Source: Candidatus Omnitrophota bacterium
Lineage (GTDB): Bacteria > Omnitrophota > Gorgyraeia > Aquiviventales > Aquiviventaceae
Direction: 5' to 3'
Length of the DNA stretch: 64,000 bases
Assembly (NCBI GenBank): GCA_016180575.1
Contig: JACPAY010000004.1
Location: forward strand, 58,883 to 122,882
The notes under the pieces are model-generated. The model worked only from the letters and a program-made list of their open reading frames with translations. It was not told the DNA's origin and ran no database searches. Positions within the stretch are counted from its first letter, which is position 1. Every line of letters begins with the position of its first letter. Shown here one piece after another: positions 1-64,000 of the stretch. A program made the translations under genes and the position numbers.

Positions 1-2
1 TA

Positions 3-902
3 TTGATGGAATCCGAGCTGTGGCCGACGGTGATCCGCCTCGCTGCGGCGCGCGGCGTCCCGGTTGCCGTCGTCAACGGCCGCGTGTCGCCCCGCTCCTT
101 CGCGAGGTATCGGCTGGCGCGGCCGTGGGTCCGCTCGATGCTGAGCCGGGTGGCCATTTTCCTGATGCAGAGCCAGGCGGATGCGGACCGCCTGCTCCAG
201 CTTGGGGCGCCGCAGGACCGCGTGCGGGTCGTCGGCAGCTTGAAGTGGGACGCCAGCCTCCTGGCGCGCCCGGACCCCGAGGCGGTCCGGCAGCTGGCCG
301 GCCGCCTGGGGCTCGGCGGACGGGACATGACGCTTGTCGCGGGCAGCACCCACCGGGGGGAAGAGGCGGCGGTGCTCGGCGCATTCCAGGCGCTGCGCGC
401 ATCCCGCGCGGATGCGCGGGCGGTCATCGCCCCGCGGCACCTGGAGCGGCTCGATGAGGTGGAGCGCCTCGCGCGCCAGGCGGGGTTCGCCGTCGCGCGG
501 CTCTCGCAGGCGGACGGCGCCGGCCGCTGGCAGGTCGGCCTCGTCGACACATGGGGCCAGCTGCCGCTCTACTACGGCCTCGCCTCCATCGTCTTCATCG
601 GCGGCAGCCTCATCCCGCACGGCGGGCAGAACCCGCTGGAGGCGGCGAGCCTCGGCAAGCCGGTGGTGTTCGGCCCCTCCATGCACAACTTTGAGGCGAT
701 CGCCCACCAGCTGCTCGCGCACCGCGCCGCCAGGCAGGTGGCGAGCGGCGAGGAGCTTTCCCGCGCCCTCGCGGAGCTCTCGCTCCACGACGCCGACGCG
801 CAGGCGATGGGCCGGCGGGCCGAGGAGCTGACCCAAGAGTTCCAGGGGGCGACCCAGCGCACCCTCCAGGCGCTCGCGCCATTATTCGGGGACAGCCACT
901 AA
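3..902 (+). CDS. waaA: 3-deoxy-D-manno-octulosonic acid (Kdo) transferase, C-terminal part (5' end cut by window)
   Basis: The frame is open to the window edge. The translation (VVNGRVSPRSFARYRL...GGSLIPHGGQNPLEAASLGKPVVFGP) has the GT30 Kdo-transferase C-terminal pattern. It sits next to lpxK. Confidence 0.85.
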   Translation: MMESELWPTVIRLAAARGVPVAVVNGRVSPRSFARYRLARPWVRSMLSRVAIFLMQSQADADRLLQLGAPQDRVRVVGSLKWDASLLARPDPEAVRQLAGRLGLGGRDMTLVAGSTHRGEEAAVLGAFQALRASRADARAVIAPRHLERLDEVERLARQAGFAVARLSQADGAGRWQVGLVDTWGQLPLYYGLASIVFIGGSLIPHGGQNPLEAASLGKPVVFGPSMHNFEAIAHQLLAHRAARQVASGEELSRALAELSLHDADAQAMGRRAEELTQEFQGATQRTLQALAPLFGDSH

Positions 903-943
903 TTTTCCCCAGGTTGCCCATAGAAAATTAGTGGCTGTCCCCG
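887..943. repeat. 57-bp palindromic element, copy 1 (21-nt arms, 15-nt loop)
   Basis: CGGGGACAGCCACTAATTTTC at 887-907 is the exact reverse complement of 923-943. The waaA stop codon (900-902) lies inside the left arm. A second copy is at 15435-15491. Confidence 0.85.
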
Positions 944-953
944 ATTAACCTGA

Positions 954-983
954 TAGACACCTTCCGCTCCGACGACGTACAAT
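954..983 (+). promoter_or_regulatory. putative sigma-70 promoter of lpxK (TAGACA-18-TACAAT), leaderless geometry
   Basis: The -35-like TAGACA is at 954-959 and the -10 TACAAT at 978-983. The lpxK ATG (990) starts 6 nt after the -10. Confidence 0.4.
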
Positions 984-989
984 AGTCCC

Positions 990-2129
990 ATGTGGCAGTC
1001 GCTCCATGACGCCTGGTGGCGTCTTGCCACGCAGCACCGCCCGCAATCCTTCGCAGACGCCCTCGCCTGCCGCGCGCTTCAGACCGGCTCGGCCGCCTAT
1101 GCGGCGGCCGTGACCCTGCGCAACCTCGCGTATGACCGGGGCTGGGCGCGCCAGGTCCGGCTGCCCTGCCGGGTGGTGAGCGTCGGCAACGTGACGATCG
1201 GCGGCACCGGCAAGACCGCGTGCGTCGAGCTCATCGCCCGGAAGCTGGGGCGGCTGGGCCGGCGCGCGGCCATCCTCACGCGCGGCTACGGCGGCTCCCG
1301 GCGGGAATACTGGCTCCGCGCGTCGGATGGGCGGCTCGAGGTCAACGGCCAGGCCGCGGCGGGGTTCGACCGGCTCGCGGATGAGCCGCAGCTCCTGGCG
1401 CGCCACCTCCCGGGTGTCCCGGTGTTGGTCGGCTCGCGCCGGGAGCGGACCGGCCGCCTCGCGTGCCAGGCATTCGGGGCCGACACCGTCATCCTGGACG
1501 ATGGGTTCCAGCACCGCCGCGTGCAGCGCGACTGCGACATCGTCCTGGTCCACGCGCGCACGCCGCTCGGCGGGTGGGAGGTGCTGCCGCGCGGCCCGAT
1601 GCGCGAGCCGATGAAGGCGCTTGGGCGCGCGCACGTCGTGATCATCACAAAGGCGGACAAGGCGCTGGAGACGCTCGGGGCGCTCGGCGAGCGGCTGCGG
1701 GCGTTCAGCCCGGAGGCGGACCTGGTGACGGCGGCGCATGCGCCGTCGGAGCTCGTCGACGGCGCAACCGGCGAGCGCCGCGAGCCGTCCCGACTCGACG
1801 GGATGCGGGTGGGCCTGGTCTCGTCCATCGGCGACCCGGAGGGGTTCGAGGCAACGGTGCGCCGGCTCCACGCGACGGTGCTCTGGCACCGGGCCTTTCC
1901 GGACCACCACCCGTATCAGGCCGCCGACTGGGCCGCCGTGTGCCAGCGCGCCTCGGCGGAGCGGCCGGAGGCGCTCATCACGACGGAGAAGGACTGGGTG
2001 CGCCTTGCGCCGGCGGCGGAGGCCCGCGGGCCGGCCCCGGCGCCGGTGTGGATCTTGGGGATCGCGATGCAGCTGCTCAGCGGGGAAGAGGCGTTGGATG
2101 CTCGATTGGCTGGCCTGTACGCTCGTTAA
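990..2129 (+). CDS. lpxK: tetraacyldisaccharide 4'-kinase
   Basis: P-loop VSVGNVTIGGTGKTACV and overall LpxK-like sequence. It lies between waaA and an LpxL-like gene. Confidence 0.9.
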   Translation: MWQSLHDAWWRLATQHRPQSFADALACRALQTGSAAYAAAVTLRNLAYDRGWARQVRLPCRVVSVGNVTIGGTGKTACVELIARKLGRLGRRAAILTRGYGGSRREYWLRASDGRLEVNGQAAAGFDRLADEPQLLARHLPGVPVLVGSRRERTGRLACQAFGADTVILDDGFQHRRVQRDCDIVLVHARTPLGGWEVLPRGPMREPMKALGRAHVVIITKADKALETLGALGERLRAFSPEADLVTAAHAPSELVDGATGERREPSRLDGMRVGLVSSIGDPEGFEATVRRLHATVLWHRAFPDHHPYQAADWAAVCQRASAERPEALITTEKDWVRLAPAAEARGPAPAPVWILGIAMQLLSGEEALDARLAGLYAR

Positions 2130-4097
2130 GGCGGCAAGCGGCTTGCTCTGCCGGCTGCCGCCCGGCGTTGCCGTGTGGCTGGGCGAGCGGCTCGGCCTCC
2201 TCGCCTGTTGGCTCCAGCCCAAGCGCACCACCATCGGCCTTGCGAACCTGCGCGCCGCGTTCGATGGCCACATGAGCCCCGCGCAGGCGCGCCGGCTCAT
2301 CCGTGATTGCTACCGGCAGCTGGGTGCTGGCATCATCGAGATGCTGCGGCTGCCCGCCATCGACCGGGCGTATGTGGACCGCTATGTGACCGTTGAGGGG
2401 CGAGCCCATTTCGACGAGGCGGTCGCCTCCGGGCGTCCGGTCATCTTCCTCACGGGACACTACGGCAACTGGGAGCTCTCGTCCATCACCGCGGCCCTGC
2501 ACGGCTACCCCATCGTCGCGCTGGCGCGCGCGCAGCAGCGGCTGCCCCGCCTGTACCGGCTGCTCGTCTCCTACCGGGAGTCCAAGGGCTGCACGATCGT
2601 CCATAAGGGCGGGGCGATGAAGCGGCTGATCGCCGCGCTGGGGCAGGGGCGGCTCATCGGGATCGTCGGGGATCAGGCCAGCCGCCAGGGCATCTTCGTC
2701 GACTTCTTCGGCCGCCCGGCGCTGTTCGCGACCGGGCCGTTTGAGCTGGCGTATGGGAAGGGCGCGGTGATCCTGCCGGCGTTCATGCACCGGGTCCGTG
2801 GGCCGTTCCATCGCCTCGTCATCGAGCCGCCCATCTCATTCTCCGGCAAGCCGCCGAAGGAGACGGCGGTGCGGGAGGGCATCGAGTATTTCGCCGGCGC
2901 CCTCGCCGCGCACATCCGGCAGGAGCCGAGCCAATGGCTGTGGATGCACAAGCGGTGGAAGCACACGCCCGCCCGGCGGGTCCTCGTGCTGAGCGACGGC
3001 AAGCTCGGCCACCTCAAGCAGTCGCTGGCGGTCGTTGACGCCTTCCGGGATCGCCACCCCGACCTGCGCGCCGAGGTCATCGACGTCCGCTACCGGCATC
3101 CGCTCGCGAGGATGGTGACGCTGCTCTGGGCCTGGTGGCTGCCGCGGGGCCTGGGCGGCTCCCGATGCCTCCAGTGGGCGCTCCACCCGGAGACCGCCGC
3201 GGCGCTCCTCGCGCGCTACGCCGATCTCATCGTCTCGTGCGGCGCCTCGCCCGCGCCGGTGAACCTGCTCTGGGCCGCCGAGAACCGGGCGCACGCCGTC
3301 GCGGTCATGAACCCAGCACCCCTGCCGCTTGGCCGGTTTGCCCTCGTCATGGTCCCGCGCCACGACAGGCTCCGCCGCCGGCCGAACGTCGTGGAGACCG
3401 TCGGCGCCCTCGTGGCCCGGCTGCCCGAGGAATCGCTCCGGGCGGCGGGGGAGCGGCTCCGGGCGCATCCCGGCTTTCGCGGCGGCCCCGCGGGAGGTCC
3501 GACGGTCGCGGTGTTCATCGGCGGGGACAGCGCGCACTACGCGCTCAGCGCGGCATTCGCCGAATCGCTCATCCGGCAGGTCCTCGCGGCGTGCGACGGC
3601 GCAGACGGCTCGTGCCTCGTGACCACCTCGCGGCGCACGTCCCCGGCGGTTGAGCGCGCGCTCGCCGAACAGCTGAACCGCTCAAGCCGCTGCGGCCTCC
3701 TGCTCCTCGCCAGCCGCGATCAATTGGACGGCACCATGGAAGGGCTGATGGGTGCCGCGGATGTCGCCGTCGTCACCGGCGAGAGCATCTCGATGGTGTC
3801 GGAGGTCTGCGCAAGCGGCCGCCGGATCGTGGTGCCGGCGAGAGCATCTCGATGGTGTCGGAGGTCTGCGCAAGCGGCCGCCGGATCGTGGTGATCGAGC
3901 CGGAGCTCCGCGGCCGCGCGGCCACGCTGACGAAGCATGAACGGTTCCTGCAGAGCCTCGCGCAGGAGGGCTACGCGCGGCTGGTCCCGCTCCCGGAGCT
4001 GGGACTGGCGATCGAGCGCGCGCTCAAGCGTCCGCCGTCAGGCAAGCGGCTGGAGACCTTCGAGCGCCTCCGCGAGGCGGTGGGGAAGCTCGCCTGA
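2098..4097 (+). pseudogene. LpxL/HtrB-family lipid A late acyltransferase fused to an ELM1/DUF1022 domain, with the frame broken near the 3' end by a 59-bp tandem duplication
   Basis: The N-terminal half (MLDWLAC...GHYGNWE...) looks like a lysophospholipid/LpxL acyltransferase. The C-terminal half (RRVLVLSDGKLGHLKQS...TSRRTSP...GESISMVSEVCASG) looks like ELM1. The ORF stops at 3894 right after the duplicated unit. ORF 3852-4097 then continues the same protein (MVSEVCASGRRIVVIEPEL...). Confidence 0.7.
3776..3893. repeat. perfect tandem duplication, 2 x 59 bp
   Basis: 3776-3834 is identical to 3835-3893 (ccggcgagagcatctcgatggtgtcggaggtctgcgcaagcggccgccggatcgtggtg). 59 is not a multiple of 3. 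Confidence 0.95.
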
Positions 4098-6205
4098 TGC
4101 ACGTCCTGCAGCTGGTCCCGACGCTTGAGGTCGGCGGCGTGGAGCGCGGGGTGCTCGACCTCGCCAAAGGGCTCATCGCGAGGGGCCACCGCGTCAGCGT
4201 GGTGTCGGCGGGCGGCTCGCTGGTCGGGCGGCTGACGGCGCTCGGGGCAGCCCACCATCAGCTGCCCGTGCACCAGAAGTCGCTCGCCGGCATCGCGGCG
4301 TGCATCCCGGCCGTGACGCAGCTGATCCGCGAGACGGAGGCGGACCTCGTGCATGCGCGCTCGCGCATCCCCGCCTGGATCGGCTGGGCGGCCGCCCGGC
4401 GCGCCCAGCGGCCGTTCCTCACCACCGCCCACGGGTTCTACAAGCCGCATCCCGGCTCGCGCGTCATGGTGTGGGGGCGCCTCGTCATCGCGCCCTCGGA
4501 GGCGCTCGGGCACTACCTGGTGGAGCGATTCCGGCTGCCCCGGACGCGGCTGCGCGTGATCCCGCGCGGCGTGGACCTGGAGGAGTTCGCGTTTCAGCCG
4601 CCGGCCGCCCGCCAGGGGCCATGGCGCCTCGGGCTCTTCGGGCGCCTGAGCCCGCTCAAGGGGCAGGAGGTGGCGCTGCGCGCGTGCGCCCGCCTCATCC
4701 GCCAGGGCCTGCCGGTGACGCTGTGCCTCGCCGGCGGCGCGCCGGGGCTGCCTGCCCGCCAGGCGCTGGAGCGGCTCATCGCCGCGTTGAAACTGGAGGA
4801 CCACGTGGAGTGGCTGGGCCTCCAGCAGGACATGCCCGCCTGCATCGCGTCGGTGGACGTCGTGCTCGCGCCATCCACCTATCCTGAGTCGTTCGGCCGC
4901 AGCGCCCTCGAGGCGCAGGCGGTGGGGCGGCCGGTCATCGCCTCGCGCGCGGGGGCGCTGGCGGAGCTGATCCAGGATGGGGAAAACGGCCTGCTGGTGC
5001 CGCCGCGGGACCCCGAGGCGCTCGCCCTCGCCATCGAGCGGCTGGTGAACGACCCGGCGCTGCGCGCGCGATGCGTCGAACACGCCCGCCGCCGCGTGGA
5101 AGCGGAGTGGCCGCTCGAGCGGATGGTGGAGCGGACGCTGGCGGTCTATGACGAATGCCTGACCCGGCCGCGGATCCTGATCTGGAAGCTGAGCGCGCTG
5201 GGCGACGTCGTCCTGTCCACGCCGAGCCTCCGGGCGATCCGCCGCCAGTTCCCGTCGGCGCGCCTCACGCTGGCCGTCGGGCGCTCGGCCTATGAAGCGG
5301 TCGCCCGATGCCCGTATCTCGACGACATCCTCATCGATCAGCCGCGGCGCCGGCCGCAACGCGTTCGGCGCGACCTCGGCTTGCGGCGGCGTCTGCGGGA
5401 GGGGGCGTTCGACCTCTCCATCGACCTGCAGAACAGCCGCCGCACGCACCTCTTGGCCTGGTGGGCCGGCATCCCGGTGCGGATCGGCTACCGCCGGAAG
5501 CTCGGCTGGCTGCTGAACCGCGGGGTGCGCCTGCCGCGCGTGGTGCTGGCGCCCGTCGCGCACCAGCACTACCTCCTGCGGCAGGCGGGCATCGCGCCGG
5601 ACGGCGACACACTCGAGCTGTGGCCCTCGCCGGCGGATGAGGCGCGGGCCGATGCGCTGATCCGGCCGACCGGGCCTGAATTCATGCGTCTCGTCGGCAT
5701 GCATCCGGGCGGCAGCGGGCGATGGCAGACGAAGCGATGGGAGCTCACCCGATGGGCCCGCGTGTGCGACGCGCTGGCCCAGCGGGGGGTCCGCGTCGTC
5801 GTGACAGGCGGACCGGACGAGCGGCCGCTGGGCGAGGAGCTCCGCCGGCTCACCACGAGCGGCTCGCCCCACCTCTTGATCGGGAAGACCAGCCTGATGG
5901 AGCTGGCCTGCGTCATCAGGCGCTGCCAGATCTTCCTGGCGCATGATTCCTCCGCCCTGCACCTCGCCGCCGCGGTCGGGACCCCGACGATCGCGCTGTT
6001 CGGCCCGACCGATCCACGCCGCCACCTGCCGCCGACATTCACGGGGCGCGTCATCAAGAAGGACGTCTTCTGCAGCCCCTGCTACTCCCCGCGCTGCCGG
6101 ACGATCACGCATGCGTGCATGGACCGCATCGGCGTCGAGGAGGTGCTCAGCGCCGTCTGGGGGCTGCTCGCCGAGACCGACCGGCCCGCCGCGCCGTTAG
6201 CCTAG
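4097..6205 (+). CDS. fusion protein: GT4 glycosyltransferase (N-terminal) plus GT9 heptosyltransferase-like domain (C-terminal)
   Basis: The N-terminal part (MHVLQLVPTLEVGGVERGV...) ends with a GT4 EX7E-type region (ESFGRSALEAQAVGRPVIAS). From about aa 345, RILIWKLSALGDVVLSTPSLRAIR...GGPDE...HDSSALHLAAAVGTPTIALFGPT is GT9-like. Confidence 0.85.
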   Translation: MHVLQLVPTLEVGGVERGVLDLAKGLIARGHRVSVVSAGGSLVGRLTALGAAHHQLPVHQKSLAGIAACIPAVTQLIRETEADLVHARSRIPAWIGWAAARRAQRPFLTTAHGFYKPHPGSRVMVWGRLVIAPSEALGHYLVERFRLPRTRLRVIPRGVDLEEFAFQPPAARQGPWRLGLFGRLSPLKGQEVALRACARLIRQGLPVTLCLAGGAPGLPARQALERLIAALKLEDHVEWLGLQQDMPACIASVDVVLAPSTYPESFGRSALEAQAVGRPVIASRAGALAELIQDGENGLLVPPRDPEALALAIERLVNDPALRARCVEHARRRVEAEWPLERMVERTLAVYDECLTRPRILIWKLSALGDVVLSTPSLRAIRRQFPSARLTLAVGRSAYEAVARCPYLDDILIDQPRRRPQRVRRDLGLRRRLREGAFDLSIDLQNSRRTHLLAWWAGIPVRIGYRRKLGWLLNRGVRLPRVVLAPVAHQHYLLRQAGIAPDGDTLELWPSPADEARADALIRPTGPEFMRLVGMHPGGSGRWQTKRWELTRWARVCDALAQRGVRVVVTGGPDERPLGEELRRLTTSGSPHLLIGKTSLMELACVIRRCQIFLAHDSSALHLAAAVGTPTIALFGPTDPRRHLPPTFTGRVIKKDVFCSPCYSPRCRTITHACMDRIGVEEVLSAVWGLLAETDRPAAPLA

Positions 6206-6209
6206 CCTC

Positions 6210-7337
6210 ATGCGCATCCTCCACCTGACGTCCCACCTCAATGTCGGGGGCGTCGCCCGCTACACCGTCTCCGCCGCGCAGGCGCTCAGCCGGCGGGGGC
6301 ACCAGGTCATCATCGCCTCTGGCGGCGGCGAGCTGGAACCCGAAGCGGCCGCTGCAGGTGTTCCGCACTGGCGCGTGCCGCTGCACACGAGCGCTGAGTT
6401 CAGCCCGCAGGTATTTGCCGCCGCCCGGCAGATGAGCCGGCGGCTCAGGCAGGAGCCGGTCGAGCTTCTCCATGCCCATACCCGGGTCAGCCAGGTCGTC
6501 GCCGCGCGGCTCTCGCGGGCGCTGCGGATCCCGTACGTGACGACCTGGCACGGCATCTTCCGCCCCAACCTCGGCCGCCGGCTGTGGCCGTGCACCGGCG
6601 ACCTGACAGTCGCAATCAGCGAGCCGGTCCGCCAACACCTGCGGACCGCATTTCGCGTGCCGGACTCGCGCATCCGGCTCATCCCCAACGGCGTTGACCC
6701 GGCGCATTTCGCCGAAACACCCGATGCCGCGGTGGTGGCGCAGTATCGGGAGCGCCACCAGCTGCCGGACGGACAGCCGGTGATCGGGACGGTCGGCCGG
6801 CTCGCCTCCGGCGGCATCAAGGGGTTGGACCTGCTGCTGGGGGCGGCGCACGCCTTGCGGCAGGAGCAGCCGAATCTCCACATCCTCATCGTCGGGGAGG
6901 GGCCGCGCCGTCCGTTGCTCGAGCGGCTCGTCCGGGACCTGGGTCTGGCGGCTCATGTCCGGTTCGCCGGAGCCGCGGCGGATGTCCGCGTGCCGTTGGC
7001 CGTCATGCAGGTGTTCGCGTTCCCGGTGCGGTGGCAGGAGGGGTTTGGCCTCGCGCTCATCGAGGCGATGGCGGCGGGCAAGCCCATCGTCGCGACGCGC
7101 GCGGGCGCTGTGCCGGACATCGTGGAGGACGGGCGGTCGGGGCTGCTGGTCTCTCCGGAGGATCCCGCCTCGCTCGCTCAGGGCATCGCGCGGCTGCTCA
7201 GGGACCCGGCCGCCGCCTCCCGGATGGGCCGGGAGGCGCAGGCGCGCGTGCGGGAGGCGTTCAGTCTCGAGCAGATGATCGAGCGCCTCGAGGCCGTGTA
7301 CCGCGAGCTGGCGGACGGGAAGCGGCAGGGCGCATGA
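6210..7337 (+). CDS. GT4-family glycosyltransferase
   Basis: MRILHLTSHLNVGGVARY... and EGFGLALIEAMAAGKPIVATRAGAVPDIV are typical of GT4. Confidence 0.85.
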   Translation: MRILHLTSHLNVGGVARYTVSAAQALSRRGHQVIIASGGGELEPEAAAAGVPHWRVPLHTSAEFSPQVFAAARQMSRRLRQEPVELLHAHTRVSQVVAARLSRALRIPYVTTWHGIFRPNLGRRLWPCTGDLTVAISEPVRQHLRTAFRVPDSRIRLIPNGVDPAHFAETPDAAVVAQYRERHQLPDGQPVIGTVGRLASGGIKGLDLLLGAAHALRQEQPNLHILIVGEGPRRPLLERLVRDLGLAAHVRFAGAAADVRVPLAVMQVFAFPVRWQEGFGLALIEAMAAGKPIVATRAGAVPDIVEDGRSGLLVSPEDPASLAQGIARLLRDPAAASRMGREAQARVREAFSLEQMIERLEAVYRELADGKRQGA

Positions 7338-8407
7338 TGGACCGCATCCTGGTGGTGCTGCCGAACTGGTTCGGGGAGACCCTCTTCGCGACGCCGTTCC
7401 TGCGCGAGCTCCGCCGGCAGCGGCCCGATGCCTGGGTGGCGACGCTCGGCTGGCCGCAGTGCCGCGAGGTGCTGCTGCACAACCCCCATGTCCAGGAGCG
7501 GCTCGACTACGATGAGCGGGGCGCCCACCGCGGCCTCCTCGCGAAGTGGCGGCTCATCGAGGCGCTGCGCTGGCGACGGTTCGACACCGCCTTCATCCTG
7601 CGCCGGAGCCTCTCCCGTTCGCTGCTGCTTGTGCTGGCGCGCATCCCGGCGCGGGTCGGGTTTGCCAACCCGAAGAGCGGGTGGCTGCTGACCCAAGCGG
7701 TGCCGTCGCCGGCGGCGCCGTCCTCAGGACGGCGTCCCGAGCCAGGTCGAGGGACGCCGGCCCACAAGGCGGTCATCTACCTGCGGCTGCTCGACGCCGT
7801 CGGGCTCTCGGGGGGCGACGCGGGCGGGTTCGACTACACGGTGGCGGAGGTGGAACGCCAGGCGGCGCGCGTGCTGCTGAGCGACGTCACGGCCGGCGGC
7901 GAGCCGCTGGTCATCCTCCATCCCGGCGCCAACTGGGCCCACAAGCGCTGGGCGCCAGAGCGCTTCGCCGCGCTGGGCGACCGCCTGGCCGCGGAGCGGG
8001 GCGCGCGCATCGCCATCACCGGCGGCCCTGGGGACCGCGCGCTCGCGGAGGACATCCAGCGCCGGATGAGCCAGCCAGTGTCCGTGCTCGCAGGCCACAC
8101 GGGCCTGCGCGAGCTGGCCGCCTGCCTGGAGCAGGCGCAGCTCGTCGTGGCCAACGATACGGGCGTGCTGCACATCGCTGCAGCGCTCGGGCGGCCCCTG
8201 CTGGCGCTCTACGGCCCCACCTCACCATTGCTCACCGGGCCGCTCGGGCATGCGGAGCGCACCGTCGTGCTGCACCACCCGGACTGCTGCCCCGAGGTCC
8301 CGTGCTACCGGCCGGGGCCGGCGGGCCCCGCGCATCCCGGCATGGACGCGATCACGGTGGACGAAGCCTATGCCGCCGCCGTTCAACTCTTGGACCAACA
8401 TGGCTGA
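7334..8407 (+). CDS. GT9 ADP-heptose:LPS heptosyltransferase-like protein
   Basis: MMDRILVVLPNWFGETLFATPFLRELR... and NDTGVLHIAAALGRPLLALYGPT are GT9-like. The start overlaps the previous stop (ATGA). The upstream part of ORF 7031-8407 overlaps the GT4 gene and is not used. Confidence 0.8.
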   Translation: MMDRILVVLPNWFGETLFATPFLRELRRQRPDAWVATLGWPQCREVLLHNPHVQERLDYDERGAHRGLLAKWRLIEALRWRRFDTAFILRRSLSRSLLLVLARIPARVGFANPKSGWLLTQAVPSPAAPSSGRRPEPGRGTPAHKAVIYLRLLDAVGLSGGDAGGFDYTVAEVERQAARVLLSDVTAGGEPLVILHPGANWAHKRWAPERFAALGDRLAAERGARIAITGGPGDRALAEDIQRRMSQPVSVLAGHTGLRELAACLEQAQLVVANDTGVLHIAAALGRPLLALYGPTSPLLTGPLGHAERTVVLHHPDCCPEVPCYRPGPAGPAHPGMDAITVDEAYAAAVQLLDQHG

Positions 8408-9395
8408 GCCGCAGCGTGTCCTGCTCATCGGCCCCTCCAATATCGGCGATGCGATCCTGGCCGCCGGCGCGCTCCACGCGCTCGCATCCCGGTATCCTCA
8501 GGCGCACCTGACGCTCGTCGTCGGGGAGCGGGCGAAGGCGCTGTTCGCGGAGGATCCCCGCGTCCACACGCTGGTGGACGCCGACCGGTTTAGCTCGCCG
8601 CTCGGGCGGCTGCGGCTTGCCGTCGCGCTCTGGCGCTACCATCCCCATGTGGTGGTGGACCTGCGGCACACGCTCTACCCGCTGCTGCTCAAACCGCTCC
8701 GGGCCTGGCGCTATTTCCGGCGTCCCCCGCGGGGGATCGTCCACATGCGCGACCGGCACCTCTGGACGCTCCGCGCGCAGCTCGCCGGCATCCCCGCGCA
8801 CGAGAGCCCGGTCTGGTGGAGCGCCAAGGATGCCGCGCACGTGGAGGCGTTGTGGCGGCGCTGGAAGCTCGACGGCGCCCCGCGCCTCGTGGTCATCTGT
8901 CCTGGGGCGCGGAGCCACATCAAGCGCTGGCTTCAGGAGGGCTTCGCGCGCGTCGCCGACCGGCTCATCGCCGAAGCCGGCGCCCAGGTGGTGTTCTGCG
9001 GCGAGCCGGACGAGAAGCCCGTCATCGACGAGGTCCTGGGGCTGATGCGCCACCGGGCGCTGAGCGCGGTGGGGGTGACGACCATCCGGCAGCTCGGGGC
9101 GCTGATGCGGCGCGCGCGGCTCGTCATCACCAACGACTCCGCGTCCCTCCACCTCGCCTCCGCCCTGGATGTTCCGACGCTCGCCCTCTTCGGCCCGACG
9201 GACGCCGGCAAGTACGGCCCGACCGCGGCTCATCACCGCACGATCCGCCGCCGCCTCTTCTGCGCGCCGTGCGAGCGCGCGCTGTGCCGGTTCAGCCACG
9301 AGTGCATGCGCTTCATCGGCGCGAATGAAGTGTTCGACGCGGCGGTGACGCTCCTGAGACAGGAGACAGGGGACAGGAGACAGGAGGGGGTGTAA
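8400..9395 (+). CDS. GT9 heptosyltransferase-like protein
   Basis: MAEPQRVLLIGPSNIGDAILAAGALHAL... and NDSASLHLASALDVPTLALFGPT are GT9-like. The C-terminal tail LLRQETGDRRQEGV is encoded by GAGACAG heptamer repeats. Confidence 0.8.
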   Translation: MAEPQRVLLIGPSNIGDAILAAGALHALASRYPQAHLTLVVGERAKALFAEDPRVHTLVDADRFSSPLGRLRLAVALWRYHPHVVVDLRHTLYPLLLKPLRAWRYFRRPPRGIVHMRDRHLWTLRAQLAGIPAHESPVWWSAKDAAHVEALWRRWKLDGAPRLVVICPGARSHIKRWLQEGFARVADRLIAEAGAQVVFCGEPDEKPVIDEVLGLMRHRALSAVGVTTIRQLGALMRRARLVITNDSASLHLASALDVPTLALFGPTDAGKYGPTAAHHRTIRRRLFCAPCERALCRFSHECMRFIGANEVFDAAVTLLRQETGDRRQEGV

Positions 9396-9427
9396 CGACA
9401 TGTCTCATGTCTCATGTCTCATGTCTC
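9356..9427. repeat. opposed heptamer arrays: (GAGACAG)x4 at 9356-9383 and (ATGTCTC)x4 at 9400-9427
   Basis: Read directly from the sequence. The third left unit is GGGACAG. The right array is the reverse complement of the left one except for one base per unit. A 16-nt loop between them carries AGGAGG (9382-9387) and the upstream stop TAA (9393-9395). Confidence 0.9.
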
Positions 9428-10467
9428 CACCGCTTGCTCCGAAGCGGATCCTGGTCATCCGGCTCGACCGGTTGGGGGATGTCGTGCTCTCCACGCCGGT
9501 CCTCCGGGCGCTGCGCGAGCGCTTCCCGCACGCCTTCATCGCCATGCTGGTGCGCCCGCCATGCCGGGACGCCGTGGACGGCCACCCGGCGCTCAACGAG
9601 GTCATCAGCTACGACAAGGAAAGCACCCATCGCGGCCTCCTGGCCACGGTCCGCTTCGCGCGCTCACTGCGCCGGCAGGAGTTCGACACGGCGCTCATCC
9701 TCCATCCGAGCAACCGCTCGCACTGGATTCCCTGGCTCGCCGGCATCCCCGTCCGGATCGGCTACGACCGCAAGTGCGGATGGCTGCTGACCCACCGCCT
9801 CCCGCACCGGAAGCAGGAAGGCGCCAAGCACGAAGCGCTCTACACCCTCGAGCTCCTGGCGCCGCTGGGGATCAGCCCGTCGGATCCGCGGCCCGCGGTG
9901 CCGGTGCGTCCGGACGCTGTCGAGCGGGTCGAGGCACTCCTGACGGCGTCCGCGGTCGGGCCGCAGGAGCGGCTTGTGGCGGTCCACCCCTCGGCGAGCT
10001 GCGTCTCGAAACGGTGGATGCCGGAGCGGTTCGCCGAGGTGGCGGATCGGCTCATCGCTGAGCAGGGGGTCCGGGTGTGTCTCGTGGCGGGGGAGCCTGA
10101 TGCGGGCCACGCGCAGGAGGTCGCGCGGGCCATGCGCCAGCCGGCGCTCAACTTCGCCGGCCGCTTAAGCGTGGCGGAGCTCATCGCGCTGCTTCGCCGC
10201 TGCCGGCTCCTCCTCTCCAACGACTCCGGGCCGGTGCATCTGGCGGCGGCGGTCGGGACGCCCGTCGTGGACATCTTCGGGCGCAATCAAGCCGGGCTCT
10301 CCCCGCAGCGGTGGGGGCCGCTGGGGGAGCTCCACATCGTGCTCCACAAAGAGGTGGGGTGCGTGACGTGCCTGGCGCATAACTGCGACATCGGCTTCCT
10401 CTGCCTGACCTCGTTGAGCGCCGATGAGGTGTATCGCGCCGTGGTCAGCGTCTTGGAGCGTGGATAA
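9400..10467 (+). CDS. GT9 heptosyltransferase-like protein
   Basis: KRILVIRLDRLGDVVLSTPVLRALRERFP... and NDSGPVHLAAAVGTPVVDIFG are GT9-like. ATGs at 9400 and 9421 are in frame. ATGs at 9407 and 9414 open the other two frames. Confidence 0.8.
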   Translation: MSHVSCLMSPPLAPKRILVIRLDRLGDVVLSTPVLRALRERFPHAFIAMLVRPPCRDAVDGHPALNEVISYDKESTHRGLLATVRFARSLRRQEFDTALILHPSNRSHWIPWLAGIPVRIGYDRKCGWLLTHRLPHRKQEGAKHEALYTLELLAPLGISPSDPRPAVPVRPDAVERVEALLTASAVGPQERLVAVHPSASCVSKRWMPERFAEVADRLIAEQGVRVCLVAGEPDAGHAQEVARAMRQPALNFAGRLSVAELIALLRRCRLLLSNDSGPVHLAAAVGTPVVDIFGRNQAGLSPQRWGPLGELHIVLHKEVGCVTCLAHNCDIGFLCLTSLSADEVYRAVVSVLERG

Positions 10468-10468
10468 A

Positions 10469-10511
10469 AAGTACCGGGTACTTTGCCCGCTTTGCGAAGT
10501 ACCCGGTACTT
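10469..10511 (+). terminator. perfect 15-bp-stem hairpin after the GT9 gene (no U-tract)
   Basis: AAGTACCGGGTACTT (10469-10483) pairs with AAGTACCCGGTACTT (10497-10511) across a 13-nt loop. It begins 2 nt after the stop codon at 10465-10467. Confidence 0.45.
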
Positions 10512-10520
10512 CTGTACAAT
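10492..10520 (+). promoter_or_regulatory. putative promoter TTGCGA-17-TACAAT, near-leaderless
   Basis: The -10 TACAAT is at 10515-10520. The ATG of the next gene (10529) starts 8 nt after it. Confidence 0.4.
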
Positions 10521-10528
10521 AGCTAGCC

Positions 10529-11728
10529 ATGCAGCCATCACGCGGCGCCGCCTGGTATCTGGGCTTGAGCCTCATCGGGCTGGGCCTTTCCGGGTATCTC
10601 GTCTTCGTCCACCTCGGGCTCATGCGCGGCGAGCTGCTGGGCGGCACGGCGTGCAGCGCGGCGGGGAGCGCGTTCAACTGCCATGCCGTCGCGTCCGGCC
10701 CCTGGAGCGCCGTCCTCGGCATGCCGCTCGCCCTCTGGGGCGTGCTGGGCTACCTCACCGCCTTTGCGCTGGCGTTGTGGGCGCGGCAGCCCGGGGAGGC
10801 CGCCGCCCACGGGGCCACGCTGCTCTTCCTCCTCGCCGCCCTCTTCGTGGCGATCGACATCGCCCTCTTCACCGTCATGGCCGTCGTCATCCGGGTCTAC
10901 TGCCTCTTCTGCCTGCTGACCTATGCGGTCAACGCGGGGCTGCTCGTCGTCTCGGCGCGGTCGCTGCCGTTTCCGTGGCCGCGCGCCTTCGCCCGCGCCG
11001 GCGCGTCGCTGGGCTGGCTCCTGCCGTCCGCGCGGCGGACGGGCACAGAGTTCTTCTGGGGGCTCCTGCTCGTCAGCGTGCTGGGCGTGACCGCCTTCCA
11101 CCTGGGCACGACGTACGCCGCCCACGGCTCGCTCGCCGGCAGCCGGAAGCAGATCCAAGACTTCATTGCCCACCAGCCGCGCGTGCGCGTGGAGACGGCG
11201 GGCGACCCGTCGGTCGGTCCGGCCGGCGCCCCGCTTGAGCTGGCCGAGTTCAGCGATTTCTTCTGCCCATCCTGCCAGCGCGCGTTCCAGATGAACGCCA
11301 TCGTCCTGGCCACCCACCGGCGCGACCTTCGATTCATCTTCAAGCACTACCCGCTCGACACCGCCTGCAACGGCAAGATCAGCCGCATGGTGCACCCCGG
11401 CGCCTGCCGGGTCGCCGCGGCATCGGAATGCGCGCACCTCCAGGGGAAGTTCTGGCCGTTCCACGATGTGGTCTTCGCCGAGGGCCACCGCTACAATTTG
11501 AACCGGCTGGAAAGCGACGTGCGGCGATTGGGCATGGACCCGACGGCGTTTGAGGCCTGCATGGCGTCCGGGCAGGGGATGGAGGCGGTGAAGCGCGACA
11601 TCGAGGAGGCTGCGAAGCTCAACGTCCAGAGCACGCCGACCTATGTCCTGAACGGGATCGTCATCACCGGCGGCTTCACCCCGTCCGTGTTCGAGGAGTT
11701 CGTGTCCGTCCTCAAGGAATACAAATGA
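10529..11728 (+). CDS. VKOR (vitamin K epoxide reductase) domain fused to a DsbA-like thioredoxin domain
   Basis: The N-terminal membrane part has CSAAGSAFNC and SGPWSAVLGMPLALWGVLGY (VKOR pattern). The C-terminal part has FSDFFCPSCQ (CxxC) and a DsbA-like fold pattern. Confidence 0.85.
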   Translation: MQPSRGAAWYLGLSLIGLGLSGYLVFVHLGLMRGELLGGTACSAAGSAFNCHAVASGPWSAVLGMPLALWGVLGYLTAFALALWARQPGEAAAHGATLLFLLAALFVAIDIALFTVMAVVIRVYCLFCLLTYAVNAGLLVVSARSLPFPWPRAFARAGASLGWLLPSARRTGTEFFWGLLLVSVLGVTAFHLGTTYAAHGSLAGSRKQIQDFIAHQPRVRVETAGDPSVGPAGAPLELAEFSDFFCPSCQRAFQMNAIVLATHRRDLRFIFKHYPLDTACNGKISRMVHPGACRVAAASECAHLQGKFWPFHDVVFAEGHRYNLNRLESDVRRLGMDPTAFEACMASGQGMEAVKRDIEEAAKLNVQSTPTYVLNGIVITGGFTPSVFEEFVSVLKEYK

Positions 11729-11731
11729 GGA

Positions 11732-11782
11732 GACCGGTTCCCTCTTTCCCATCGACCATGGGTAGGAAACAGGGAACCGGTC
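11732..11782. repeat. palindromic element (18-nt arms, 15-nt loop) with a CCGGTTCCCTC core
   Basis: GACCGGTTCCCTCTTTCC (11732-11749) matches the reverse complement of 11765-11782 at 17 of 18 positions. The core recurs around 14337-14390. Confidence 0.75.
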
Positions 11783-11796
11783 CCGGGACTATCGCC

Positions 11797-12261
11797 ATGC
11801 TAAAGCCAGGCGACGCGGCCCCGCCGTTTTCGCTGCAGGCCGGCGATGGGAAGACGGTCGTGCTCTCGGACTTCCGGGGCCGCAAGGTCGTCCTCTATTT
11901 CTATCCGAAAGACGACACGCCGGGCTGCACCCGGGAGGCCTGCGGCTTCCGGGACGCCCTGCCGCGCGCCGCGCGCTCGGGCGCCGTCGTGCTGGGGGTG
12001 AGCCGCGACCCGCTGCCGTCCCACCAGCGGTTTGCGGAGAAGTTCCGCCTGACCTTCCCGCTGCTCAGCGACCCGGACGCGGCGGTCTGCAAGGCCTACG
12101 GCGTCTACAAGCAGAAGTCGCTGTATGGCCGCACGTACTGGGGAATCGAGCGGATGACGTTCCTCATTGACGAGGAGGGCCGGATTGCCCGCATCTTCCC
12201 GCACGTCAAGGTGGATGGCCACGTCGACGCGGTCCTCCAGGCGCTCAAGGGCGCGCCGTAA
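11797..12261 (+). CDS. bcp: thiol peroxidase / peroxiredoxin Bcp
   Basis: MLKPGDAAPPFSL...VVLYFYPKDDTPGCTREAC is the Bcp signature. The start is taken at the internal ATG downstream of the hairpin. Confidence 0.9.
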   Translation: MLKPGDAAPPFSLQAGDGKTVVLSDFRGRKVVLYFYPKDDTPGCTREACGFRDALPRAARSGAVVLGVSRDPLPSHQRFAEKFRLTFPLLSDPDAAVCKAYGVYKQKSLYGRTYWGIERMTFLIDEEGRIARIFPHVKVDGHVDAVLQALKGAP

Positions 12262-12280
12262 GCCGCGCCACCCTCCCTCC

Positions 12281-12865
12281 ATGGCCGCTGACCGGTTCGC
12301 GCAGGTGCTGGACCGGATCGACCAGCTCAACCGCGAGGACCCCACCACCGAGCGCGCGGGCGGGACGGCAGTTCCCCGCGAGCTCCTCTACGCCCAGCGG
12401 CTCACCGACTGGGTGCGCCGCCTCGCCCCCGACGCCTCCGAGGCGCTGCAGATTGCGGCGCGGGGGCAGCATGTCCAGCGCTGGACGATCCCGCGCGAGC
12501 GGTACCCGCGGGGCCGCGCCGGCTACCTGAAGTGGCGCGAGACGCTCAAGGCGTTCCATGCCAAGACCGTCGCCGGGCTCATGCGCGAAGCCGGCTATCC
12601 CGAGGACGCCATCCAACAGGTGGAGCGCATCATGAGCAAGCGGCACCTCGCCGACGACGCTGACTCGCAGACGCTGGAGGATGCCCTGTGCCTGGTCTTC
12701 CTCGAGACGCAATTCGCGGCGCTGCGGGCGAAGACGCCTGATGAGAAGATGCGGGAGGTCCTGCAGAAGACGTGGCAGAAGATGAGCCCGCGGGCGCGGT
12801 CGGAGGCGCTGCAACTGCCGCTCGGCGAGGGAGAGCGATGCCTGCTCAGCGAGGCGTTGCGATAG
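12281..12865 (+). CDS. DUF4202-like protein
   Basis: The translation MAADRFAQVLDRIDQLN...QHVQRWTIPRERYPRGRAGYLKWR...LCLVFLE was recognised as the DUF4202 family pattern. The function is unknown. Confidence 0.65.
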   Translation: MAADRFAQVLDRIDQLNREDPTTERAGGTAVPRELLYAQRLTDWVRRLAPDASEALQIAARGQHVQRWTIPRERYPRGRAGYLKWRETLKAFHAKTVAGLMREAGYPEDAIQQVERIMSKRHLADDADSQTLEDALCLVFLETQFAALRAKTPDEKMREVLQKTWQKMSPRARSEALQLPLGEGERCLLSEALR

Positions 12866-12994
12866 TCTTGTTGCCCCCGTGTGGCCGCGGGTCCTGCCGC
12901 GCCGCCACCCCATCGGCTGTCCTCGGCCTCCTCGGCCTGCGGGCAGGCGATGGGGTCCCCGGCTCCGCGTCACCCGCGGCCAGCGAGGGATTCG

Positions 12995-13648
12995 TCAGGC
13001 CTTCTCGTAAGAGGGACAGAGGGCGCTTCCGAGCGGGCACTCGCGGCACTTGGGCTTCCTGGCGATGCAGATGGTTCGTCCGTGGATGATCATCTGATGG
13101 CCGAAGCGGGTCCACCGCGCTCGGGGAACGAGCGCCATCAGGTCCCGCTCGATCTTGTCCCGGTCGGTTTGGCTCGTCAGGCCGAGGCGCTGGCTGACCC
13201 GCATCACATGGGTGTCGACGACAATGCCCGCCTGGACGCGGAAGGCGTTGCCGAGCACGACGTTCGCCGTCTTGCGGGCGACGCCGGGCAGCTCGAGGAG
13301 GTCCTCCATCCGGTCCGGGACCTTGCCGCCGAACCGGTCCACGAGGAGCCGGCAGGCCCGCTGGATGCTCCGCGCCTTGTTGCGATAGAAGTTGACCCGC
13401 GAAAGGTCCCGCTCGAGGGCCGCAAGGTCCGCCTCGGCGTAGGCCCTGGCGGTCTTGTACTTCTTGAAGACGTCCGGGGTGACCTTGTTGACCAGGGCAT
13501 CGGTGCATTGCGCCGAGAGGATGGTCGCGACGAGCAGCTCGAGCGGGTTGGTGAAGCGGAGGGTGCAGGCGGCGTCGGGATAAGCCTCTTGGAGGCGCTC
13601 CAGGATGCGGTTGATGCGTTGCCTGGCAGGGGGCAGCGAGCGCATCAT
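12995..13648 (-). CDS. nth: endonuclease III
   Basis: HhH motif LPGVARKTANVVL and a C-terminal 4Fe-4S Cys cluster (CIARKPKCRECPLGSALC). This is the only convincing minus-strand gene. Confidence 0.92.
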   Translation of the reverse strand: MMRSLPPARQRINRILERLQEAYPDAACTLRFTNPLELLVATILSAQCTDALVNKVTPDVFKKYKTARAYAEADLAALERDLSRVNFYRNKARSIQRACRLLVDRFGGKVPDRMEDLLELPGVARKTANVVLGNAFRVQAGIVVDTHVMRVSQRLGLTSQTDRDKIERDLMALVPRARWTRFGHQMIIHGRTICIARKPKCRECPLGSALCPSYEKA

Positions 13649-13755
13649 AGCGACATTCTACTAGCTGCGTGACGATTCTGTCATCCAAAAGTCACCATCC
13701 TGTCATCTCCTCAGAGGTAGACTTAACGTGTTGTAGAAAACCCAGGAGGGACAAG

Positions 13756-14319
13756 ATGGCAAGAGAAGAGACAGGGCTCGTGGCGTCGGTCAAGCAGGGG
13801 GTGGTGAGCGCCGTTCAAGGCGCCGGGGATATCGCCAGCGCTGTGGTTGATGCGATCAGCACGACCGTGGCGACCACCATCGGGGGGCTCGGCAACGTCG
13901 CCTCGTCGCTCGTGAGCGCCACAGCGGACGTCGCCCAAGGCACCCTCGAAGCGGTCATGGAAGTCGGGGGTGATCTGGGCTTCGCCGCGAAAGGCATCAT
14001 TCTCGGCGTGCTCCGCGGCGCCAAGAAGGCGGGCGCGGCGACCCTCGAGACGATCAGCCAGACGTCAGGGGCTGTCATCAAGTCCACCGCGGCGGTCGCC
14101 GGCGATGTGGGGACCGCGGCGAAAGGCCTGGTCGAGGGCGCGGTCCAGGGGGCGAGAGAGGTCGGCCTGGATGTGACGGAGGCGGCCTCCGCCGCGGCGA
14201 CGGGAGCCCTCAAGGCGGCCGGGGAGGTTGGATCCGAGGCCGGCACAACAGTCCGCAACGCCCTCACGGGCACCATCGCGGGGGTCAAGGTGGTCCTGAA
14301 AGAACCGTTCAAGAAGTAA
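13756..14319 (+). CDS. hypothetical Ala/Gly/Val-rich repeat protein
   Basis: RBS aggaggg is at 13745-13751, 4 nt before the ATG. A strong terminator follows. The sequence is low-complexity and predicted to be amphipathic helix. Confidence 0.55.
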   Translation: MAREETGLVASVKQGVVSAVQGAGDIASAVVDAISTTVATTIGGLGNVASSLVSATADVAQGTLEAVMEVGGDLGFAAKGIILGVLRGAKKAGAATLETISQTSGAVIKSTAAVAGDVGTAAKGLVEGAVQGAREVGLDVTEAASAAATGALKAAGEVGSEAGTTVRNALTGTIAGVKVVLKEPFKK

Positions 14320-14336
14320 GCCTTGCAAGGAATACT

Positions 14337-14374
14337 GGGTCCGGTTCCGAAAGAGGGAACCGGACCCATTTTTT
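14337..14374 (+). terminator. Rho-independent terminator
   Basis: GGGTCCGGTTCC (14337-14348) pairs with GGAACCGGACCC (14356-14367) across a 7-nt loop. A T6 run follows at 14369-14374. Confidence 0.85.
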
Positions 14375-14394
14375 GGTTCCCTCCTTACGGCCTA

Positions 14395-14423
14395 TTGCAG
14401 GCGGCGGGAAAGCCCGCTACAAT
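14395..14423 (+). promoter_or_regulatory. putative promoter TTGCAG-17-TACAAT
   Basis: The hexamers are at 14395-14400 and 14418-14423, upstream of the PilZ gene. Confidence 0.4.
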
Positions 14424-14449
14424 AGCCTCGTCTGTCCCTCGAATCCTCC

Positions 14450-15031
14450 ATGACCGCCACCGCAGTCACTGAACGTCGGAAGTCCGCGCGTCAGGCGCCC
14501 CCCTCCCGCTTCACCGTGCACCTGCTGCAGGCCAACGGCGCCACCGCCACCGAGGGCGTCAACGTGAGCGAGGGCGGCCTGTGCCTCCGGCTGCGCGAGA
14601 TGCTGGAGGTCCGGTCGCTCGTCCAGCTGCAGGTGACGCCCGGCGACGGCGGGAAGGGGCGGCGGCCGGTCCGGTGCGCGGGCCGGGTCACCTGGGTCAT
14701 GCAGCGGCTGGACCTGCGCGGCACGCCCCCCTTCGTCTTCGATACCGGCATCGAGTTCGTCAATCCGCCGCCCGGTCTGCGGCAGCGTGTCATCCCGGCA
14801 GGCGCAGGGCCGGTGACGCCGGGCCGGACTACCCGGTCGCTGAGGCTGGGGCCCGCCGTGATCCGGGGCCGCGAGTATGTCCCGCGCATTGAGCGCAGCC
14901 CAGGCTCCCCGGCGCGCTGGCATCTGGTCATCCTGGCGGAGGGCGTGCCATGCCTGAGCGAGCATTACCCGTCGGAGCGCGCGGCCCTGGCGGCGTGGAC
15001 CCGGTTCAGGCGCCAGCGGGCGAAACGGTGA
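14450..15031 (+). CDS. PilZ domain protein
   Basis: It carries an RxxxR-type motif (ERRKSAR) and a D/NxSxxG motif (NVSEGGL). Confidence 0.75.
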   Translation: MTATAVTERRKSARQAPPSRFTVHLLQANGATATEGVNVSEGGLCLRLREMLEVRSLVQLQVTPGDGGKGRRPVRCAGRVTWVMQRLDLRGTPPFVFDTGIEFVNPPPGLRQRVIPAGAGPVTPGRTTRSLRLGPAVIRGREYVPRIERSPGSPARWHLVILAEGVPCLSEHYPSERAALAAWTRFRRQRAKR

Positions 15032-15038
15032 GAGGCGC

Positions 15039-15431
15039 ATGATCAAGATCGAGCGGCAGTTTGCGGTGTTCCTCGAGAACCGGCCCGGGATGCTCCTGCG
15101 CACCTGCCAGGCGCTCGCGGCGGCGAAGGTCAACATCCTCGCGCTGTCCATCCTGGACACCGTCGACCACGCGATCGTCCGGATGGTGGTCGACAAGGCC
15201 CCGGAGGCCGAGCAGGTGCTGGAGCGCCTGCACGCCATGGTCCAGCGGCACGACGTCATCGTGATGGACGTGCCCAACACGGCGGGGGCGCTCGCGGGCG
15301 TGGCGGAGCGCCTCGCCGAGGCCGGCATCAATATCGAATACGCCTACTGCACCGCCTCGTCCGGCCAGCCGGCAGGGGCGCTCGTCCTGCGCACCAACGA
15401 CCTGGAAGCCACCATCAATGCGCTCAGCTGA
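15039..15431 (+). CDS. ACT domain protein
   Basis: Two ACT-like repeats are visible (FAVFLENRPGMLLRTCQALAAAKVNI and MDVPNTAGALAGVAERLAEAGINI). Confidence 0.8.
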   Translation: MIKIERQFAVFLENRPGMLLRTCQALAAAKVNILALSILDTVDHAIVRMVVDKAPEAEQVLERLHAMVQRHDVIVMDVPNTAGALAGVAERLAEAGINIEYAYCTASSGQPAGALVLRTNDLEATINALS

Positions 15432-15434
15432 AAT

Positions 15435-15491
15435 CGGGGACAGCCACTAATTTTCTGGAGAACGCCGTGGAAAAATTAGTGGCTGTTCCCG
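15435..15491. repeat. 57-bp palindromic element, copy 2
   Basis: The left arm (15435-15455) is identical to 887-907. The 15-nt loop has an unrelated sequence. The right arm (15471-15491) matches at 19 of 21 positions. The element fills the gap between the ACT gene stop and the next ATG (15493). Confidence 0.85.
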
Positions 15492-15492
15492 G

Positions 15493-16521
15493 ATGAAGGC
15501 GGTCCTCTTCCGCCGGCACGGCGGCCCCGAGGTCCTCGAATACGCTGACGCGCCTGATCCTCCGGTCGAGCCCGGCTCCCTCGTCATCCGGGTCAAAGCC
15601 TGCGCGCTCAATCATCTCGACCTCTGGATCCGGCAGGGGATCCCCGCTTACCGGATTGCGCTGCCGCACATCTCCGGCTGCGACGTGAGCGGCGTGGTGA
15701 AGCGGGTGGGCCCAGGCGTGACGCGCGTGAAGGCCGGCGACCGGGTCGTGCTGGCGCCTGGGATCAGCTGCGGCCGGTGCGAGGCGTGCCGGGCGGGGCA
15801 AGACAACCTGTGCGCCGCCTTTGGCATCCGCGGGGCCGCCATCCCAGGAGGCTATGCGGAGCTGGCCGGCGCGCGCGCGGAGGACGCGATCCCCATTCCG
15901 GAGCGGCTGTCCTTCGAGGACGCGGCGGCGTTTCCGCTGGTGTTCCTGACCGCCTGGCACATGCTCGTGGGGCGGGCCAAGCTCCAGGCGGGCGAATCGG
16001 TGCTCGTCCACGCCGCGGGCAGCGGGGTCGGCCACGCCGCGGTCCAGATCGCGAAGCACCGGAAGGCGATCGTCTACGCGACGGTGGGCTCGGAGGCCAA
16101 GGTTCCGAAGGCGAAGGCGCTCGGGGCGGATACGGTGATCAACTACCGGCAGGATGACTTTGAGGCGCGCGTGAAGTCGCTCACCGGCGGCCGCGGCGTG
16201 GACGTGGTGTTCGACCACATCGGCCCCGACATCTGGGAGCGCAACCTGCGCCTGCTGGCCAAGGGCGGCCGCCTGGTGACCTGCGGCTCGACCAGCGGGC
16301 CCAGCGTGACGCTCGACCTGCGGTACGTCTTCTCGCGCCAGCTCTCGCTGTTGGGGTCCATGATGGGCACGCGCGCGGAGCTGGATGAGGTGGCGCGGCT
16401 CGTCATGGACGGGACGCTCCGGCCTCTGGTCGATGCGGTCTTCCCGCTGCGCGAGGCCCGGCAGGCCCAGGAGCGGATGGAAGCTCGAGACGTGTTCGGC
16501 AAGTTGGTGCTGGTGCCGTGA
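15493..16521 (+). CDS. zinc-type alcohol dehydrogenase / quinone oxidoreductase (MDR family)
   Basis: Shows the GroES-like N-terminal part, the Rossmann motif HAAGSGVGHAAVQIA, and overall MDR-family sequence. Confidence 0.85.
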   Translation: MKAVLFRRHGGPEVLEYADAPDPPVEPGSLVIRVKACALNHLDLWIRQGIPAYRIALPHISGCDVSGVVKRVGPGVTRVKAGDRVVLAPGISCGRCEACRAGQDNLCAAFGIRGAAIPGGYAELAGARAEDAIPIPERLSFEDAAAFPLVFLTAWHMLVGRAKLQAGESVLVHAAGSGVGHAAVQIAKHRKAIVYATVGSEAKVPKAKALGADTVINYRQDDFEARVKSLTGGRGVDVVFDHIGPDIWERNLRLLAKGGRLVTCGSTSGPSVTLDLRYVFSRQLSLLGSMMGTRAELDEVARLVMDGTLRPLVDAVFPLREARQAQERMEARDVFGKLVLVP

Positions 16522-16543
16522 GGGAACGCAAGCAGGAGGCGCG

Positions 16544-17167
16544 ATGGCGTTTCGATTGATCCCGAAGGAGGAGTCGTTCTTTGACCTGTTCGAGCAGTCG
16601 GCGAACATCCTGTTGAGCGCCGCCGGCCTGCTGGTCGAGGCGACCGAGCGCTTTGAGACGCTGCCGGAGAACGCCAAGCGGCTGGAGCGGCTGGAGCACG
16701 ACGGCGACCAGATCACCCACGACATCATGGCGCGCCTCAACCGCACCTTCATCACCCCCATCGACCGGGAGGACGTCCATCGGCTCGCCTCGGCGCTCGA
16801 CGACGTCCTCGACCTCATCGAGGCCTCGACGGAGCGGTTCGTCCTGTTCAAGATCCCCGCGATCCTGCCGCAGGCCAAGGAGATCGCGCGCGTCATCCAG
16901 CAGCAGGTCCAGGAGATCCATCGCGTGATCCCGAAGCTGCGCCACATGCGCCATGCGTCCATCATGGAGCACTGCATCGAGATCAACCGGCTGGAGAACG
17001 TGGGGGACCGCCTCCTCCGCGACGCGTTCGCCGCGCTGTTCGACGGCGCCCCGGACCCCATCACCGTCATCAAGTGGCGGGAGCTCTACGAGCTACTGGA
17101 GTCGGCGACGGATAAGTGCGAGGACGTGGCCGTCGCGATCGAAAGCATCGTCCTCAAGAACGCCTGA
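16544..17167 (+). CDS. DUF47 / PhoU-like phosphate transport regulator
   Basis: MAFRLIPKEESFFDLFEQ...EHDGDQITHDI...PIDREDVHRLASALDDVLD is the DUF47 pattern. It is paired with a PiT transporter. Confidence 0.85.
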   Translation: MAFRLIPKEESFFDLFEQSANILLSAAGLLVEATERFETLPENAKRLERLEHDGDQITHDIMARLNRTFITPIDREDVHRLASALDDVLDLIEASTERFVLFKIPAILPQAKEIARVIQQQVQEIHRVIPKLRHMRHASIMEHCIEINRLENVGDRLLRDAFAALFDGAPDPITVIKWRELYELLESATDKCEDVAVAIESIVLKNA

Positions 17168-17177
17168 CGGGCCACCG

Positions 17178-18170
17178 ATGGCGCTCTCGCCGACCCTGCT
17201 CGTCGTCCTCGGGCTCGTCCTCGCCGCGGAGTTCGTCAACGGCTGGACCGATGCCCCGAACGCCATCGCCACCGTCGTCTCCACCCGGGTCCTCTCCCCC
17301 ACCCGCGCCCTGATCCTCGCCACCCTCCTCAACATCGTCGGGGCGCTGTTCGGCACGGCGGTCGCCGCGACGATCGGGAAGGGCATCGTCAGCCCGGACG
17401 CCATCACCATCTACACGGTGGGCGCGGCCATGGTGGGGATCGTCTTCTGGAGCACCCTCGCCTGGTACTACGGCCTGCCGACCAGCGAGTCCCACGCGCT
17501 CATCGCCGGCCTCACCGGAGCCGGGCTGGCCACCGCCGGGCCGCAGGCGCTGCTCTGGAGCGGCTGGCAGAAGGTGCTGATCGGCCTCGCCTTTTCCACG
17601 TTCCTCGGATTTTTCGGGGGGCTCTTGCTGATGGCGATCCTCTACCGCGTCTTTCGCCGCGAGAGCCCGGCGACGGTCCGCCGGCTGTTCGGGAAGCTCC
17701 AGATCCTCTCGGCGGCGTTCATGGCGTTCAGCCACGGCTCGAACGACGGACAGAAGTTCATCGGGACCTTCACCCTGGTCCTGCTGCTGGGCGGGCTGAT
17801 CCCGGAGTTCCACGTCCAGGCGTGGGTCATCCTGCTCTGCGCCGGCGTCATGGGCGTCGGCACCGCGGTCGGCGGCTGGCGCATCGTGCGGACGATGGGG
17901 CTGCGGCTGACGAAGCTCGATCCCGTCCACGGCTTCGCGGCCGAGACGGGCGCGGCCGCCACCATCGTCCTGGCCTCAGCCTTCGGCATCCCGCTCAGCA
18001 CCACCCACACCATCAACACCGCCATCATGGGGGTCGGCTCGACCCGCCGGTTCTCGGCGGTCCGCTGGGGGGTCAGCCGGAACATCGTGACCGCCTGGGT
18101 GCTGACCTTTCCGGTGTGCGGCCTGATCGCCTGGGCGGCCGCCAAGCTCTCCCTCCTCGTCCTGCGCTAG
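17178..18170 (+). CDS. inorganic phosphate transporter, PiT family
   Basis: Carries EFVNGWTDAPNAIATVVSTR and a second GSNDGQK motif. It is polytopic. Confidence 0.9.
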   Translation: MALSPTLLVVLGLVLAAEFVNGWTDAPNAIATVVSTRVLSPTRALILATLLNIVGALFGTAVAATIGKGIVSPDAITIYTVGAAMVGIVFWSTLAWYYGLPTSESHALIAGLTGAGLATAGPQALLWSGWQKVLIGLAFSTFLGFFGGLLLMAILYRVFRRESPATVRRLFGKLQILSAAFMAFSHGSNDGQKFIGTFTLVLLLGGLIPEFHVQAWVILLCAGVMGVGTAVGGWRIVRTMGLRLTKLDPVHGFAAETGAAATIVLASAFGIPLSTTHTINTAIMGVGSTRRFSAVRWGVSRNIVTAWVLTFPVCGLIAWAAAKLSLLVLR

Positions 18171-18190
18171 CCTGGCAACCCGCCCGCCCC

Positions 18191-18207
18191 ATCAGGCATA
18201 CTTAGGG
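18191..18207 (+). promoter_or_regulatory. conserved motif ATCAGGCATACTTAGGG upstream of pseudopilin module 1
   Basis: It matches 20588-20604 at 16 of 17 positions and lies 25 nt upstream of the ATG at 18232. Confidence 0.35.
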
Positions 18208-18231
18208 TAGCCAACCGAAAAGAGGGGCGCG

Positions 18232-19407
18232 ATGAGCAACCAACGGGGCACCGCCGTGCTCATGTCCCTGAGCATCGTCGTCTTGCTCGGGACGCTGGGC
18301 TCCACGCTGCTCATGCGCAGCCTCCACGAGCGCCAGCTGGGCAGCCGCAGCGCCGCCCGGCACCAGGCCTTCTTCCTCGCCGACGGCGCCATCGACCGGG
18401 CGCTCCTGAACCTCCGCACCCCGGACGTGCTCACCGACGACATCACCGCCGGCACCCTGCTGAGCGGCACGTTCCAGGTCGACACCCCGGCGGAATCGCT
18501 GGGGGCCCTGCGGTGGCGGGTGACGACCCGCGGGTTCAGCCAGCAGGAGGAGCGCCGCATGGAGGCGGTCGTCCAGCTCACCCCGGAGTCCGTGTTTCAA
18601 TACGCCCTCTTCGGCGATCAGGTGGTCAACGTCAGCGGCAACGCGACGACCGACAGCTACGATTCGACCCTTGGCCCCTACAACGACGACGAGGACTCCC
18701 CCGACTACAACGCCGGGCACAACGGGGATGTCGGCACGAACGGCACGTCGGCCGGCGACGTCGCGATCGGCGGCAGCATCTTCGTGGACGGCCAGGTCAC
18801 GGTCGGGCCTGGGGCCGATGACCCGGAGTCCCTGGTCACCGGCTATGACCCCGCGTTCGTCACCGGCGGGACCGATCCCCCATCGGACACGCAGGACGTG
18901 GTGTCGTCGGACATGGCCATGCCGATGCCGCCGGTGGTCGTCCCCTCCGGGCTGACCTGCGAGGACTACACGGTCGCCGGGAACACGACGGTGACCCTGC
19001 CGCCGGGCACGTACTGCTACCAGAACCTGACGATCCAGGGCAACGGGAACCTGACCTCGTCCGGCCCCGTGACCATCTACGTGATCGGGGAGCTGACCGC
19101 GCAGGGCAACTCCGTGGTCGGCGTGCCCAACGATCCGAGCCAGATGCTGTTCCAGATGAGCGCCACGGCCGAGGGGACGCTGGAGCAGACCATCCAGGGC
19201 AACAACACGTTCTACGGGGCGATCTACGGGCCCGATGCGACGTTCAACATCCAGGGCAACGCCACGATCTACGGCTCCGTCATGGCCCGGAACGTCAACG
19301 TGAGCGGCAACGCCGATCTCCACTACGACGAGGCGCTGACCGACGAGACCCAGATCTCCGGCCTGTACGGCACGCGCCTCCTCTCGTGGCGCGAGCTGGC
19401 GGATTGA
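18232..19407 (+). CDS. PilX/TadG-like pilus-associated protein
   Basis: An N-terminal hydrophobic segment follows MSNQRGTAVLMSLSIVVLL. The C-terminal part has repeated xxGNA/IQGN units (FNIQGNATIYGSVMARNVNVSGNADLHYDEAL), typical of PilX/TadG-type proteins. Confidence 0.6.
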   Translation: MSNQRGTAVLMSLSIVVLLGTLGSTLLMRSLHERQLGSRSAARHQAFFLADGAIDRALLNLRTPDVLTDDITAGTLLSGTFQVDTPAESLGALRWRVTTRGFSQQEERRMEAVVQLTPESVFQYALFGDQVVNVSGNATTDSYDSTLGPYNDDEDSPDYNAGHNGDVGTNGTSAGDVAIGGSIFVDGQVTVGPGADDPESLVTGYDPAFVTGGTDPPSDTQDVVSSDMAMPMPPVVVPSGLTCEDYTVAGNTTVTLPPGTYCYQNLTIQGNGNLTSSGPVTIYVIGELTAQGNSVVGVPNDPSQMLFQMSATAEGTLEQTIQGNNTFYGAIYGPDATFNIQGNATIYGSVMARNVNVSGNADLHYDEALTDETQISGLYGTRLLSWRELAD

Positions 19408-19410
19408 CCG

Positions 19411-19917
19411 ATGCCCGCGATCCGGCGGTCCGGCCTCACGCTGGTTGAGCTGCTGGTGGGCGCCGTGGTGCTCGCCGTGGCGGTCACGGCGCTGCTGGGC
19501 GCGTTCCTGGGCCAGCTGACCATGAACGAGCATGCCCGCCGCCTGGCCTGGGCCGCCAACGACGCCAGCCGCGTCATGGAGCAGGTGCGCCGGCAGAACA
19601 GCGGCGGCGCCTGTGCCGCCCCCAGCGCGAACCCGCCCGCCGGCTTTGGGAGCTGGGACGCGTGGCTGGCGGATGCGAGCGCGAGCGGCGGGGGCGGGAA
19701 GAGCATCGAGCCGGCAGGGGACGAGCTGGTCGTGGTGACCCCCGCCGGAGCCAATCCGCTGACGGTGACCGTGGCGGTCTGCTGGCGGCACCGCGCCCGC
19801 ATCCTGGGCGAATGCACAGGGGCGGGGGCGCTGGCCCCGAGCCCCGGCGCCGGCGGCAATCCGCTCGTGACGGAGTCCCCCGCGATGCTGGCCACGCTCG
19901 TCACGTGCCGGCGATGA
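19411..19917 (+). CDS. prepilin-type N-terminal cleavage/methylation domain protein (pseudopilin)
   Basis: The class III signal is RRSG/LTLVELLVGAVVLAV. Confidence 0.75.
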   Translation: MPAIRRSGLTLVELLVGAVVLAVAVTALLGAFLGQLTMNEHARRLAWAANDASRVMEQVRRQNSGGACAAPSANPPAGFGSWDAWLADASASGGGGKSIEPAGDELVVVTPAGANPLTVTVAVCWRHRARILGECTGAGALAPSPGAGGNPLVTESPAMLATLVTCRR

Positions 19918-20552
19918 GGCGCCGCGCGATGGCCGCCGCCCCTCGGCATCGGGCCGGCATGACGCTGATCGAGATCCTCTTCGTGCTCGTGATCTTCGGC
20001 GGCCTGCTGGCCACGCTGATGGCGAGCCTCCTCGTGAGCCGCACGTCCTATGTCTCCGCCGACGCGTTCGTGCAGGTCCAGCAGGAAGCGCGCCGGGCCT
20101 TCGACGTCATGGTCAAGGAGCTCCGGGAGGCCGGCCAGGTGAACAACAACGTGGCCATCGCCGTCCCCGGCGTGCAGCGGCTGGATTTCCAGATCGATCG
20201 CGGCTACGACGCGGCGGCCTGCGGCGGCGTCTGTTGGGGCACCGAGAACCCCGCGTTCCCGAGCGGCTGGGTCCACTACGTCCTCGATGCGGCGACCCCG
20301 CCCGCGCCGCGCCTGATGCGCTGCGTCACGGCGGGACGGCTGGACCCCATGCCGGCCGACTTCGCCGGCTGCCGCGTCCTCGCCAACCACGTCAGCGCGG
20401 CCTTGGCCAACTCCTCCTTCGTCTACGACCATGGGAACCGGATCGTGACGGTCCGGCTCCAGGCCTCGCTCACCTCCCAGCAGCTGCCGGGCGGGACCAT
20501 CGGCACGACACCGGTCCCCCTCATGACGCAGGTGCGGCTCCGGAACACCTGA
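19914..20552 (+). CDS. pseudopilin (PulJ/GspJ-like)
   Basis: The signal is HRAG/MTLIEILFVLVIFGG. The start overlaps the upstream stop (ATGA). ATG 19929 is an alternative start. Confidence 0.7.
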   Translation: MRRRAMAAAPRHRAGMTLIEILFVLVIFGGLLATLMASLLVSRTSYVSADAFVQVQQEARRAFDVMVKELREAGQVNNNVAIAVPGVQRLDFQIDRGYDAAACGGVCWGTENPAFPSGWVHYVLDAATPPAPRLMRCVTAGRLDPMPADFAGCRVLANHVSAALANSSFVYDHGNRIVTVRLQASLTSQQLPGGTIGTTPVPLMTQVRLRNT

Positions 20553-20587
20553 CCCTCCCCCTTCAGAACTTGTTGGAGGCCAGCCAG

Positions 20588-20604
20588 ATCAGGCATACTT
20601 AAGG
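20588..20604 (+). promoter_or_regulatory. conserved motif ATCAGGCATACTTAAGG upstream of pseudopilin module 2
   Basis: This is the second copy of the 18191 motif. Here GG (20592-20593) and GC (20604-20605) have the GG-N10-GC spacing of sigma-54 promoters. Confidence 0.35.
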
Positions 20605-20687
20605 CACAGACACCCTGGTGCGCCGAGGGCGGGCAACGCGATGGGCCTGGCCTCGACACCGTCGGGGCACGGCCTCGGTTGCCGCGG

Positions 20688-20725
20688 ACACGGGTTCCTG
20701 AAGGGACCCGTGTTGCCATTTTTTT
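20688..20725 (+). terminator. intrinsic-terminator-like hairpin plus T7 immediately before an RBS (possible attenuator)
   Basis: ACACGGGTTCC pairs with GGGACCCGTGT across a tgaa loop. TGCCA and then T7 (20719-20725) follow, then GGAGG (20726-20730) and the ATG at 20736. Confidence 0.6.
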
Positions 20726-20735
20726 GGAGGACCCG

Positions 20736-21155
20736 ATGGACCGATCGCGGGCGGGGATGACGCTGGTCGAGCTGCTGTGCGGCATCGGCGTCCTGGTCAT
20801 CGCCGGGATGTGGCTCCTGGGGTCGTACCATTCCGCGCTCCACCTCACCGAGGTCTCGCAGCAGACGACCGTGGCCATCAACGACCTCAGGGACATGATG
20901 GAGCGGATCAAGGCCACGCCGTTCACCCAGCTCCAGGCCAGCTTCCCCCACGGCGTGGCGAACGGCCCGGGCGGCGCGCGCGCCTATCCGAGCGTGGTCG
21001 GCGGCTACACCCTCCCCGCCGAGCAGATCACCGTCACCCACAGCCCGAACGCGACCGCGGACCCGAGGGAGCTGACCGTGCAGCTCACCTGGACGAACCG
21101 GGGACGTGTCTACCAGCGGCGCGTCGAGACGGTGCGAGCGAGCGAGGCGAGCTGA
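20736..21155 (+). CDS. pseudopilin
   Basis: The signal is SRAG/MTLVELLCGIGVLVIAG. RBS GGAGG lies 5 nt upstream. Confidence 0.7.
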   Translation: MDRSRAGMTLVELLCGIGVLVIAGMWLLGSYHSALHLTEVSQQTTVAINDLRDMMERIKATPFTQLQASFPHGVANGPGGARAYPSVVGGYTLPAEQITVTHSPNATADPRELTVQLTWTNRGRVYQRRVETVRASEAS

Positions 21156-21157
21156 CG

Positions 21158-21781
21158 ATGCATACCGGTATCAGATACCGGTCGAAGCTGCCGGTTAATT
21201 GGCCGGTATCTGATACCGGAACTGCCGCGGGGTTTACGCTCGTGGAGACGATGGTGGCCGGCACCCTCCTCGTCTCCCTCAGCCTGGTGGCGGCGCTCTG
21301 GCTGGCCGGCGTCTCCGACCTGTGGTGGACGGCGACGACGCAGGGCGAGGTCCGCCGCGCGGCCCAGCAGGCCATGAACCGCATGGTGGATGAGCTGCGC
21401 TCCGCGACGCGGACCGCCATCGGCAGCCCCCCGAACGCGTCCATCCCCGCGGCCCCCGGGAACACCGCGGCGACGTTCTACCTCCCCGCCGACGAGGATG
21501 GGAACGGCCTCATCATCGACGCGGTGGGCAACACGGAATGGGATACCCCCAACCCGGTGCAGTACGCCTACGTGCCGGCGCAGCGGCAGCTTGTCCGGAT
21601 CCAGGGCGGGCAGCAACGGATCCTCGCCAATGACATCGCCGCCATCAGCTTTGAAGACGCGCTGCTCAATCCCGCGCTGTACCAGAACGAGATGAAGATT
21701 ACGCTGACCATGCAGCGGACGACGCCGCAGCGGCGGACGGTCTCGGCGACCGCCGTGGAAATCGTGAAGCTGAGGAACTGA
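21158..21781 (+). CDS. pseudopilin with an unusually long leader
   Basis: TAAG/FTLVETMVAGTLLVSL is preceded by a 25-aa leader. The DNA of that leader contains two 17-bp palindromes. Confidence 0.7.
   Translation: MHTGIRYRSKLPVNWPVSDTGTAAGFTLVETMVAGTLLVSLSLVAALWLAGVSDLWWTATTQGEVRRAAQQAMNRMVDELRSATRTAIGSPPNASIPAAPGNTAATFYLPADEDGNGLIIDAVGNTEWDTPNPVQYAYVPAQRQLVRIQGGQQRILANDIAAISFEDALLNPALYQNEMKITLTMQRTTPQRRTVSATAVEIVKLRN
21165..21219. repeat. two copies of the 17-bp palindrome CCGGTATC[A/T]GATACCGG
   Basis: The copies are at 21165-21181 and 21203-21219, with centres 38 bp apart. They lie inside the 5' end of the pseudopilin CDS. Confidence 0.85.
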
Positions 21782-21794
21782 CGGAGCGCCGACG

Positions 21795-23438
21795 ATGACC
21801 AACAGGCGAGGGCAGGCGGTCGTGCTGGCCTACCTGGCCGTGCTGGTCATGACGGTCCTGGGCGGCTCGCTGCTGAACCACAGCTTCTCCGCGCAGCGGG
21901 AGAGCCACATCCAGCAGCTCCAGGCCGAGCTGCTCTACATGGCCGAGGGCGGCCTGGAGGACGGGGTGTCGCGCTTCGCGAAGGCCATCGCGAACTTCGA
22001 CGTCGACGCCAACACGGCCCGGTACCCCGCCGTCGGCTCGCTCGCGACCGCGTTCTCCTCCGGGACGGCCGCCTCCACGGTGATCACGGAGGCGGAGCCG
22101 CTGCCGCGCACCATCGCGGACCCGGACGGGGTCTCGCTCTTCGTGAAGAACTACCATGTCGCCACGACCGTCCAGCATCCGGCGAGCAACCTGTCCATGA
22201 CGCTCCACCAGATCGTGACGCGGCGGATCATCTACACGTTCCAGCATGCGGTGTTCTACGACCATGACCTGGAGTGGCTGCCCGGCCCGGACATGACCTT
22301 GACGGGCCGGGTGCACAGCAACGGCGACGTCTACCTCGGCACCCATGGCATCCTGACGGTGGACAGCGAGTACCTCCGCGCGGTCGGCGGCCTCTACAAC
22401 CGGCGCAAGGACGACCCAGGCGCCCCGATGGGCGGGGTCGTGCAGATCAAGAAAGCGGGCACCAACCCCGCCCAGTTCCCGACGATGTCGGGCCTTGACA
22501 GCGACGACGCCACCTGGGCCGCCGATGCCCAGTCGCGGTGGGGCGGCACGGTCAAGTCGGGGGTGCACGGGGTGACGAGGCGCGCCGTCCCGGTCATCGG
22601 CTCGATCGCCCCCGGCGGGTTCTACGACCAGCACGCCGGCCTCAAGGTGGTCGAGGGGCAGCTGGTGCAGGACGGCATGGTCCTGGTCGAGGGGCGCGAC
22701 ATCCCCCCCGGCACCGTGATGACGGCGGACGATTTCTACAACAACCGGGAAGGGAAGCACGTGCGGATGACAACCATCGACCTCCGGAAGCTGGCCGGCC
22801 ACTTCGACGCCGACGGGGACGGCGCGGAGGATCCGCCCGGCCGCAACGGCAACCGCTTCACGAACCGCCTGCCGGCGAACGGGCTGCTCTACGCCAACGG
22901 GCGCACCACGCCGGCGACGCACCAGCCGGGGATCCGGCTCATCCGCGGCGCCGAGATCGCGCGCGCCGGCGGGCTCACGGTGGTCTCGCCGGTCCCGGTG
23001 TACCTCCAGGGGGATTACAACACGGTGGGCAAGAAGCCGACCGCGGTGATCGCCGACGCGGTCAACCTGCTCTCGAACAACTGGCGGGACCCGACGAGCC
23101 TCTCCCGGCTCAGCAGCCGGACGGCCGCCACCACGACCGTCAACACCGCCTTCATCGCCGGCATCACGGACACCAGCCCCGGCCGGTACAACGGGGGGCT
23201 CGAAAACTACCCCCGGCTCCACGAGAACTGGAGCAGCCGAGAACTCCGGATCACGGGCTCCTTCGTCTCGCTGTGGAACAGCCAGATTGCGACCGGGCGC
23301 TGGCAGTACGGCGACCCGCAGTACACCGCCCCCGTCCGGCGGTGGAGCTACGAGACGAGCTTTGCGGACGGGACCAACCTGCCGCCGTTCACCCCCTGGG
23401 CGGTCGAGATCACCAAGGGCGCCTGGTGGAAAGACTAA
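21795..23438 (+). CDS. large PilX-N-terminal-like secreted/pilus-associated protein
   Basis: The N-terminus MTNRRGQAVVLAYLAVLVMTVLGGSLL resembles that of the 18232 gene. The remaining ~500 aa were not recognised. Confidence 0.55.
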   Translation: MTNRRGQAVVLAYLAVLVMTVLGGSLLNHSFSAQRESHIQQLQAELLYMAEGGLEDGVSRFAKAIANFDVDANTARYPAVGSLATAFSSGTAASTVITEAEPLPRTIADPDGVSLFVKNYHVATTVQHPASNLSMTLHQIVTRRIIYTFQHAVFYDHDLEWLPGPDMTLTGRVHSNGDVYLGTHGILTVDSEYLRAVGGLYNRRKDDPGAPMGGVVQIKKAGTNPAQFPTMSGLDSDDATWAADAQSRWGGTVKSGVHGVTRRAVPVIGSIAPGGFYDQHAGLKVVEGQLVQDGMVLVEGRDIPPGTVMTADDFYNNREGKHVRMTTIDLRKLAGHFDADGDGAEDPPGRNGNRFTNRLPANGLLYANGRTTPATHQPGIRLIRGAEIARAGGLTVVSPVPVYLQGDYNTVGKKPTAVIADAVNLLSNNWRDPTSLSRLSSRTAATTTVNTAFIAGITDTSPGRYNGGLENYPRLHENWSSRELRITGSFVSLWNSQIATGRWQYGDPQYTAPVRRWSYETSFADGTNLPPFTPWAVEITKGAWWKD

Positions 23439-23468
23439 TCGGCCGGCCTGCACCCCCGGAAGTTATTC

Positions 23469-23497
23469 TTGACAAGATTGGTAGTATATCATACACT
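23469..23497 (+). promoter_or_regulatory. sigma-70 promoter TTGACA-17-TACACT, leaderless, overlapping an imperfect palindrome
   Basis: TTGACA is at 23469-23474 and TACACT at 23492-23497. The ATG (23505) starts 7 nt after the -10. GTAGTATATCATAC (23481-23494) is 10/14 self-complementary and may be an Rrf2 operator. Confidence 0.55.
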
Positions 23498-23504
23498 TGA
23501 AGCA

Positions 23505-24002
23505 ATGAAGCTGTCGACTCGGTCGACCTATGGGATGCGGGCGCTGGTGGAGCTCGCCCTGGCCGAGGGCCGGGGGCCGGTGTCCGCCGCCGCCATCGCG
23601 AAGCGGCAGGATCTCTCCGTCGCCTACCTCGAGCAGCTCCTCCACCGGCTGAAGAAGCGCCGGGTGGTCACCAGCATCCGCGGTCCCCGCGGCGGCTACG
23701 TGCTGGCCAAGGAGCCGGCTCGGATTACCATGGCGGAGGTGGTCCTCGTCTTGGACGGCCTGGACGGAGCCAACGGCGCATCAGTCCCGAACGGCCGACC
23801 GTCGGCCAAGGCCGGACGCGCGAAGACGACCGAGCCCAAGGACGCGCACCGGCACGCCCAGCGGATCGCCCAGGCGGTGTGGCGGTGCGTGCATGAGCGG
23901 TTGACGCAGTCGCTGGGCACCATCACGCTCCAGGACCTGTGCGATGAGGTGCGCGCCCAGACGGGCGAACCGCTGGACCACCGGTATGAGTTCCATATCT
24001 AA
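23505..24002 (+). CDS. Rrf2-family transcriptional regulator
   Basis: MKLSTRSTYGMRALVELA...ISVAYLEQLLHRLKKRRVVTSIRGPRGGY is the Rrf2 winged-helix pattern. Confidence 0.85.
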   Translation: MKLSTRSTYGMRALVELALAEGRGPVSAAAIAKRQDLSVAYLEQLLHRLKKRRVVTSIRGPRGGYVLAKEPARITMAEVVLVLDGLDGANGASVPNGRPSAKAGRAKTTEPKDAHRHAQRIAQAVWRCVHERLTQSLGTITLQDLCDEVRAQTGEPLDHRYEFHI

Positions 24003-24007
24003 CGGGC

Positions 24008-24559
24008 ATGACCAAGGACCAGGTGCGGGGCAGGATGCTCCGCCGCTTGAGACAACAGAAGGAGGACGCACGGCGTCGACGAAGCGAGGCGATTCGGCGG
24101 AAGGTGTTCCGCCTGGCGGCGTTTCGGCGGGCGCGGACGGTGTGCTGCTATGTCGCCCTGCCGTATGAAGTGCAGACGTGGCGGTTGATTGAGGAGATGC
24201 TCGCGAAAGGCAAACGGGTGGTGGTGCCGGTCATGCGGCCGCGGACCAAGCGGCTGGGCCTCTCTGAGGTCCGGGATCCCGGCGCCGAGCTCGTCCGAGG
24301 CTCGTTCGGCGTCTGGGAGCCGGCGCCCTCGGCGAGGCGGCCGGTGCCGCTCGGCGCGCTCGACCTTGTGCTCGTGCCGGGGATCGCTTTTGACCGGCGC
24401 GGCCGCCGGCTGGGCCACGGGCACGGGTACTTCGACCGGTTCCTCGCGCGCGTGCCCAAGACCATCCCGACGGTCGGACTCGCCTTCCGGTTTCAAGTCC
24501 TCGATCGCCTGCCGCTCGCTGCGCACGACCGCGCCGTCCGGACCATCCTCACCGCCTAG
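24008..24559 (+). CDS. 5-formyltetrahydrofolate cyclo-ligase
   Basis: LDLVLVPGIAFDRRGRRLGHGHGYFDRFL is the family signature. Confidence 0.85.
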   Translation: MTKDQVRGRMLRRLRQQKEDARRRRSEAIRRKVFRLAAFRRARTVCCYVALPYEVQTWRLIEEMLAKGKRVVVPVMRPRTKRLGLSEVRDPGAELVRGSFGVWEPAPSARRPVPLGALDLVLVPGIAFDRRGRRLGHGHGYFDRFLARVPKTIPTVGLAFRFQVLDRLPLAAHDRAVRTILTA

Positions 24560-24588
24560 CCTTGACGCCAACCCGGTGACGAGGGGGC

Positions 24589-26157
24589 ATGACCATGTCA
24601 GGAATCATCGTAACCCTAGTTGCGCTCGTGGGGGCTGCGTGCGGGATCGGGGTCGGATACGCGGTGCGCGCGATGCGCAGCCGCAAGACCCTGAGCAGCG
24701 CCGAGGCGAAATCGAAGCAGCTCGTGGAGGACGCCAGCCGCCAGGCCAAGGCGATCGCCAAGCAGGCGGAGCTGGAAGCGAAGGAGCACCTCCACACCCT
24801 GCGCCAGGAGTTCGAGGAGAAGACGCGGGACCGCCGGAATGAGCTCTCGCAGCTTGAGAAGCGGCTCCACCAGCGGGAGGAGCTCCTCGACCGGAAGCTG
24901 GACCTCCTGGACCGGAAGGAGAAGGATCTGACCGAGCGCGACCGGCAGCTCGCCGGCCGCACGCAGGCGTTCACGGAAAAGACCGAGCACCTCGAGCAGC
25001 TCATCGCCGAGGAGAAAGAGAAGCTGAAGACCGTCTCGGGCCTGGGCCAGGAGGAGGCCAAGCAGCTCCTCCTCTCGCGCCTCGAGCAGGAGTGCCGCGC
25101 CGAGGCCGGCATGGTCATCAAGCACGTGGAGGAGGACACCAAGCGGGACGCGCAGGCCACCGCCCGGCGCATCCTGGTCGAGACGATGCAGCGCTGCGCC
25201 GCCGAGTTCACCGTCGAGACCAGCACGTCCGTGATCCAGCTGCCCAACGAGGACATGAAGGGGCGGATCATCGGCCGCGAGGGCCGCAACATCAAGGCCT
25301 TCGAGCTGGCGACGGGGGTGGACCTCATCGTGGACGACACGCCCGATGTCGTGACCCTCTCCTCGTTCGACGCGGTCCGGCGCGAGGTCGCCAAGCAGTC
25401 GCTCGAGCGGCTCATGTCCGACGGGCGCATCCATCCCGCCCGCATCGAGGAGGTCGTGGAGAAGGTCCGCAAGGAGTTCAACCAGCACATCATCCAGGAG
25501 GGGGAGAAGACGGTCAGCGAGCTGGGCGCCCACGGCGTCAACCCGGAGCTGGTGAAGCTCATGGGGCGGCTGCGCTACCGGACCAGCTACGGCCAGAACG
25601 TGCTCGTCCACTCGAAGGAGACGGGGTACCTCTGCGGGATGATCGCCGCGGAGCTCGGCCTCGACCAGCGCCTGGCGCGCCGGTGCGGCCTCCTGCACGA
25701 CGTCGGCAAGGCGGTGAGCCACGAGGTGGAGGGGCCGCACGCCATCATCGGCGGGGAGCTCGCCAAGAAGTACGGCGAGGCCCCGGAGGTGGTCCACGCC
25801 ATCGAGGCGCATCACGAGGACGTGGCGCCGACGACGCTCTACGCGGTGCTGACGATCGTGGCCGACTCCATCAGCGGCTCGCGGCCCGGCGCGCGCGGCG
25901 ACACGCTGGAGAACTACGTCAAGCGGCTCCAGGCGCTCGAGGCGATCTGCGACTCCTTCAGCGGGGTCGAGAAGGCCTACGCGATCCAGGCGGGGCGCGA
26001 GGTGCGGGTCATCGTCCAGCCGGAGCGGGTGACCGACCTTGAGGCGATCGCCCTCTCGCGCGAGATCAAGCGGAAGGTGGAAAGCTCCATCGAGTTCCCG
26101 GGCCAGATCAAGATCACCGTCATCCGCGAGACCCGCTCCATCGAGTACGCTCGCTGA
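24589..26157 (+). CDS. rny: ribonuclease Y
   Basis: Shows an N-terminal TM segment, a coiled coil, a KH domain (GRIIGREGRNIKAFE) and an HD domain (LLHDVGKAV...HH). Confidence 0.92.
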   Translation: MTMSGIIVTLVALVGAACGIGVGYAVRAMRSRKTLSSAEAKSKQLVEDASRQAKAIAKQAELEAKEHLHTLRQEFEEKTRDRRNELSQLEKRLHQREELLDRKLDLLDRKEKDLTERDRQLAGRTQAFTEKTEHLEQLIAEEKEKLKTVSGLGQEEAKQLLLSRLEQECRAEAGMVIKHVEEDTKRDAQATARRILVETMQRCAAEFTVETSTSVIQLPNEDMKGRIIGREGRNIKAFELATGVDLIVDDTPDVVTLSSFDAVRREVAKQSLERLMSDGRIHPARIEEVVEKVRKEFNQHIIQEGEKTVSELGAHGVNPELVKLMGRLRYRTSYGQNVLVHSKETGYLCGMIAAELGLDQRLARRCGLLHDVGKAVSHEVEGPHAIIGGELAKKYGEAPEVVHAIEAHHEDVAPTTLYAVLTIVADSISGSRPGARGDTLENYVKRLQALEAICDSFSGVEKAYAIQAGREVRVIVQPERVTDLEAIALSREIKRKVESSIEFPGQIKITVIRETRSIEYAR

Positions 26158-26966
26158 TGAAGATCTTGCTCATCGGGGACATCATCGGGCAGCCGGGGCG
26201 CGTGGTCGTGGAGCGCGAGGTCATCCGCCTGCGCGAGGAGCGCGCGATTGACTTGGTCGTGGCGAACTGTGAAAATGTGGCGGGTGGCGCCGGGGTGACG
26301 CCCAGCACCGCCGAGGACCTGTTCCGCGCCGGCGTGGACGTCCTCACCTCCGGCAACCACGTCTGGCGCAAGCGCGAGGCGCTCGAGCTGCTCAAGCTCG
26401 ATCCCCGGGTCCTGCGGCCGGCGAACTATCCGGACGGCACGCCCGGCTCGGGGTCCACCATCGTCGAAACGCTCTCCGGCCACAAGGTCGGCATCCTCAA
26501 CGTCATGGGCCGCGTCTTCATGGAGCCGCTGGACTGCCCGTTCCGCACCGCCGAGCGGGAGCTCAAGCGCCTTTCGCTCGTCACCCCGGTCATCATCGTG
26601 GACATGCACGCCGAGGCGACGAGCGAGAAGGTCGCGATGGGCTGGTTCCTCGACGGGAAGGTCTCGGCGGTCTTCGGGACGCACACCCACATCCCCACCG
26701 CCGATGAGCGCATCCTGCCGCAGGGCACCGCCTTCATCACCGATGTCGGGATGACCGGGCCGTACGACTCGGTCATCGGGCGGCGGGTCGACCAGATCCT
26801 GGAGCGCTTCCTCTCCAACCGGCCGGTGAAGTCCGACGTGGCGGAGGGGAACGTGCAGCTGCGCGGCCTGCTCGTCGAGGTGGACCAGCGGACCGGGAAG
26901 GCCCAGGCGGTTGAGCGCATCACGAGGACCCTGGATGGAGCCGTCGCCGCTCGCGGCCGCGACTGA
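26157..26966 (+). CDS. YmdB-like metallophosphoesterase (TIGR00282-type)
   Basis: MKILLIGDIIGQPGR...VVANCENVAGGAG...GNH pattern. It sits immediately after rny, as in many bacteria. Confidence 0.88.
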   Translation: MKILLIGDIIGQPGRVVVEREVIRLREERAIDLVVANCENVAGGAGVTPSTAEDLFRAGVDVLTSGNHVWRKREALELLKLDPRVLRPANYPDGTPGSGSTIVETLSGHKVGILNVMGRVFMEPLDCPFRTAERELKRLSLVTPVIIVDMHAEATSEKVAMGWFLDGKVSAVFGTHTHIPTADERILPQGTAFITDVGMTGPYDSVIGRRVDQILERFLSNRPVKSDVAEGNVQLRGLLVEVDQRTGKAQAVERITRTLDGAVAARGRD

Positions 26967-28269
26967 GCCGCCCGCCCCGGCGCTCGCGAAGGTCGGGCCG
27001 GGGGCGGCCTCGCCGCCGGCGGCCCTCAGCGTCGCCGAGGTCGTGGCGAGGATCCGGGGCTGCATCGAGCGGCAGTTCCCGGCGCCGCTCTGGGTGGAGG
27101 GGGAGCTCTCCAACTGCACCTATCACGCGTCGGGCCACATCTACTTCTCGCTCCTCGACCCGCAGGCGTCGGACCGGTTCGGCCAGCGGCTCCTGCTGCC
27201 GTGCGCGTTCTTCCGCGGCCTGAACCAGCACGTGAAGTTCAAGCTGACGGACGGCCTGAGGGTGCTGTGCCTCGCGCAGGTGGCGATCTATGAGGGACGG
27301 GCCCAGTATCAGCTCAAGGTCCTCCAGGTCCAGCCGAAGGGGAAGGGTGCGCTGCAGCTCGCTTTCGAGCAGCTCAAGCAGCGCCTCCAGGCGGAGGGGC
27401 TGTTCGCTGAGGCGCGCAAGCGGCCGATTCCCCGGATGCCGGAGCGGGTCGGCCTCATCACCTCGCCATCCGGCTCGGCAGTCCATGACATGGTGAGCAA
27501 GCTGCGCGGCCATTTTCACGTCGTCATCCTGCCGGTGCGGGTCCAGGGCGAAGGCGCAGCGTCCGAGCTCGTGGAGGCGATTGGCCTGGCCAACCGGCAG
27601 GGCCTGGCCGATGTCCTGATCGTCGGGCGGGGCGGGGGAAGCATCGAGGATCTCTGGGCGTTCAACGAGGAGCCGGTGGCGCGGGCCATCGCGCGCTCGC
27701 GCATCCCGGTCATCTCCGCCGTCGGCCATCAGGATGACTGGACCATCGCCGACTACGTCGCGGATCTTCGCGCCTCCACCCCGACGGACGCCGCCAAGCG
27801 GCTCGTCCGCGAGCAGGAGCTGCTCGCGGAGCAGGGCCGCGGGCAGGCGGAGCGGCTCGTGGACGCGATGCGCGCATGGCTCGATGAGCAGGACCAGCGC
27901 CTCGCCGCCGCCGGCTCGCAGCTGCGGCTGCTGCATCCCCTGAAGCAGCTTGAGCGCTCGCTTGACCGGGTCCAGGCGCTGCAGGCGCAATGCCTCCAGC
28001 TGACGCAGCACGCGCTGGACGCCTCGGGGCGCCACCTCCAGGGGCTGCTCGGCAGGCTGCAGGCGCTGAGCCCGCTTGCGGTGCTCGGGCGCGGCTACAG
28101 CATCACGATGCGGTTCCCGGAGCGGCATGTCGTGGCGGAGGCGCGCGCCCTGGCCGCCGGCGATCAGCTGGAAACCCTGCTCGCGCGCGGCCGCGTGTGG
28201 AGCACGGTGACCAGGACCGATAGTCCCGGGACCACTTCCATTTTCCCTGAGGCCGCGAATGGAAAATAG
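26911..28269 (+). CDS. xseA: exodeoxyribonuclease VII large subunit
   Basis: The OB-fold N-terminus (LSVAEVVARIRGCIERQFPAPLWVEGELSN) and the catalytic/coiled-coil regions are present. The start is uncertain (26911 or 26935). Confidence 0.9.
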   Translation: MSASRGPWMEPSPLAAATEPPAPALAKVGPGAASPPAALSVAEVVARIRGCIERQFPAPLWVEGELSNCTYHASGHIYFSLLDPQASDRFGQRLLLPCAFFRGLNQHVKFKLTDGLRVLCLAQVAIYEGRAQYQLKVLQVQPKGKGALQLAFEQLKQRLQAEGLFAEARKRPIPRMPERVGLITSPSGSAVHDMVSKLRGHFHVVILPVRVQGEGAASELVEAIGLANRQGLADVLIVGRGGGSIEDLWAFNEEPVARAIARSRIPVISAVGHQDDWTIADYVADLRASTPTDAAKRLVREQELLAEQGRGQAERLVDAMRAWLDEQDQRLAAAGSQLRLLHPLKQLERSLDRVQALQAQCLQLTQHALDASGRHLQGLLGRLQALSPLAVLGRGYSITMRFPERHVVAEARALAAGDQLETLLARGRVWSTVTRTDSPGTTSIFPEAANGK

Positions 28270-28531
28270 AAGCGGTCCCGTATTGAAGTACGAGGAGGCG
28301 CTCAAGCGCCTGGAGAAGCTCGTGGGGGAGCTCGACCGCTCGGAGCTGGACCTGGAGACGCGGCTGAAGAAGTTCGAGGAAGGGACGAAGCTCGCCCGCA
28401 TCCTGCTGAAGAAGCTGGACCAGGCCAAGAAGAAAGTGGAGGTCCTCATCAAGACGCATGTCGGGGAAACGGCGCTTGCGCCCTTTGACGACGGGACCGA
28501 AGATGGCGATGACGGCGACGCTGCCGCGTAA
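28259..28531 (+). CDS. xseB: exodeoxyribonuclease VII small subunit
   Basis: YEEALKRLEKLVGELD...LETRLKKFEEGTKLARILLKKL matches XseB. Confidence 0.85.
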   Translation: MENRSGPVLKYEEALKRLEKLVGELDRSELDLETRLKKFEEGTKLARILLKKLDQAKKKVEVLIKTHVGETALAPFDDGTEDGDDGDAAA

Positions 28532-29384
28532 ACAGGCCCGCCCGGACGAGCCGCCGGCGGTCCGCCCCTCGGCCCAGCGGCGGATTGCGCGCCTCACGCA
28601 GCTCATCAACCAGGCGCTGGACCGCGTCCTGCCGAAGGCGGCCGCCCCGCCGCAGGTCATCCACGAGGGGATGCGCTACTGCGTGCTGTCGGGCGGCAAG
28701 CGGTTCCGGCCGCTCCTGTGCCTGGCCGCCTGCGAGGCGCTAGGGCAGCCGCCGCGTCGGGCGCTCGCGCTCGCGTGCGCCCTGGAGTGCATCCACACCT
28801 ACTCGCTGGTGCACGACGACCTGCCGGCGATGGACAACGCCGACCAGCGCCGCGGCCAGCCCACCTGCCACCGGAAGTTCGGGGAGGGCAACGCCATCCT
28901 CGTGGGCGATGCGCTGCTGACGCTGGCGTTCGACCTGCTCGGCCGGGACGGCACGCCGAACTCGCTGGCGATCATCCGCCTGCTCGGCCGCTCGTGCGGG
29001 ACGTGGGGCCTCATCGGCGGCCAGGTCCTCGACCTGCAGGCGATCAGCCAGCCGCGCCTGGCGACGGAGCGGTCACTGCGGGACATCGCCCAGCGCAAGA
29101 CGGCCGCCCTCATCACCGCCAGCGTCGTGGCCGGCGCCCTGGCGGGCGGGGCCGGGACGGTCCACCTGGCGCGCCTGTCGCGCTACGGCAGCGACGTGGG
29201 GCTCGCGTTCCAGCTGCTCGACGACGTGCACGACGGCGAGGGGCTGGCCCAGGCGCTTGGCGCGGACCAGGCCCGGGCCGAGGCCGAGCGCCTCATCAGC
29301 CGCGCGATTCAGGGGCTCGCGCCGCTGGGCGGCCGGGCCGATCTGCTGCGCCAGCTCGCCGCGTGGCTCGCCCAAACCGCCTGA
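28503..29384 (+). CDS. ispA: polyprenyl (farnesyl/geranylgeranyl) diphosphate synthase
   Basis: The first DDxxD is LVHDDLPAMDNADQRRG and the second is FQLLDDVHD. The start is uncertain (28458, 28503 or 28509). Confidence 0.85.
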   Translation: MAMTATLPRKQARPDEPPAVRPSAQRRIARLTQLINQALDRVLPKAAAPPQVIHEGMRYCVLSGGKRFRPLLCLAACEALGQPPRRALALACALECIHTYSLVHDDLPAMDNADQRRGQPTCHRKFGEGNAILVGDALLTLAFDLLGRDGTPNSLAIIRLLGRSCGTWGLIGGQVLDLQAISQPRLATERSLRDIAQRKTAALITASVVAGALAGGAGTVHLARLSRYGSDVGLAFQLLDDVHDGEGLAQALGADQARAEAERLISRAIQGLAPLGGRADLLRQLAAWLAQTA

Positions 29385-29391
29385 GCCTCCC

Positions 29392-31353
29392 ATGCGACTG
29401 CTTGACCGGATTGATCGTCCCGCCGACCTCAAGTCCTTGACCGTCACCCAGCTCGCCGCGCTCGCGCAGGAGATCCGCGGGGAGATCCTCGCGACGATCT
29501 CGTCGCTCGGCGGGCACCTCGCCTCAAGCCTCGGGGCGGTGGAGCTGTGCCTGGCGCTCCACTACGCCTTCGACGCGCCCGAGGACCGGCTCCTCTGGGA
29601 CATGGGCTACCAGGCCTTCGCGCACAAGCTCATCACGGGCCGGCGCGACCGGTTCCGCACGCTCAAGCAGCTCGGGGGCCTCTCCGGCTTCAACCACAAG
29701 GACGAGAGCCCCTACGACCTCTTTACGACCGGCCACGGCGGCACCGTGCTCTCCACCGCGCTCGGGCTGGCCCTCGCGGACGACCAGGCCAGACGCGTGC
29801 GGCACGTCGTGGCGGTCATCGGCGATGCGAGCCTCGGGGAAGGGATGGCGCTGGAGGCGCTCAACCACATCGGCCACCTCAAGCCGGACCTCCTCGTCAT
29901 CCTCAACGACAACAAGATGTCGATCGCCCCGCCCATCGGGGGCCTGAGCCGCTACCTCAGCCGCCTCATCACCAACCCCATCTACAACCGGCTCCACGCG
30001 GACATCGAGCAGCTCGTGAAGCGGCTGCCGCACGGCTCCAAGCTCGTCCGCCTGGGGCGGAAGGTGGAGGAGTCGGTCAAGGGGTTCGTCGCGCCGGGGC
30101 TCGTCTTCGAGGAGCTGGGCTTCCGCTACGTCGGGCCGATCGACGGCCACAACCTGCGCGAGCTCATCGCGACGCTGAAGAACATCAAGCGGCTCAAGGG
30201 GCCGATCCTCCTGCACGTCTCGACGCTCAAGGGGAAGGGCTACCGGTTCGCCGAGGAGGACCCGGAGCGGTTCCACAAGACCGAGCCCTTCGAGCCGGCC
30301 ACCGGCCGGCCGAAGGCCAACGGACCCAAACCGAAGACGAAGGCCCCGGCGACGTTCACCGACGCGTTCAGCGAGGAGCTCATCCGCCTCGCGGAGGGGA
30401 ACCGGCGGATCGTGGCGATCACGGCGGCCATGCCGGAAGGCACCGGTGTGCGCGCCTTCGCCGCGCGCTACCCGGGCCGGTGCCTGGACGTCGGGATGGC
30501 CGAGCAGCACGCGGTGGGCCTGGCGGCGGGCCTGGCCCGCGGCGGGGCGCGGCCCGTCGTCGCCATCTATTCCACGTTCCTCCAGCGGGCGTATGACCAG
30601 ATCATGCACGAGCTCTGCCTCCAGGAGCTGCCGGTGGTCCTCGCCATCGACCGCGCCGGCCTCGTGGGCGAGGATGGGCCCACGCACCATGGTGTCTTCG
30701 ACCTCGCCTACCTGCGCGTCCTGCCGAACCTCATCGTGTGCTCGCCGAAGGATCCCGCGGAGCTGCGGGCGATGCTGCAGTGGGCGCTCGAGCAGGAGCA
30801 TCCGGTGGCGCTCCGGTACGCCAGGGGCGGGATCGTCTGCGGCGAGCCGCTGGGCCGGCCGGCAAAGGTCCTGGCCGGCAAGTCGGAGCTGCTGCGGCCG
30901 GGGAAGGACGTCGCCCTCCTGGCGCTGGGCAGCCTGGTGTACCCGGCGCTCAAGGTCGCCGACACACTCGCGCAGGACGGGGTGGAGGCCATGGTCGTCA
31001 ACGCCCGGTTCGTGAAGCCGCTCGACGCGGAGATGGTCAAGCAGGCCGCGCAGACCGGCGCCATCGTGACGCTGGAGGAGGCGCAGGTGGCCGGCGGCTT
31101 CGGCAGCGCGGTCTCGGAAGCGCTCGACGCGCAGGAGCGCTCCGCGGTGCCCCACCTGCGCATCGGCCTGCCCGACGGCTTCGTGGAGCACGGCCGGCGC
31201 GACGAGCTGCTCCGGCGCGCCGGGCTCGACCCCGACAGCCTCGCGACCCGCATCGCCCGCTGGTACCACGCCGCCCGCCCGTCCGCCGACCTGCCTGCCG
31301 CGCCGGGCGCGGCGCAGGCAGGGCTGCGCCTCCTGACCGAATCGGCTCGATGA
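29392..31353 (+). CDS. dxs: 1-deoxy-D-xylulose-5-phosphate synthase
   Basis: MRLLDRIDRPADLK...GGHLASSLGAVEL...GDASLGEGMALEALN matches DXS. The xseB-ispA-dxs gene order is classic. The C-terminal extension contains the 33-nt palindrome. Confidence 0.95.
   Translation: MRLLDRIDRPADLKSLTVTQLAALAQEIRGEILATISSLGGHLASSLGAVELCLALHYAFDAPEDRLLWDMGYQAFAHKLITGRRDRFRTLKQLGGLSGFNHKDESPYDLFTTGHGGTVLSTALGLALADDQARRVRHVVAVIGDASLGEGMALEALNHIGHLKPDLLVILNDNKMSIAPPIGGLSRYLSRLITNPIYNRLHADIEQLVKRLPHGSKLVRLGRKVEESVKGFVAPGLVFEELGFRYVGPIDGHNLRELIATLKNIKRLKGPILLHVSTLKGKGYRFAEEDPERFHKTEPFEPATGRPKANGPKPKTKAPATFTDAFSEELIRLAEGNRRIVAITAAMPEGTGVRAFAARYPGRCLDVGMAEQHAVGLAAGLARGGARPVVAIYSTFLQRAYDQIMHELCLQELPVVLAIDRAGLVGEDGPTHHGVFDLAYLRVLPNLIVCSPKDPAELRAMLQWALEQEHPVALRYARGGIVCGEPLGRPAKVLAGKSELLRPGKDVALLALGSLVYPALKVADTLAQDGVEAMVVNARFVKPLDAEMVKQAAQTGAIVTLEEAQVAGGFGSAVSEALDAQERSAVPHLRIGLPDGFVEHGRRDELLRRAGLDPDSLATRIARWYHAARPSADLPAAPGAAQAGLRLLTESAR
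31290..31322. repeat. 33-nt GC-rich palindrome, copy 1 (in frame in the dxs 3' end)
   Basis: cctgcctgccgcgccGggcgcggcgcaggcagg matches 52215-52247 at 32 of 33 positions. It encodes LPAAPGAAQAG. Confidence 0.9.
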
Positions 31354-32651
31354 GCGTGCGGGTGCGCTTCGCCCCCAGCCCGACCGGCAAGCTCCACGTG
31401 GGGTCCGCGCGGACCGCGCTCTTCAACTGGCTCTTCGCCAGGCACCACCGCGGGGCGTTTGTCCTGCGCATCGAGGACACCGACCAGAAGCGCTCCAACC
31501 CCGCGTTCCTCCAGGACATCTACGCGAGCCTCGCCTTCCTCGGTATCGTCGCGGAGGAGGGGCCGATCTTCCAGAGCAAGCGCCTGGCGCTCTACCAGGA
31601 GCACGCGCGGCGGCTGCTGCAGGCGGGAGCGGCCGCGGAGCATGAGGGCGCGGTCGTCTTTTCCGTCAGCCCCCAGGCCGTCACCTTCACGGACCTCCTG
31701 CACGGCGACATCACCGTGGACACGACGCTCTTTGAGTCGCTCGTCCTCATGAAGTCCGACGGCACGCCGACCTACAACTTCGCCTGCGTGGTGGACGATG
31801 CGCTCATGCAGATCTCTCATGTCATCCGGGGGGACGACCACATCGCCAACACCCCCAAGCAGGTGCTCCTCTACCGGGCGCTGGGCTTTGCGCTGCCCGT
31901 CTTCGCGCACATCCCGCTCATCGTCGGGGTGGACCGCGCGCGGCTCTCCAAGCGGTTCGGGGCCACGTCGGTGGACGAGTACCGGCAGGTCGGGTACCTG
32001 CCTGATGCGTTCGTGAATTATCTCGTGCTGCTCGGCTGGTCGCCGGGCGGCAACCGGGAGCTGATCGCCGGCCAGGAGCTGATCGACGCGTTTGACCTCT
32101 CGAAGGTGCGCAAGACCGCCGCCCAGTTCGACCAGCGCAAGCTCGACTGGCTCAACGGCCAGTACCTCAAGCGCACACCATTGCCGCGCCTGGCGGAGCT
32201 GCTCGCGGAGCGGCTCAAGGCCAAAGGGTGGCTGGCCGCTGACCATGACCTGGACTGGCTGGCGCGCGTCGCGGCGCTCCTGCAGGACCGGCTCCGGGTG
32301 CTGGAGGACATCGAGGACCAGCACGCCTTCTTCTTCCGGGAGCCGCCGGACTACGAGGAGGAGGCGGTCGCAAAATACCTGCGGGGAGACGGCGTCGCGG
32401 AGCGGCTGCTCGAGCTGCGGGAGCGCCTCAGCCGGATGAGCTCGTTCGACGCGCCCGCCATCGAGGCGGCCGCCCGCGCGCTCGTCGCCGAGCGGCAGCT
32501 CGCCTCGAAGGACCTCATCCATCCCGCGCGCGTGGCGGTCACCGGCCGCGAGGTGAGCCCCCCGCTCTTCGAGACGATGGCGGTCCTCGGCAAGGCGAAA
32601 GTCCTCAGCCGCCTCGAGCATGCCGCCACGGCGCTTTCGCGGAAACCCTGA
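31350..32651 (+). CDS. gltX: glutamate--tRNA ligase
   Basis: VRFAPSPTGKLHVGSARTAL (HIGH region) and LSKRFG (KMSKS-like) are present. The start overlaps the dxs stop. Confidence 0.93.
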   Translation: MSVRVRFAPSPTGKLHVGSARTALFNWLFARHHRGAFVLRIEDTDQKRSNPAFLQDIYASLAFLGIVAEEGPIFQSKRLALYQEHARRLLQAGAAAEHEGAVVFSVSPQAVTFTDLLHGDITVDTTLFESLVLMKSDGTPTYNFACVVDDALMQISHVIRGDDHIANTPKQVLLYRALGFALPVFAHIPLIVGVDRARLSKRFGATSVDEYRQVGYLPDAFVNYLVLLGWSPGGNRELIAGQELIDAFDLSKVRKTAAQFDQRKLDWLNGQYLKRTPLPRLAELLAERLKAKGWLAADHDLDWLARVAALLQDRLRVLEDIEDQHAFFFREPPDYEEEAVAKYLRGDGVAERLLELRERLSRMSSFDAPAIEAAARALVAERQLASKDLIHPARVAVTGREVSPPLFETMAVLGKAKVLSRLEHAATALSRKP

Positions 32652-32653
32652 CG

Positions 32654-33001
32654 ATGCAGGAGCAGCGCCGGCACATCCGGGTCACCACCCCGGTCATGAT
32701 CGAGTTCCCGAACCCCGAGACGATGAAGACCGAGCGCAGCTTCAGCGTCAACGTCAGCGAGACCGGCCTGCGGTTCCCGACGCCGGTGCGGTTGACGGTG
32801 GGCCACGGGATCCCGCTGACGCTCGCGCTGCCCTTCCACAACACGCCGATGCACGCCACCGGGGAGGTCCTCTGGATCCGCGAGATCTCCCGCCTGGGCG
32901 CCCCGCAGTACGAGGTGGGGGTGCGGTTCCAGTGGATTGACGACCCCGACCGCCAGCGCCTGGCGCACCACCTCGCCACCTTCTTCCCCGGCCGCGCATG
33001 A
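32654..33001 (+). CDS. PilZ domain protein
   Basis: Carries QRRHIR and NVSETGL motifs. Confidence 0.75.
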   Translation: MQEQRRHIRVTTPVMIEFPNPETMKTERSFSVNVSETGLRFPTPVRLTVGHGIPLTLALPFHNTPMHATGEVLWIREISRLGAPQYEVGVRFQWIDDPDRQRLAHHLATFFPGRA

Positions 33002-33041
33002 TATAATCGCCAGTTGAGGAGATCCGATAGAGGTAAGTGGA

Positions 33042-33099
33042 GTCACAAAGTCACAGGGTCACAAAGTCACATGTGACGTGTGACCTTGTGACATGTGAC
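33042..33099. repeat. array of 4 x GTCACA followed by 4 x TGTGAC (about 8-bp periodicity), an imperfect cruciform
   Basis: The sequence reads GTCACAaaGTCACAggGTCACAaaGTCACA|TGTGACgTGTGACctTGTGACaTGTGAC. Confidence 0.9.
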
Positions 33100-33122
33100 C
33101 CCGCCCTCTTTCGACAGTGCGA

Positions 33123-33146
33123 TGGCGGATGGTGTAACGGCAGTAC
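33123..33146 (+). other. orphan copy of the tRNA-Gln 5' acceptor strand plus D-arm
   Basis: 33123-33143 is identical to 33295-33315. The next 3 nt match at 2 of 3 positions. No remaining tRNA body follows. Confidence 0.85.
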
Positions 33147-33294
33147 CTCGACTCGGTCGCCTTCGGCTCCCTCGCTCGGTACAAATTCCGAGCGAGCAAG
33201 GCGAGTCGAGGAAAGGCACAGCCGATAGCGGCCGAGGCGAGGTATCCCGAGCGAGCCCATTCGGATGGCTGGTGGGCGAGTCGAGGGACACAGT

Positions 33295-33368
33295 TGGCGG
33301 ATGGTGTAACGGCAGCACAGCAGATTCTGGATCTGCTTGTCTAGGTTCGAATCCTAGTCCGCCAGCCA
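33295..33368 (+). tRNA. tRNA-Gln (anticodon CUG)
   Basis: The hand-folded cloverleaf has acceptor TGGCGGA/TCCGCCA, anticodon stem GCAGA/TCTGC with loop TTCTGGA, T arm CTAGG-TTCGAAT-CCTAG, and encoded CCA. The U1:A72 pair and G73 discriminator fit Gln identity. Confidence 0.9.
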
Positions 33369-33553
33369 TTTCCTTCGCTCGAAATACGCCCTCCATCCAC
33401 TAATAGGCTCTGGTGACGGCGCGATCACCAGGGCTTCGCGTATCTCACTTATCCTAAAGAGTTAGGGCGATCAGTTCGCTCGCCTGGCGTGCCCTGAACC
33501 TCTCTTCTCCCAGTTGACGCTTCCTCTGGTTGCCCACCAGCCAAAAGATATCC

Positions 33554-33585
33554 TTGACTCTCCAGTTGGCTGGATGGTTTATACT
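33554..33585 (+). promoter_or_regulatory. MerR-type promoter with long spacer and dyad operator, leaderless
   Basis: TTGACT (33554-33559) and TATACT (33580-33585) are separated by a 20-bp spacer. The spacer contains the dyad TCCAG-ttgg-CTGGA (33561-33574). The ATG (33592) starts 6 nt after the -10. Confidence 0.6.
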
Positions 33586-33591
33586 GAAAAC

Positions 33592-34023
33592 ATGATGAAC
33601 CCAACCTTCATTGGAGCCTTGGCAAAGCAAGCCGGTGTCCCGATCAAGACGATCCGGTATTACGAGGATGTCGGGTTGCTGCCGAAGGTGACGCGGACGG
33701 TGGCGGGGTACCGGCTGTATGCGCCTGACGCCGTGGATCGGCTGCAGTTCATCAAGAAAGCGCAGAGCCTGGGACTGCGGCTTGAGCACATCAAGGAAAT
33801 CTTGGAGTTGGCGGATCGGGGCCGCTGTCCCTGCGGGCATGTTCAGCGGCTCTTGAAAGCGCGTCTTGGGGAGCTCCGGGAGAAGATGGCGGCCATGCGG
33901 ACGTTGGAGCAGCGGTTGAAGGCGGCCACAGCGCGCGGCTGTCCGCCGAACTTCCGGCCACGCGGCAAGGCGATCTGTCCGACGATCCAACGGCAACCGC
34001 CCGTGAGGCGCAGGGTGAGATGA
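33592..34023 (+). CDS. MerR-family metal-responsive transcriptional regulator
   Basis: The HTH is IGALAKQAGVPIKTIRYYEDVGLL. Cys residues fall at positions 79, 81, 117 and 129 of the protein, similar to the spacing in Hg-binding MerR. Confidence 0.85.
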   Translation: MMNPTFIGALAKQAGVPIKTIRYYEDVGLLPKVTRTVAGYRLYAPDAVDRLQFIKKAQSLGLRLEHIKEILELADRGRCPCGHVQRLLKARLGELREKMAAMRTLEQRLKAATARGCPPNFRPRGKAICPTIQRQPPVRRRVR

Positions 34024-34679
34024 GCGCGACGCATGTGCTGGAGAAGTACGAGGCCATGGCTGCGGGATACGACCGCCGGTGGCGGCGGTATCACGCGGAG
34101 ACGTTTGGTCGAGCCGTGCACGACATCCAGAGCGATCGTCCCCTGTCGATCCTCGACGCCCCATGCGGCACCGGCGAGCTCATACGTTGGCTCTTGCCCA
34201 AGGTGCCGAAGGCCCGCATCGTTGGTGTGGATGGCTCGGACGCCATGCTGAACATCGCCCGCCAGAAGTGGGCGGGTGAACCCCGAGTGGGTTTCCAGCA
34301 CGGCCTGGCCGATGCCTTGCCGTTTGGTGAGCAGACCTTCGATTGGGTGTTCTGCTGCAGCAGCCTCCACTACTTCCGGCAGCCAGAGCGCATGCTGGCG
34401 GAGTTTGCCCGGGTGCTCAAGCCCACGGGGCGGCTGTTCCTCCTCGACTGGTGCCGCAACCCCTGGCATTGCCGGGTCCTCAATTGGTGGAAAGCCCGCC
34501 ACGATCCGGCGCATGTGCGGATGTACACCACACAGGAACTCGAACAGCTGTTGCGGGACACCGGCTGGTCGGTCCCGCAGGTGGAGCGCTTCCGGGTCAG
34601 TTGGATGCGTGGCCTGCGGCTGTGGGAGATGATGGAAGCCGTTGCCACACGCAGCAACGGACGGAAGGACTCACGATGA
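34020..34679 (+). CDS. class I SAM-dependent methyltransferase
   Basis: Motif I is ILDAPCGTGEL, followed by the post-I/II/III pattern (FDWVFCCSSLHYF...LKPTGRLFLLDW). It has 4-nt overlaps with both neighbours. Confidence 0.8.
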   Translation: MSATHVLEKYEAMAAGYDRRWRRYHAETFGRAVHDIQSDRPLSILDAPCGTGELIRWLLPKVPKARIVGVDGSDAMLNIARQKWAGEPRVGFQHGLADALPFGEQTFDWVFCCSSLHYFRQPERMLAEFARVLKPTGRLFLLDWCRNPWHCRVLNWWKARHDPAHVRMYTTQELEQLLRDTGWSVPQVERFRVSWMRGLRLWEMMEAVATRSNGRKDSR

Positions 34680-35257
34680 AAGCCGCTCGGCTGGGGATTC
34701 TGTCCGCCATCACGGCCTCGGTGTGCTGTTTGGGACCGGTGCTCTTGGTGGTCTTGGGCCTCGGGAGTCTTGGCTTTGGGGCGCTCATCGGCCGCTACCA
34801 CTGGTGGTTCATCGGCGCCGCCATCACGCTGTTGATCTATGCCTGGCGCAGCTACGTGAAGGAAGCACGACACTGCAAGGCGGCCTCGTGCGAGATGGCC
34901 CGAGGGAAGACAACCCGGACGGTGTTACTGCTGGCTTCCGTGGTCGTGGCTGTCTTTGTCGGGCTGAACCTCTACACCTACGCGAGCCAGTCGTCCAACA
35001 CCAAGCCGCAGGCAGCGTCCTCGGCCCAGGCGCACGTGGCCTCCGTCATGATCCCCGTGGAGGGCATGACGTGTTTCACCTGCGAGCTGACGGTCGAGTC
35101 CAGCGTGAAGGGCCTGCCGGGGGTGCGCAGCGTGGATGCGAGGGTCACGGAGTCCGCGGCCTATGTGCAGTATGACCCGGCCCAGGTCACGGTGGACGCT
35201 GTGGTGGTGGCCATCAACAAAACTGGGTATCACGCCACCCCACCGAGGGAACGATGA
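34676..35257 (+). CDS. MerT-like membrane transporter fused to an HMA (MerP/CopZ-like) domain
   Basis: TM1 carries a vicinal Cys pair (ITASVCCLGPVLL). The C-terminal domain has GMTCFTCE (MxCxxC) and a ferredoxin-like HMA pattern. Confidence 0.7.
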   Translation: MKAARLGILSAITASVCCLGPVLLVVLGLGSLGFGALIGRYHWWFIGAAITLLIYAWRSYVKEARHCKAASCEMARGKTTRTVLLLASVVVAVFVGLNLYTYASQSSNTKPQAASSAQAHVASVMIPVEGMTCFTCELTVESSVKGLPGVRSVDARVTESAAYVQYDPAQVTVDAVVVAINKTGYHATPPRER

Positions 35258-35742
35258 CGCAGACGTCTCACGTCGATCGGTGTTGTGAGCTCCATCCGGC
35301 GACCACGTGCGGCCCAACAACGTGTCCTGCCTGTGGCGCGTTGGGCAAGCCCGTGGCTCGGCTCACGCTGGGAGCCTTGCTCAGACCGGAGGCTCGCGTC
35401 CGGATTCCACGGCAGGAGGAGTTTTGCTTCTGCCGCACCGCCACCTGTGAGGTTGTGTACTTCCGCGAAGGCGAGGCGCTGTTTCGGAAGGACGACCTGG
35501 GTGTTCACGTGGGCATCAAAGAACCGCAGGACCCCACGGTACCGGTCTGCTACTGCTTTGGTTGGACGCCACAGAAGATCCGAGCCGAGCTCGAAGCCAC
35601 TGGCACGAGCACCGCGATCGACCAGATCAGGGCGCAGGTGAAGGCAGGCAACTGCTACTGCGAAGTGACCAATCCGCAGGGATCGTGCTGTCTGGGGAAC
35701 GTTGCGAAAGTCGTCCAGGAAGCGAGAACTTTAGCTACATAG
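35254..35742 (+). CDS. Cys-rich metal-binding protein with a BFD-like [2Fe-2S]-type motif
   Basis: 16 Cys residues are present, including CC, CPAC, CFC and CYC...NCYC...GSCC. The CYCFGWT...IRAQVKAGNCYCEVTNPQGSCC segment resembles BFD/CopZ-N-type domains. Confidence 0.6.
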   Translation: MTQTSHVDRCCELHPATTCGPTTCPACGALGKPVARLTLGALLRPEARVRIPRQEEFCFCRTATCEVVYFREGEALFRKDDLGVHVGIKEPQDPTVPVCYCFGWTPQKIRAELEATGTSTAIDQIRAQVKAGNCYCEVTNPQGSCCLGNVAKVVQEARTLAT

Positions 35743-35759
35743 AAGGGAGGTGGAGCAAA

Positions 35760-35939
35760 ATGAAGGAGCCTATTCGGATGTCACTGTGTCCGGCCTGCGG
35801 GGCCTGTCCTGAGGTGGTGCTCGACGTTGCCAAGGAGGAGGTCCGCATTGGGGAGGAGGGAAATCTGGTACGGCTGAACAAAGAGGCCTGGAACACGCTG
35901 GTGGAGAAGATCAACACAGGTGAGCTCAAGACAATCTGA
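35760..35939 (+). CDS. small (59 aa) Cys-motif protein
   Basis: RBS GGGAGGTGGAG lies upstream. The sequence contains MSLCPACGACPEVV. It is the last gene of the MerR operon and is too short for the ORF track as a separate entry. Confidence 0.4.
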   Translation: MKEPIRMSLCPACGACPEVVLDVAKEEVRIGEEGNLVRLNKEAWNTLVEKINTGELKTI

Positions 35940-36007
35940 GCGGGGCAGGTACGTGATCACTTTCGCTTCGCAGGCAAGGATTCAGCGTTAAGTGAACCGG
36001 GAGTGGA

Positions 36008-36036
36008 TTGACCACACCCAGGTAGCGGCTTACAAT
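36008..36036 (+). promoter_or_regulatory. strong sigma-70-like promoter TTGACC-17-TACAAT, leaderless
   Basis: The hexamers are at 36008-36013 and 36031-36036. The ATG at 36043 starts 6 nt after the -10. Confidence 0.5.
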
Positions 36037-36042
36037 ACAAAT

Positions 36043-36462
36043 ATGTGGCCTGTTCGCTTTCCAATGAGCACGCGGTCTGGCATGAGGAGTCTGCACGCCG
36101 TGATCCTGGCTGCGGTCCTTGCGGTGCCGGGGGCCGGTGTCTTGTGTCAGATTCATTCCCTCCTCAGTCACAAGAGCGAACCACCGAACGTCACGCTCGC
36201 ATCGCGTCCCGCAGGCTGTGTCCATGCCGCTCGACGTCTCGCGTCCTGCCATGGGCACGATGAACCCCGGCTGATGGTGCAGCCTCGCCAGGCCTTCTCC
36301 CCCACGAGTCAGCGGATGGCTGTTCTTCCGCAGACTTCTGGTGAACCTCGTGAACTGGCCAGCCAAGCGCGCATCACAAGTGTCGCAGTGGCTGGTCCGG
36401 CTCCACCGTTCCTGAGCCGTTGCCTCTCTCGCGCTCCTCCCCTCGCGCCCTCCCGCGCGTAA
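36043..36462 (+). CDS. hypothetical secreted Cys/His-containing protein
   Basis: A signal-like segment MRSLHAVILAAVLAVPGAGVLC and a CHGH motif are present. The start was chosen from promoter geometry. Coding evidence is weak. Confidence 0.35.
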   Translation: MWPVRFPMSTRSGMRSLHAVILAAVLAVPGAGVLCQIHSLLSHKSEPPNVTLASRPAGCVHAARRLASCHGHDEPRLMVQPRQAFSPTSQRMAVLPQTSGEPRELASQARITSVAVAGPAPPFLSRCLSRAPPLAPSRA

Positions 36463-36527
36463 GACCTCGTTTTGCCTTTTGTTCTAAAAAGTAGTGCCAG
36501 GGTTCTGGTGTGTCTCTGGAGGCGTCG

Positions 36528-37550
36528 ATGTATTTTACACACATGGGCATCACACGCGCCCATTGGGTCGTGCTCGTCGTGCTGCTGGGCGGTGGCTGGT
36601 TGGTGCTGGAAAGCCGCGGCAGCGCGTTGGCGTCGCGAGCCGTGGGGTCAGGACGTGAGGTGACGTGCACGTATCAAGCACAGATCAAGCGCCTCCCGCA
36701 TGATGCGCACACCGTTCATGTCTGGATTCCACTCGCGAAGACCGGGCGGGAGCAGCGCATCCTGCGTCGTGACGTACACGCGCCGGTCCCGTACACCATT
36801 GCAGAGGACCCCGACTACGGCAATGACATCCTGCATGCGACGCTGGAGCCTCCCATCCCTGAGCATCTGGTGATTACGGTTGACTACCACGCCCAGCTGG
36901 TGGGTGATGATGTCGCGCTCGCAGATTCCAGACCAAGCATGAAGGAACTCCATCGCAGTCTTCAGCCCAGCGGACTGGTCATCATTGACGATGCGGTACG
37001 CACCAGAGCCAGGCAGGCGACGGCTGGACGGCTCACGCGGGCGGCGCAAGCGCGGGGGATTTACGATCAGGTCAGGCAGGCCATGGCCTACGATAAGACG
37101 GTGCCCGGGTGGGGTCGAGGGGATACGCGCCGGGCCTGCCTGTTGGGCAAGGGCAACTGCACCGATTTCCATTCCCTGTTTATTTCGATGGCGCGGGCGC
37201 AGTGGATCCCCGCCCGGTTCAAGATCGGGGTCGTGATCCCGCAAGCAGCCTCTGGCACGATTCCTGGCTACCACTGCTGGGCGGAGTTCTATGAGAAGGG
37301 TCAGGGGTGGGTGCCGGTAGATGCTTCAGAGGCCCGGAAGCACCCGGAGCTGGCGGACTACTATTTCGGGGCGCGTGATCCAAACCGATTGCTCATCAGT
37401 ACCGGCCGGGATATCCAGTTGGTGCCACAACAGCAGGGCGAGCCGGTGAATATCTTCTTTGCTCCGTACGTCGAGGTGGATGGGCAGGTATTTCCAGACG
37501 CGAGCGTCGAGGTCCGGTTTACGGACCTCCAACAAGGGAGACGGACATGA
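36528..37550 (+). CDS. transglutaminase-like domain protein
   Basis: The core is GNCTDFHSLFISMARAQWIPARF...GYHCWAEFY...GWVPVDASE (Cys-His-Asp). RBS GGAGG lies 5 nt before ATG 36528. Confidence 0.8.
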   Translation: MYFTHMGITRAHWVVLVVLLGGGWLVLESRGSALASRAVGSGREVTCTYQAQIKRLPHDAHTVHVWIPLAKTGREQRILRRDVHAPVPYTIAEDPDYGNDILHATLEPPIPEHLVITVDYHAQLVGDDVALADSRPSMKELHRSLQPSGLVIIDDAVRTRARQATAGRLTRAAQARGIYDQVRQAMAYDKTVPGWGRGDTRRACLLGKGNCTDFHSLFISMARAQWIPARFKIGVVIPQAASGTIPGYHCWAEFYEKGQGWVPVDASEARKHPELADYYFGARDPNRLLISTGRDIQLVPQQQGEPVNIFFAPYVEVDGQVFPDASVEVRFTDLQQGRRT

Positions 37551-38107
37551 AGCGGTGGATCGTGAACGGGTTGATGGTGATGGGAGTCACTGGACTCGTG
37601 AGTATGGCAGGAGGTGCGGGCGCAGCCGAACATGGAGGCCAGGAACACGGCGGGACAACGACCGCGCCAAGAGCAGGCAGCGGCACGGCGGCACCGCAAG
37701 CCCAGGAGCACGGCGGCCAGGCGGTCAAGGCCGAGCCGTCGGCGGCACAGATCCGGCAGGCGATCGAGTCCCACGTGAAAGGCATCGAGGCGAGGGATGG
37801 GGCCTTGGAGATTGAGGACGAGCTGACCGGAGCCACCCGGAAGCTGACGTTCGTGCGGGTCCATGACCGCGTGGGCAAGACCGGCGACCTGTACTACTCC
37901 TGCACGGACATGCGGGATACGGCCACAGGAGAATTGCTCGATCTGGACTTCGACGTCGATGCGGCGGATGGGCACCTGCACGTGGTGGACACGCGCCTCC
38001 ACAAGGTCGCGGGTCAGGCGCGCTACACGTATGACGAGCATGACAACCGCATTCCGGTAAGTTCAACGGGCAGCGCGTCAACGTCAGGACAAGAACGGGC
38101 CTACTAG
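37547..38107 (+). CDS. secreted protein with EHGG repeats (possible metal binding)
   Basis: A signal peptide is followed by AEHGGQEHGG...QEHGGQ. Confidence 0.5.
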   Translation: MKRWIVNGLMVMGVTGLVSMAGGAGAAEHGGQEHGGTTTAPRAGSGTAAPQAQEHGGQAVKAEPSAAQIRQAIESHVKGIEARDGALEIEDELTGATRKLTFVRVHDRVGKTGDLYYSCTDMRDTATGELLDLDFDVDAADGHLHVVDTRLHKVAGQARYTYDEHDNRIPVSSTGSASTSGQERAY

Positions 38108-38131
38108 CTGGAGGGGTGGTGTGTTGAGCAG

Positions 38132-38695
38132 ATGAGGCGTGAGGCCATTTGGATCGTGGGCGTGGCTGTCGTGTGGTGGGGAACAACCGCTCTGTGCGCT
38201 GCGGCCCCCAACGAAGGGGTGGAGTTGATCGGTACGAAAGCCCAGAATTGGGATGTTTCTGAGTGGCTGAATAGCCAACCCCTGTCGCTGGAGCAACTGC
38301 GGGGCCAAGTGGTCTTGGTGCGGTGGTGGACCGGCCCGGAGTGCCCGTACTGCGCAGCCTCTGCGCCGAACCTCAACGCCCTGTACGAGACATACCACAC
38401 GAGGGATCTCATGGTGATTGGATTCTACCACCACAAGTCACCGACGCCCCTGACGCGCCGGCACGTGGAGCAACTGGTGAAGCGGTACCGATTTCAGTTT
38501 CCGGTCGCGATCGACCCGGAGTGGCAAACGCTCAAACGCTGGTGGCTTGACGGGCATGACCAGGCGTGGACCTCGGTGAGCTTCCTTTTGGATCAGAGGG
38601 GGATCATCCGCTACGTCCATCCCGGCGGATCCTACACTGATGACGACATGGCTACGTTGACGTCGCTAATCGAGGAGCTGCTGGCCAGACGATGA
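38132..38695 (+). CDS. TlpA/redoxin-family thiol-disulfide oxidoreductase
   Basis: A signal/anchor segment is followed by [15 protein letters not shown] (CxxC). Confidence 0.8.
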
Positions 38696-40959
38696 AGCGG
38701 GTATGGCTTGTGCTCGGAGGAATTGCCGCGTTGCTTGTGGTGGCGGGAATTGTCGACTCCCGGAGGAATCAGCAGATGCCTGGGCGCTGGCTGCGTACCG
38801 ATCGTCAGAGCGCTTCGCCTGCGATCTCGGGGCCCCAAGCGAGCTCGGTAGCTCCCGCACCACCCCTGACGTCACTGCCGCCTGACGCGCAAGGCCGTAA
38901 GCCCAACCGGCTCCTCCATGAGAAAAGTCCCTATCTGCTCCAGCATGCCTACAATCCGGTGAACTGGTATCCCTGGGGATCGGAGGCCTTCGCCAAGGCC
39001 AAGCGCGAGGACAAGCCGGTCTTCCTCTCCGTGGGCTACTCCACCTGCTACTGGTGTCACGTCATGGAGCAGGAATCGTTCGACAAGCCCGAGGTGGCCC
39101 AGCTCATGAATGACACCGTGGTGGCGATCAAAGTGGACCGGGAGGAGCGGCCGGATCTTGACGCGATCTACATGAACGCGGTCATGGCGATGACCGGCTC
39201 CGGCGGCTGGCCCATGACCGTGTTCCTGACCCATGACGGCAAGCCGTTCTGGGGCGGGACCTATTTCCCGGCCGAAGATCGGTGGGGGCGACCCGGCTTG
39301 AAGAGCATCCTGCGCTCGATCAGCGAAGCCTGGCGGACCAAGCGAGCCGACATCCTCAGTTCCAGCCAGCAACTGACACGGGCGATTCAGGAGAGTGCCC
39401 GCACCGGATCATCCACCCAGCTGACGACCGGCGTCTTAGAACAAGCGACCGGACAGCTTGCCCAGCAGTTTGACGCCACCTATGGGGGGTTCGGCTCAGC
39501 GCCGAAGTTCCCGCGCAGTCATACCTCCTCGTTCCTGCTGCGGGCATGGACCCGCACGAAAGATCCCCAGACCCTGGCGATGGTGGAGACGACTCTCGAT
39601 GCCATGGCGCGGGGCGGGATGCACGATCATGTCGGTGGGGGCTTCCACCGCTACTCCACCGACCGGACGTGGCTGGTGCCCCACTTCGAGAAGATGCTCT
39701 ACGACCAGGCGCTGCTCGCCCGCACGTACCTGGAGGCGCATCAGGTCACGGGCGAGGCCCGGTACGCCGAAGTGGCGCGGGATATCTTCACGTACGTCCT
39801 GCGCGACATGCGCGATGCGACGGGCGCCTTCCATTCCGCGGAGGACGCGGGCGAAGTCGGCAAGGAGGGCGAGTACTACGTCTGGACGCCGCAGGAGATC
39901 GACACCGCCCTGAGTCCTGAGGAAGCCGCGCTCGTCAAGCGCTTCTACGGCGTCACGCCGGGCGGCAACTTTGAGAACGGAACAACGATTCTCTCCATTT
40001 CAACCCCGCTGGACGCCTTCGCGACCCAGCAGCAACGCCCGGTTGACGAGGTGCGCCGCCAACTTGAGGCTGCGCGGGCCAAGCTGCTGGCGGTCCGCAG
40101 TCAGAGGACACGTCCTCATCGGGACGACAAGGTTCTCACGGACTGGAACGGCCTGCTGATCGGCTCGCTGGCCTACGGCGCCCGAGCGCTGAATGAACCG
40201 CGTTATGCCCAAGCGGCTCGCGAGGCGGCGACTTTCCTCCTGGAACGTCTGCAACGCAACGGGCGCTTGCTGCACCGCTACCGCGAGGGCGAGGCGTCCA
40301 TCCCGGCCTTCCTGGACGATTACGCGTTCCTCGCCTGGGGGCTGACAGACCTCTATGAAGCGACCGGCGAGGCGCGGTGGTTGGCGGAAGCCAAACGACT
40401 GACCCAGGAGATGGTGCGGCTCTTCTGGGATGACAAGGCCGGCGGGTTCTTCTTCAGCGGGGATCAGAACGAGCGGTTAATCGCGCAGACCAAGGAACTC
40501 TATGATGGGGCGCTCCCCTCCGGCAACTCGGTCGCGGCGCTCGATCTCGTGCGCTTGGGCCAACTCACGATGGACAAAGAACTCCAAGACCATGCCGAAC
40601 GGCTGGTTCGGACCTTCTCCGGCCAGGCCAATCAGGCTCCCTCTGCTTTCCCGCAATTTCTGATCGCGCTCGACGTCTGGCTGGGGCCCTCACAGGAGAT
40701 CGTGATCGCAGGCGATCCGGCCTCGGCGGATACCCAGCAGATGCTGCGCGCGGTCTACGGCCGCTTTCTGCCTCGAGCGGTGCTGGCCGTCCAGCCGGCC
40801 AACGACGCCTCCGGGGCGGTCGAAGCGCTCATCCCGTTCATCAAGGAGCAGCGGCCGCTGCAAGGCAAGGCGACCGCGTATGTGTGCAAGAACTATGTCT
40901 GCAACCTGCCCACGACGGACGTGGCTAAGCTCACCGCACTACTTGATGTCTCCCGCTAG
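38692..40959 (+). CDS. thioredoxin-domain protein, DUF255/YyaL type
   Basis: [25 protein letters not shown]...[16 protein letters not shown] is followed by a long (alpha/alpha)6-like C-terminal region. Confidence 0.9.
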
Positions 40960-41027
40960 CCCCTCTGCGCCTTACCCAGAATCGTTTGGCAAAAATCCGC
41001 ATCGTAACAACAGGACCAGGAGAGCGG

Positions 41028-41056
41028 TTGTCCAGGCGAATGCCCCATGTTACGAT
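41028..41056 (+). promoter_or_regulatory. putative promoter TTGTCC-17-TACGAT, leaderless
   Basis: The ATG at 41063 starts 6 nt after the -10. Confidence 0.4.
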
Positions 41057-41062
41057 GGCACC

Positions 41063-41662
41063 ATGCCTTCCGGACAGACCGATGAGCAGCAGCTCATCGG
41101 CCGGCTCAAAGCCAAAGACGAGTCGGCATTAGACCTGCTCATGGCGGCGTACGGCGGAAAAGTCTACGGCCTTTCGTTGCGGCTGACCAGCAATCACCAC
41201 GACGCCGAGGAGGTCTGCCAGGATGTGTTCCTGGCGGTCTTTGAGAAGATTGATGGTTTCCGCGGCGACGCGAAGCTGTCCAGCTGGGTGTATCGGATCA
41301 CGGCCAACGCCGCTCTCATGAAGCTGCGCAAGCGGCCGAAGATCAAGGCGCTTCCCCTCGAAGAAGAACTGGGGCCGGCCATGACCGAGGAGGGGATGAT
41401 CGCCGAGCCGGTGGTGGACTGGAGCCGGTTGCCGAGCGACGAGTTGGAGCGCAAGGAGCTGACAGCCCGCTTGGCGCAGGCTGTCGAGTTACTGCCGCCG
41501 GAGTATCGGGCGGTGTTTGTGCTGCGTGACATTGAAGGACTGCCCGCCGAGGAGGCCAGCCAAGTCTTGGAGATTTCGGTGGCTGCCCTCAAGAGCCGGC
41601 TGCACCGGGCGCGGCTGTTCCTGCGCAAGCAGCTCGCGGACTACGTGGTGGTCACCCGATGA
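41063..41662 (+). CDS. ECF-type RNA polymerase sigma factor
   Basis: Region 2 (DAEEVCQDVFLAVFEKIDGFRGDAKLSSWVYRITANAAL) and region 4 (YRAVFVLRDIEGLPAEEASQVLEISVAALKSRLHRAR) are recognisable. Confidence 0.88.
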   Translation: MPSGQTDEQQLIGRLKAKDESALDLLMAAYGGKVYGLSLRLTSNHHDAEEVCQDVFLAVFEKIDGFRGDAKLSSWVYRITANAALMKLRKRPKIKALPLEEELGPAMTEEGMIAEPVVDWSRLPSDELERKELTARLAQAVELLPPEYRAVFVLRDIEGLPAEEASQVLEISVAALKSRLHRARLFLRKQLADYVVVTR

Positions 41663-41943
41663 TGCTCAAGTGCCGTGACGTTGGACAGCTGTTATACGAG
41701 TACGTAGAGCAACTGCTTGAGCCCTCCACCCAGCAGGCGCTAGAAGCGCATCTGGCCGACTGCGCCGGGTGCGTAGCCTTCATCAACACGTACAAGCAGA
41801 CGATTCGTCTCTCCAGTGGTCTTCAGCCCACCGACATGCCTCTCGAGCTCCAGCAGAAGCTGCGCAGTTTCATCAAGACCAAGCTGTCATCGCGTCAGCC
41901 GAGCTGGTGGCAGCGGCTGCGATCAGGCCTGACGGGCCGCTAA
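41659..41943 (+). CDS. zf-HC2 anti-sigma factor (no obvious TM segment)
   Basis: The H-x3-C-x2-C motif is EAHLADCAGC. It has a 4-nt overlap with the sigma gene. Confidence 0.7.
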   Translation: MMLKCRDVGQLLYEYVEQLLEPSTQQALEAHLADCAGCVAFINTYKQTIRLSSGLQPTDMPLELQQKLRSFIKTKLSSRQPSWWQRLRSGLTGR

Positions 41944-42028
41944 TCCACTCCACCACCCGCGCATTGCGGTTTGCCTGAATCCTTCGACAGCCTCCGTGCA
42001 TCGTAATAGGCAGAGGAGGAACTGGGCG

Positions 42029-43405
42029 ATGGCCATACTCTTGACTGTTGGTGCCTCCCCCAACAATCGCTTCAACCACCTGGCACTCCTCATGGGATTC
42101 GCTATCCTAGGGGCTCTGACGATCGGATGCTGGTGGGCAATCCGGTCGATGGGCGATGTGCGCCATCACCTCGGAACATTCTATGGCTGGTTTGGCGTCG
42201 CCTTCGCGCTGTATCTTGCGGCGCTCTGGTGGATACGGAAAGCTGAGCAGGGCACGCCCGCTTCCCGCCACATGGCACTGGTGGCGGGGTTCATTATCCT
42301 CGTCGGCGCGGCCTCGCGCCTCCTGCTCGTCGGAACGACGCCCGCACTCTCCGATGACATCTACCGCTACCGGTGGGATGGTCTCGTGCAACGGGCGGGC
42401 ATCGATCCTTACCTGTATCCACCCAACCATCCGGCATTGGATGGGCTGCGCGACGGGCAGGATCAGCTGATCAATTTTCCGCATCTCCGAACGGTCTATC
42501 CTCCGCTGACCGAGCTGGCGTTCTTCGGGGCCGCCGCCATCAACCCTTCCGTGACTGCCCAGAAGCTGCCGTTCCTCCTGGCGGAGATCCTGCTCGTGGC
42601 TGCCGTGCTGGCGGTGCTGGCCATCCGACGTCGCAGCCTGTTGTGGATCGCGGCGTACGTCTGGCACCCCCTGCCGATCCTTGAAATCGCCGGCTCCGGG
42701 CACAACGATGCGCTGGGTGTCGCGATGCTGTGGGTCGGCATCGCTGCCTGGGAGCTCCGGCGCTACGGCATCGCGGCGTTCAGCTGGGCGCTCGCATTTC
42801 TCTCGAAGTACGCCGCCGTCGTCCTGGTTCCGTGGTGGTGGCTGCGGCGTGTCGGACGAAGCCCGCTCGGTTTCTTTCTCGCGCTTGCAATCATCCCGCT
42901 GGTCGCCCACCCGACTATCCTCACCGCCATCGCGGGCAGTCTCGGAGCGATGTCGGGCCGGTTCAGTTCCAATGGATCGGTCAATCCGCTGTTGGCCCTC
43001 GTCCTTGGCAGTCCCCTCCTCGCCCGCGTGATCTGCGCAGGGGCATGGGTCGCATTTGCGTGGTGGTGGGCGCGCCGTGAAGCGGATGTGGTGCGGTACC
43101 TCTTAGGCGTCATGGCGGCCGGGGCGATTCTCAGCCCCGTGCTCCATCCGTGGTATCTCCTCTGGCTGATTCCGGCGCTGTGCTTCTGGCAGCCCTGGCC
43201 GGTGGTGGCGCTGACCGCCACCGCCGTATTGTCGTATGCCGTCTGGCCGGCACGGCTGGCGACAGGTGTGTGGGAAATTCCAATGTGGGCGCATGTGCTG
43301 GAATACGCCCCAGTCGGTGTGCTGGGTCTGTGGGAGGTCTGGCGATGCAGGTGGGGATTATCATCCCGGCTCGCAATGAAGCCTCGGCACTCGGTCGCGT
43401 CCTAG
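42029..43405 (+). CDS. polytopic membrane glycosyltransferase-like protein (GT-C; DUF2029/GT87-like)
   Basis: There are many TM segments. An early loop reads DDIYRYRWDG...YLYPP...YPPLTELAF. RBS gaggagga lies before ATG 42029. Confidence 0.6.
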   Translation: MAILLTVGASPNNRFNHLALLMGFAILGALTIGCWWAIRSMGDVRHHLGTFYGWFGVAFALYLAALWWIRKAEQGTPASRHMALVAGFIILVGAASRLLLVGTTPALSDDIYRYRWDGLVQRAGIDPYLYPPNHPALDGLRDGQDQLINFPHLRTVYPPLTELAFFGAAAINPSVTAQKLPFLLAEILLVAAVLAVLAIRRRSLLWIAAYVWHPLPILEIAGSGHNDALGVAMLWVGIAAWELRRYGIAAFSWALAFLSKYAAVVLVPWWWLRRVGRSPLGFFLALAIIPLVAHPTILTAIAGSLGAMSGRFSSNGSVNPLLALVLGSPLLARVICAGAWVAFAWWWARREADVVRYLLGVMAAGAILSPVLHPWYLLWLIPALCFWQPWPVVALTATAVLSYAVWPARLATGVWEIPMWAHVLEYAPVGVLGLWEVWRCRWGLSSRLAMKPRHSVAS

Positions 43406-44046
43406 CCGAGATCCCGCGGGCGCTTGTGCGCGAGACCATCGTCGTGGATAACGGCTCAACCGACGGGACGGCCGCAGTGGCGCGGCAGGGTGGTGCGCGA
43501 GTTGTCACCGAGCCGATTCCCGGCTATGGGCGCGCGTGCCTGGCGGGACTGTCCGCGCTGAGTCCCTCGGTGGACGTGGTGGTCTTTCTGGACGGGGACC
43601 ACTCCGACGATGTGGCGGAGCTGCCGATGCTCTTGGCGCCGATCGCTCGCGGCGAGGCCGACGTGGTCATTGGATCACGGGTCAGCCGTGCTGAGCCCGG
43701 GAGCCTGATGCTGCAGCAGCGGCTGGGCAACCGGCTGGCCTGTTGGCTCATACAGCGATGCTTTGGCGTCCGGTACACCGATCTTGGGCCGTTTCGCGCG
43801 ATCCGGCGGCGAGCATTGGAGTCTCTCGACATGCAGGATCGGACGTACGGGTGGACCGTCGAAATGCAGGCCAAGGCCGCCGCACGAGGCCTGAAGATCG
43901 CTGAGATTCCAGTGCGCTACCGCCCACGCATCGGCCGCTCCAAGATCTCGGGCACGTTGCAGGGGACGGTGCAGGCCGGCATCGCGATTCTTTCGACGAT
44001 CATCCGAGTGGCGCTTCAGCCGGCTGTGCCAGCTGCCCAGAGGTAA
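43345..44046 (+). CDS. GT2 glycosyltransferase (polyprenyl-phosphate sugar synthase-like)
   Basis: IIIPARNEASALGRVL...VVDNGSTDGT...FLDGDHSD matches GT2. Confidence 0.8.
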   Translation: MQVGIIIPARNEASALGRVLAEIPRALVRETIVVDNGSTDGTAAVARQGGARVVTEPIPGYGRACLAGLSALSPSVDVVVFLDGDHSDDVAELPMLLAPIARGEADVVIGSRVSRAEPGSLMLQQRLGNRLACWLIQRCFGVRYTDLGPFRAIRRRALESLDMQDRTYGWTVEMQAKAAARGLKIAEIPVRYRPRIGRSKISGTLQGTVQAGIAILSTIIRVALQPAVPAAQR

Positions 44047-44049
44047 ACC

Positions 44050-45444
44050 ATGACTCACTATTGCGCCCTCATTCCGGCCTACCAGGCGGAAGCGACGATC
44101 GGCATGCTCGTGCGCGCTGTGCGCAGCCTCGGGTTGGCCGTCGCCGTGATCGACGATGGGTCGTGTGATCGCACGGCAGCGCAAGCGGCCTCCCATGGCG
44201 CCGTCGTCTTGCGTCACGCGCGCAACACCGGCAAAGGATGCGCCCTGCGCACGGGCTTTGCCCATGCCGTCCGGGAAGGCTTTGATGGGGTGCTGACGAT
44301 GGATGCGGACGGGCAACATGATCCCCGTGACGTGCCGGCGCTGCTGGAGACCGCCGCGAAACGCCCTGATGCGATCATTATCGGCGACCGGATGCACGCG
44401 CCGGGGCGGATGCCGGTGGACCGATGGTGGGCGAACCTCATGGCATCCGCCGTCGTATCGGCGGTGAGCGGGCAGCGGATCCGGGACTCGCAAAGCGGGT
44501 TCCGGGTCATCCCGCGCGATGTCCTAGAACACACGCCTCTTCAGGCCTGCCGCTATGACTTGGAGACCGAGTTGCTCTTGGCCGCAGCCGCGGGCGGCAC
44601 GCGGATCCTCTCGGTGCCGGTGAGGAGCATCTATGCCGGTCAAGCCAGTCAGATGCGGCGGTGGCGCGACCCGATGTGGTTTTGCCGTGTCGTTGGACGG
44701 CATCTCATGAACAGGAGCAAGGGACCACGGCCGCCGTTCGGCCAGCTCAACGGCGTTCAAGCCGACGCCTCATCGAAGCGCCGTGTCTTGGTGTTTCTCA
44801 AAGAGCCCGTTCCCGGACGGGTGAAGACGCGGTTGGCAGCGACGATCGGCCATCAGGATGCCGCCGCGTTGTACCGGGCGTGCGCCGAGGAGACGCTGCG
44901 CCGGCTCGAACCGCTTGTTCCGGAAACGACGGTGTACGTGGATCCGCCGGATGCCATCGGGCGGATCCGTGAGTGGGTGGGCCCCGCATGGACTCTCCGT
45001 TCACAGCACGGCGCGACGCTTGGACGGCGCCTGAGCTCGGCGTTCAGCGAAGCGTTCAGCGCGGGGGCCACCCACGTTGTGGTCATCGGCACCGACTCGC
45101 CCTGGTTGAGCGCCGCCGATATCGAGCGCGCGTTCGCGGCCATGAAGGATGTGGACGTCGTCATCGGACCTTCGGAAGACGGCGGCTATTACCTCTTGGG
45201 TCTGGCGAAGCCTCTGCCGGAGGTGTTCGACGGCATTCCGTGGAGCACGCCGGACGTCTATGCCAGCACCCTCGCAAGAGCTCAAACGCTGGGACTGCGA
45301 GTCGGCGCCATCCGGATGGGATACGACGTGGATCAATGGAACGATGTGGAACGTTGGATGGCCGACAGGCGACCCGAGGCGTCAATCTCCAGTCCGCGCC
45401 AGCCGCTTATCACAACCCAGAGGAGGAGCATATGCCCGAGCTGA
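44050..45444 (+). CDS. fusion: GT2 glycosyltransferase (N-terminal) plus DUF2064 domain (C-terminal; the family I recall being labelled TIGR04282 arsenosugar-biosynthesis glycosyltransferase)
   Basis: The N-terminal part has ALIPAYQAEATIG...IDDGSCDRT...MDADGQHD. From about nt 44779, RVLVFLKEPVPGRVKTRLA...VVIGTDSPWL...GPSEDGGYYLLGL...IPWSTPDV is the DUF2064 pattern. Confidence 0.75.
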   Translation: MTHYCALIPAYQAEATIGMLVRAVRSLGLAVAVIDDGSCDRTAAQAASHGAVVLRHARNTGKGCALRTGFAHAVREGFDGVLTMDADGQHDPRDVPALLETAAKRPDAIIIGDRMHAPGRMPVDRWWANLMASAVVSAVSGQRIRDSQSGFRVIPRDVLEHTPLQACRYDLETELLLAAAAGGTRILSVPVRSIYAGQASQMRRWRDPMWFCRVVGRHLMNRSKGPRPPFGQLNGVQADASSKRRVLVFLKEPVPGRVKTRLAATIGHQDAAALYRACAEETLRRLEPLVPETTVYVDPPDAIGRIREWVGPAWTLRSQHGATLGRRLSSAFSEAFSAGATHVVVIGTDSPWLSAADIERAFAAMKDVDVVIGPSEDGGYYLLGLAKPLPEVFDGIPWSTPDVYASTLARAQTLGLRVGAIRMGYDVDQWNDVERWMADRRPEASISSPRQPLITTQRRSICPS

Positions 45445-47921
45445 ATCAGCTGAGCATCATCTACAGTCCGCCCCTGACGGAATATCGTCGAGGGGACTGG
45501 ACTGTTTTTCTCGATGGAGAAGCCCCCAACTGGGTGAGCGCGGATGAGCGCGGTGCCTGGCTGCTGCGCATGGCTGCCGAGCGTCCGGTCCGGTTTTCCG
45601 AATTGGTGTCGCGCTACGGCGGCCGGTTCCAATTGGACAGCGGCAAGGCGTGGGTGCACGTTCACGCGTTCGTCAGCGAGGCGGTGCGCCATGGCGTCCT
45701 GAGTCTCACCCCCGTGGAACGCCCGCCGTATCAGGGCCGAGCGGCCCACCTGCGCCTCGTGAGGCTGCGCGAGGCCTGGTTGCACACGAACAACTCCTGC
45801 AATCTCGCCTGCAGCCACTGCCTCGTCAGCTCATCGCCGAAAGGCGAACCAGGATTGCCGACCGCGACATGGCGGCGGCTCATCGAAGAAGTCGTCGCCC
45901 TGGGGATCGACCGCTGCTACATCACGGGAGGGGAGCCGTTCGTCCGTCCGGATCTGCCGGAGTTGATCCGGCTGGTCACACAGACGCACGGGGTCGAACT
46001 GATCATCCTGACCAACGCCACGCTCTTCGCCGGTCCGCGTAAGGCGCTGCTCGAGGGCCTCGATCGCGCGAAGGTGAAATTTCAGATGAGTTTGGACGGC
46101 TCGACCGCAGAGATCAATGACGCCATCCGTGGCAGAGGCAGCTTTGCCGCGGCCGTCGCCGGCCTGCGAGAGGTGACCGGACGCGGATTTGACGTGACGC
46201 TCACGACCGTCGCGACCGGCACGAATCTGTCCGATCTGCCCAACCTTGTGCGCCTGGCCGCGTCCTCCGGTGTGCGCGCACAGCACCTCATGTGGATGCA
46301 CCGGCGCGGGCGTGTCATCGAAGAACAGAACGGCTGGTTTCCCTCGACGGAGCAGTTGATTGATGCGGTCCGCACGGTCAAGCAGGAAGCCGACCGCCAG
46401 GGCATCGTCCTAGACAACGCGGCCTCCTTTGAGCTGCGCGCGAATGCCCCGGCAGGCGTGAAGTTCGACCTGGGCAATGCGGGCTGGCAGAGCCTCTGCG
46501 TGTACGCGGATGGACAGGTCTATCCTTCGGCAGCCTTCGCCAACCACAAGCCGCTCTGGTGCGGCGATGCCACCAACGGGATGACGCTCGAGCAGATCTG
46601 GCGCAACAGCCCGGTGCTGCAGCAGATTCGTGAAGCCAGTGTGACCCGCAAGCGCCAGGCCTCACGCGACCCCCTGCGCTACCTCACCGGTGGCGGGGAC
46701 GTCGAGCACAGCTACTTCTTCTCCGGCGACTTCGCGGGCGATGATCCGTACTACCCGCTCTATCACACGCTGCTGCTGGATGCGATGGACGTCCTGACGG
46801 CCCGGAAGGCGGCGCTCGTCAACAAGCGCTCAGGCTACGACGCGCCGCGCATCTTCCACGCGATGGGAGACGGGGCGGTCGTCTGTGGGACGACTGAGCT
46901 GGGCGACAACGACACGGAGGTCGCCTTCCTGCACTCCAACTGCGTCCTGTCGTTCGACGTCGAGAAGCCGCGCAAGATCGTCCAGCAGTTCTACGGCCAA
47001 GCCGCGGAGCAGCCGCAGGCTGAGCTGTGCTGTCCGACGAAGTACGACCCGGCAGAAGTCGGCCACATCCCGCAAGAAGTGCTAGACCGGTTCTACGGCT
47101 GCGGCTCGCCGGTGACGGCAGCGAGCCCCCAACCAGGCGAAACCTACGTGGACCTCGGCTCGGGCGCCGGCATCGATTGCTTCATTGCGGCCAAGCACGT
47201 CGGGCCGACCGGCAGCGTCATCGGCGTGGATATGACCGAGCAGATGCTCGCCGTGGCCAATGACAGCGGTGCTAAGGTCGTCGCAGCCCTGGGCTACGAT
47301 GTCGTGGAGTTTCGCAAGGGCTACCTGGAACAGATCCCGATCGAGGACAAGATAGCGGATGTCGTCACTTCGAACTGCGTCGTGAATCTCTCGCCGGATA
47401 AGCCAAAGGTGCTCGCGGAGTTGTGGCGCGTCCTGAAGGATCACGGCCGGGCGGTCATCGCCGACATCGTGTCCGACCGCGAGGTGCCGCCGCGCCTCAA
47501 GGTGAACGAACAACTCTGGGGCGAGTGCATCGTCGGGGCGCTCACCGAGGAGCAGTTCCTGGCGATGCTGGAGCAGGCGGGCTTCTACGGTCTGTCGGTC
47601 CTCAAGAAGACCTTCTGGAAAGAAATCGAAGGCTTCAAGTTCTACTCCGTCACCGTCCAAGGGTTCAAGTTCGAGAAGACCGCGGGCTGCCAGTTCATTG
47701 GCCAGCGCGCCATCTACCAGGGCCCGTTCAAGGCGGCGTTAGATGAGGAGGGACACCTGTTTCCCCGCGACGTCGAGGTCGAAGTATGCACCGATACGGC
47801 GGCGAAACTCTCCCATGCGCCCTACGCGGGGCAGTTTGTGATCATCGAGCCGTCGGGAGAGCGGCAAGACGTCGTTGCCTCCGCCTGTTGCCTGGGAGGG
47901 AGTTCCGGAGGCTGTTGCTGA
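45432..47921 (+). CDS. 829-aa fusion: N-terminal PqqD-like region, radical SAM core, Cys-depleted SPASM-like region, and a full-length ArsM-type As(III) SAM methyltransferase with a Cys-rich tail
   Basis: The radical-SAM triad is CNLACSHC at aa 123-130. SLCVYADGQVYPSAAF...LEQIWRNSPVLQQIR resembles SPASM but lacks the CxxC...C residues. From aa ~520, ELCCP...FYGCGSPV...YVDLGSGAGIDCF...VVTSNCVVNLSPDK...LWGECIVGAL...ACCLGGSSGGCC matches ArsM. RBS aggagga is at 45421. Confidence 0.8.
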   Translation: MPELNQLSIIYSPPLTEYRRGDWTVFLDGEAPNWVSADERGAWLLRMAAERPVRFSELVSRYGGRFQLDSGKAWVHVHAFVSEAVRHGVLSLTPVERPPYQGRAAHLRLVRLREAWLHTNNSCNLACSHCLVSSSPKGEPGLPTATWRRLIEEVVALGIDRCYITGGEPFVRPDLPELIRLVTQTHGVELIILTNATLFAGPRKALLEGLDRAKVKFQMSLDGSTAEINDAIRGRGSFAAAVAGLREVTGRGFDVTLTTVATGTNLSDLPNLVRLAASSGVRAQHLMWMHRRGRVIEEQNGWFPSTEQLIDAVRTVKQEADRQGIVLDNAASFELRANAPAGVKFDLGNAGWQSLCVYADGQVYPSAAFANHKPLWCGDATNGMTLEQIWRNSPVLQQIREASVTRKRQASRDPLRYLTGGGDVEHSYFFSGDFAGDDPYYPLYHTLLLDAMDVLTARKAALVNKRSGYDAPRIFHAMGDGAVVCGTTELGDNDTEVAFLHSNCVLSFDVEKPRKIVQQFYGQAAEQPQAELCCPTKYDPAEVGHIPQEVLDRFYGCGSPVTAASPQPGETYVDLGSGAGIDCFIAAKHVGPTGSVIGVDMTEQMLAVANDSGAKVVAALGYDVVEFRKGYLEQIPIEDKIADVVTSNCVVNLSPDKPKVLAELWRVLKDHGRAVIADIVSDREVPPRLKVNEQLWGECIVGALTEEQFLAMLEQAGFYGLSVLKKTFWKEIEGFKFYSVTVQGFKFEKTAGCQFIGQRAIYQGPFKAALDEEGHLFPRDVEVEVCTDTAAKLSHAPYAGQFVIIEPSGERQDVVASACCLGGSSGGCC

Positions 47922-48586
47922 TGGCACGTCGTACCTGGATCAAGCTCGGCATCCTTGCGGTGTGCCTGGCCAGCCTGTTCTTTGGGCTCCAGGCATTCGG
48001 CATACGGCCGGCCGACGTGACGCCGGACAAGATCCGGGCGCTCGTGCTGTCGTTCGGCGTGTGGGCGCCCATCGTCTATCTCGCCACCTATGGCCAACCC
48101 ATCGTCCCGCTCCCGGCGAGTGTCATGACGATTACCGGCGGCCTGGCCTTCGGGCCCTGGTGGGGCACGTGGGCCGCCTTGACGGGGGCCACCATTCGGG
48201 CGTGCGGCGAATTCCTGATCGCGCGGCTGTTGGGAAGGCAAGCGGTCGAACGGCTGCTGCGCGGCAAGCTGGCGGCGTGGGATGCCAAACTCGCCGCCAA
48301 CGGGTTTACCGCCGTCCTGCTGATCCGGCTGGTGCCAAACCTGCCCTTCGACATGCAGAACTACGGGCTGGGGTTTTCGCGCGTGCGCTTCAGCGCGTAC
48401 GCCCCGGCGACGGTGCTCGGCATGATCCCAGGCAGCTTCGCCTACGTGTATCTCGGCTATTCGCTGACCGATCCCAAGCAGCTCTGGAAGTTGGGACTGG
48501 CGATCCTCTTGATCATTGGGCTGATGCTCGCCCAGCGCGCTTGGAGTAGGCGGCGCCAAGCACCAGTCCATGGAGGCCGAGCCTGA
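47921..48586 (+). CDS. TVP38/TMEM64 (DedA-related) membrane protein
   Basis: PLPASVMTITGGLAFGPWWG...LIRLVPNLPFDMQNYGLG matches the family. The start overlaps the upstream stop. Confidence 0.85.
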   Translation: MARRTWIKLGILAVCLASLFFGLQAFGIRPADVTPDKIRALVLSFGVWAPIVYLATYGQPIVPLPASVMTITGGLAFGPWWGTWAALTGATIRACGEFLIARLLGRQAVERLLRGKLAAWDAKLAANGFTAVLLIRLVPNLPFDMQNYGLGFSRVRFSAYAPATVLGMIPGSFAYVYLGYSLTDPKQLWKLGLAILLIIGLMLAQRAWSRRRQAPVHGGRA

Positions 48587-50133
48587 TGACCACGACACGA
48601 AGTGCCGACGCGCAACATGCCAAGCCGCTCATCTTGCCGGATGACCCACACAATCAGGAGCTGGTCCGACAGACCCATCCTGCGGGGTGGGTCAACCCGA
48701 CGCCGCGCGGCCGGTACAACCTCGTGGTCATCGGCTCGGGCACGGCGGGACTGACCGCAGCCGGCGGCTGTGCCGCGCTGGGCGGCCGCGTCGCGTTGAT
48801 TGAGCGCCACCTGACCGGCGGCGATTGCCTCATTACCGGCTGCGTGCCGTCGAAAGCGATCATCAGCTCCGCCCGTGTTGCGGCGACGATCCGTCAGGCT
48901 GCACGGCATGGCATTCGTATTCCTGATGGCGTTCAGATCGATGGCGCGGCCGTGATGGAGCGGATGCGCCGGCTCCGGGCGAAGATCAGCCCGCATGACT
49001 CGGTCCAGCGGCTGAAGGAGATGGGCGTGGACGTCTATCTCGGCGAGGCGAAGTTTGTTTCGCCGAACGCCGTGGACGTTGGAGGAGCACGGTTGGAGTT
49101 TGCCCGGGCGGTCATCGCCACGGGCGGACGGCCGGTGTCGCCGCCGGTTCCCGGCCTGCAAGAAGCCGATTTCTTAACCAACGAGACGCTCTTTGAGCTG
49201 AGCGACATCCCGAAGCGGTTCGCCATGATCGGCGCCGGGCCCATCGGCTGCGAAATGGCGCAGACGTTCCAACGATTGGGGGCTCATGTCACGTTGATCG
49301 ATGTGGCAGCTCACGTCTTGAACCGCGAAGATCCGGACGCCGCAGAGATCATCCAACGCGCGCTGCAGCGGGACGGGGTGCAGCTCGTGCTGGGAGCTAA
49401 GGTGTCGCGTGTCGCGCGACGAAGCAGCGAAACCATCGTGACGATTGAGCAGCGGGGCCGCTCAGCCGAGATCGTCTGCGACGCGCTCCTAGTCGGCGTA
49501 GGTCGCGCGCCGAACATCGAAGGACTGAATCTTGAGGCAGCTGGCGTGCGCTATGAGAAGCAGGGGGTCACGGTCAATGACTTTCTCCAAACGAGCAATC
49601 CGCGCATCTATGCCGCCGGTGACGTCGCCTCGCCCTATAAGTTCACGCACGTGGCGAACGCGCAGGGCCGGCTCGCCCTGATCAATGCGCTGTTTGTTCC
49701 CATCCAGCGCACGAGCCGGCTGATCATCCCATGGTGCACGTATACCGACCCGGAGATCGCGCACGTCGGCCTCTATGAGGCCCAGGCCAAGGAGCGGGGC
49801 CATGAGGTCCAGACGCTCACGCTGCCGCTTGAGGAGAACGATCGGGCGGTGGTCGATGGAGAAGACGAGGGTTTCATCCGGGTGCATCTCAAGCGCGGCA
49901 CTGACCGGATCCTCGGCGCGACCATCGTGGCGGCGCATGCCGGGGACCTACTGACCTACTTCACCCTAGCCATGGCGCAGCGCAAGGGGCTCTCATCGCT
50001 GGCCGGCGCGATCTATCCCTACCCGACGCAATCAGAAGCCATCCGGCAAATCGCCAGCCAGCATCTACAGACCAAACTCTCTTCCCGAGTGAAGGACCTC
50101 ACGAGCCGCTGGCTCGGGTGGAGCAGGCGCTAG
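48586..50133 (+). CDS. FAD-dependent pyridine nucleotide-disulfide oxidoreductase (class I; MerA/Lpd-like, not a bona fide MerA)
   Basis: VVIGSGTAGLTAA and the redox-active GGDCLITGCVPSK are present. There is no NmerA domain and no C-terminal Cys pair. Confidence 0.88.
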   Translation: MTTTRSADAQHAKPLILPDDPHNQELVRQTHPAGWVNPTPRGRYNLVVIGSGTAGLTAAGGCAALGGRVALIERHLTGGDCLITGCVPSKAIISSARVAATIRQAARHGIRIPDGVQIDGAAVMERMRRLRAKISPHDSVQRLKEMGVDVYLGEAKFVSPNAVDVGGARLEFARAVIATGGRPVSPPVPGLQEADFLTNETLFELSDIPKRFAMIGAGPIGCEMAQTFQRLGAHVTLIDVAAHVLNREDPDAAEIIQRALQRDGVQLVLGAKVSRVARRSSETIVTIEQRGRSAEIVCDALLVGVGRAPNIEGLNLEAAGVRYEKQGVTVNDFLQTSNPRIYAAGDVASPYKFTHVANAQGRLALINALFVPIQRTSRLIIPWCTYTDPEIAHVGLYEAQAKERGHEVQTLTLPLEENDRAVVDGEDEGFIRVHLKRGTDRILGATIVAAHAGDLLTYFTLAMAQRKGLSSLAGAIYPYPTQSEAIRQIASQHLQTKLSSRVKDLTSRWLGWSRR

Positions 50134-50143
50134 GAGAGGTGAC

Positions 50144-50777
50144 ATGATGCCTCACCGCCGTGTCTGCGCCGTCGCACTGGCAATGGTCATAGCGGGTGGG
50201 CTTGCGCCTGCGGCCTCGTCAGCCAGCGCCGTCGATCACTCGATGTGGGATCAACTACTCAAACGGCATGTGCGCCAGGGACTGGTGGACTACACAAGCG
50301 TGCAAGCTGAGCGGAAACTCATGGACCAGTATCTCGAACAATTGGCAATCGTCGATGTGGACACGCTGCCATCGAAGGAGGCGAAGCTCGCGTTCTGGGT
50401 CAACGCGTACAACGCCAGCGTCGTGAAGGGCGTGCTGGATCACGCTCCGGTTACGTCGGTCAAGGAGGTCAAGGGCTTCTTCGACCGCATCCGCTACCGG
50501 GTCGCTGGCCGTGAGCGAACACTCAACGAGATCGAAGGCGAAGGCCGAGCGCTCGGTGATTGGCGCATCCACTTCGCCGTGGTCTGCGCATCCTCTAGCT
50601 GTCCGCCGTTGATCAATGAAGCATACGCTGGGCCTCTTTCGCCGGCTGACGCCGGAAAAACTGTTGCCACGCATCGAACCCTACCTGGATCGAGACATCG
50701 CTCAGGCCATCAGATCGCGACAACTGGCCATCGAATTTCTGGACTACGATTGGTCGCTCAATGCCCAACGCAAGTGA
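50144..50777 (+). pseudogene. DUF547 protein, apparently disrupted (internal deletion plus frameshift near 50613-50640)
   Basis: Frame 2 gives a signal peptide and the DUF547 core (AFWVNAYNASVV...HFAVVCASSSCPPL), then turns to unrelated Arg/Gly-rich sequence. The +1 frame gives ...PEKLLPRIEPYLDRDIAQAIRSRQLAIEFLDYDWSLNAQRK-stop at 50777, which is the expected family C-terminus. Confidence 0.5.
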
Positions 50778-52092
50778 ACGGATGGAATCCGGGCGGGCGG
50801 CGCGCTTTCCCCCGACATTTCTTTGGGGAGCGGCGACATCGGCTCACCAGGTCGAGGGCGAAAACGTCCACAGCGACTGGTGGGCGTGGGAACAGGCTGG
50901 GCATGTGAAGGACCCGTCGAGACTCGCCTGCGACCACTACCGGAGGTTTCGGGAGGATTTTGACCTGGCCAAACAGCTCCACCACAATGCGCACCGCCTC
51001 TCCGTTGAGTGGAGCCGCATTGAGCCGGAGCCTGGCCGATGGAACGAGGAAGCGCTTGCGCATTACCAAGAGGTGATCGCGGCATTACGCGAGCGTCACC
51101 TTGAACCCATCGTGACGCTCTTCCACTTCACAAGCCCCGAGTGGTTCAGCCAGCAGGGCGGCTGGAGACATCCCCAGGCGATTGAGCGGTTTGGGCGGTA
51201 TGTCGAGCGGGTGGTAGAGGCTATCGGGCCGTCCGTGCGGTATTGGATCACGTTCAACGAGCCGGCCATCTATGTCTATCAGGGCTACGTCGCCGGCGCC
51301 TGGCCCCCTGGCCAGCGCTCGTGGCCGGCGGCCTTCCGCGTGCTGGAGCGGCTCCTGCACGCCCATACGGTGGCGTACCACCTCATTCACGCTCGCCTGG
51401 ATGGCCAGGGATCTCGACCATTGGTCGGCTTTGCCAAGCACATGGTGGTGTTCACCCCATGCAATCCCCGCTCACGCAAAGACCGCCTGGCGACCTGGGT
51501 GCGACAGAGCTATTTCAACGGCGCGATTGCGGAGTCGTTCGGACGCGGGCATCTGCTGCCCCGGCTCCGGCACCTCATCCAGCGCAGCATCCACCGTCGG
51601 TATCTGGACTTCATCGGGCTGAACTACTACACGCGGGACTTCGTCCATTTCGAGGGCTGGACGTGGGGCAAGCTCTTCGGCGAGGTGTGCTCGCTCACGC
51701 ACCATCCGGATGCCGGTGTCCGGAACGCCCTCGGATGGGAGATTTACCCCGAGGGCATCTACCAGTGCCTCAGGCAGCTGGGGCGCGCCGGGCTTCCCGT
51801 TCTCGTGACGGAAAACGGCATCTGCACGAACGATGATGGGCAGCGTGCCCAGTTCATCCATGACCATCTTGCCCAGATCACCCGGGCAATGGACGAAGGC
51901 ATGTCGGTGCTGGGCTACCTGCATTGGTCGTTGCTGGACAACTACGAGTGGCATGAGGGATTTGCTCCGCGGTTTGGCTTAGTGGAGGTGGACTACGCAA
52001 CGCAGCAACGGCACATGCGCCCCAGCGCACGCTACCTTGCCACTGTTGCAAAGACCGGCCAGCTCGTGACACTAAACGGCATGGCTGAATGA
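50761..52092 (+). CDS. GH1 beta-glucosidase
   Basis: FLWGAATSAHQVEG, the acid/base motif TFNEP and the nucleophile motif VTENG are all present. ATG 50782 is an alternative start. Confidence 0.9.
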   Translation: MPNASERMESGRAARFPPTFLWGAATSAHQVEGENVHSDWWAWEQAGHVKDPSRLACDHYRRFREDFDLAKQLHHNAHRLSVEWSRIEPEPGRWNEEALAHYQEVIAALRERHLEPIVTLFHFTSPEWFSQQGGWRHPQAIERFGRYVERVVEAIGPSVRYWITFNEPAIYVYQGYVAGAWPPGQRSWPAAFRVLERLLHAHTVAYHLIHARLDGQGSRPLVGFAKHMVVFTPCNPRSRKDRLATWVRQSYFNGAIAESFGRGHLLPRLRHLIQRSIHRRYLDFIGLNYYTRDFVHFEGWTWGKLFGEVCSLTHHPDAGVRNALGWEIYPEGIYQCLRQLGRAGLPVLVTENGICTNDDGQRAQFIHDHLAQITRAMDEGMSVLGYLHWSLLDNYEWHEGFAPRFGLVEVDYATQQRHMRPSARYLATVAKTGQLVTLNGMAE

Positions 52093-52122
52093 CATGATGG
52101 GCTGGAGTACAAGGAGGGGAAC

Positions 52123-52611
52123 ATGCGAGATGTGGTCCGCAAGGCACTGCTCGGCGGGGTGATCCTGATGGGAGTGCAGATGGGCATTCCGATTCCTTCC
52201 GTCCAGGCAGCGGGCCTGCCTGCCGCGCCCGGCGCGGCGCAGGCAGGCAAGTACGCGATCATCCTGCAGGCCGGCAAGGAAAGCCATGAAGGGATGGCGC
52301 GGGCGGTTCACGCATTCCTGTACGCCAAAGAACTCAAGGAACACGGCCATAAGGTCGTGTTGATCTTCGACGGCGCCGGCACCGAGTGGGCGGAGGAGCT
52401 CAGCAACCCGGAGAGCCAATCTCAGTTGAAGCCCATGTATGACCAACTCAAACAGGCGGGCATTGTCGAGATCGTCTGCGATTTCTGCGCCGGGGCGTTT
52501 GCGGTCAAAGAGCGCCTGGCGCAACGCCAGGTCCCGATGACGGCCGAGTACGCCGGCCATCCCAGCATCGCCAAGTGGGCGGATGAAGGCTATCAGCTGG
52601 TTGTGCTGTAG
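52123..52611 (+). CDS. DsrE-family-like protein with signal peptide
   Basis: KYAIILQAGKESHEGMARAVHAFLYAKELKEHGHKVVLIFDGAG resembles DsrE/DsrF-like proteins. The region next to the signal peptide carries the 33-nt palindrome. Confidence 0.55.
   Translation: MRDVVRKALLGGVILMGVQMGIPIPSVQAAGLPAAPGAAQAGKYAIILQAGKESHEGMARAVHAFLYAKELKEHGHKVVLIFDGAGTEWAEELSNPESQSQLKPMYDQLKQAGIVEIVCDFCAGAFAVKERLAQRQVPMTAEYAGHPSIAKWADEGYQLVVL
52215..52247. repeat. 33-nt GC-rich palindrome, copy 2 (in frame)
   Basis: cctgcctgccgcgccCggcgcggcgcaggcagg differs from copy 1 only at the central base. It is in the same reading phase and also encodes LPAAPGAAQAG. Confidence 0.9.
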
Positions 52612-52635
52612 CGGGTGGGCGACGAAGGGATCGCG

Positions 52636-53754
52636 ATGAGCTGGTGGCTGTTAGTGGTGGTGGCGTTTCTCGCCTACGCCAACGGGGCCAACGACAACTT
52701 CAAAGGCGTCGCGACCCTCTTTGGCAGCCGCACGGCCGACTATCGAAAAGCCCTCTGGTGGGCGACGGGGACGACACTCGCGGGCTCCTGGGCGGCCGCG
52801 CTCCTTTCGGGTGGCCTCGTGCGCACGTTCAGCGGCAAGGGGCTGGTGCCGGATGTCCTCACAACGCAGCCAGCTTTTCTGCTCGCCGTGGGGCTGGGCG
52901 CTGCGTCGACCGTGCTCATGGCGACCGCGACGGGATTGCCCATCTCCACCACTCACGCCATGACCGGGGCGCTGGTGGGCGCGGGGCTTGTGTCAGCGGG
53001 CACTGTGCATTACACCCGGTTGGGTCAGATGGTCTTCCTCCCGCTCGCCATCAGTCCCTTTGTGAGCTTCGCTCTCACCGCCCTCCTGTACCCCACCCTC
53101 CGGGGGCTCCGCGTTCGCCTCGGCGTAGAACGGGAGATGTGCCTCTGTGTGGACGGAGGCGCCGTACAGCCCGTTGCGCTGCAGCCTAACGGCTCCGCGG
53201 TGCTGCGCGCCACCGGCACGGTCCTGACGGTGGGCCAACTGAGCCAGTGCGTTCAACGGTATCACGGTCGAGTCTTCGGCATCGATTGCCAGTGGATGCT
53301 TGACCGGCTGCACTACATCTCCGCTGGGGCCGTCAGCTTCGCGCGAGGCTTGAACGACACCCCCAAGATCGTCGCCTTGCTGGTGGCCGCGAGGGGGTTG
53401 GGACTCTCCCTCTCAGCCGGCCTGGCCATGGTGGGCGCAGGCATGGCGATCGGAGGGCTCCTGAACGCTCGCAAGGTGGCGATGACCATGAGCGAGCGCA
53501 TCACCACGATGAACCACGGCCAAGGTTTCACGGCGAATCTGGTGACCGCGGTGCTGGTCATGTTCGCCTCGCGGTGGGGGCTGCCGGTGTCGACGACGCA
53601 TGTGTCCTGCGGCAGCCTCTTCGGCTTGGGCACGGTGAACCAATCGGCCCAATGGGGCGTCATTCGAACCATCGTGCTCTCGTGGATGGTGACGTTGCCC
53701 CTCGGCGCGCTTCTGGCTGCTGGCCTATACGGCACGTTCCAGTTCTTGCGCTAG
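52636..53754 (+). CDS. inorganic phosphate transporter, PiT family (second copy in the window)
   Basis: YANGANDNFKGVATLFGS and ARGLNDTPKIVALL are present, and the protein is polytopic. GTG 52615 is an alternative start. Confidence 0.85.
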   Translation: MSWWLLVVVAFLAYANGANDNFKGVATLFGSRTADYRKALWWATGTTLAGSWAAALLSGGLVRTFSGKGLVPDVLTTQPAFLLAVGLGAASTVLMATATGLPISTTHAMTGALVGAGLVSAGTVHYTRLGQMVFLPLAISPFVSFALTALLYPTLRGLRVRLGVEREMCLCVDGGAVQPVALQPNGSAVLRATGTVLTVGQLSQCVQRYHGRVFGIDCQWMLDRLHYISAGAVSFARGLNDTPKIVALLVAARGLGLSLSAGLAMVGAGMAIGGLLNARKVAMTMSERITTMNHGQGFTANLVTAVLVMFASRWGLPVSTTHVSCGSLFGLGTVNQSAQWGVIRTIVLSWMVTLPLGALLAAGLYGTFQFLR

Positions 53755-53845
53755 CCATCCACAGCAGATACTGCTGGCCGGATGCTAGCCGGCACCCCAA
53801 CGTCGCCCCGTTTGCGGTACAATACAGCCTCAGCAGTAGGGCTGT

Positions 53846-55276
53846 TTGGCGGAAAGGCTCCTAGCGGGGTCACGGCTCCGCGCAGCCAGTTCCTCGCTTC
53901 GAAATCCCAGCTGTCCGCCATGGCGGCTTTCGGGCTATAATAACATCGTGAAGTCCCCGACGTTATCGCTCAAGGCGAAAGTGCTGGCCGGGGCCATCGG
54001 CCTCGGGCTGCTCATCGTGGCAATTGGTCTGCTGGCGGTGCAGATGAGCCACGCGGTGGCCCGATCCTCCCAGGCAATCCTCACCGAGAATGTCTCGAGC
54101 CTCAAAGCGGCAGAAGAACTTGAGATCGCGCTGTTGGACCAGAAGGGCCTCGTCAGCAGCTATCTGGTGAACGGCGACGCGCAATGGCTGCAGCTCCTGG
54201 AAGAGAAGCGGGCGAAATTCGAGGAGTGGTTCACCCGTGCGAAACAGGCCGCCTTGACGGAGCACGAGCAGCGGATCCTGGATCGGATCCGCGCGCTCTA
54301 TCAGGAGTACGACCGCCTGCGGTATCAGGTGATTCGGCTCGCTCAGAACGGCCAACTGCATGCGGCCGAGCAGCTCCTGTTCCAACGCGGCCGCGAGCTG
54401 GCGGATGGGCTCTACGAGGCCTGCGAGGAATTGCTCTTCTTCAACGAGCAACTGATCGCCGAGTCGCAGCAGGCCAGCCGGCGCAAATTCGCTTGGTTCC
54501 ATGCCATCCTGTGGGGCGGCATCGCCACCGCGATTCTCCTGGGGTTGCTGGGCGGCTGGCTGGTCGCCCGGAGCATGACGCGGCGCCTGGTGCAGTCTGA
54601 AAAGCTGGCCTCGCTGGGGCACATGGCAGGCCTGGTCGCCCATGAGGTGCGCAATCCTCTGACCGCCATCAAAATGCGCATCCATGCGTTGCAGGACGAG
54701 CTCGACGCGTCAGAGACCAGCCAGGATCATGTGGCCGTCATCCGGCAGGAAATCGAGCGGCTCGAGCGCATGGTTCAGAACTTCCTGGACCTCGCGCGGC
54801 TGCCGGAGCCGTGCCTCAGGCCGCTTGCCGTCAGCGACGTCATCACGCGGGCGGTTGGGGTCCTGAAACCTACGCTGGACCATCAATCGATTCAAGTAGT
54901 CACTCACGTGCCTGAGGGTCTGCCATTCGTGCAAGGCGACGCCGAGCAGCTGGAGCAGGTGCTGCTGAATCTCCTCCTCAACGCCGTGCAGGCCATGCCG
55001 GAGGGTGGGGTGATCGATATTGGGACTTCTTGGGCGGAGGGGCTGCTCGAAGTGTCCGTGAGCGACACCGGCCCCGGTGTCCCGAAGGCGTCGCGGGCGA
55101 ATCTCTTCGAGCCCTTCTTCACAACGAAGGCCAACGGCATCGGGCTTGGGCTCTCGCTGGCCAAGAAGGTGGTGGAGCAGCATCGAGGCAGCATTGCGCT
55201 GAAGGATCGTCCCGGAGCGGGCACGACGGTGGCGATTCGGCTGCCGGCGCTTCAGCCTGTTAGAGCGCTCGCATGA
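53846..55276 (+). CDS. sensor histidine kinase
   Basis: Shows a TM segment, the H-box LVAHEVRNPLTAI, and N/G boxes (LLLNAVQAM, DTGPGV, GIGLGLS). The start is uncertain (TTG 53846 or GTG 53948). Confidence 0.85.
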   Translation: MAERLLAGSRLRAASSSLRNPSCPPWRLSGYNNIVKSPTLSLKAKVLAGAIGLGLLIVAIGLLAVQMSHAVARSSQAILTENVSSLKAAEELEIALLDQKGLVSSYLVNGDAQWLQLLEEKRAKFEEWFTRAKQAALTEHEQRILDRIRALYQEYDRLRYQVIRLAQNGQLHAAEQLLFQRGRELADGLYEACEELLFFNEQLIAESQQASRRKFAWFHAILWGGIATAILLGLLGGWLVARSMTRRLVQSEKLASLGHMAGLVAHEVRNPLTAIKMRIHALQDELDASETSQDHVAVIRQEIERLERMVQNFLDLARLPEPCLRPLAVSDVITRAVGVLKPTLDHQSIQVVTHVPEGLPFVQGDAEQLEQVLLNLLLNAVQAMPEGGVIDIGTSWAEGLLEVSVSDTGPGVPKASRANLFEPFFTTKANGIGLGLSLAKKVVEQHRGSIALKDRPGAGTTVAIRLPALQPVRALA

Positions 55277-56733
55277 GCCGCATCCTTGTCGTGGATGATG
55301 AGCGCAACGTCCTGACCTCGTTCCAGCATCTGCTCGGCAAGCGGGGGCATGAGGTCCTCACCGCCAAGAGCGGGGAGCAGGCGCTCTCCTTGCTGGGATC
55401 GCTGTCGCCTGATCTCATCCTCATGGATATCCGCATGGCCGGGCTCTCCGGCCTGGACACCTTCCGGCAAGCGAAGGCCATCGTCCCGAAGGTCCCCGTG
55501 ATCATGATGACCGCCTATGGCACAACCGACACCGCCATCGAGGCGATGAAGCTCGGGGCGTTTGAGTACACCCTGAAGCCCTTCGATATCCCCAAGCTGA
55601 CGGCGCTGATTGAGCGGGCGCTGACCATGGGGCGGCTCATGCGCACGCCCATCACCTTCGGCGCCTCTGACACGGATGCTCGCGCGCAGCGGATCATCGG
55701 GACGTCCCCCAAGATGATCGACGTGTACAAGCTCATCGGACAGGTGGCGCCCTCCAACGTCACCGTGCTGATCCGAGGGGAGAGCGGCACCGGCAAGGAG
55801 CTGGTGGCCAGAGCCATCTACCACCACGGCCAGAGGGCGGATCGGCCGTTCATCGCGGTCAACTGCGCGGCCATCCCCGAGACGCTGCTGGAGAGCGAGC
55901 TGTTCGGGTATGAGAAAGGCGCCTTCACAGGGGCAGCGGCCCGCAAGCCGGGCAAGTTTGAGCAGGCCAGCGGCGGCACGATTCTCTTGGATGAAGTGGG
56001 GGACATGAGCCCCTCCACCCAGGCCAAGGTCTTGCGAGTGCTCCAAGAGGGTGCCTGCGAGCGCCTTGGAGGCCAGGAGATGATCCGGGTGGATGTGCGG
56101 CTGCTGGCAGCCACCAATCAGGACCTGGAAGCCCTGATCCGCAATCGGCAGTTTCGAGAGGACCTCTACTATCGGCTCAATGTCGTGACGATCACCGTGC
56201 CGCCGCTGCGGGAGCGCAAAGAGGATATCCCACTGCTGGCCGCGTACTTCCTGAGGCGGTACAGCCGGGAGCTGCAGAAAGGCGGCATGCGGTTGTCCTC
56301 GGAGGCGCTGGAGCAGTTGAGCGCCTACGGGTGGCCGGGCAATGTCCGCGAGCTGGAGAACTGCGTCAAGCAGGCGATGGTGCTGAGCCAGGGCGATGTG
56401 CTGATGCCGGAGCACCTGCGTCTTGGGCAGGGCTCGGCGGTTCAGGTTCGATCGGCTCCGGAGGGCTTGAGTGCCCTGCGCGAGTTGGCGCGTCAGCATC
56501 TCGAGCAGGCGCCGGGCAGCGCCCACCAGCAACTCATCGAGCAGGTCGAGGCGCAGCTGATCCTCGAAGCGCTCACGCAGACCCAGGGGAATCTCGCCCA
56601 GGCGGCGAAGCTGCTGGGCATCACCCGGCCGACGCTCCGCGGGAAAATCTCCAAGTACCGGATCCAGCGCCGCGTGCAGCTCGATCAGCCGGAGGACGAG
56701 GGCAACGCGCTTTCCTCACCGGCAAGCCGTTAA
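55273..56733 (+). CDS. sigma-54-dependent response regulator (NtrC family)
   Basis: Shows a receiver domain (ILVVDDE...DLILMDIRM), an AAA+ domain (GESGTGKELVARAIH) with the GAFTGA motif (EKGAFTGA), and a C-terminal Fis-type HTH. Confidence 0.92.
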   Translation: MSRILVVDDERNVLTSFQHLLGKRGHEVLTAKSGEQALSLLGSLSPDLILMDIRMAGLSGLDTFRQAKAIVPKVPVIMMTAYGTTDTAIEAMKLGAFEYTLKPFDIPKLTALIERALTMGRLMRTPITFGASDTDARAQRIIGTSPKMIDVYKLIGQVAPSNVTVLIRGESGTGKELVARAIYHHGQRADRPFIAVNCAAIPETLLESELFGYEKGAFTGAAARKPGKFEQASGGTILLDEVGDMSPSTQAKVLRVLQEGACERLGGQEMIRVDVRLLAATNQDLEALIRNRQFREDLYYRLNVVTITVPPLRERKEDIPLLAAYFLRRYSRELQKGGMRLSSEALEQLSAYGWPGNVRELENCVKQAMVLSQGDVLMPEHLRLGQGSAVQVRSAPEGLSALRELARQHLEQAPGSAHQQLIEQVEAQLILEALTQTQGNLAQAAKLLGITRPTLRGKISKYRIQRRVQLDQPEDEGNALSSPASR

Positions 56734-56791
56734 CCACTCAAGATCACTCATGAGCTAAGCATCTCCTGTGGGGTGCTGCCCGTAACATGGC

Positions 56792-56820
56792 CTCGTAACG
56801 TGCGTTACGAGATTTTTTTA
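56792..56820 (+). terminator. Rho-independent terminator after the NtrC-type gene
   Basis: CTCGTAACG-tg-CGTTACGAG is a perfect 9-bp stem. A and then T7 (56813-56819) follow. Confidence 0.7.
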
Positions 56821-56834
56821 TTCCTGGGGGGCAT

Positions 56835-56849
56835 TGGCACAGTTTATGC
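56835..56849 (+). promoter_or_regulatory. sigma-54 promoter candidate TGGCAC-N5-ATGC
   Basis: The GG (56836-56837) and GC (56848-56849) are spaced as -24/-12 elements. The site is 44 nt upstream of the amidase ATG and directly downstream of the NtrC-type activator gene. Confidence 0.55.
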
Positions 56850-56892
56850 GGTTTATCTTGAACGGGAGCATGCCATCCAACCGATCGGTGTG

Positions 56893-57600
56893 ATGAGGAA
56901 CGTGCAATGGGGCGCTCTGGCCCTCGTGTTGGTCGTTGCCGGCTGCGCCACACCGGAGGTCTATGCGCCGCCTCGCATGCCGCCTGCGCGTGTACCGGCC
57001 AGGCCCGCCGGCTGGGATGTGGTTCTTGACCCTGGCCATGGCGGCCAGCAGTTCGGCGCACGGGGCAGGCGCGGCACCGCGGAGAAATCGGTCACGCTGG
57101 ATATCGCCCACCGCCTCAAACGGTACTTAGAGCAAGCGGGCTTGCGCGTGATGCTGACACGAACCGGAGATCAGACCGTCCCGCTGGCTCAGCGAAGCGA
57201 GATCGGAAAACGCTCAGGCGCGTGGGCCTTCCTGAGCATCCACGCCAACGCCGCAAAGAACGCCGCTGCCTCAGGTTTTGAAGTGTACTACCTGCCTGAT
57301 GCCGCGCAGTATGGCCGAGGCGTCGCATACGCCAGCACCCGCTCACTGCCCGATGCGAGCTATCGGCTGGCACGGCTCATCCAGCGCGAGTTTCGGCGGG
57401 ACTGGCCGCTCCAGGATCGTGGCATCAAACAGGCGCGGTTTCATGTGTTGAAGCATACGCTCATCCCAGCGGTCCTGGTGGAGACCGGCTTTTTGACCAA
57501 CTCGAGGGATGAGTTGCTGCTCAACGACTCTGCGGCGCGTGAGGAGATTGCGCGGCGCCTTGCCAACGCCCTGCTCGCGTTCCGCCGGCAAGGCGCGTAG
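56893..57600 (+). CDS. N-acetylmuramoyl-L-alanine amidase (Amidase_3), lipoprotein
   Basis: The lipobox is LVVAGC. LDPGHGG...AEKSVTLDIAHRL...FLSIHANA...GFEVYY is Amidase_3-like. Confidence 0.85.
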   Translation: MRNVQWGALALVLVVAGCATPEVYAPPRMPPARVPARPAGWDVVLDPGHGGQQFGARGRRGTAEKSVTLDIAHRLKRYLEQAGLRVMLTRTGDQTVPLAQRSEIGKRSGAWAFLSIHANAAKNAAASGFEVYYLPDAAQYGRGVAYASTRSLPDASYRLARLIQREFRRDWPLQDRGIKQARFHVLKHTLIPAVLVETGFLTNSRDELLLNDSAAREEIARRLANALLAFRRQGA

Positions 57601-57606
57601 TCGTCA

Positions 57607-58275
57607 ATGATGAAGCGGCTGCTGATCATGCTCGGCATCGGGGCCGTGGTCCTGTGGCTGGTGGGACCGCTTCACGAAGGCATCGGCCAGTTCGTTCAAC
57701 AGACCATGAACGCTTCACCAGAACGACCGGCATCGAAGCCGTCGTTCCCTCCACCGGTGGCCGACGTCCAGCGTGCGTTACAAGCAGCCGGATTTGATCC
57801 AGGGCTAGTTGATGGCCGGACGGGGCGCCGGACGCGAAGCGCGCTCCAGGCGTTCCAGTCCGCCAAGGATCTAAAGCCGACGGGCGAGGTCAACGCCCAA
57901 ACATGGGATGTCCTCCAGGTCCGTCAGGAGCGGGAATCCGAGGCTGCTGAAATCACCAAAGCGGCTGAGTCGGATGAGGCGCTCCCTTCAGCGGGTCAGA
58001 AGCAGGAGGTGCGTTCCGCGATCCTCGAATCCCGCCTGCGCTCACCGGAACGGATCAAGAAAGTCCAGTTCGCCCTGAAACAGGCTGGCTTCGACCCCGG
58101 GCCGATTGACGGCGAGCTCGGTCCCCGGACCGACCAGGCATTGCGATCGTTTCAGCGAGCCACCGGCCTGGAACCGGACGGGATCGTCGGAGTGAAAACG
58201 TGGGCCGCGCTCAGCGATGTACTGACATCGGTGACAGAACAAGGTCGAATTGGCACGCTGGCAGGCAGAGATTAA
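57607..58275 (+). CDS. protein with two PG_binding_1 peptidoglycan-binding domains
   Basis: There are two repeats of the type VQRALQAAGFDPGLVDGRTGRRTRSALQAFQ... Confidence 0.75.
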   Translation: MMKRLLIMLGIGAVVLWLVGPLHEGIGQFVQQTMNASPERPASKPSFPPPVADVQRALQAAGFDPGLVDGRTGRRTRSALQAFQSAKDLKPTGEVNAQTWDVLQVRQERESEAAEITKAAESDEALPSAGQKQEVRSAILESRLRSPERIKKVQFALKQAGFDPGPIDGELGPRTDQALRSFQRATGLEPDGIVGVKTWAALSDVLTSVTEQGRIGTLAGRD

Positions 58276-58284
58276 AGCGGAGGA

Positions 58285-58686
58285 GTGATGCAGAGACGGT
58301 TTATGGTGGTGATCGGGATCCTGGTTGCCGGCGCCTTGAGCTTGACTGGACTGGCTTTAACGATGGGCAAGCACCCGCTGGTGACCCTCAAGGCAAGCGG
58401 CAAGGTGACGGCTGCAAAGGTCAAAGACGGGGCGAACATGGCGATGACCGTGAGAACCGACCAGGGCAGAGACCTGATATTCCAGCTCGGCCGCAAGACC
58501 AGCGTCAAAAAAGGCACGAAGCCAGCGATCATGAGCAGGGATATCAAAGTCGGTAACCGGATCAATGTTGAGTATGAAGCGAAAGGGAAACAGAACATCG
58601 CCAAACTGGTGACGGTGGAGGTGCCTCGGGCCAGCAAGCCCGCGGCCAAGCCTAAGACGACCTCCACCAAGAAGGCGAGGCGATAG
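58285..58686 (+). CDS. hypothetical membrane-anchored protein with a Lys-rich tail
   Basis: It has an N-terminal TM segment and sits in the operon with short intergenic gaps. No family was recognised. Confidence 0.5.
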   Translation: MMQRRFMVVIGILVAGALSLTGLALTMGKHPLVTLKASGKVTAAKVKDGANMAMTVRTDQGRDLIFQLGRKTSVKKGTKPAIMSRDIKVGNRINVEYEAKGKQNIAKLVTVEVPRASKPAAKPKTTSTKKARR

Positions 58687-58698
58687 ACGAAGAATCTG

Positions 58699-59334
58699 AT
58701 GAGCCCGTTGAGGTGGTCCTTGGTTGTCGGCCTTGCGGGGATTGTCGGGTGCAGCACCAGCGCGGGCACGAGGCGATCAGGCCCAGCACCCTTTTCTGGT
58801 GAAGCGGCCCCGACCGTCTTGGTCAAGCCCGTGATGGCGGATCTCCCGATCGGCCAGCCCAGCCACCTAAGCTCGGAAGAATGGACCCAGTTCCTGGTTC
58901 ATCAGCTCCGGTCGAAAGGCGTTCGCGCCGTCACATCAGACACGAGCGCCGGACCCATCGATTACGTACTCGCATGCACCGTCCGCCACTTGGGATACAC
59001 GATCCGGCGGCGCTATCCCAGACAGGTCAAGCAGGAAGCCGCGCTGAGCTGCTCGATCATCGACCCCCCCACTCAGGTTGTGCGCTGGCAGCGCGATCTC
59101 GAACGCCGCAATGAGGTGACCATCCTACTCAATACGATGACGAAACTGCCGCCGAGGCACGAGGCCGAGCTCCTGCGGGAATGCGTGCTGCCGGTCTGGG
59201 ACGGCATGGCCTACAGCGTGCGGCTCTTCCTGGATCGCCCCCCGATGCCTGCGAGGGCGGAGCCGATGCCAGCGATGGCGGCGCTCCAAGGACGTCCTGT
59301 CAACAGCCGAGATGACTACGGGTGGCTGAAGTGA
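58699..59334 (+). CDS. hypothetical lipoprotein
   Basis: The lipobox is LAGIVGCS. No family was recognised. Confidence 0.5.
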   Translation: MSPLRWSLVVGLAGIVGCSTSAGTRRSGPAPFSGEAAPTVLVKPVMADLPIGQPSHLSSEEWTQFLVHQLRSKGVRAVTSDTSAGPIDYVLACTVRHLGYTIRRRYPRQVKQEAALSCSIIDPPTQVVRWQRDLERRNEVTILLNTMTKLPPRHEAELLRECVLPVWDGMAYSVRLFLDRPPMPARAEPMPAMAALQGRPVNSRDDYGWLK

Positions 59335-59356
59335 ACCGCGAAGGAGGTGAGAGGAG

Positions 59357-59803
59357 ATGAACGGACAGCGCGTGGGGTTGCTGGGTCTGATGGCGGTGAT
59401 GCTCGCCGGATGCGCGAGCCAGCGGGCAGCACAGACGCAGAATCTGCATATGCAGATGGCCCAGCTCGATGGCCGCGTCAGCATACTGGAGAACCACCTG
59501 GGGCTCATCGAGGACAAGGCCTGGAACCAGCGGGAGGACGTCTCCTACCTCCGGGGCCGGGTGGAAGGCATGCAGTCGAACTTTGGCGCTTCGGCCAGCG
59601 CCACAACCACGAAGCCGACGCCCAGGCGGATCCAGACGGCATTGAAGAACGCCGGGTACTACACGGGGAACGTAGACGGGAAGGTGGGTCCACAGACCAA
59701 GCAAGCCATCAAAGAGTTCCAGCGTACGCACAGGCTCGCCGTCGATGGGAAAGTCGGGTCGAAGACCTGGACACAGCTTGCGCAGTATTTGTCAGCTGAG
59801 TGA
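59357..59803 (+). CDS. lipoprotein: coiled-coil segment plus C-terminal PG_binding_1 domain
   Basis: The lipobox is VMLAGCAS. A heptad-like segment (QMAQLDGRVSILENHLGLIE) is followed by IQTALKNAGYYTGNVDGKVGPQTKQAIKEFQ. Confidence 0.7.
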   Translation: MNGQRVGLLGLMAVMLAGCASQRAAQTQNLHMQMAQLDGRVSILENHLGLIEDKAWNQREDVSYLRGRVEGMQSNFGASASATTTKPTPRRIQTALKNAGYYTGNVDGKVGPQTKQAIKEFQRTHRLAVDGKVGSKTWTQLAQYLSAE

Positions 59804-59824
59804 ACGCCTCTGGAGAAGAAGACG

Positions 59825-60256
59825 ATGCGGATCGACGGCCTCCTGACGTTGGCAATCGGGTCGGCCCTCCTCAGCGGATGCGCGGGTTCCCGCTATGCGC
59901 GGGAGGTCGCGCGGCTCAAGTCCGATGTGGGGCTCCTCGACCAGCGAGTGAATCAGCTAGAGCAGGCCGGCCTTCGCACGCCGCAAAGCTGGTCAGGCGA
60001 GTCGTGGAGGCAGCCGTCAGACCCAACAGGTCGAACGCCGGCCAGAGCTTCAACGGGGTTGGCCCAACCCTCCACGAGACATGTTCAGCGAGCCCTGAAG
60101 AACGCCGGCTTCGACCCAGGCCCCGTTGATGGTAAGCTCGGGCCTCGAACCCGCCGGTCCATCCGGGACTTCCAGAGCGCCAACGGGCTGCAGGCGGATG
60201 GGATTGTCGGCAAGCGGACGTGGGCGAAGCTGGCCCCATACTTGCCAGGCGAGTGA
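59825..60256 (+). CDS. paralogous lipoprotein: coiled-coil plus PG_binding_1
   Basis: The lipobox is ALLSGCAG. LKSDVGLLDQRVNQLEQ is followed by VQRALKNAGFDPGPVDGKLGPRTRRSIRDFQ. Confidence 0.7.
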   Translation: MRIDGLLTLAIGSALLSGCAGSRYAREVARLKSDVGLLDQRVNQLEQAGLRTPQSWSGESWRQPSDPTGRTPARASTGLAQPSTRHVQRALKNAGFDPGPVDGKLGPRTRRSIRDFQSANGLQADGIVGKRTWAKLAPYLPGE

Positions 60257-60314
60257 AGACGGCGACGCGAGGAGCGATGGACCCACTGTAAATGATACGG
60301 TCAAATAGCTGCTG

Positions 60315-61277
60315 ATGGGAACCGGGCCTCATCAGGACTCGCCTCCATCGCATGTTTCCATTTTGCGCAGTCCTTGCTGGTTGCTGGCGGCAACCTTGAG
60401 CTTCGCGTGGCCGTGTCTGGCCACGGCTGGCGACGGGTCGACGGCGGAGCGAGAGGTTGTGTGGTTTGCCCTCCAAGAGAGCCAAGTGCAGGCCCTCGGA
60501 CGAATGCGCCTGGATTGGAACTATACTTTCCTGCGCGGGAACCGGTACGATCAGGTGTTCAACGCGGACCAGAGCCTGATCGGCACACGGCGCCACCGCC
60601 GCAAGACGCACCTCGCTGAATGGCGGCTGCGCTATGGCCTAAGGGAGCGTCTCGAGGCAGGCGCGGAGATCATGTATCAGGCCTACCGTCAGCATACGCA
60701 CAGCGATGGCGACGAGCATGACCGCAATGACGACGGGGATTTCGAGCGGTACTTCGCGGGGCTGTCGTATCAGGCGTTACGGGAATCGGCCACGCGGCCG
60801 GCCGTGCGGCTTCGCGGCGGGGTGCGGTTTCCGAATCGCGCGGAGAATGAAGGGATCGGGCAGGAGCTCGGCCTCGAGGCGCTTGCCGCATTGGGCAAGC
60901 GCCTCGGGGAAGTGCGGGCGGGAGCCATGGCCGGGTTTTCGGTGACATTCGACAACCATGACCAGCCAGCTGATCCAATTTTCAGTGCCACGCCATACAG
61001 CAAAGGGCACGACCTGCGGGCGCTGACATACGGCATTGGGATGGCGTATCCCGCCAGTGCACGCTGGCAGGTCAATCTAGAGCTGGCTGGCCGCATCGCT
61101 GACACCATCCGCTTGAACCGTCGGATCCATCAGAGTCAGCTCACCGCGACGCCAGGGGTCATCTGGACTACGGACCCTGGAAGGCGGGATGTGTGGGTTG
61201 GGTTGGGCCTTCCCGTCGGATTAACCAACGAGACGGACCACATCGGTGTCGCTGTGCGCGTGGGAATGCGTTTGTGA
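60315..61277 (+). CDS. hypothetical exported protein (possible outer-membrane beta-barrel)
   Basis: Alternating-polarity segments are present. An in-frame TTG at 60363 would give the signal peptide MRSPCWLLAATLSFAWPCLATA. The family was not recognised. Confidence 0.45.
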   Translation: MGTGPHQDSPPSHVSILRSPCWLLAATLSFAWPCLATAGDGSTAEREVVWFALQESQVQALGRMRLDWNYTFLRGNRYDQVFNADQSLIGTRRHRRKTHLAEWRLRYGLRERLEAGAEIMYQAYRQHTHSDGDEHDRNDDGDFERYFAGLSYQALRESATRPAVRLRGGVRFPNRAENEGIGQELGLEALAALGKRLGEVRAGAMAGFSVTFDNHDQPADPIFSATPYSKGHDLRALTYGIGMAYPASARWQVNLELAGRIADTIRLNRRIHQSQLTATPGVIWTTDPGRRDVWVGLGLPVGLTNETDHIGVAVRVGMRL

Positions 61278-61286
61278 ACTTGCGCT

Positions 61287-61316
61287 TGACCCTCCCATAG
61301 CGTTCCCGGTAGAATG
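61287..61316 (+). promoter_or_regulatory. putative promoter TTGACC-18-TAGAAT
   Basis: The hexamers are at 61287-61292 and 61311-61316. They precede a 115-nt region containing two hairpins, then hflK. Confidence 0.45.
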
Positions 61317-61384
61317 ACGTGACAATTCATTGTGCCATCGAAGGGTCCGGGCGTTCCGCCCGGAGGGTTTTCCTAGTGGTCGGG

Positions 61385-61423
61385 CCGCCATCTAGCAGTG
61401 CTGCTAGATGGCGGTTGTTCTTT
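61385..61423 (+). terminator. perfect 14-bp hairpin followed by a T-rich tract
   Basis: CCGCCATCTAGCAG-tg-CTGCTAGATGGCGG is followed by TTGTTCTTT. It lies between the 61287 promoter and the hflK RBS. Confidence 0.55.
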
Positions 61424-61437
61424 CAAGGAGGTGCGGC

Positions 61438-62424
61438 ATGGCGTTTGAGTCCCCGGAGGACATCCTCCGCCAGGGCAGCCAACTGATGCGCTGGCTGCCG
61501 AAGATGATCATCCCGGCGGCCGTGGTGGCGGCGGGCCTGTGGCTGGCGACCGGGTTCTACATGGTCGGCCCCGGCGAGGTCGGCGTGGTCCGTCAGTTCG
61601 GCAAGGAGGTGCGGCGCACCGAGCCGGGGCTGCGCTACCGCCTGCCGCTGCCCATCGAGCGGGTCAACATCGTCAACGTCGAGCGCATCCGGCGCGCGGA
61701 GGTCGGATTCCGGACGGAGGATCAGGTTGGCCGGTCGGGGCCGCGGCGCGTCTCCCAGGAGGCGCTCATGCTCACCGGCGACGAGAACATCGTCGAGGCG
61801 CAGCTCATCGTCCAGTACCAGGTGAAGGACCCCTCGCTCTACCTGTTTCGCGTGCACAATCCCGATGAGGTGCTGCGCACCTCCACCGAAGTCGCCCTGC
61901 GCAGCATGGTGGGCAACGCCACGATCGACGACCTCCTGACCGTCGGGCGGGAGAAGGTGCAGGTGGAGACGCGCGACTTCCTCCAGCGGCTGCTCGACGT
62001 CTACAGCACCGGGCTGCGGGTGACCGAGGTGCGCCTGCAGGTGGTCGATCCGCCCGACCAGGTCAAGGATGCGTTCCACGAAGTGGTGCGGGCGCGGGAG
62101 GACCGCGAGAAGCTCATCAACCAGGCCCAAGGCTATCAAGAGGACATCATTCCCAAGGCCCGCGGCCGCGCGCAGCAGATGATCCGCGAGGCCGAAGCGT
62201 TCCAGGAGGAGCGCGTCCTGCGCGCCCAGGGCGATGCGGCGCGCTTCGTGGCGCTCCTCGAGGAGTACCGCAAGGCCAAGGAGGTCACGCGCACGCGCCT
62301 CTACCTCGAGGCCCTGGAGCGGACCCTGCGGCCGATCAAGAAAATCATCATCGATCCGCGAGCGACGGGCGGGATCGCGCCGCTGCTGCCGCTTGCGCCC
62401 CTGCAGATCGGCGAGATCAAGTAA
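61438..62424 (+). CDS. hflK: FtsH protease modulator HflK (SPFH/band 7)
   Basis: RBS aaggagg is at 61425-61431. It has a TM anchor, an SPFH domain (VNVERIRRAEVGFR...LTGDENIVEAQLIVQY), and the paired hflC follows. Confidence 0.9.
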   Translation: MAFESPEDILRQGSQLMRWLPKMIIPAAVVAAGLWLATGFYMVGPGEVGVVRQFGKEVRRTEPGLRYRLPLPIERVNIVNVERIRRAEVGFRTEDQVGRSGPRRVSQEALMLTGDENIVEAQLIVQYQVKDPSLYLFRVHNPDEVLRTSTEVALRSMVGNATIDDLLTVGREKVQVETRDFLQRLLDVYSTGLRVTEVRLQVVDPPDQVKDAFHEVVRAREDREKLINQAQGYQEDIIPKARGRAQQMIREAEAFQEERVLRAQGDAARFVALLEEYRKAKEVTRTRLYLEALERTLRPIKKIIIDPRATGGIAPLLPLAPLQIGEIK

Positions 62425-62444
62425 CCGACGGGAGGAGATCCACG

Positions 62445-63320
62445 ATGCGATGGCTGCGGGCCCTGCTTCCCACCCTGCTGGTGCTGGCGATTCTGCTGGT
62501 GCCGCAGGTGTGCTTCCTCGTCAATGAAACCGACCACGTCATCATCACGCAGTTCGGCGAGTACAAGCGGACGGTCCAGCAGCCCGGGCTGTACTTCAAG
62601 CAGCCGGTCATCCAGACCGTGCACCGCTTTGAGCGGCGGATCCTCTCGAGCGACGCCACCCCCGCGGAATACCTCACCGTGGATAAGAAACGGATGGTGG
62701 TCGACCACGTCACCCGCTGGCGGATCACGGATCCGTTGATGTTCTTCAAGACGGTGCGCGACCTCTACGGCGCGAGGGCGCGGCTGGATGACGTCGTCTT
62801 CTCCGAGCTGCGCCGGGCCATCGCCGAGCGGGAATTCGCCAATCTCATTTCCTCGAAACGCGAGCCGGTGATGGAAGCGGTCGCCAAGAGCGCGGCCGCC
62901 CAAGCCAAGCAGTTCGGCATCGAGGTGGTCGACGTGCGGATCAAGCGCGCGGACCTTCCGCCGGAGGTTCAGCAGAGCGTCTTTGCCCGCATGGTGGCCG
63001 AGCGCGAGCGCATTGCCAAGCGCTACCGCTCGGAGGGGGAAGAGGAGGCGGCGAAGATCCGCGCCGAGACCGACAAGCAGCGCACGATCATCCTCGCCAA
63101 GGCCTACGAGGAGAGCCAGAAACTCCGGGGGGCCGGCGATGCACAGGCGACCCGCATCACCGCCGAGGCCTTCGGACAAGACGCGGAGTTCTACCGGTTC
63201 ACCCGCAGCCTGGAGGCCTACGAAGCGGTGCTGCCGCAGGAGGGTCAGATCATCCTCTCCTCCGAGTCGGAGCTGCTCCGCTACCTGCTCGCGGCCCCCG
63301 CCTCTTCCGGCTCCCGGTAA
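62445..63320 (+). CDS. hflC: FtsH protease modulator HflC
   Basis: The N-terminal anchor is followed by FLVNETDHVIITQFGEY...LTVDKKRMVVDHVTRWRI (SPFH domain). Confidence 0.9.
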   Translation: MRWLRALLPTLLVLAILLVPQVCFLVNETDHVIITQFGEYKRTVQQPGLYFKQPVIQTVHRFERRILSSDATPAEYLTVDKKRMVVDHVTRWRITDPLMFFKTVRDLYGARARLDDVVFSELRRAIAEREFANLISSKREPVMEAVAKSAAAQAKQFGIEVVDVRIKRADLPPEVQQSVFARMVAERERIAKRYRSEGEEEAAKIRAETDKQRTIILAKAYEESQKLRGAGDAQATRITAEAFGQDAEFYRFTRSLEAYEAVLPQEGQIILSSESELLRYLLAAPASSGSR

Positions 63321-63328
63321 TTGAACGG

Positions 63329-63454
63329 ATGCGTGACCCGGCAGATTGGGTCGTGCTCATCCTCGTGGGCGGCGTGCTGTCATTCTTCGCCTGCGTGGTC
63401 ATCAAGAGCCGCCAGGGAGAGCGGAAGAACCAGCAAGACAGCCATGATCGGTGA
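63329..63454 (+). CDS. possible 41-aa single-TM protein
   Basis: The translation is MRDPADWVVLILVGGVLSFFACVVIKSRQGERKNQQDSHDR. It is not in the ORF track because it is under 60 aa. Its position after hflC parallels small membrane genes found after hflKC in other bacteria. Confidence 0.3.
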   Translation: MRDPADWVVLILVGGVLSFFACVVIKSRQGERKNQQDSHDR

Positions 63455-63516
63455 CCTGATCTTGGCGAAGCGGGGCTGGCTGGAGTAAGCAGCTCCCATT
63501 GATGCCTGCCTGATTG

Positions 63517-64000
63517 ATGCGGATTACGCTTCGACTCATCCTTTCGCTGATCGTCACCTCCTCCGCGGTGGTCTTCATCTCCGCAGGCTACCAGGCCCGG
63601 CAGGAACGGGTGCGTCTGCAAGGGGAGCTCGAGCGACGGGCGGCGGTCCTGGCCGATACATTGCAGGAGCTCGCCGAACCCCTACTCGAGGGCGATGAGC
63701 GGTTGGGAGACCTGCAGCGGCTCGTCGATCGGTTCGGCAATCGGGAGCGGCTGGCCGGCATCGCGCTGTACGCCACAGATGGACAACCGCTCGCCTTCAC
63801 GCAGAGCCTCCCACAGCCATTCCGGACGTTGCCGCCGCTGGCGGAGGAGGCCATCCAGGCGGATGATGCCCGGAACGGCCTGCTTGAGGTCGGGCAGAAG
63901 CGCTGGCATGTGTTCGCGCTGCCCATGCGCCGCGAGGCCAGCCTCCTTGGGGCGCTGGTCCTGATCCACGATGCCAGCTACATCGAGACCCATGCCACCC
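63517..64000 (+). CDS. membrane-anchored protein, N-terminal part (3' end cut by window)
   Basis: The frame is open from ATG 63517 to the window end. The translation MRITLRLILSLIVTSSAVVFISAGYQ... is followed by a soluble, sensor-like domain. It is not in the ORF track because it has no stop codon. Confidence 0.4.
   Translation, partial: MRITLRLILSLIVTSSAVVFISAGYQARQERVRLQGELERRAAVLADTLQELAEPLLEGDERLGDLQRLVDRFGNRERLAGIALYATDGQPLAFTQSLPQPFRTLPPLAEEAIQADDARNGLLEVGQKRWHVFALPMRREASLLGALVLIHDASYIETHAT

Follow-up and report, generated by a model that had tools for sequence, protein, structure and literature searches.

Opposed heptamer arrays and a predicted hairpin at the boundary of two GT9 genes in an Omnitrophota bacterium

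Is a hairpin spanning the boundary of two adjacent genes, with the start codon of the second in its stem, a device evolved to control translation or a passenger left behind by the way short tandem repeats arise? This question is raised by a locus in a 64-kb stretch of DNA from a high-GC Omnitrophota MAG, the whole of which was analysed and is hereafter called the window, where two GT9 genes meet between two opposed arrays of heptamers. A first-pass annotation, made from the letters of the DNA alone, viewed this arrangement as a built-in device for translational coupling or occlusion, and as a slippage-prone repeat that could tune the expression of a glycosyltransferase.

The paired arrays and the hairpin at the GT9 boundary

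The observation itself, i.e., paired heptamer arrays together with a strong hairpin spanning the junction between two GT9 genes, is real and confirmed. On the forward strand, the 5' or left array (9356-9383) is purine-rich and found alike in the sequence, by TRF and by a repeat finder; it is composed of four units, namely GAGACAG at 9356-9362, 9363-9369 and 9377-9383, and the variant GGGACAG at 9370-9376. A spacer of 16 nt, GAGGGGGTGTAACGAC (9384-9399), which forms the loop of the RNA fold, separates it from the 3' or right array (9400-9427), a pyrimidine-rich and perfect repeat of four ATGTCTC units recovered both in the sequence and by TRF, so that the arrays and spacer described by the first-pass annotation match the sequence. 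Both arrays have a period of 7 according to TRF, with 4.4 copies at 91% and 4.1 copies at 100%, respectively, and the repeat finder delimits arms of 27 nt, 85% complementary and 18 nt apart. With a purine content of 87% in the left arm and 28% in the right one, the pair exhibits a convergent handedness, i.e., the purine-rich arm lies 5'. The two arms differ systematically at one position in seven, GAGACAG facing the complement GAGACAT, and each is internally homogeneous.

Folded as RNA, the region 9340-9440 reaches -47.3 kcal/mol vs -34.6 ± 3.2 kcal/mol in dinucleotide shuffles (z = -4.0), and the 72-nt core folded alone reaches z = -8.0 relative to mononucleotide shuffles; folded as single-stranded DNA (ssDNA), the same region reaches -27.5 kcal/mol (z = -5.1), a value equalled by 0 of 200 shuffles. 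The fold proposed for this region is thus much better than shuffled controls in RNA (z of -4 to -8) and in ssDNA alike. The predicted stem consists of four 6-bp blocks with single G.A mismatches between them, just as the first-pass annotation had read six paired positions and one mismatch per heptad, the GGGACAG variant pairing as G.U. In the MFE structures of both RNA and ssDNA, an outer 7-bp helix between a 5' half, GGCGGUG (9341-9347), and a 3' half, CACCGCU (9428-9434), brings the predicted hairpin to 31 pairs; this outer helix is not conserved in the related loci L002 or L001. The stop codon of the upstream gene, TAA (9393-9395), lies in the loop, with 4 nt separating it from the first AUG, and a Shine-Dalgarno-like (SD) AGGAGG (9382-9387) lies 12 nt before AUG 9400. 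As such, the earlier placement of stop and SD in the loop is right for the stop and for most of the SD, which straddles the end of the left arm; AGGAGG is unpaired in the RNA centroid structure, i.e., the SD is not sequestered.

The upstream gene (8400-9395, forward strand) is an ORF of the heptosyltransferase family (Pfam PF01075, E = 1e-29), and the left array lies within its last 40 nt, where it is translated into a C-terminal tail reading ...LLRQETGDRRQEGV*. While the first-pass annotation took this array for the final 28 nt of the gene, the ORF continues for 12 nt to the TAA. The downstream gene (9400-10467, forward strand) encodes 355 aa from ATG 9400 or 348 aa from ATG 9421 and is named lipopolysaccharide heptosyltransferase II in NCBI; the GT9 assignment holds for both genes. 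The ATGs of the right array do fall in all three frames, as had been noticed, since those at 9400 and 9421 are in the frame of the gene and those at 9407 and 9414 open ORFs of 127 aa and 215 aa in the remaining two. The start at ATG 9421 (MSPPLAPKRIL) matches both the start of array-free orthologues (MNPPPAPRRIL) and the NCBI gene call, P0001 having the 348 aa that place its start at 9421. Of the four ATGs, only 9400 is preceded by an SD-like sequence, and it is in frame only when the right array counts 3n+1 copies (1, 4 or 7). That gene callers differ on the start of this gene (9400 or 9421) is due to the hairpin arrays. Since the left arm is the translated tail of the upstream gene and the AUGs lie in the stem, ribosomes finishing the upstream GT9 must unzip the hairpin.

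No intrinsic terminator is predicted in 8800-10000, where CCACCGCUUGCUCC lies directly 3' of the hairpin with no U tract, nor is any promoter predicted in the region. A search of Rfam 15 gave no match at gathering score, the sub-threshold hits being miRNA-precursor look-alikes at 19-23 bits vs cut-offs of 60-100.

Heptamer arrays at other gene boundaries of the clade

The pair at 9356-9427 is one local case of a repeat class abundant at the gene boundaries of this clade. In 480 kb of sequence, comprising the window and 71 related loci (designated by L numbers), 120 of 161 tandem arrays with at least 2.8 copies have a period of 7. Four is the commonest copy number, found in 67 of 128 arrays, and arrays most often measure 30-31 nt, copy number across the class being tightly peaked at 4 and not broad. 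Adjacent arrays form 35 pairs, which are mostly complementary and most of which fold with z <= -4, and a reverse-complement partner scoring above the 99th percentile of random 30-mers exists for 53 of 114 arrays. More than half of the elements (42/80) lie on a stop codon or within 30 nt of one, vs 7.2 ± 2.6 under random placement; because GC3-based gene calling is unreliable in the lower-GC loci, L062 for instance being mis-stranded, only these statistics of stop-codon proximity were relied on, and orientation classes were restricted to the first 20 loci. The purine-rich arm lies 5' in 31 of the 35 pairs (p = 3e-6). Some units recur across genomes, e.g., the TCCGCAN family, and the 128 arrays comprise 89 distinct canonical units, hence the class has no family consensus. 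Most of its arrays sit where the reading frame is irrelevant. The window holds only two elements of the class in 64 kb, with units unrelated to each other; the second (33041-33100, unstranded) is intergenic, located 40 nt past a PilZ-like ORF and 195 nt ahead of a tRNA (33295-33365), and is made of four (A/G)GTCACA(AA/GG) units abutting four TGTGAC(N1-2) units, which fold as RNA at -48 kcal/mol (z = -7.9), a stability reached by none of 200 shuffles.

Several candidate properties of the class were examined and either rejected or found to lack support. Transcription direction as the origin of the handedness was put to the test with L071 881-963, an element flanked by minus-strand genes on both sides; as an inverted repeat reads identically on both strands, the handedness is intrinsic. 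Neither is the 3' arm a better-preserved, “primary” array (percent match of 83.6 vs 86.9, p = 0.19), nor are unpaired arrays pyrimidine-rich on the sense strand, since they split into 28 purine-rich and 30 pyrimidine-rich. Mimicry of the SD by the left arms was dismissed, their pairing with the anti-SD reaching -6.1 kcal/mol vs -8.0 in composition-matched shuffles and being only slightly better than that of random 30-mers. A structure specific to mRNA received no support, the sense strand being more stable in 13 pairs vs 22 for the antisense strand (p = 0.07, in the opposite direction), nor did a special occlusion of the start codon, opening energies falling inside the background range.

Among the orthologous GT9|GT9 junctions, roughly one in two carries a pair of this kind, the units differing between loci. 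Opposed arrays built from different units are present at the junctions of L001, L002/L057, L005, L008, L009, L018, L022, L028, L034, L054, L055, and L062, the arrays of L014 and L026/L027 are non-complementary, and L015, L024, and L072 carry other small structured inserts. The nearest relatives of the gene pair, namely L073 and P0002, are array-free and present an ATGA stop/start overlap, from which it follows that coupling predates the arrays; the junction of L072 is also without arrays. An ATG inside the unit is peculiar to the window locus and L001, the units of other junctions containing none. In L002/L057, the GT9 proteins of which are 77% identical to those of the window, positionally homologous 4+4 arrays are found with homology unit by unit, including the GGGACAG unit; these arrays have diverged and fold no better than shuffles (z of about -0.2 to -0.6), and yet they persist. 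Whole arms have changed unit in relatives, i.e., to GAGACAT in L001 and to ACGYCTC in L002, and as such changes are spread through all the units of an arm, they point to homogenisation on evolutionary time scales. No contig of the same species was found in the metagenome scan, the best matches being 85-86% identical at the protein level.

Origin of the arrays and competing explanations

The reading we favour, with a probability of roughly 55%, is a near-neutral junction hairpin born of slippage on a gene pair that was already coupled, the arrays being most likely tolerated passengers and not an evolved switch. Two short sequences, complementary by chance, would each have grown by three units through slipped-strand replication, each expansion adding 21 nt and preserving the frame. 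The left array would have been seeded by the LRQ codons cTGAGACAGgag (cTG AGA CAG) in the 3'-terminal part of the upstream GT9, and the right array by the heptamer ATGTCTC with which the downstream GT9 ancestrally began. The upstream protein would thereby have gained 7 aa in its C-terminal tail, and the downstream gene three additional upstream AUGs. In a polycistronic mRNA or in ssDNA, the arms would then form an interrupted hairpin of 24+7 bp with the stop and the SD in its loop. Judging from this geometry, ribosomes on the upstream GT9 would open the left arm on their way to termination at UAA 9393-9395, and the downstream GT9 would be initiated 4 nt further on, at AUG 9400, from the AGGAGG located 12 nt upstream. 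Termination-reinitiation coupling, as suggested by the same geometry, would be quite ordinary here, array-free relatives reaching the same end by ATGA overlap. Both seeds exist as single copies in array-free orthologues, on the one hand, at the upstream end ...LLRQE/G... (...LLRQERVAS* in L013 and ...LLRQGAAR* in L004), and on the other hand, at the downstream start M-S/N-P-P...; taking 21 nt out of each array restores a typical junction. That the arms are homogeneous with a fixed difference at one position in seven speaks for separate seeds, and against either arm being a copy of its partner.

This slippage origin is nonetheless under some strain. The sharp mode at four units is not accounted for by slippage and counts against it. 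A 3n+1 rule of frame preservation, as a cause of this mode, fits the present locus but fails for intergenic arrays and for the Xanthomonas arrays considered below. Complementarity of adjacent arrays far beyond that predicted for independent slippage, together with the handedness bias, implies a directional process or selection beyond simple slippage. The 4+4 arrangement shared with L002/L057 despite 77% identity, closer relatives being array-free, implies either long persistence with multiple losses or transfer, and both sit uneasily with pure neutrality. Lastly, the same array element at several junctions in other genomes suggests dispersal.

That selection maintains the hairpin to hide the downstream starts until ribosomes have finished the upstream GT9 seems rather unlikely. 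The layout would suit it well, as the upstream ORF runs through the left arm and stops in the loop, while the stem takes in every AUG; the upstream stop also falls in the loop at related junctions (L001 4842-4929, L002, L009 4904-4961 and 9749-9827, L014 5900-5996), the ATGA overlap itself being in the loop in L002, and pairs of the class are mostly complementary and fold significantly. However, the same architecture recurs with unrelated heptamers at many other junctions of the lineage, and also at purely intergenic sites such as 33041-33100 before a tRNA. In a thermodynamic model, opening AUG 9400 costs 14 kcal/mol vs 12-26 in array-free orthologues, and the start of a reconstructed one-unit ancestor would have cost 20 kcal/mol, i.e., more than today; if the left arm is kept from pairing, the right arm finds another fold, at 9.6 kcal/mol. 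Moreover, the SD is left free, sense RNA is not favoured over antisense in the class, and the nearest relatives are already coupled via ATGA overlaps. Nor is the pairing conserved or compensated among the orthologues compared, the homologous arms of L002/L057 having lost it, the arrays of L014 and L026/L027 being non-complementary, and L073, P0002, and L072 having none. Of the coupling or occlusion device, the hairpin and its geometry therefore stand, but not its being built in for this gene, given its recurrence elsewhere, a coupling older than the arrays and an ordinary opening energy. A dispersed hairpin element resembling REP, REPIN or MITE, inserted at the junction with its own stop, SD and start, is quite improbable. 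It could account for the recurrence of L008 4851-4928 at 5969-5998 (91% over 70 nt) and at 1671-1700, of L005 1271 at 2638 (88% over 94 nt) and of L014 2573 at 5900, for the patchy phylogenetic distribution of junction arrays, for structured inserts of other kinds at the same junction in L015, L024, and L072, and for units common to several genomes. Against it, both arms are host coding sequence, single-copy in array-free orthologues (LRQ codons and ATG-Ser start), the lack of a family consensus speaks for itself, neither terminal repeats nor target-site duplications are evident in the sequence around the element, and the 64-kb window contains no other copy of the unit, all six unit-dimer matches falling within the element. 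The REP, BIME and REPIN sequences of proteobacteria, imperfect intercistronic palindromes with incidental or modest effects on mRNA, likewise present two inverted arms at intercistronic sites of operons, but they belong to families of hundreds of nearly identical sequences linked to RAYT transposases, unlike the locus-specific tandem heptamers found here.

Very unlikely, finally, is a phase-variable contingency locus where gain or loss of units switches or grades an LPS glycosyltransferase, or fuses both GT9 ORFs. The SD-proximal AUG is indeed in the frame of the gene only at 1, 4 or 7 copies, the loss of one left unit would bring the upstream ORF into the frame of the downstream gene with no stop between them, the target is an LPS-type glycosyltransferase, and arms do change unit as a whole in L001 and L002 on evolutionary time scales. 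The contingency loci of LPS glycosyltransferases in Haemophilus and Neisseria also bear a repeat tract at the 5' end, with alternative start codons in different frames. Those tracts, though, are long, made of many units and demonstrably polymorphic between isolates, unlike the present locus with its four units per arm, no polymorphism seen and a complementary partner array; the heptanucleotide simple sequence repeats (SSRs) of H. influenzae are reportedly the subject of a published study (PMC2651432). Both the window and L002/L057 count 4+4 units despite 23% protein divergence, six near-identical pairs of loci differ by SNPs and never by unit number, and the tight peak at four copies, as well as the location of most arrays where frame has no effect, argues in the same direction. 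Slippage-tuned expression, as initially put forward, is thus conceivable from the sequence alone, but no difference in copy number accompanies it in these comparisons.

Known heptamer repeats and wider meaning

In Xanthomonas campestris and X. axonopodis, G-rich heptameric SSRs, (GGGAATC)n, occur in convergent pairs, with 70-75 pairs per genome, “always” a plus and a minus array; these pairs are mostly intergenic and lie between the same genes in related species, their length and sequence vary, and their potential to form a stem-loop was noted, function unknown (Rehm et al., 2015, PMC4692102). The unit of 7 and the modal array of four units are the same here and, if convergence is read as the G-rich arm coming first, so is the handedness of 29-31 of the 35 pairs. 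Xanthomonas has, however, one genome-wide consensus unit with G-quadruplex potential, whereas here 89 canonical units are spread over 128 arrays, most of them unable to form a G-quadruplex, and the arms often overlap the 3' and 5' ends of the flanking ORFs, with a start codon inside the unit at this locus. In Geobacter metallireducens, 4-5 tandem units of 7-8 nt are “mostly found in pairs”, one array per strand and with varying distances between them, at dozens of sites per genome, and were interpreted as binding sites of global regulators with the consensus units GTTGCTYN, MTYCTGA, and GGACCGG (Aklujkar et al., 2009, PMC2700814); paired tandem heptamer arrays are common to both, the consensus unit is not. 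Among long SSRs of bacteria, heptamers are over-represented, mainly outside reading frames, according to Mrazek et al. (2007) as cited in PMC4679880 and PMC4692102, where polymerase slippage, on a footprint of some 7 nt, is also mentioned as a proposed origin. The dominance of period 7 is shared with such repeats, including the tandem heptamers of cyanobacteria, but not the complementary arms of fixed handedness, Nostoc having few such pairs (PMC4692102). In marine Beggiatoaceae, direct TAACTGA repeats of 2-6 units lie just upstream of gene starts and ends or overlap them, and a role in translation was suggested (MacGregor, 2015, PMC4679880). While heptamer arrays likewise sit at gene starts and ends there, TAACTGA is one conserved unit repeated in direct orientation; only one inverted pair was reported, and no secondary structure is predicted for these repeats.

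In practice, little probably follows for the downstream GT9 gene itself. Such arrays account for the odd repeat-encoded N-terminal extensions of many orthologues (SAIRNPQ-type peptides), and the GT9|GT9 junction supplies a comparative series at a single site, i.e., array-free, complementary (at least eight units), non-complementary, and decayed pairs, which could serve to test whether mutation or selection sets the pairing, the handedness and the four-unit size. An excess of heptanucleotide SSRs in bacteria is a finding decades old, and Xanthomonas and Geobacter are known for convergent four-unit pairs, both being without an accepted account of origin or function. It is a tentative and rather doubtful proposition that convergent hairpins of 4 × 7 nt are distinct junction elements, actively generated or maintained across phyla as distant as those of Xanthomonas, Geobacter, and this Omnitrophota clade. 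If true, the fixed handedness, with the purine- or G-rich arm 5' on both strands, the fixed mode of four units, about 30 nt per arm, and the turnover of sequence in complementary arms under a persisting architecture would all hint at an unrecognised heptad-measuring process or at a role at the RNA level at operon junctions. The candidate processes would then include fold-back synthesis after a G-rich nascent array, and the candidate roles would include the pairing of C-rich stretches against Rho loading and the docking of OB-fold RNA chaperones, whose footprint is about 7 nt.

Opposed heptamer arrays at a GT9 junction

On the plus strand, the junction of two GT9 genes, namely the upstream gene at 8400..9395 and the downstream gene at 9400..10467, carries a left array at 9356-9383 (+; units GAGACAG, GAGACAG, GGGACAG and GAGACAG), a spacer at 9384-9399 (+; GAGGGGGTGTAACGAC) and a right array at 9400-9427 (+; ATGTCTC x4). 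Tandem Repeats Finder (period 7; 4.4 copies and 91% match on the left, 4.1 copies and 100% match on the right) and an inverted-repeat search (arms of 27 nt, 85% complementary) agree with the sequence as described in the first-pass annotation, save that the left array does not form the last 28 nt of the upstream gene, the ORF extending 12 nt beyond it. The hairpin proposed there is real. As RNA, 9340-9440 folds at -47.3 kcal/mol, against -34.6 +/- 3.2 for dinucleotide shuffles (z = -4.0), and the 72-nt core by itself gives z = -8.0; as ssDNA, the same stretch folds at -27.5 kcal/mol (z = -5.1), a value equalled by 0/200 shuffles. The predicted stem comprises four 6-bp blocks with G.A mismatches between them, G.U pairing by the variant unit GGGACAG and an extra outer helix of 7 bp (9341-9347 with 9428-9434), and the loop holds the upstream TAA (9393-9395) and most of AGGAGG (9382-9387). 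ATGs do occur in all three frames, i.e., ATG 9400 and ATG 9421 in frame with the downstream gene, and ATG 9407 and ATG 9414 opening 127-aa and 215-aa ORFs in the others. An NCBI MAG protein from "Candidatus Omnitrophica bacterium", named lipopolysaccharide heptosyltransferase II and annotated from the fourth ATG (348 aa), matches the downstream protein at 100% identity.

The element, with GT9 genes on both sides, lies in a run composed of a GT4-GT9 fusion, a GT4 gene and three GT9 genes; the fusion, a single 702-aa ORF at 4097-6205 that precedes the stand-alone GT9 genes, combines a glycosyltransferase of GT4/GT1 type with a GT9 heptosyltransferase domain. At 3776-3893, at the 3' end of the ORF ending at 3894, 59 bp are perfectly duplicated in tandem (2.0 copies, 100% match); the duplication could be genuine or an assembly artefact and, 59 not being divisible by 3, alters the C-terminus of the protein. 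An nhaA-I riboswitch match (Rfam) at 61343-61393 scores 41.7 bits, above the gathering cut-off of 37.

A repeat class across the lineage

A second opposed element is found in the window at 33041-33100, an intergenic position 40 nt past a PilZ-like ORF and 195 nt ahead of a tRNA, where GTCACA-type x4 (period 8) abuts TGTGAC-type x4 (period 7-8); its RNA folds at -48 kcal/mol (z = -7.9). G+C, ~63-73% over the window, falls from ~0.70 to ~0.63-0.65 around ~32000-34000, at the tRNA (33295-33365), and stays low to the window end, the tRNA being followed at 33514-35257 by a MerR-like regulator and an ORF with a heavy-metal-associated domain; this low-G+C region may be an island integrated beside the tRNA.

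When the GT9/GT9 junction was read in loci surrounding the orthologous gene (20 from genomes, 51 from metagenomes), opposed heptamer arrays appeared at about half, with units differing between loci, i.e., as 5' and 3' units, GAGACAT and TGTCTCA (L001), GAGACAG and ACGYCTC (L002/L057), AGGTGAA and CCTTTCA (L005), GGGGCGN and CCTCGCC (L008, L022), GGCTCGG and CCCGAGC (L009), CGGTGTA and CCGTACA (L018), TTGGAAG and CTTCCAA (L034), GTGCGGA and TCCGCAC (L054), GGGTGAA and TTCACCC (L055), and GGGCGGA with a degenerate 3' array complementary in part only (L062). Two cases (L014 and L026/L027) have arrays that are perfect yet non-complementary, and many junctions have no arrays, with ATGA or TGATG overlaps instead. 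At several related junctions the loop contains the stop of the upstream gene, whose product has a C-terminal tail encoded by the 5' arm, and some orthologue N-termini are apparent translated heptamers of other sequence (SAIRNPQ, SAFRTPH, SAVSRQP).

Over 480 kb, period 7 accounts for 120/161 arrays of at least 2.8 copies, and the copy number has a sharp mode at four (67/128 arrays; modal length 30-31 nt), with 89 canonical units among the 128. A reverse-complement partner lies within 130 nt for 53/114 arrays, above the 99th percentile of random 30-mers, and complementary pairing is commoner than simple independent slippage predicts. Most of the 35 adjacent array pairs fold with z <= -4, some genomes repeat one element at several junctions, and 42 of 80 elements have a called stop codon at or within 30 nt (7.2 +/- 2.6 on random placement). 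The purine-rich arm is 5' in 31/35 pairs (p = 3e-6) and the 5' arm G-skewed in 29/35; as an inverted repeat reads alike on either strand (checked on L071, between two minus-strand genes), transcription or replication direction is ruled out as the source, and the bias is therefore an intrinsic handedness. The junction element is a member of a lineage-wide repeat class.

Related loci also show other structures. A ~43-nt mini-hairpin (TCCGCCACAC..CATGGCGGATCCGCCAATC..TTGGCGGAC), resembling the small dispersed repeats that insert into Nostoc heptamer arrays, sits inside an AATCCGC array at the GT9 junction (L026/L027 2940-2985, L017 3077-3130), its 18-nt core being present in 3/73 loci. Different, GC-rich palindromic inserts of ~110-157 nt occupy the GT9/GT9 junction in three other genomes (L072 2844-3000, L024 2885-3000, L015 5925-6030) and share the ends GGCGGGTCCT..GCCG, with GTCACCCGCC additionally in L015 and L024; the site looks like an insertion hotspot for small structured elements. 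An extreme case is L012 (= L051), where seven arrays, built from six different heptamer units, crowd a 530-nt intergenic stretch (5373-5902), one of them a 12-copy GAAGGTG array with TTCTACC as its partner, and a separate site (9973-10111) holds a 20-copy GTCGCTT array. In two close relatives (L005 1-170, L031 560-745), hairpin elements 98% identical and equal in copy numbers lead into different GT9 paralogues, with a breakpoint directly after the 3' arm, consistent with recombination between conserved 5' ends of paralogous GT9 genes.

Origin of the arms and regulatory consequence

In array-free orthologues, the upstream protein ends ...LLRQERVAS or ...LLRQGAAR and the downstream protein begins MNPPPAPRRIL, MERLAPAPKRI or MSPSPKR; in the window, the tail reads LLRQ-ETGDRRQ-EGV and a start from the fourth ATG yields MSPPLAPKRIL. 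GAGACAG, the left unit, therefore corresponds to the codons for LRQ (cTG AGA CAG), and the right unit would be the start heptamer of the ancestor (ATG TCT C), each array comprising a seed plus three copies (21 nt, frame kept), and removing 21 nt per array in a reconstruction regains a conventional junction. To complement the right arm perfectly, the left unit would have to be GAGACAT, a heptamer that gives TGA in tandem, and the upstream gene of L001 ends there. The arms are each uniform inside and differ from one another at one fixed position, which argues for separate expansion, each arm having probably grown from its own seed rather than been copied off the other.

The first-pass annotation, its observation confirmed and its interpretation supported in part only, viewed the hairpin as a coupling or occlusion device. 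The geometry is right for this, but the start is no harder to open than in array-free orthologues: the computed cost of opening the 30S landing site (-18..+12) at ATG 9400 is 14 kcal/mol, against 12-26 in four such orthologues and 20 in a one-unit reconstruction, and the right arm refolds elsewhere once the left is held open. In a strand-preference test, sense RNA was not favoured over antisense, and prediction and Rfam searches returned no promoter, terminator or Rfam family at the junction. By the GT9 tree, arrays are absent from the nearest relatives (L073, P0002 and L072), with an ATGA overlap in L073 (87% aa) and P0002 (88% aa) and an unrelated GC-rich insert of 157 nt in L072 (85% aa). 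The window and L002/L057 (77% aa) share homologous 4+4 arrays unit by unit, including the third unit GGGACAG; the L002 arms have since diverged, with a fold no better than shuffles. As to tuning by slippage, copy number is unchanged between the window and L002/L057 and equal within six near-identical locus pairs that differ by SNPs only. Neither an adaptive, gene-specific switch nor rapid phase variation finds support; also tested and rejected were SD mimicry, better preservation of the 3' arm and a pyrimidine bias on the sense strand. Our favoured reading, at slightly better than even odds (about 0.55), is that slippage gave rise to convergent heptamer arrays, whose hairpin spans the junction of two genes already coupled and probably matters little for regulation; translation that has terminated at UAA 9393-9395 would most likely restart at AUG 9400.

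Relation to known repeats

Among long SSRs, heptanucleotides form the over-represented class in many bacteria, an excess attributed in one proposal to a polymerase footprint of ~7 nt (Mrazek 2007, via PMC4679880 and PMC4692102). In Xanthomonas, GGGAATC arrays (mode four units; 70-75 pairs per genome) are "always" convergent on opposite strands, with stem-loops possible, and conserved in position between species while variable in length and sequence (Rehm et al. 2015, PMC4692102); in Geobacter metallireducens, hepta/octanucleotide families repeated four or five times in tandem are "mostly found in pairs" on opposite strands (PMC2700814), and in Beggiatoaceae TAACTGA arrays lie immediately upstream of start codons (PMC4679880). 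Among the papers in the library searched, none with a mention of Omnitrophota also mentioned tandem repeats, intergenic repeats or heptamers. The element resembles those of Xanthomonas and Geobacter in unit length, copy number, pairing and handedness but lacks a genome-wide consensus unit, is probably made in situ from the coding sequence of both gene ends and, at the window junction, includes a start codon inside the repeat unit. As such, the arrays are a variant of an already known repeat class, and their interest lies mainly in the clade-wide pattern rather than in this GT9/GT9 locus.
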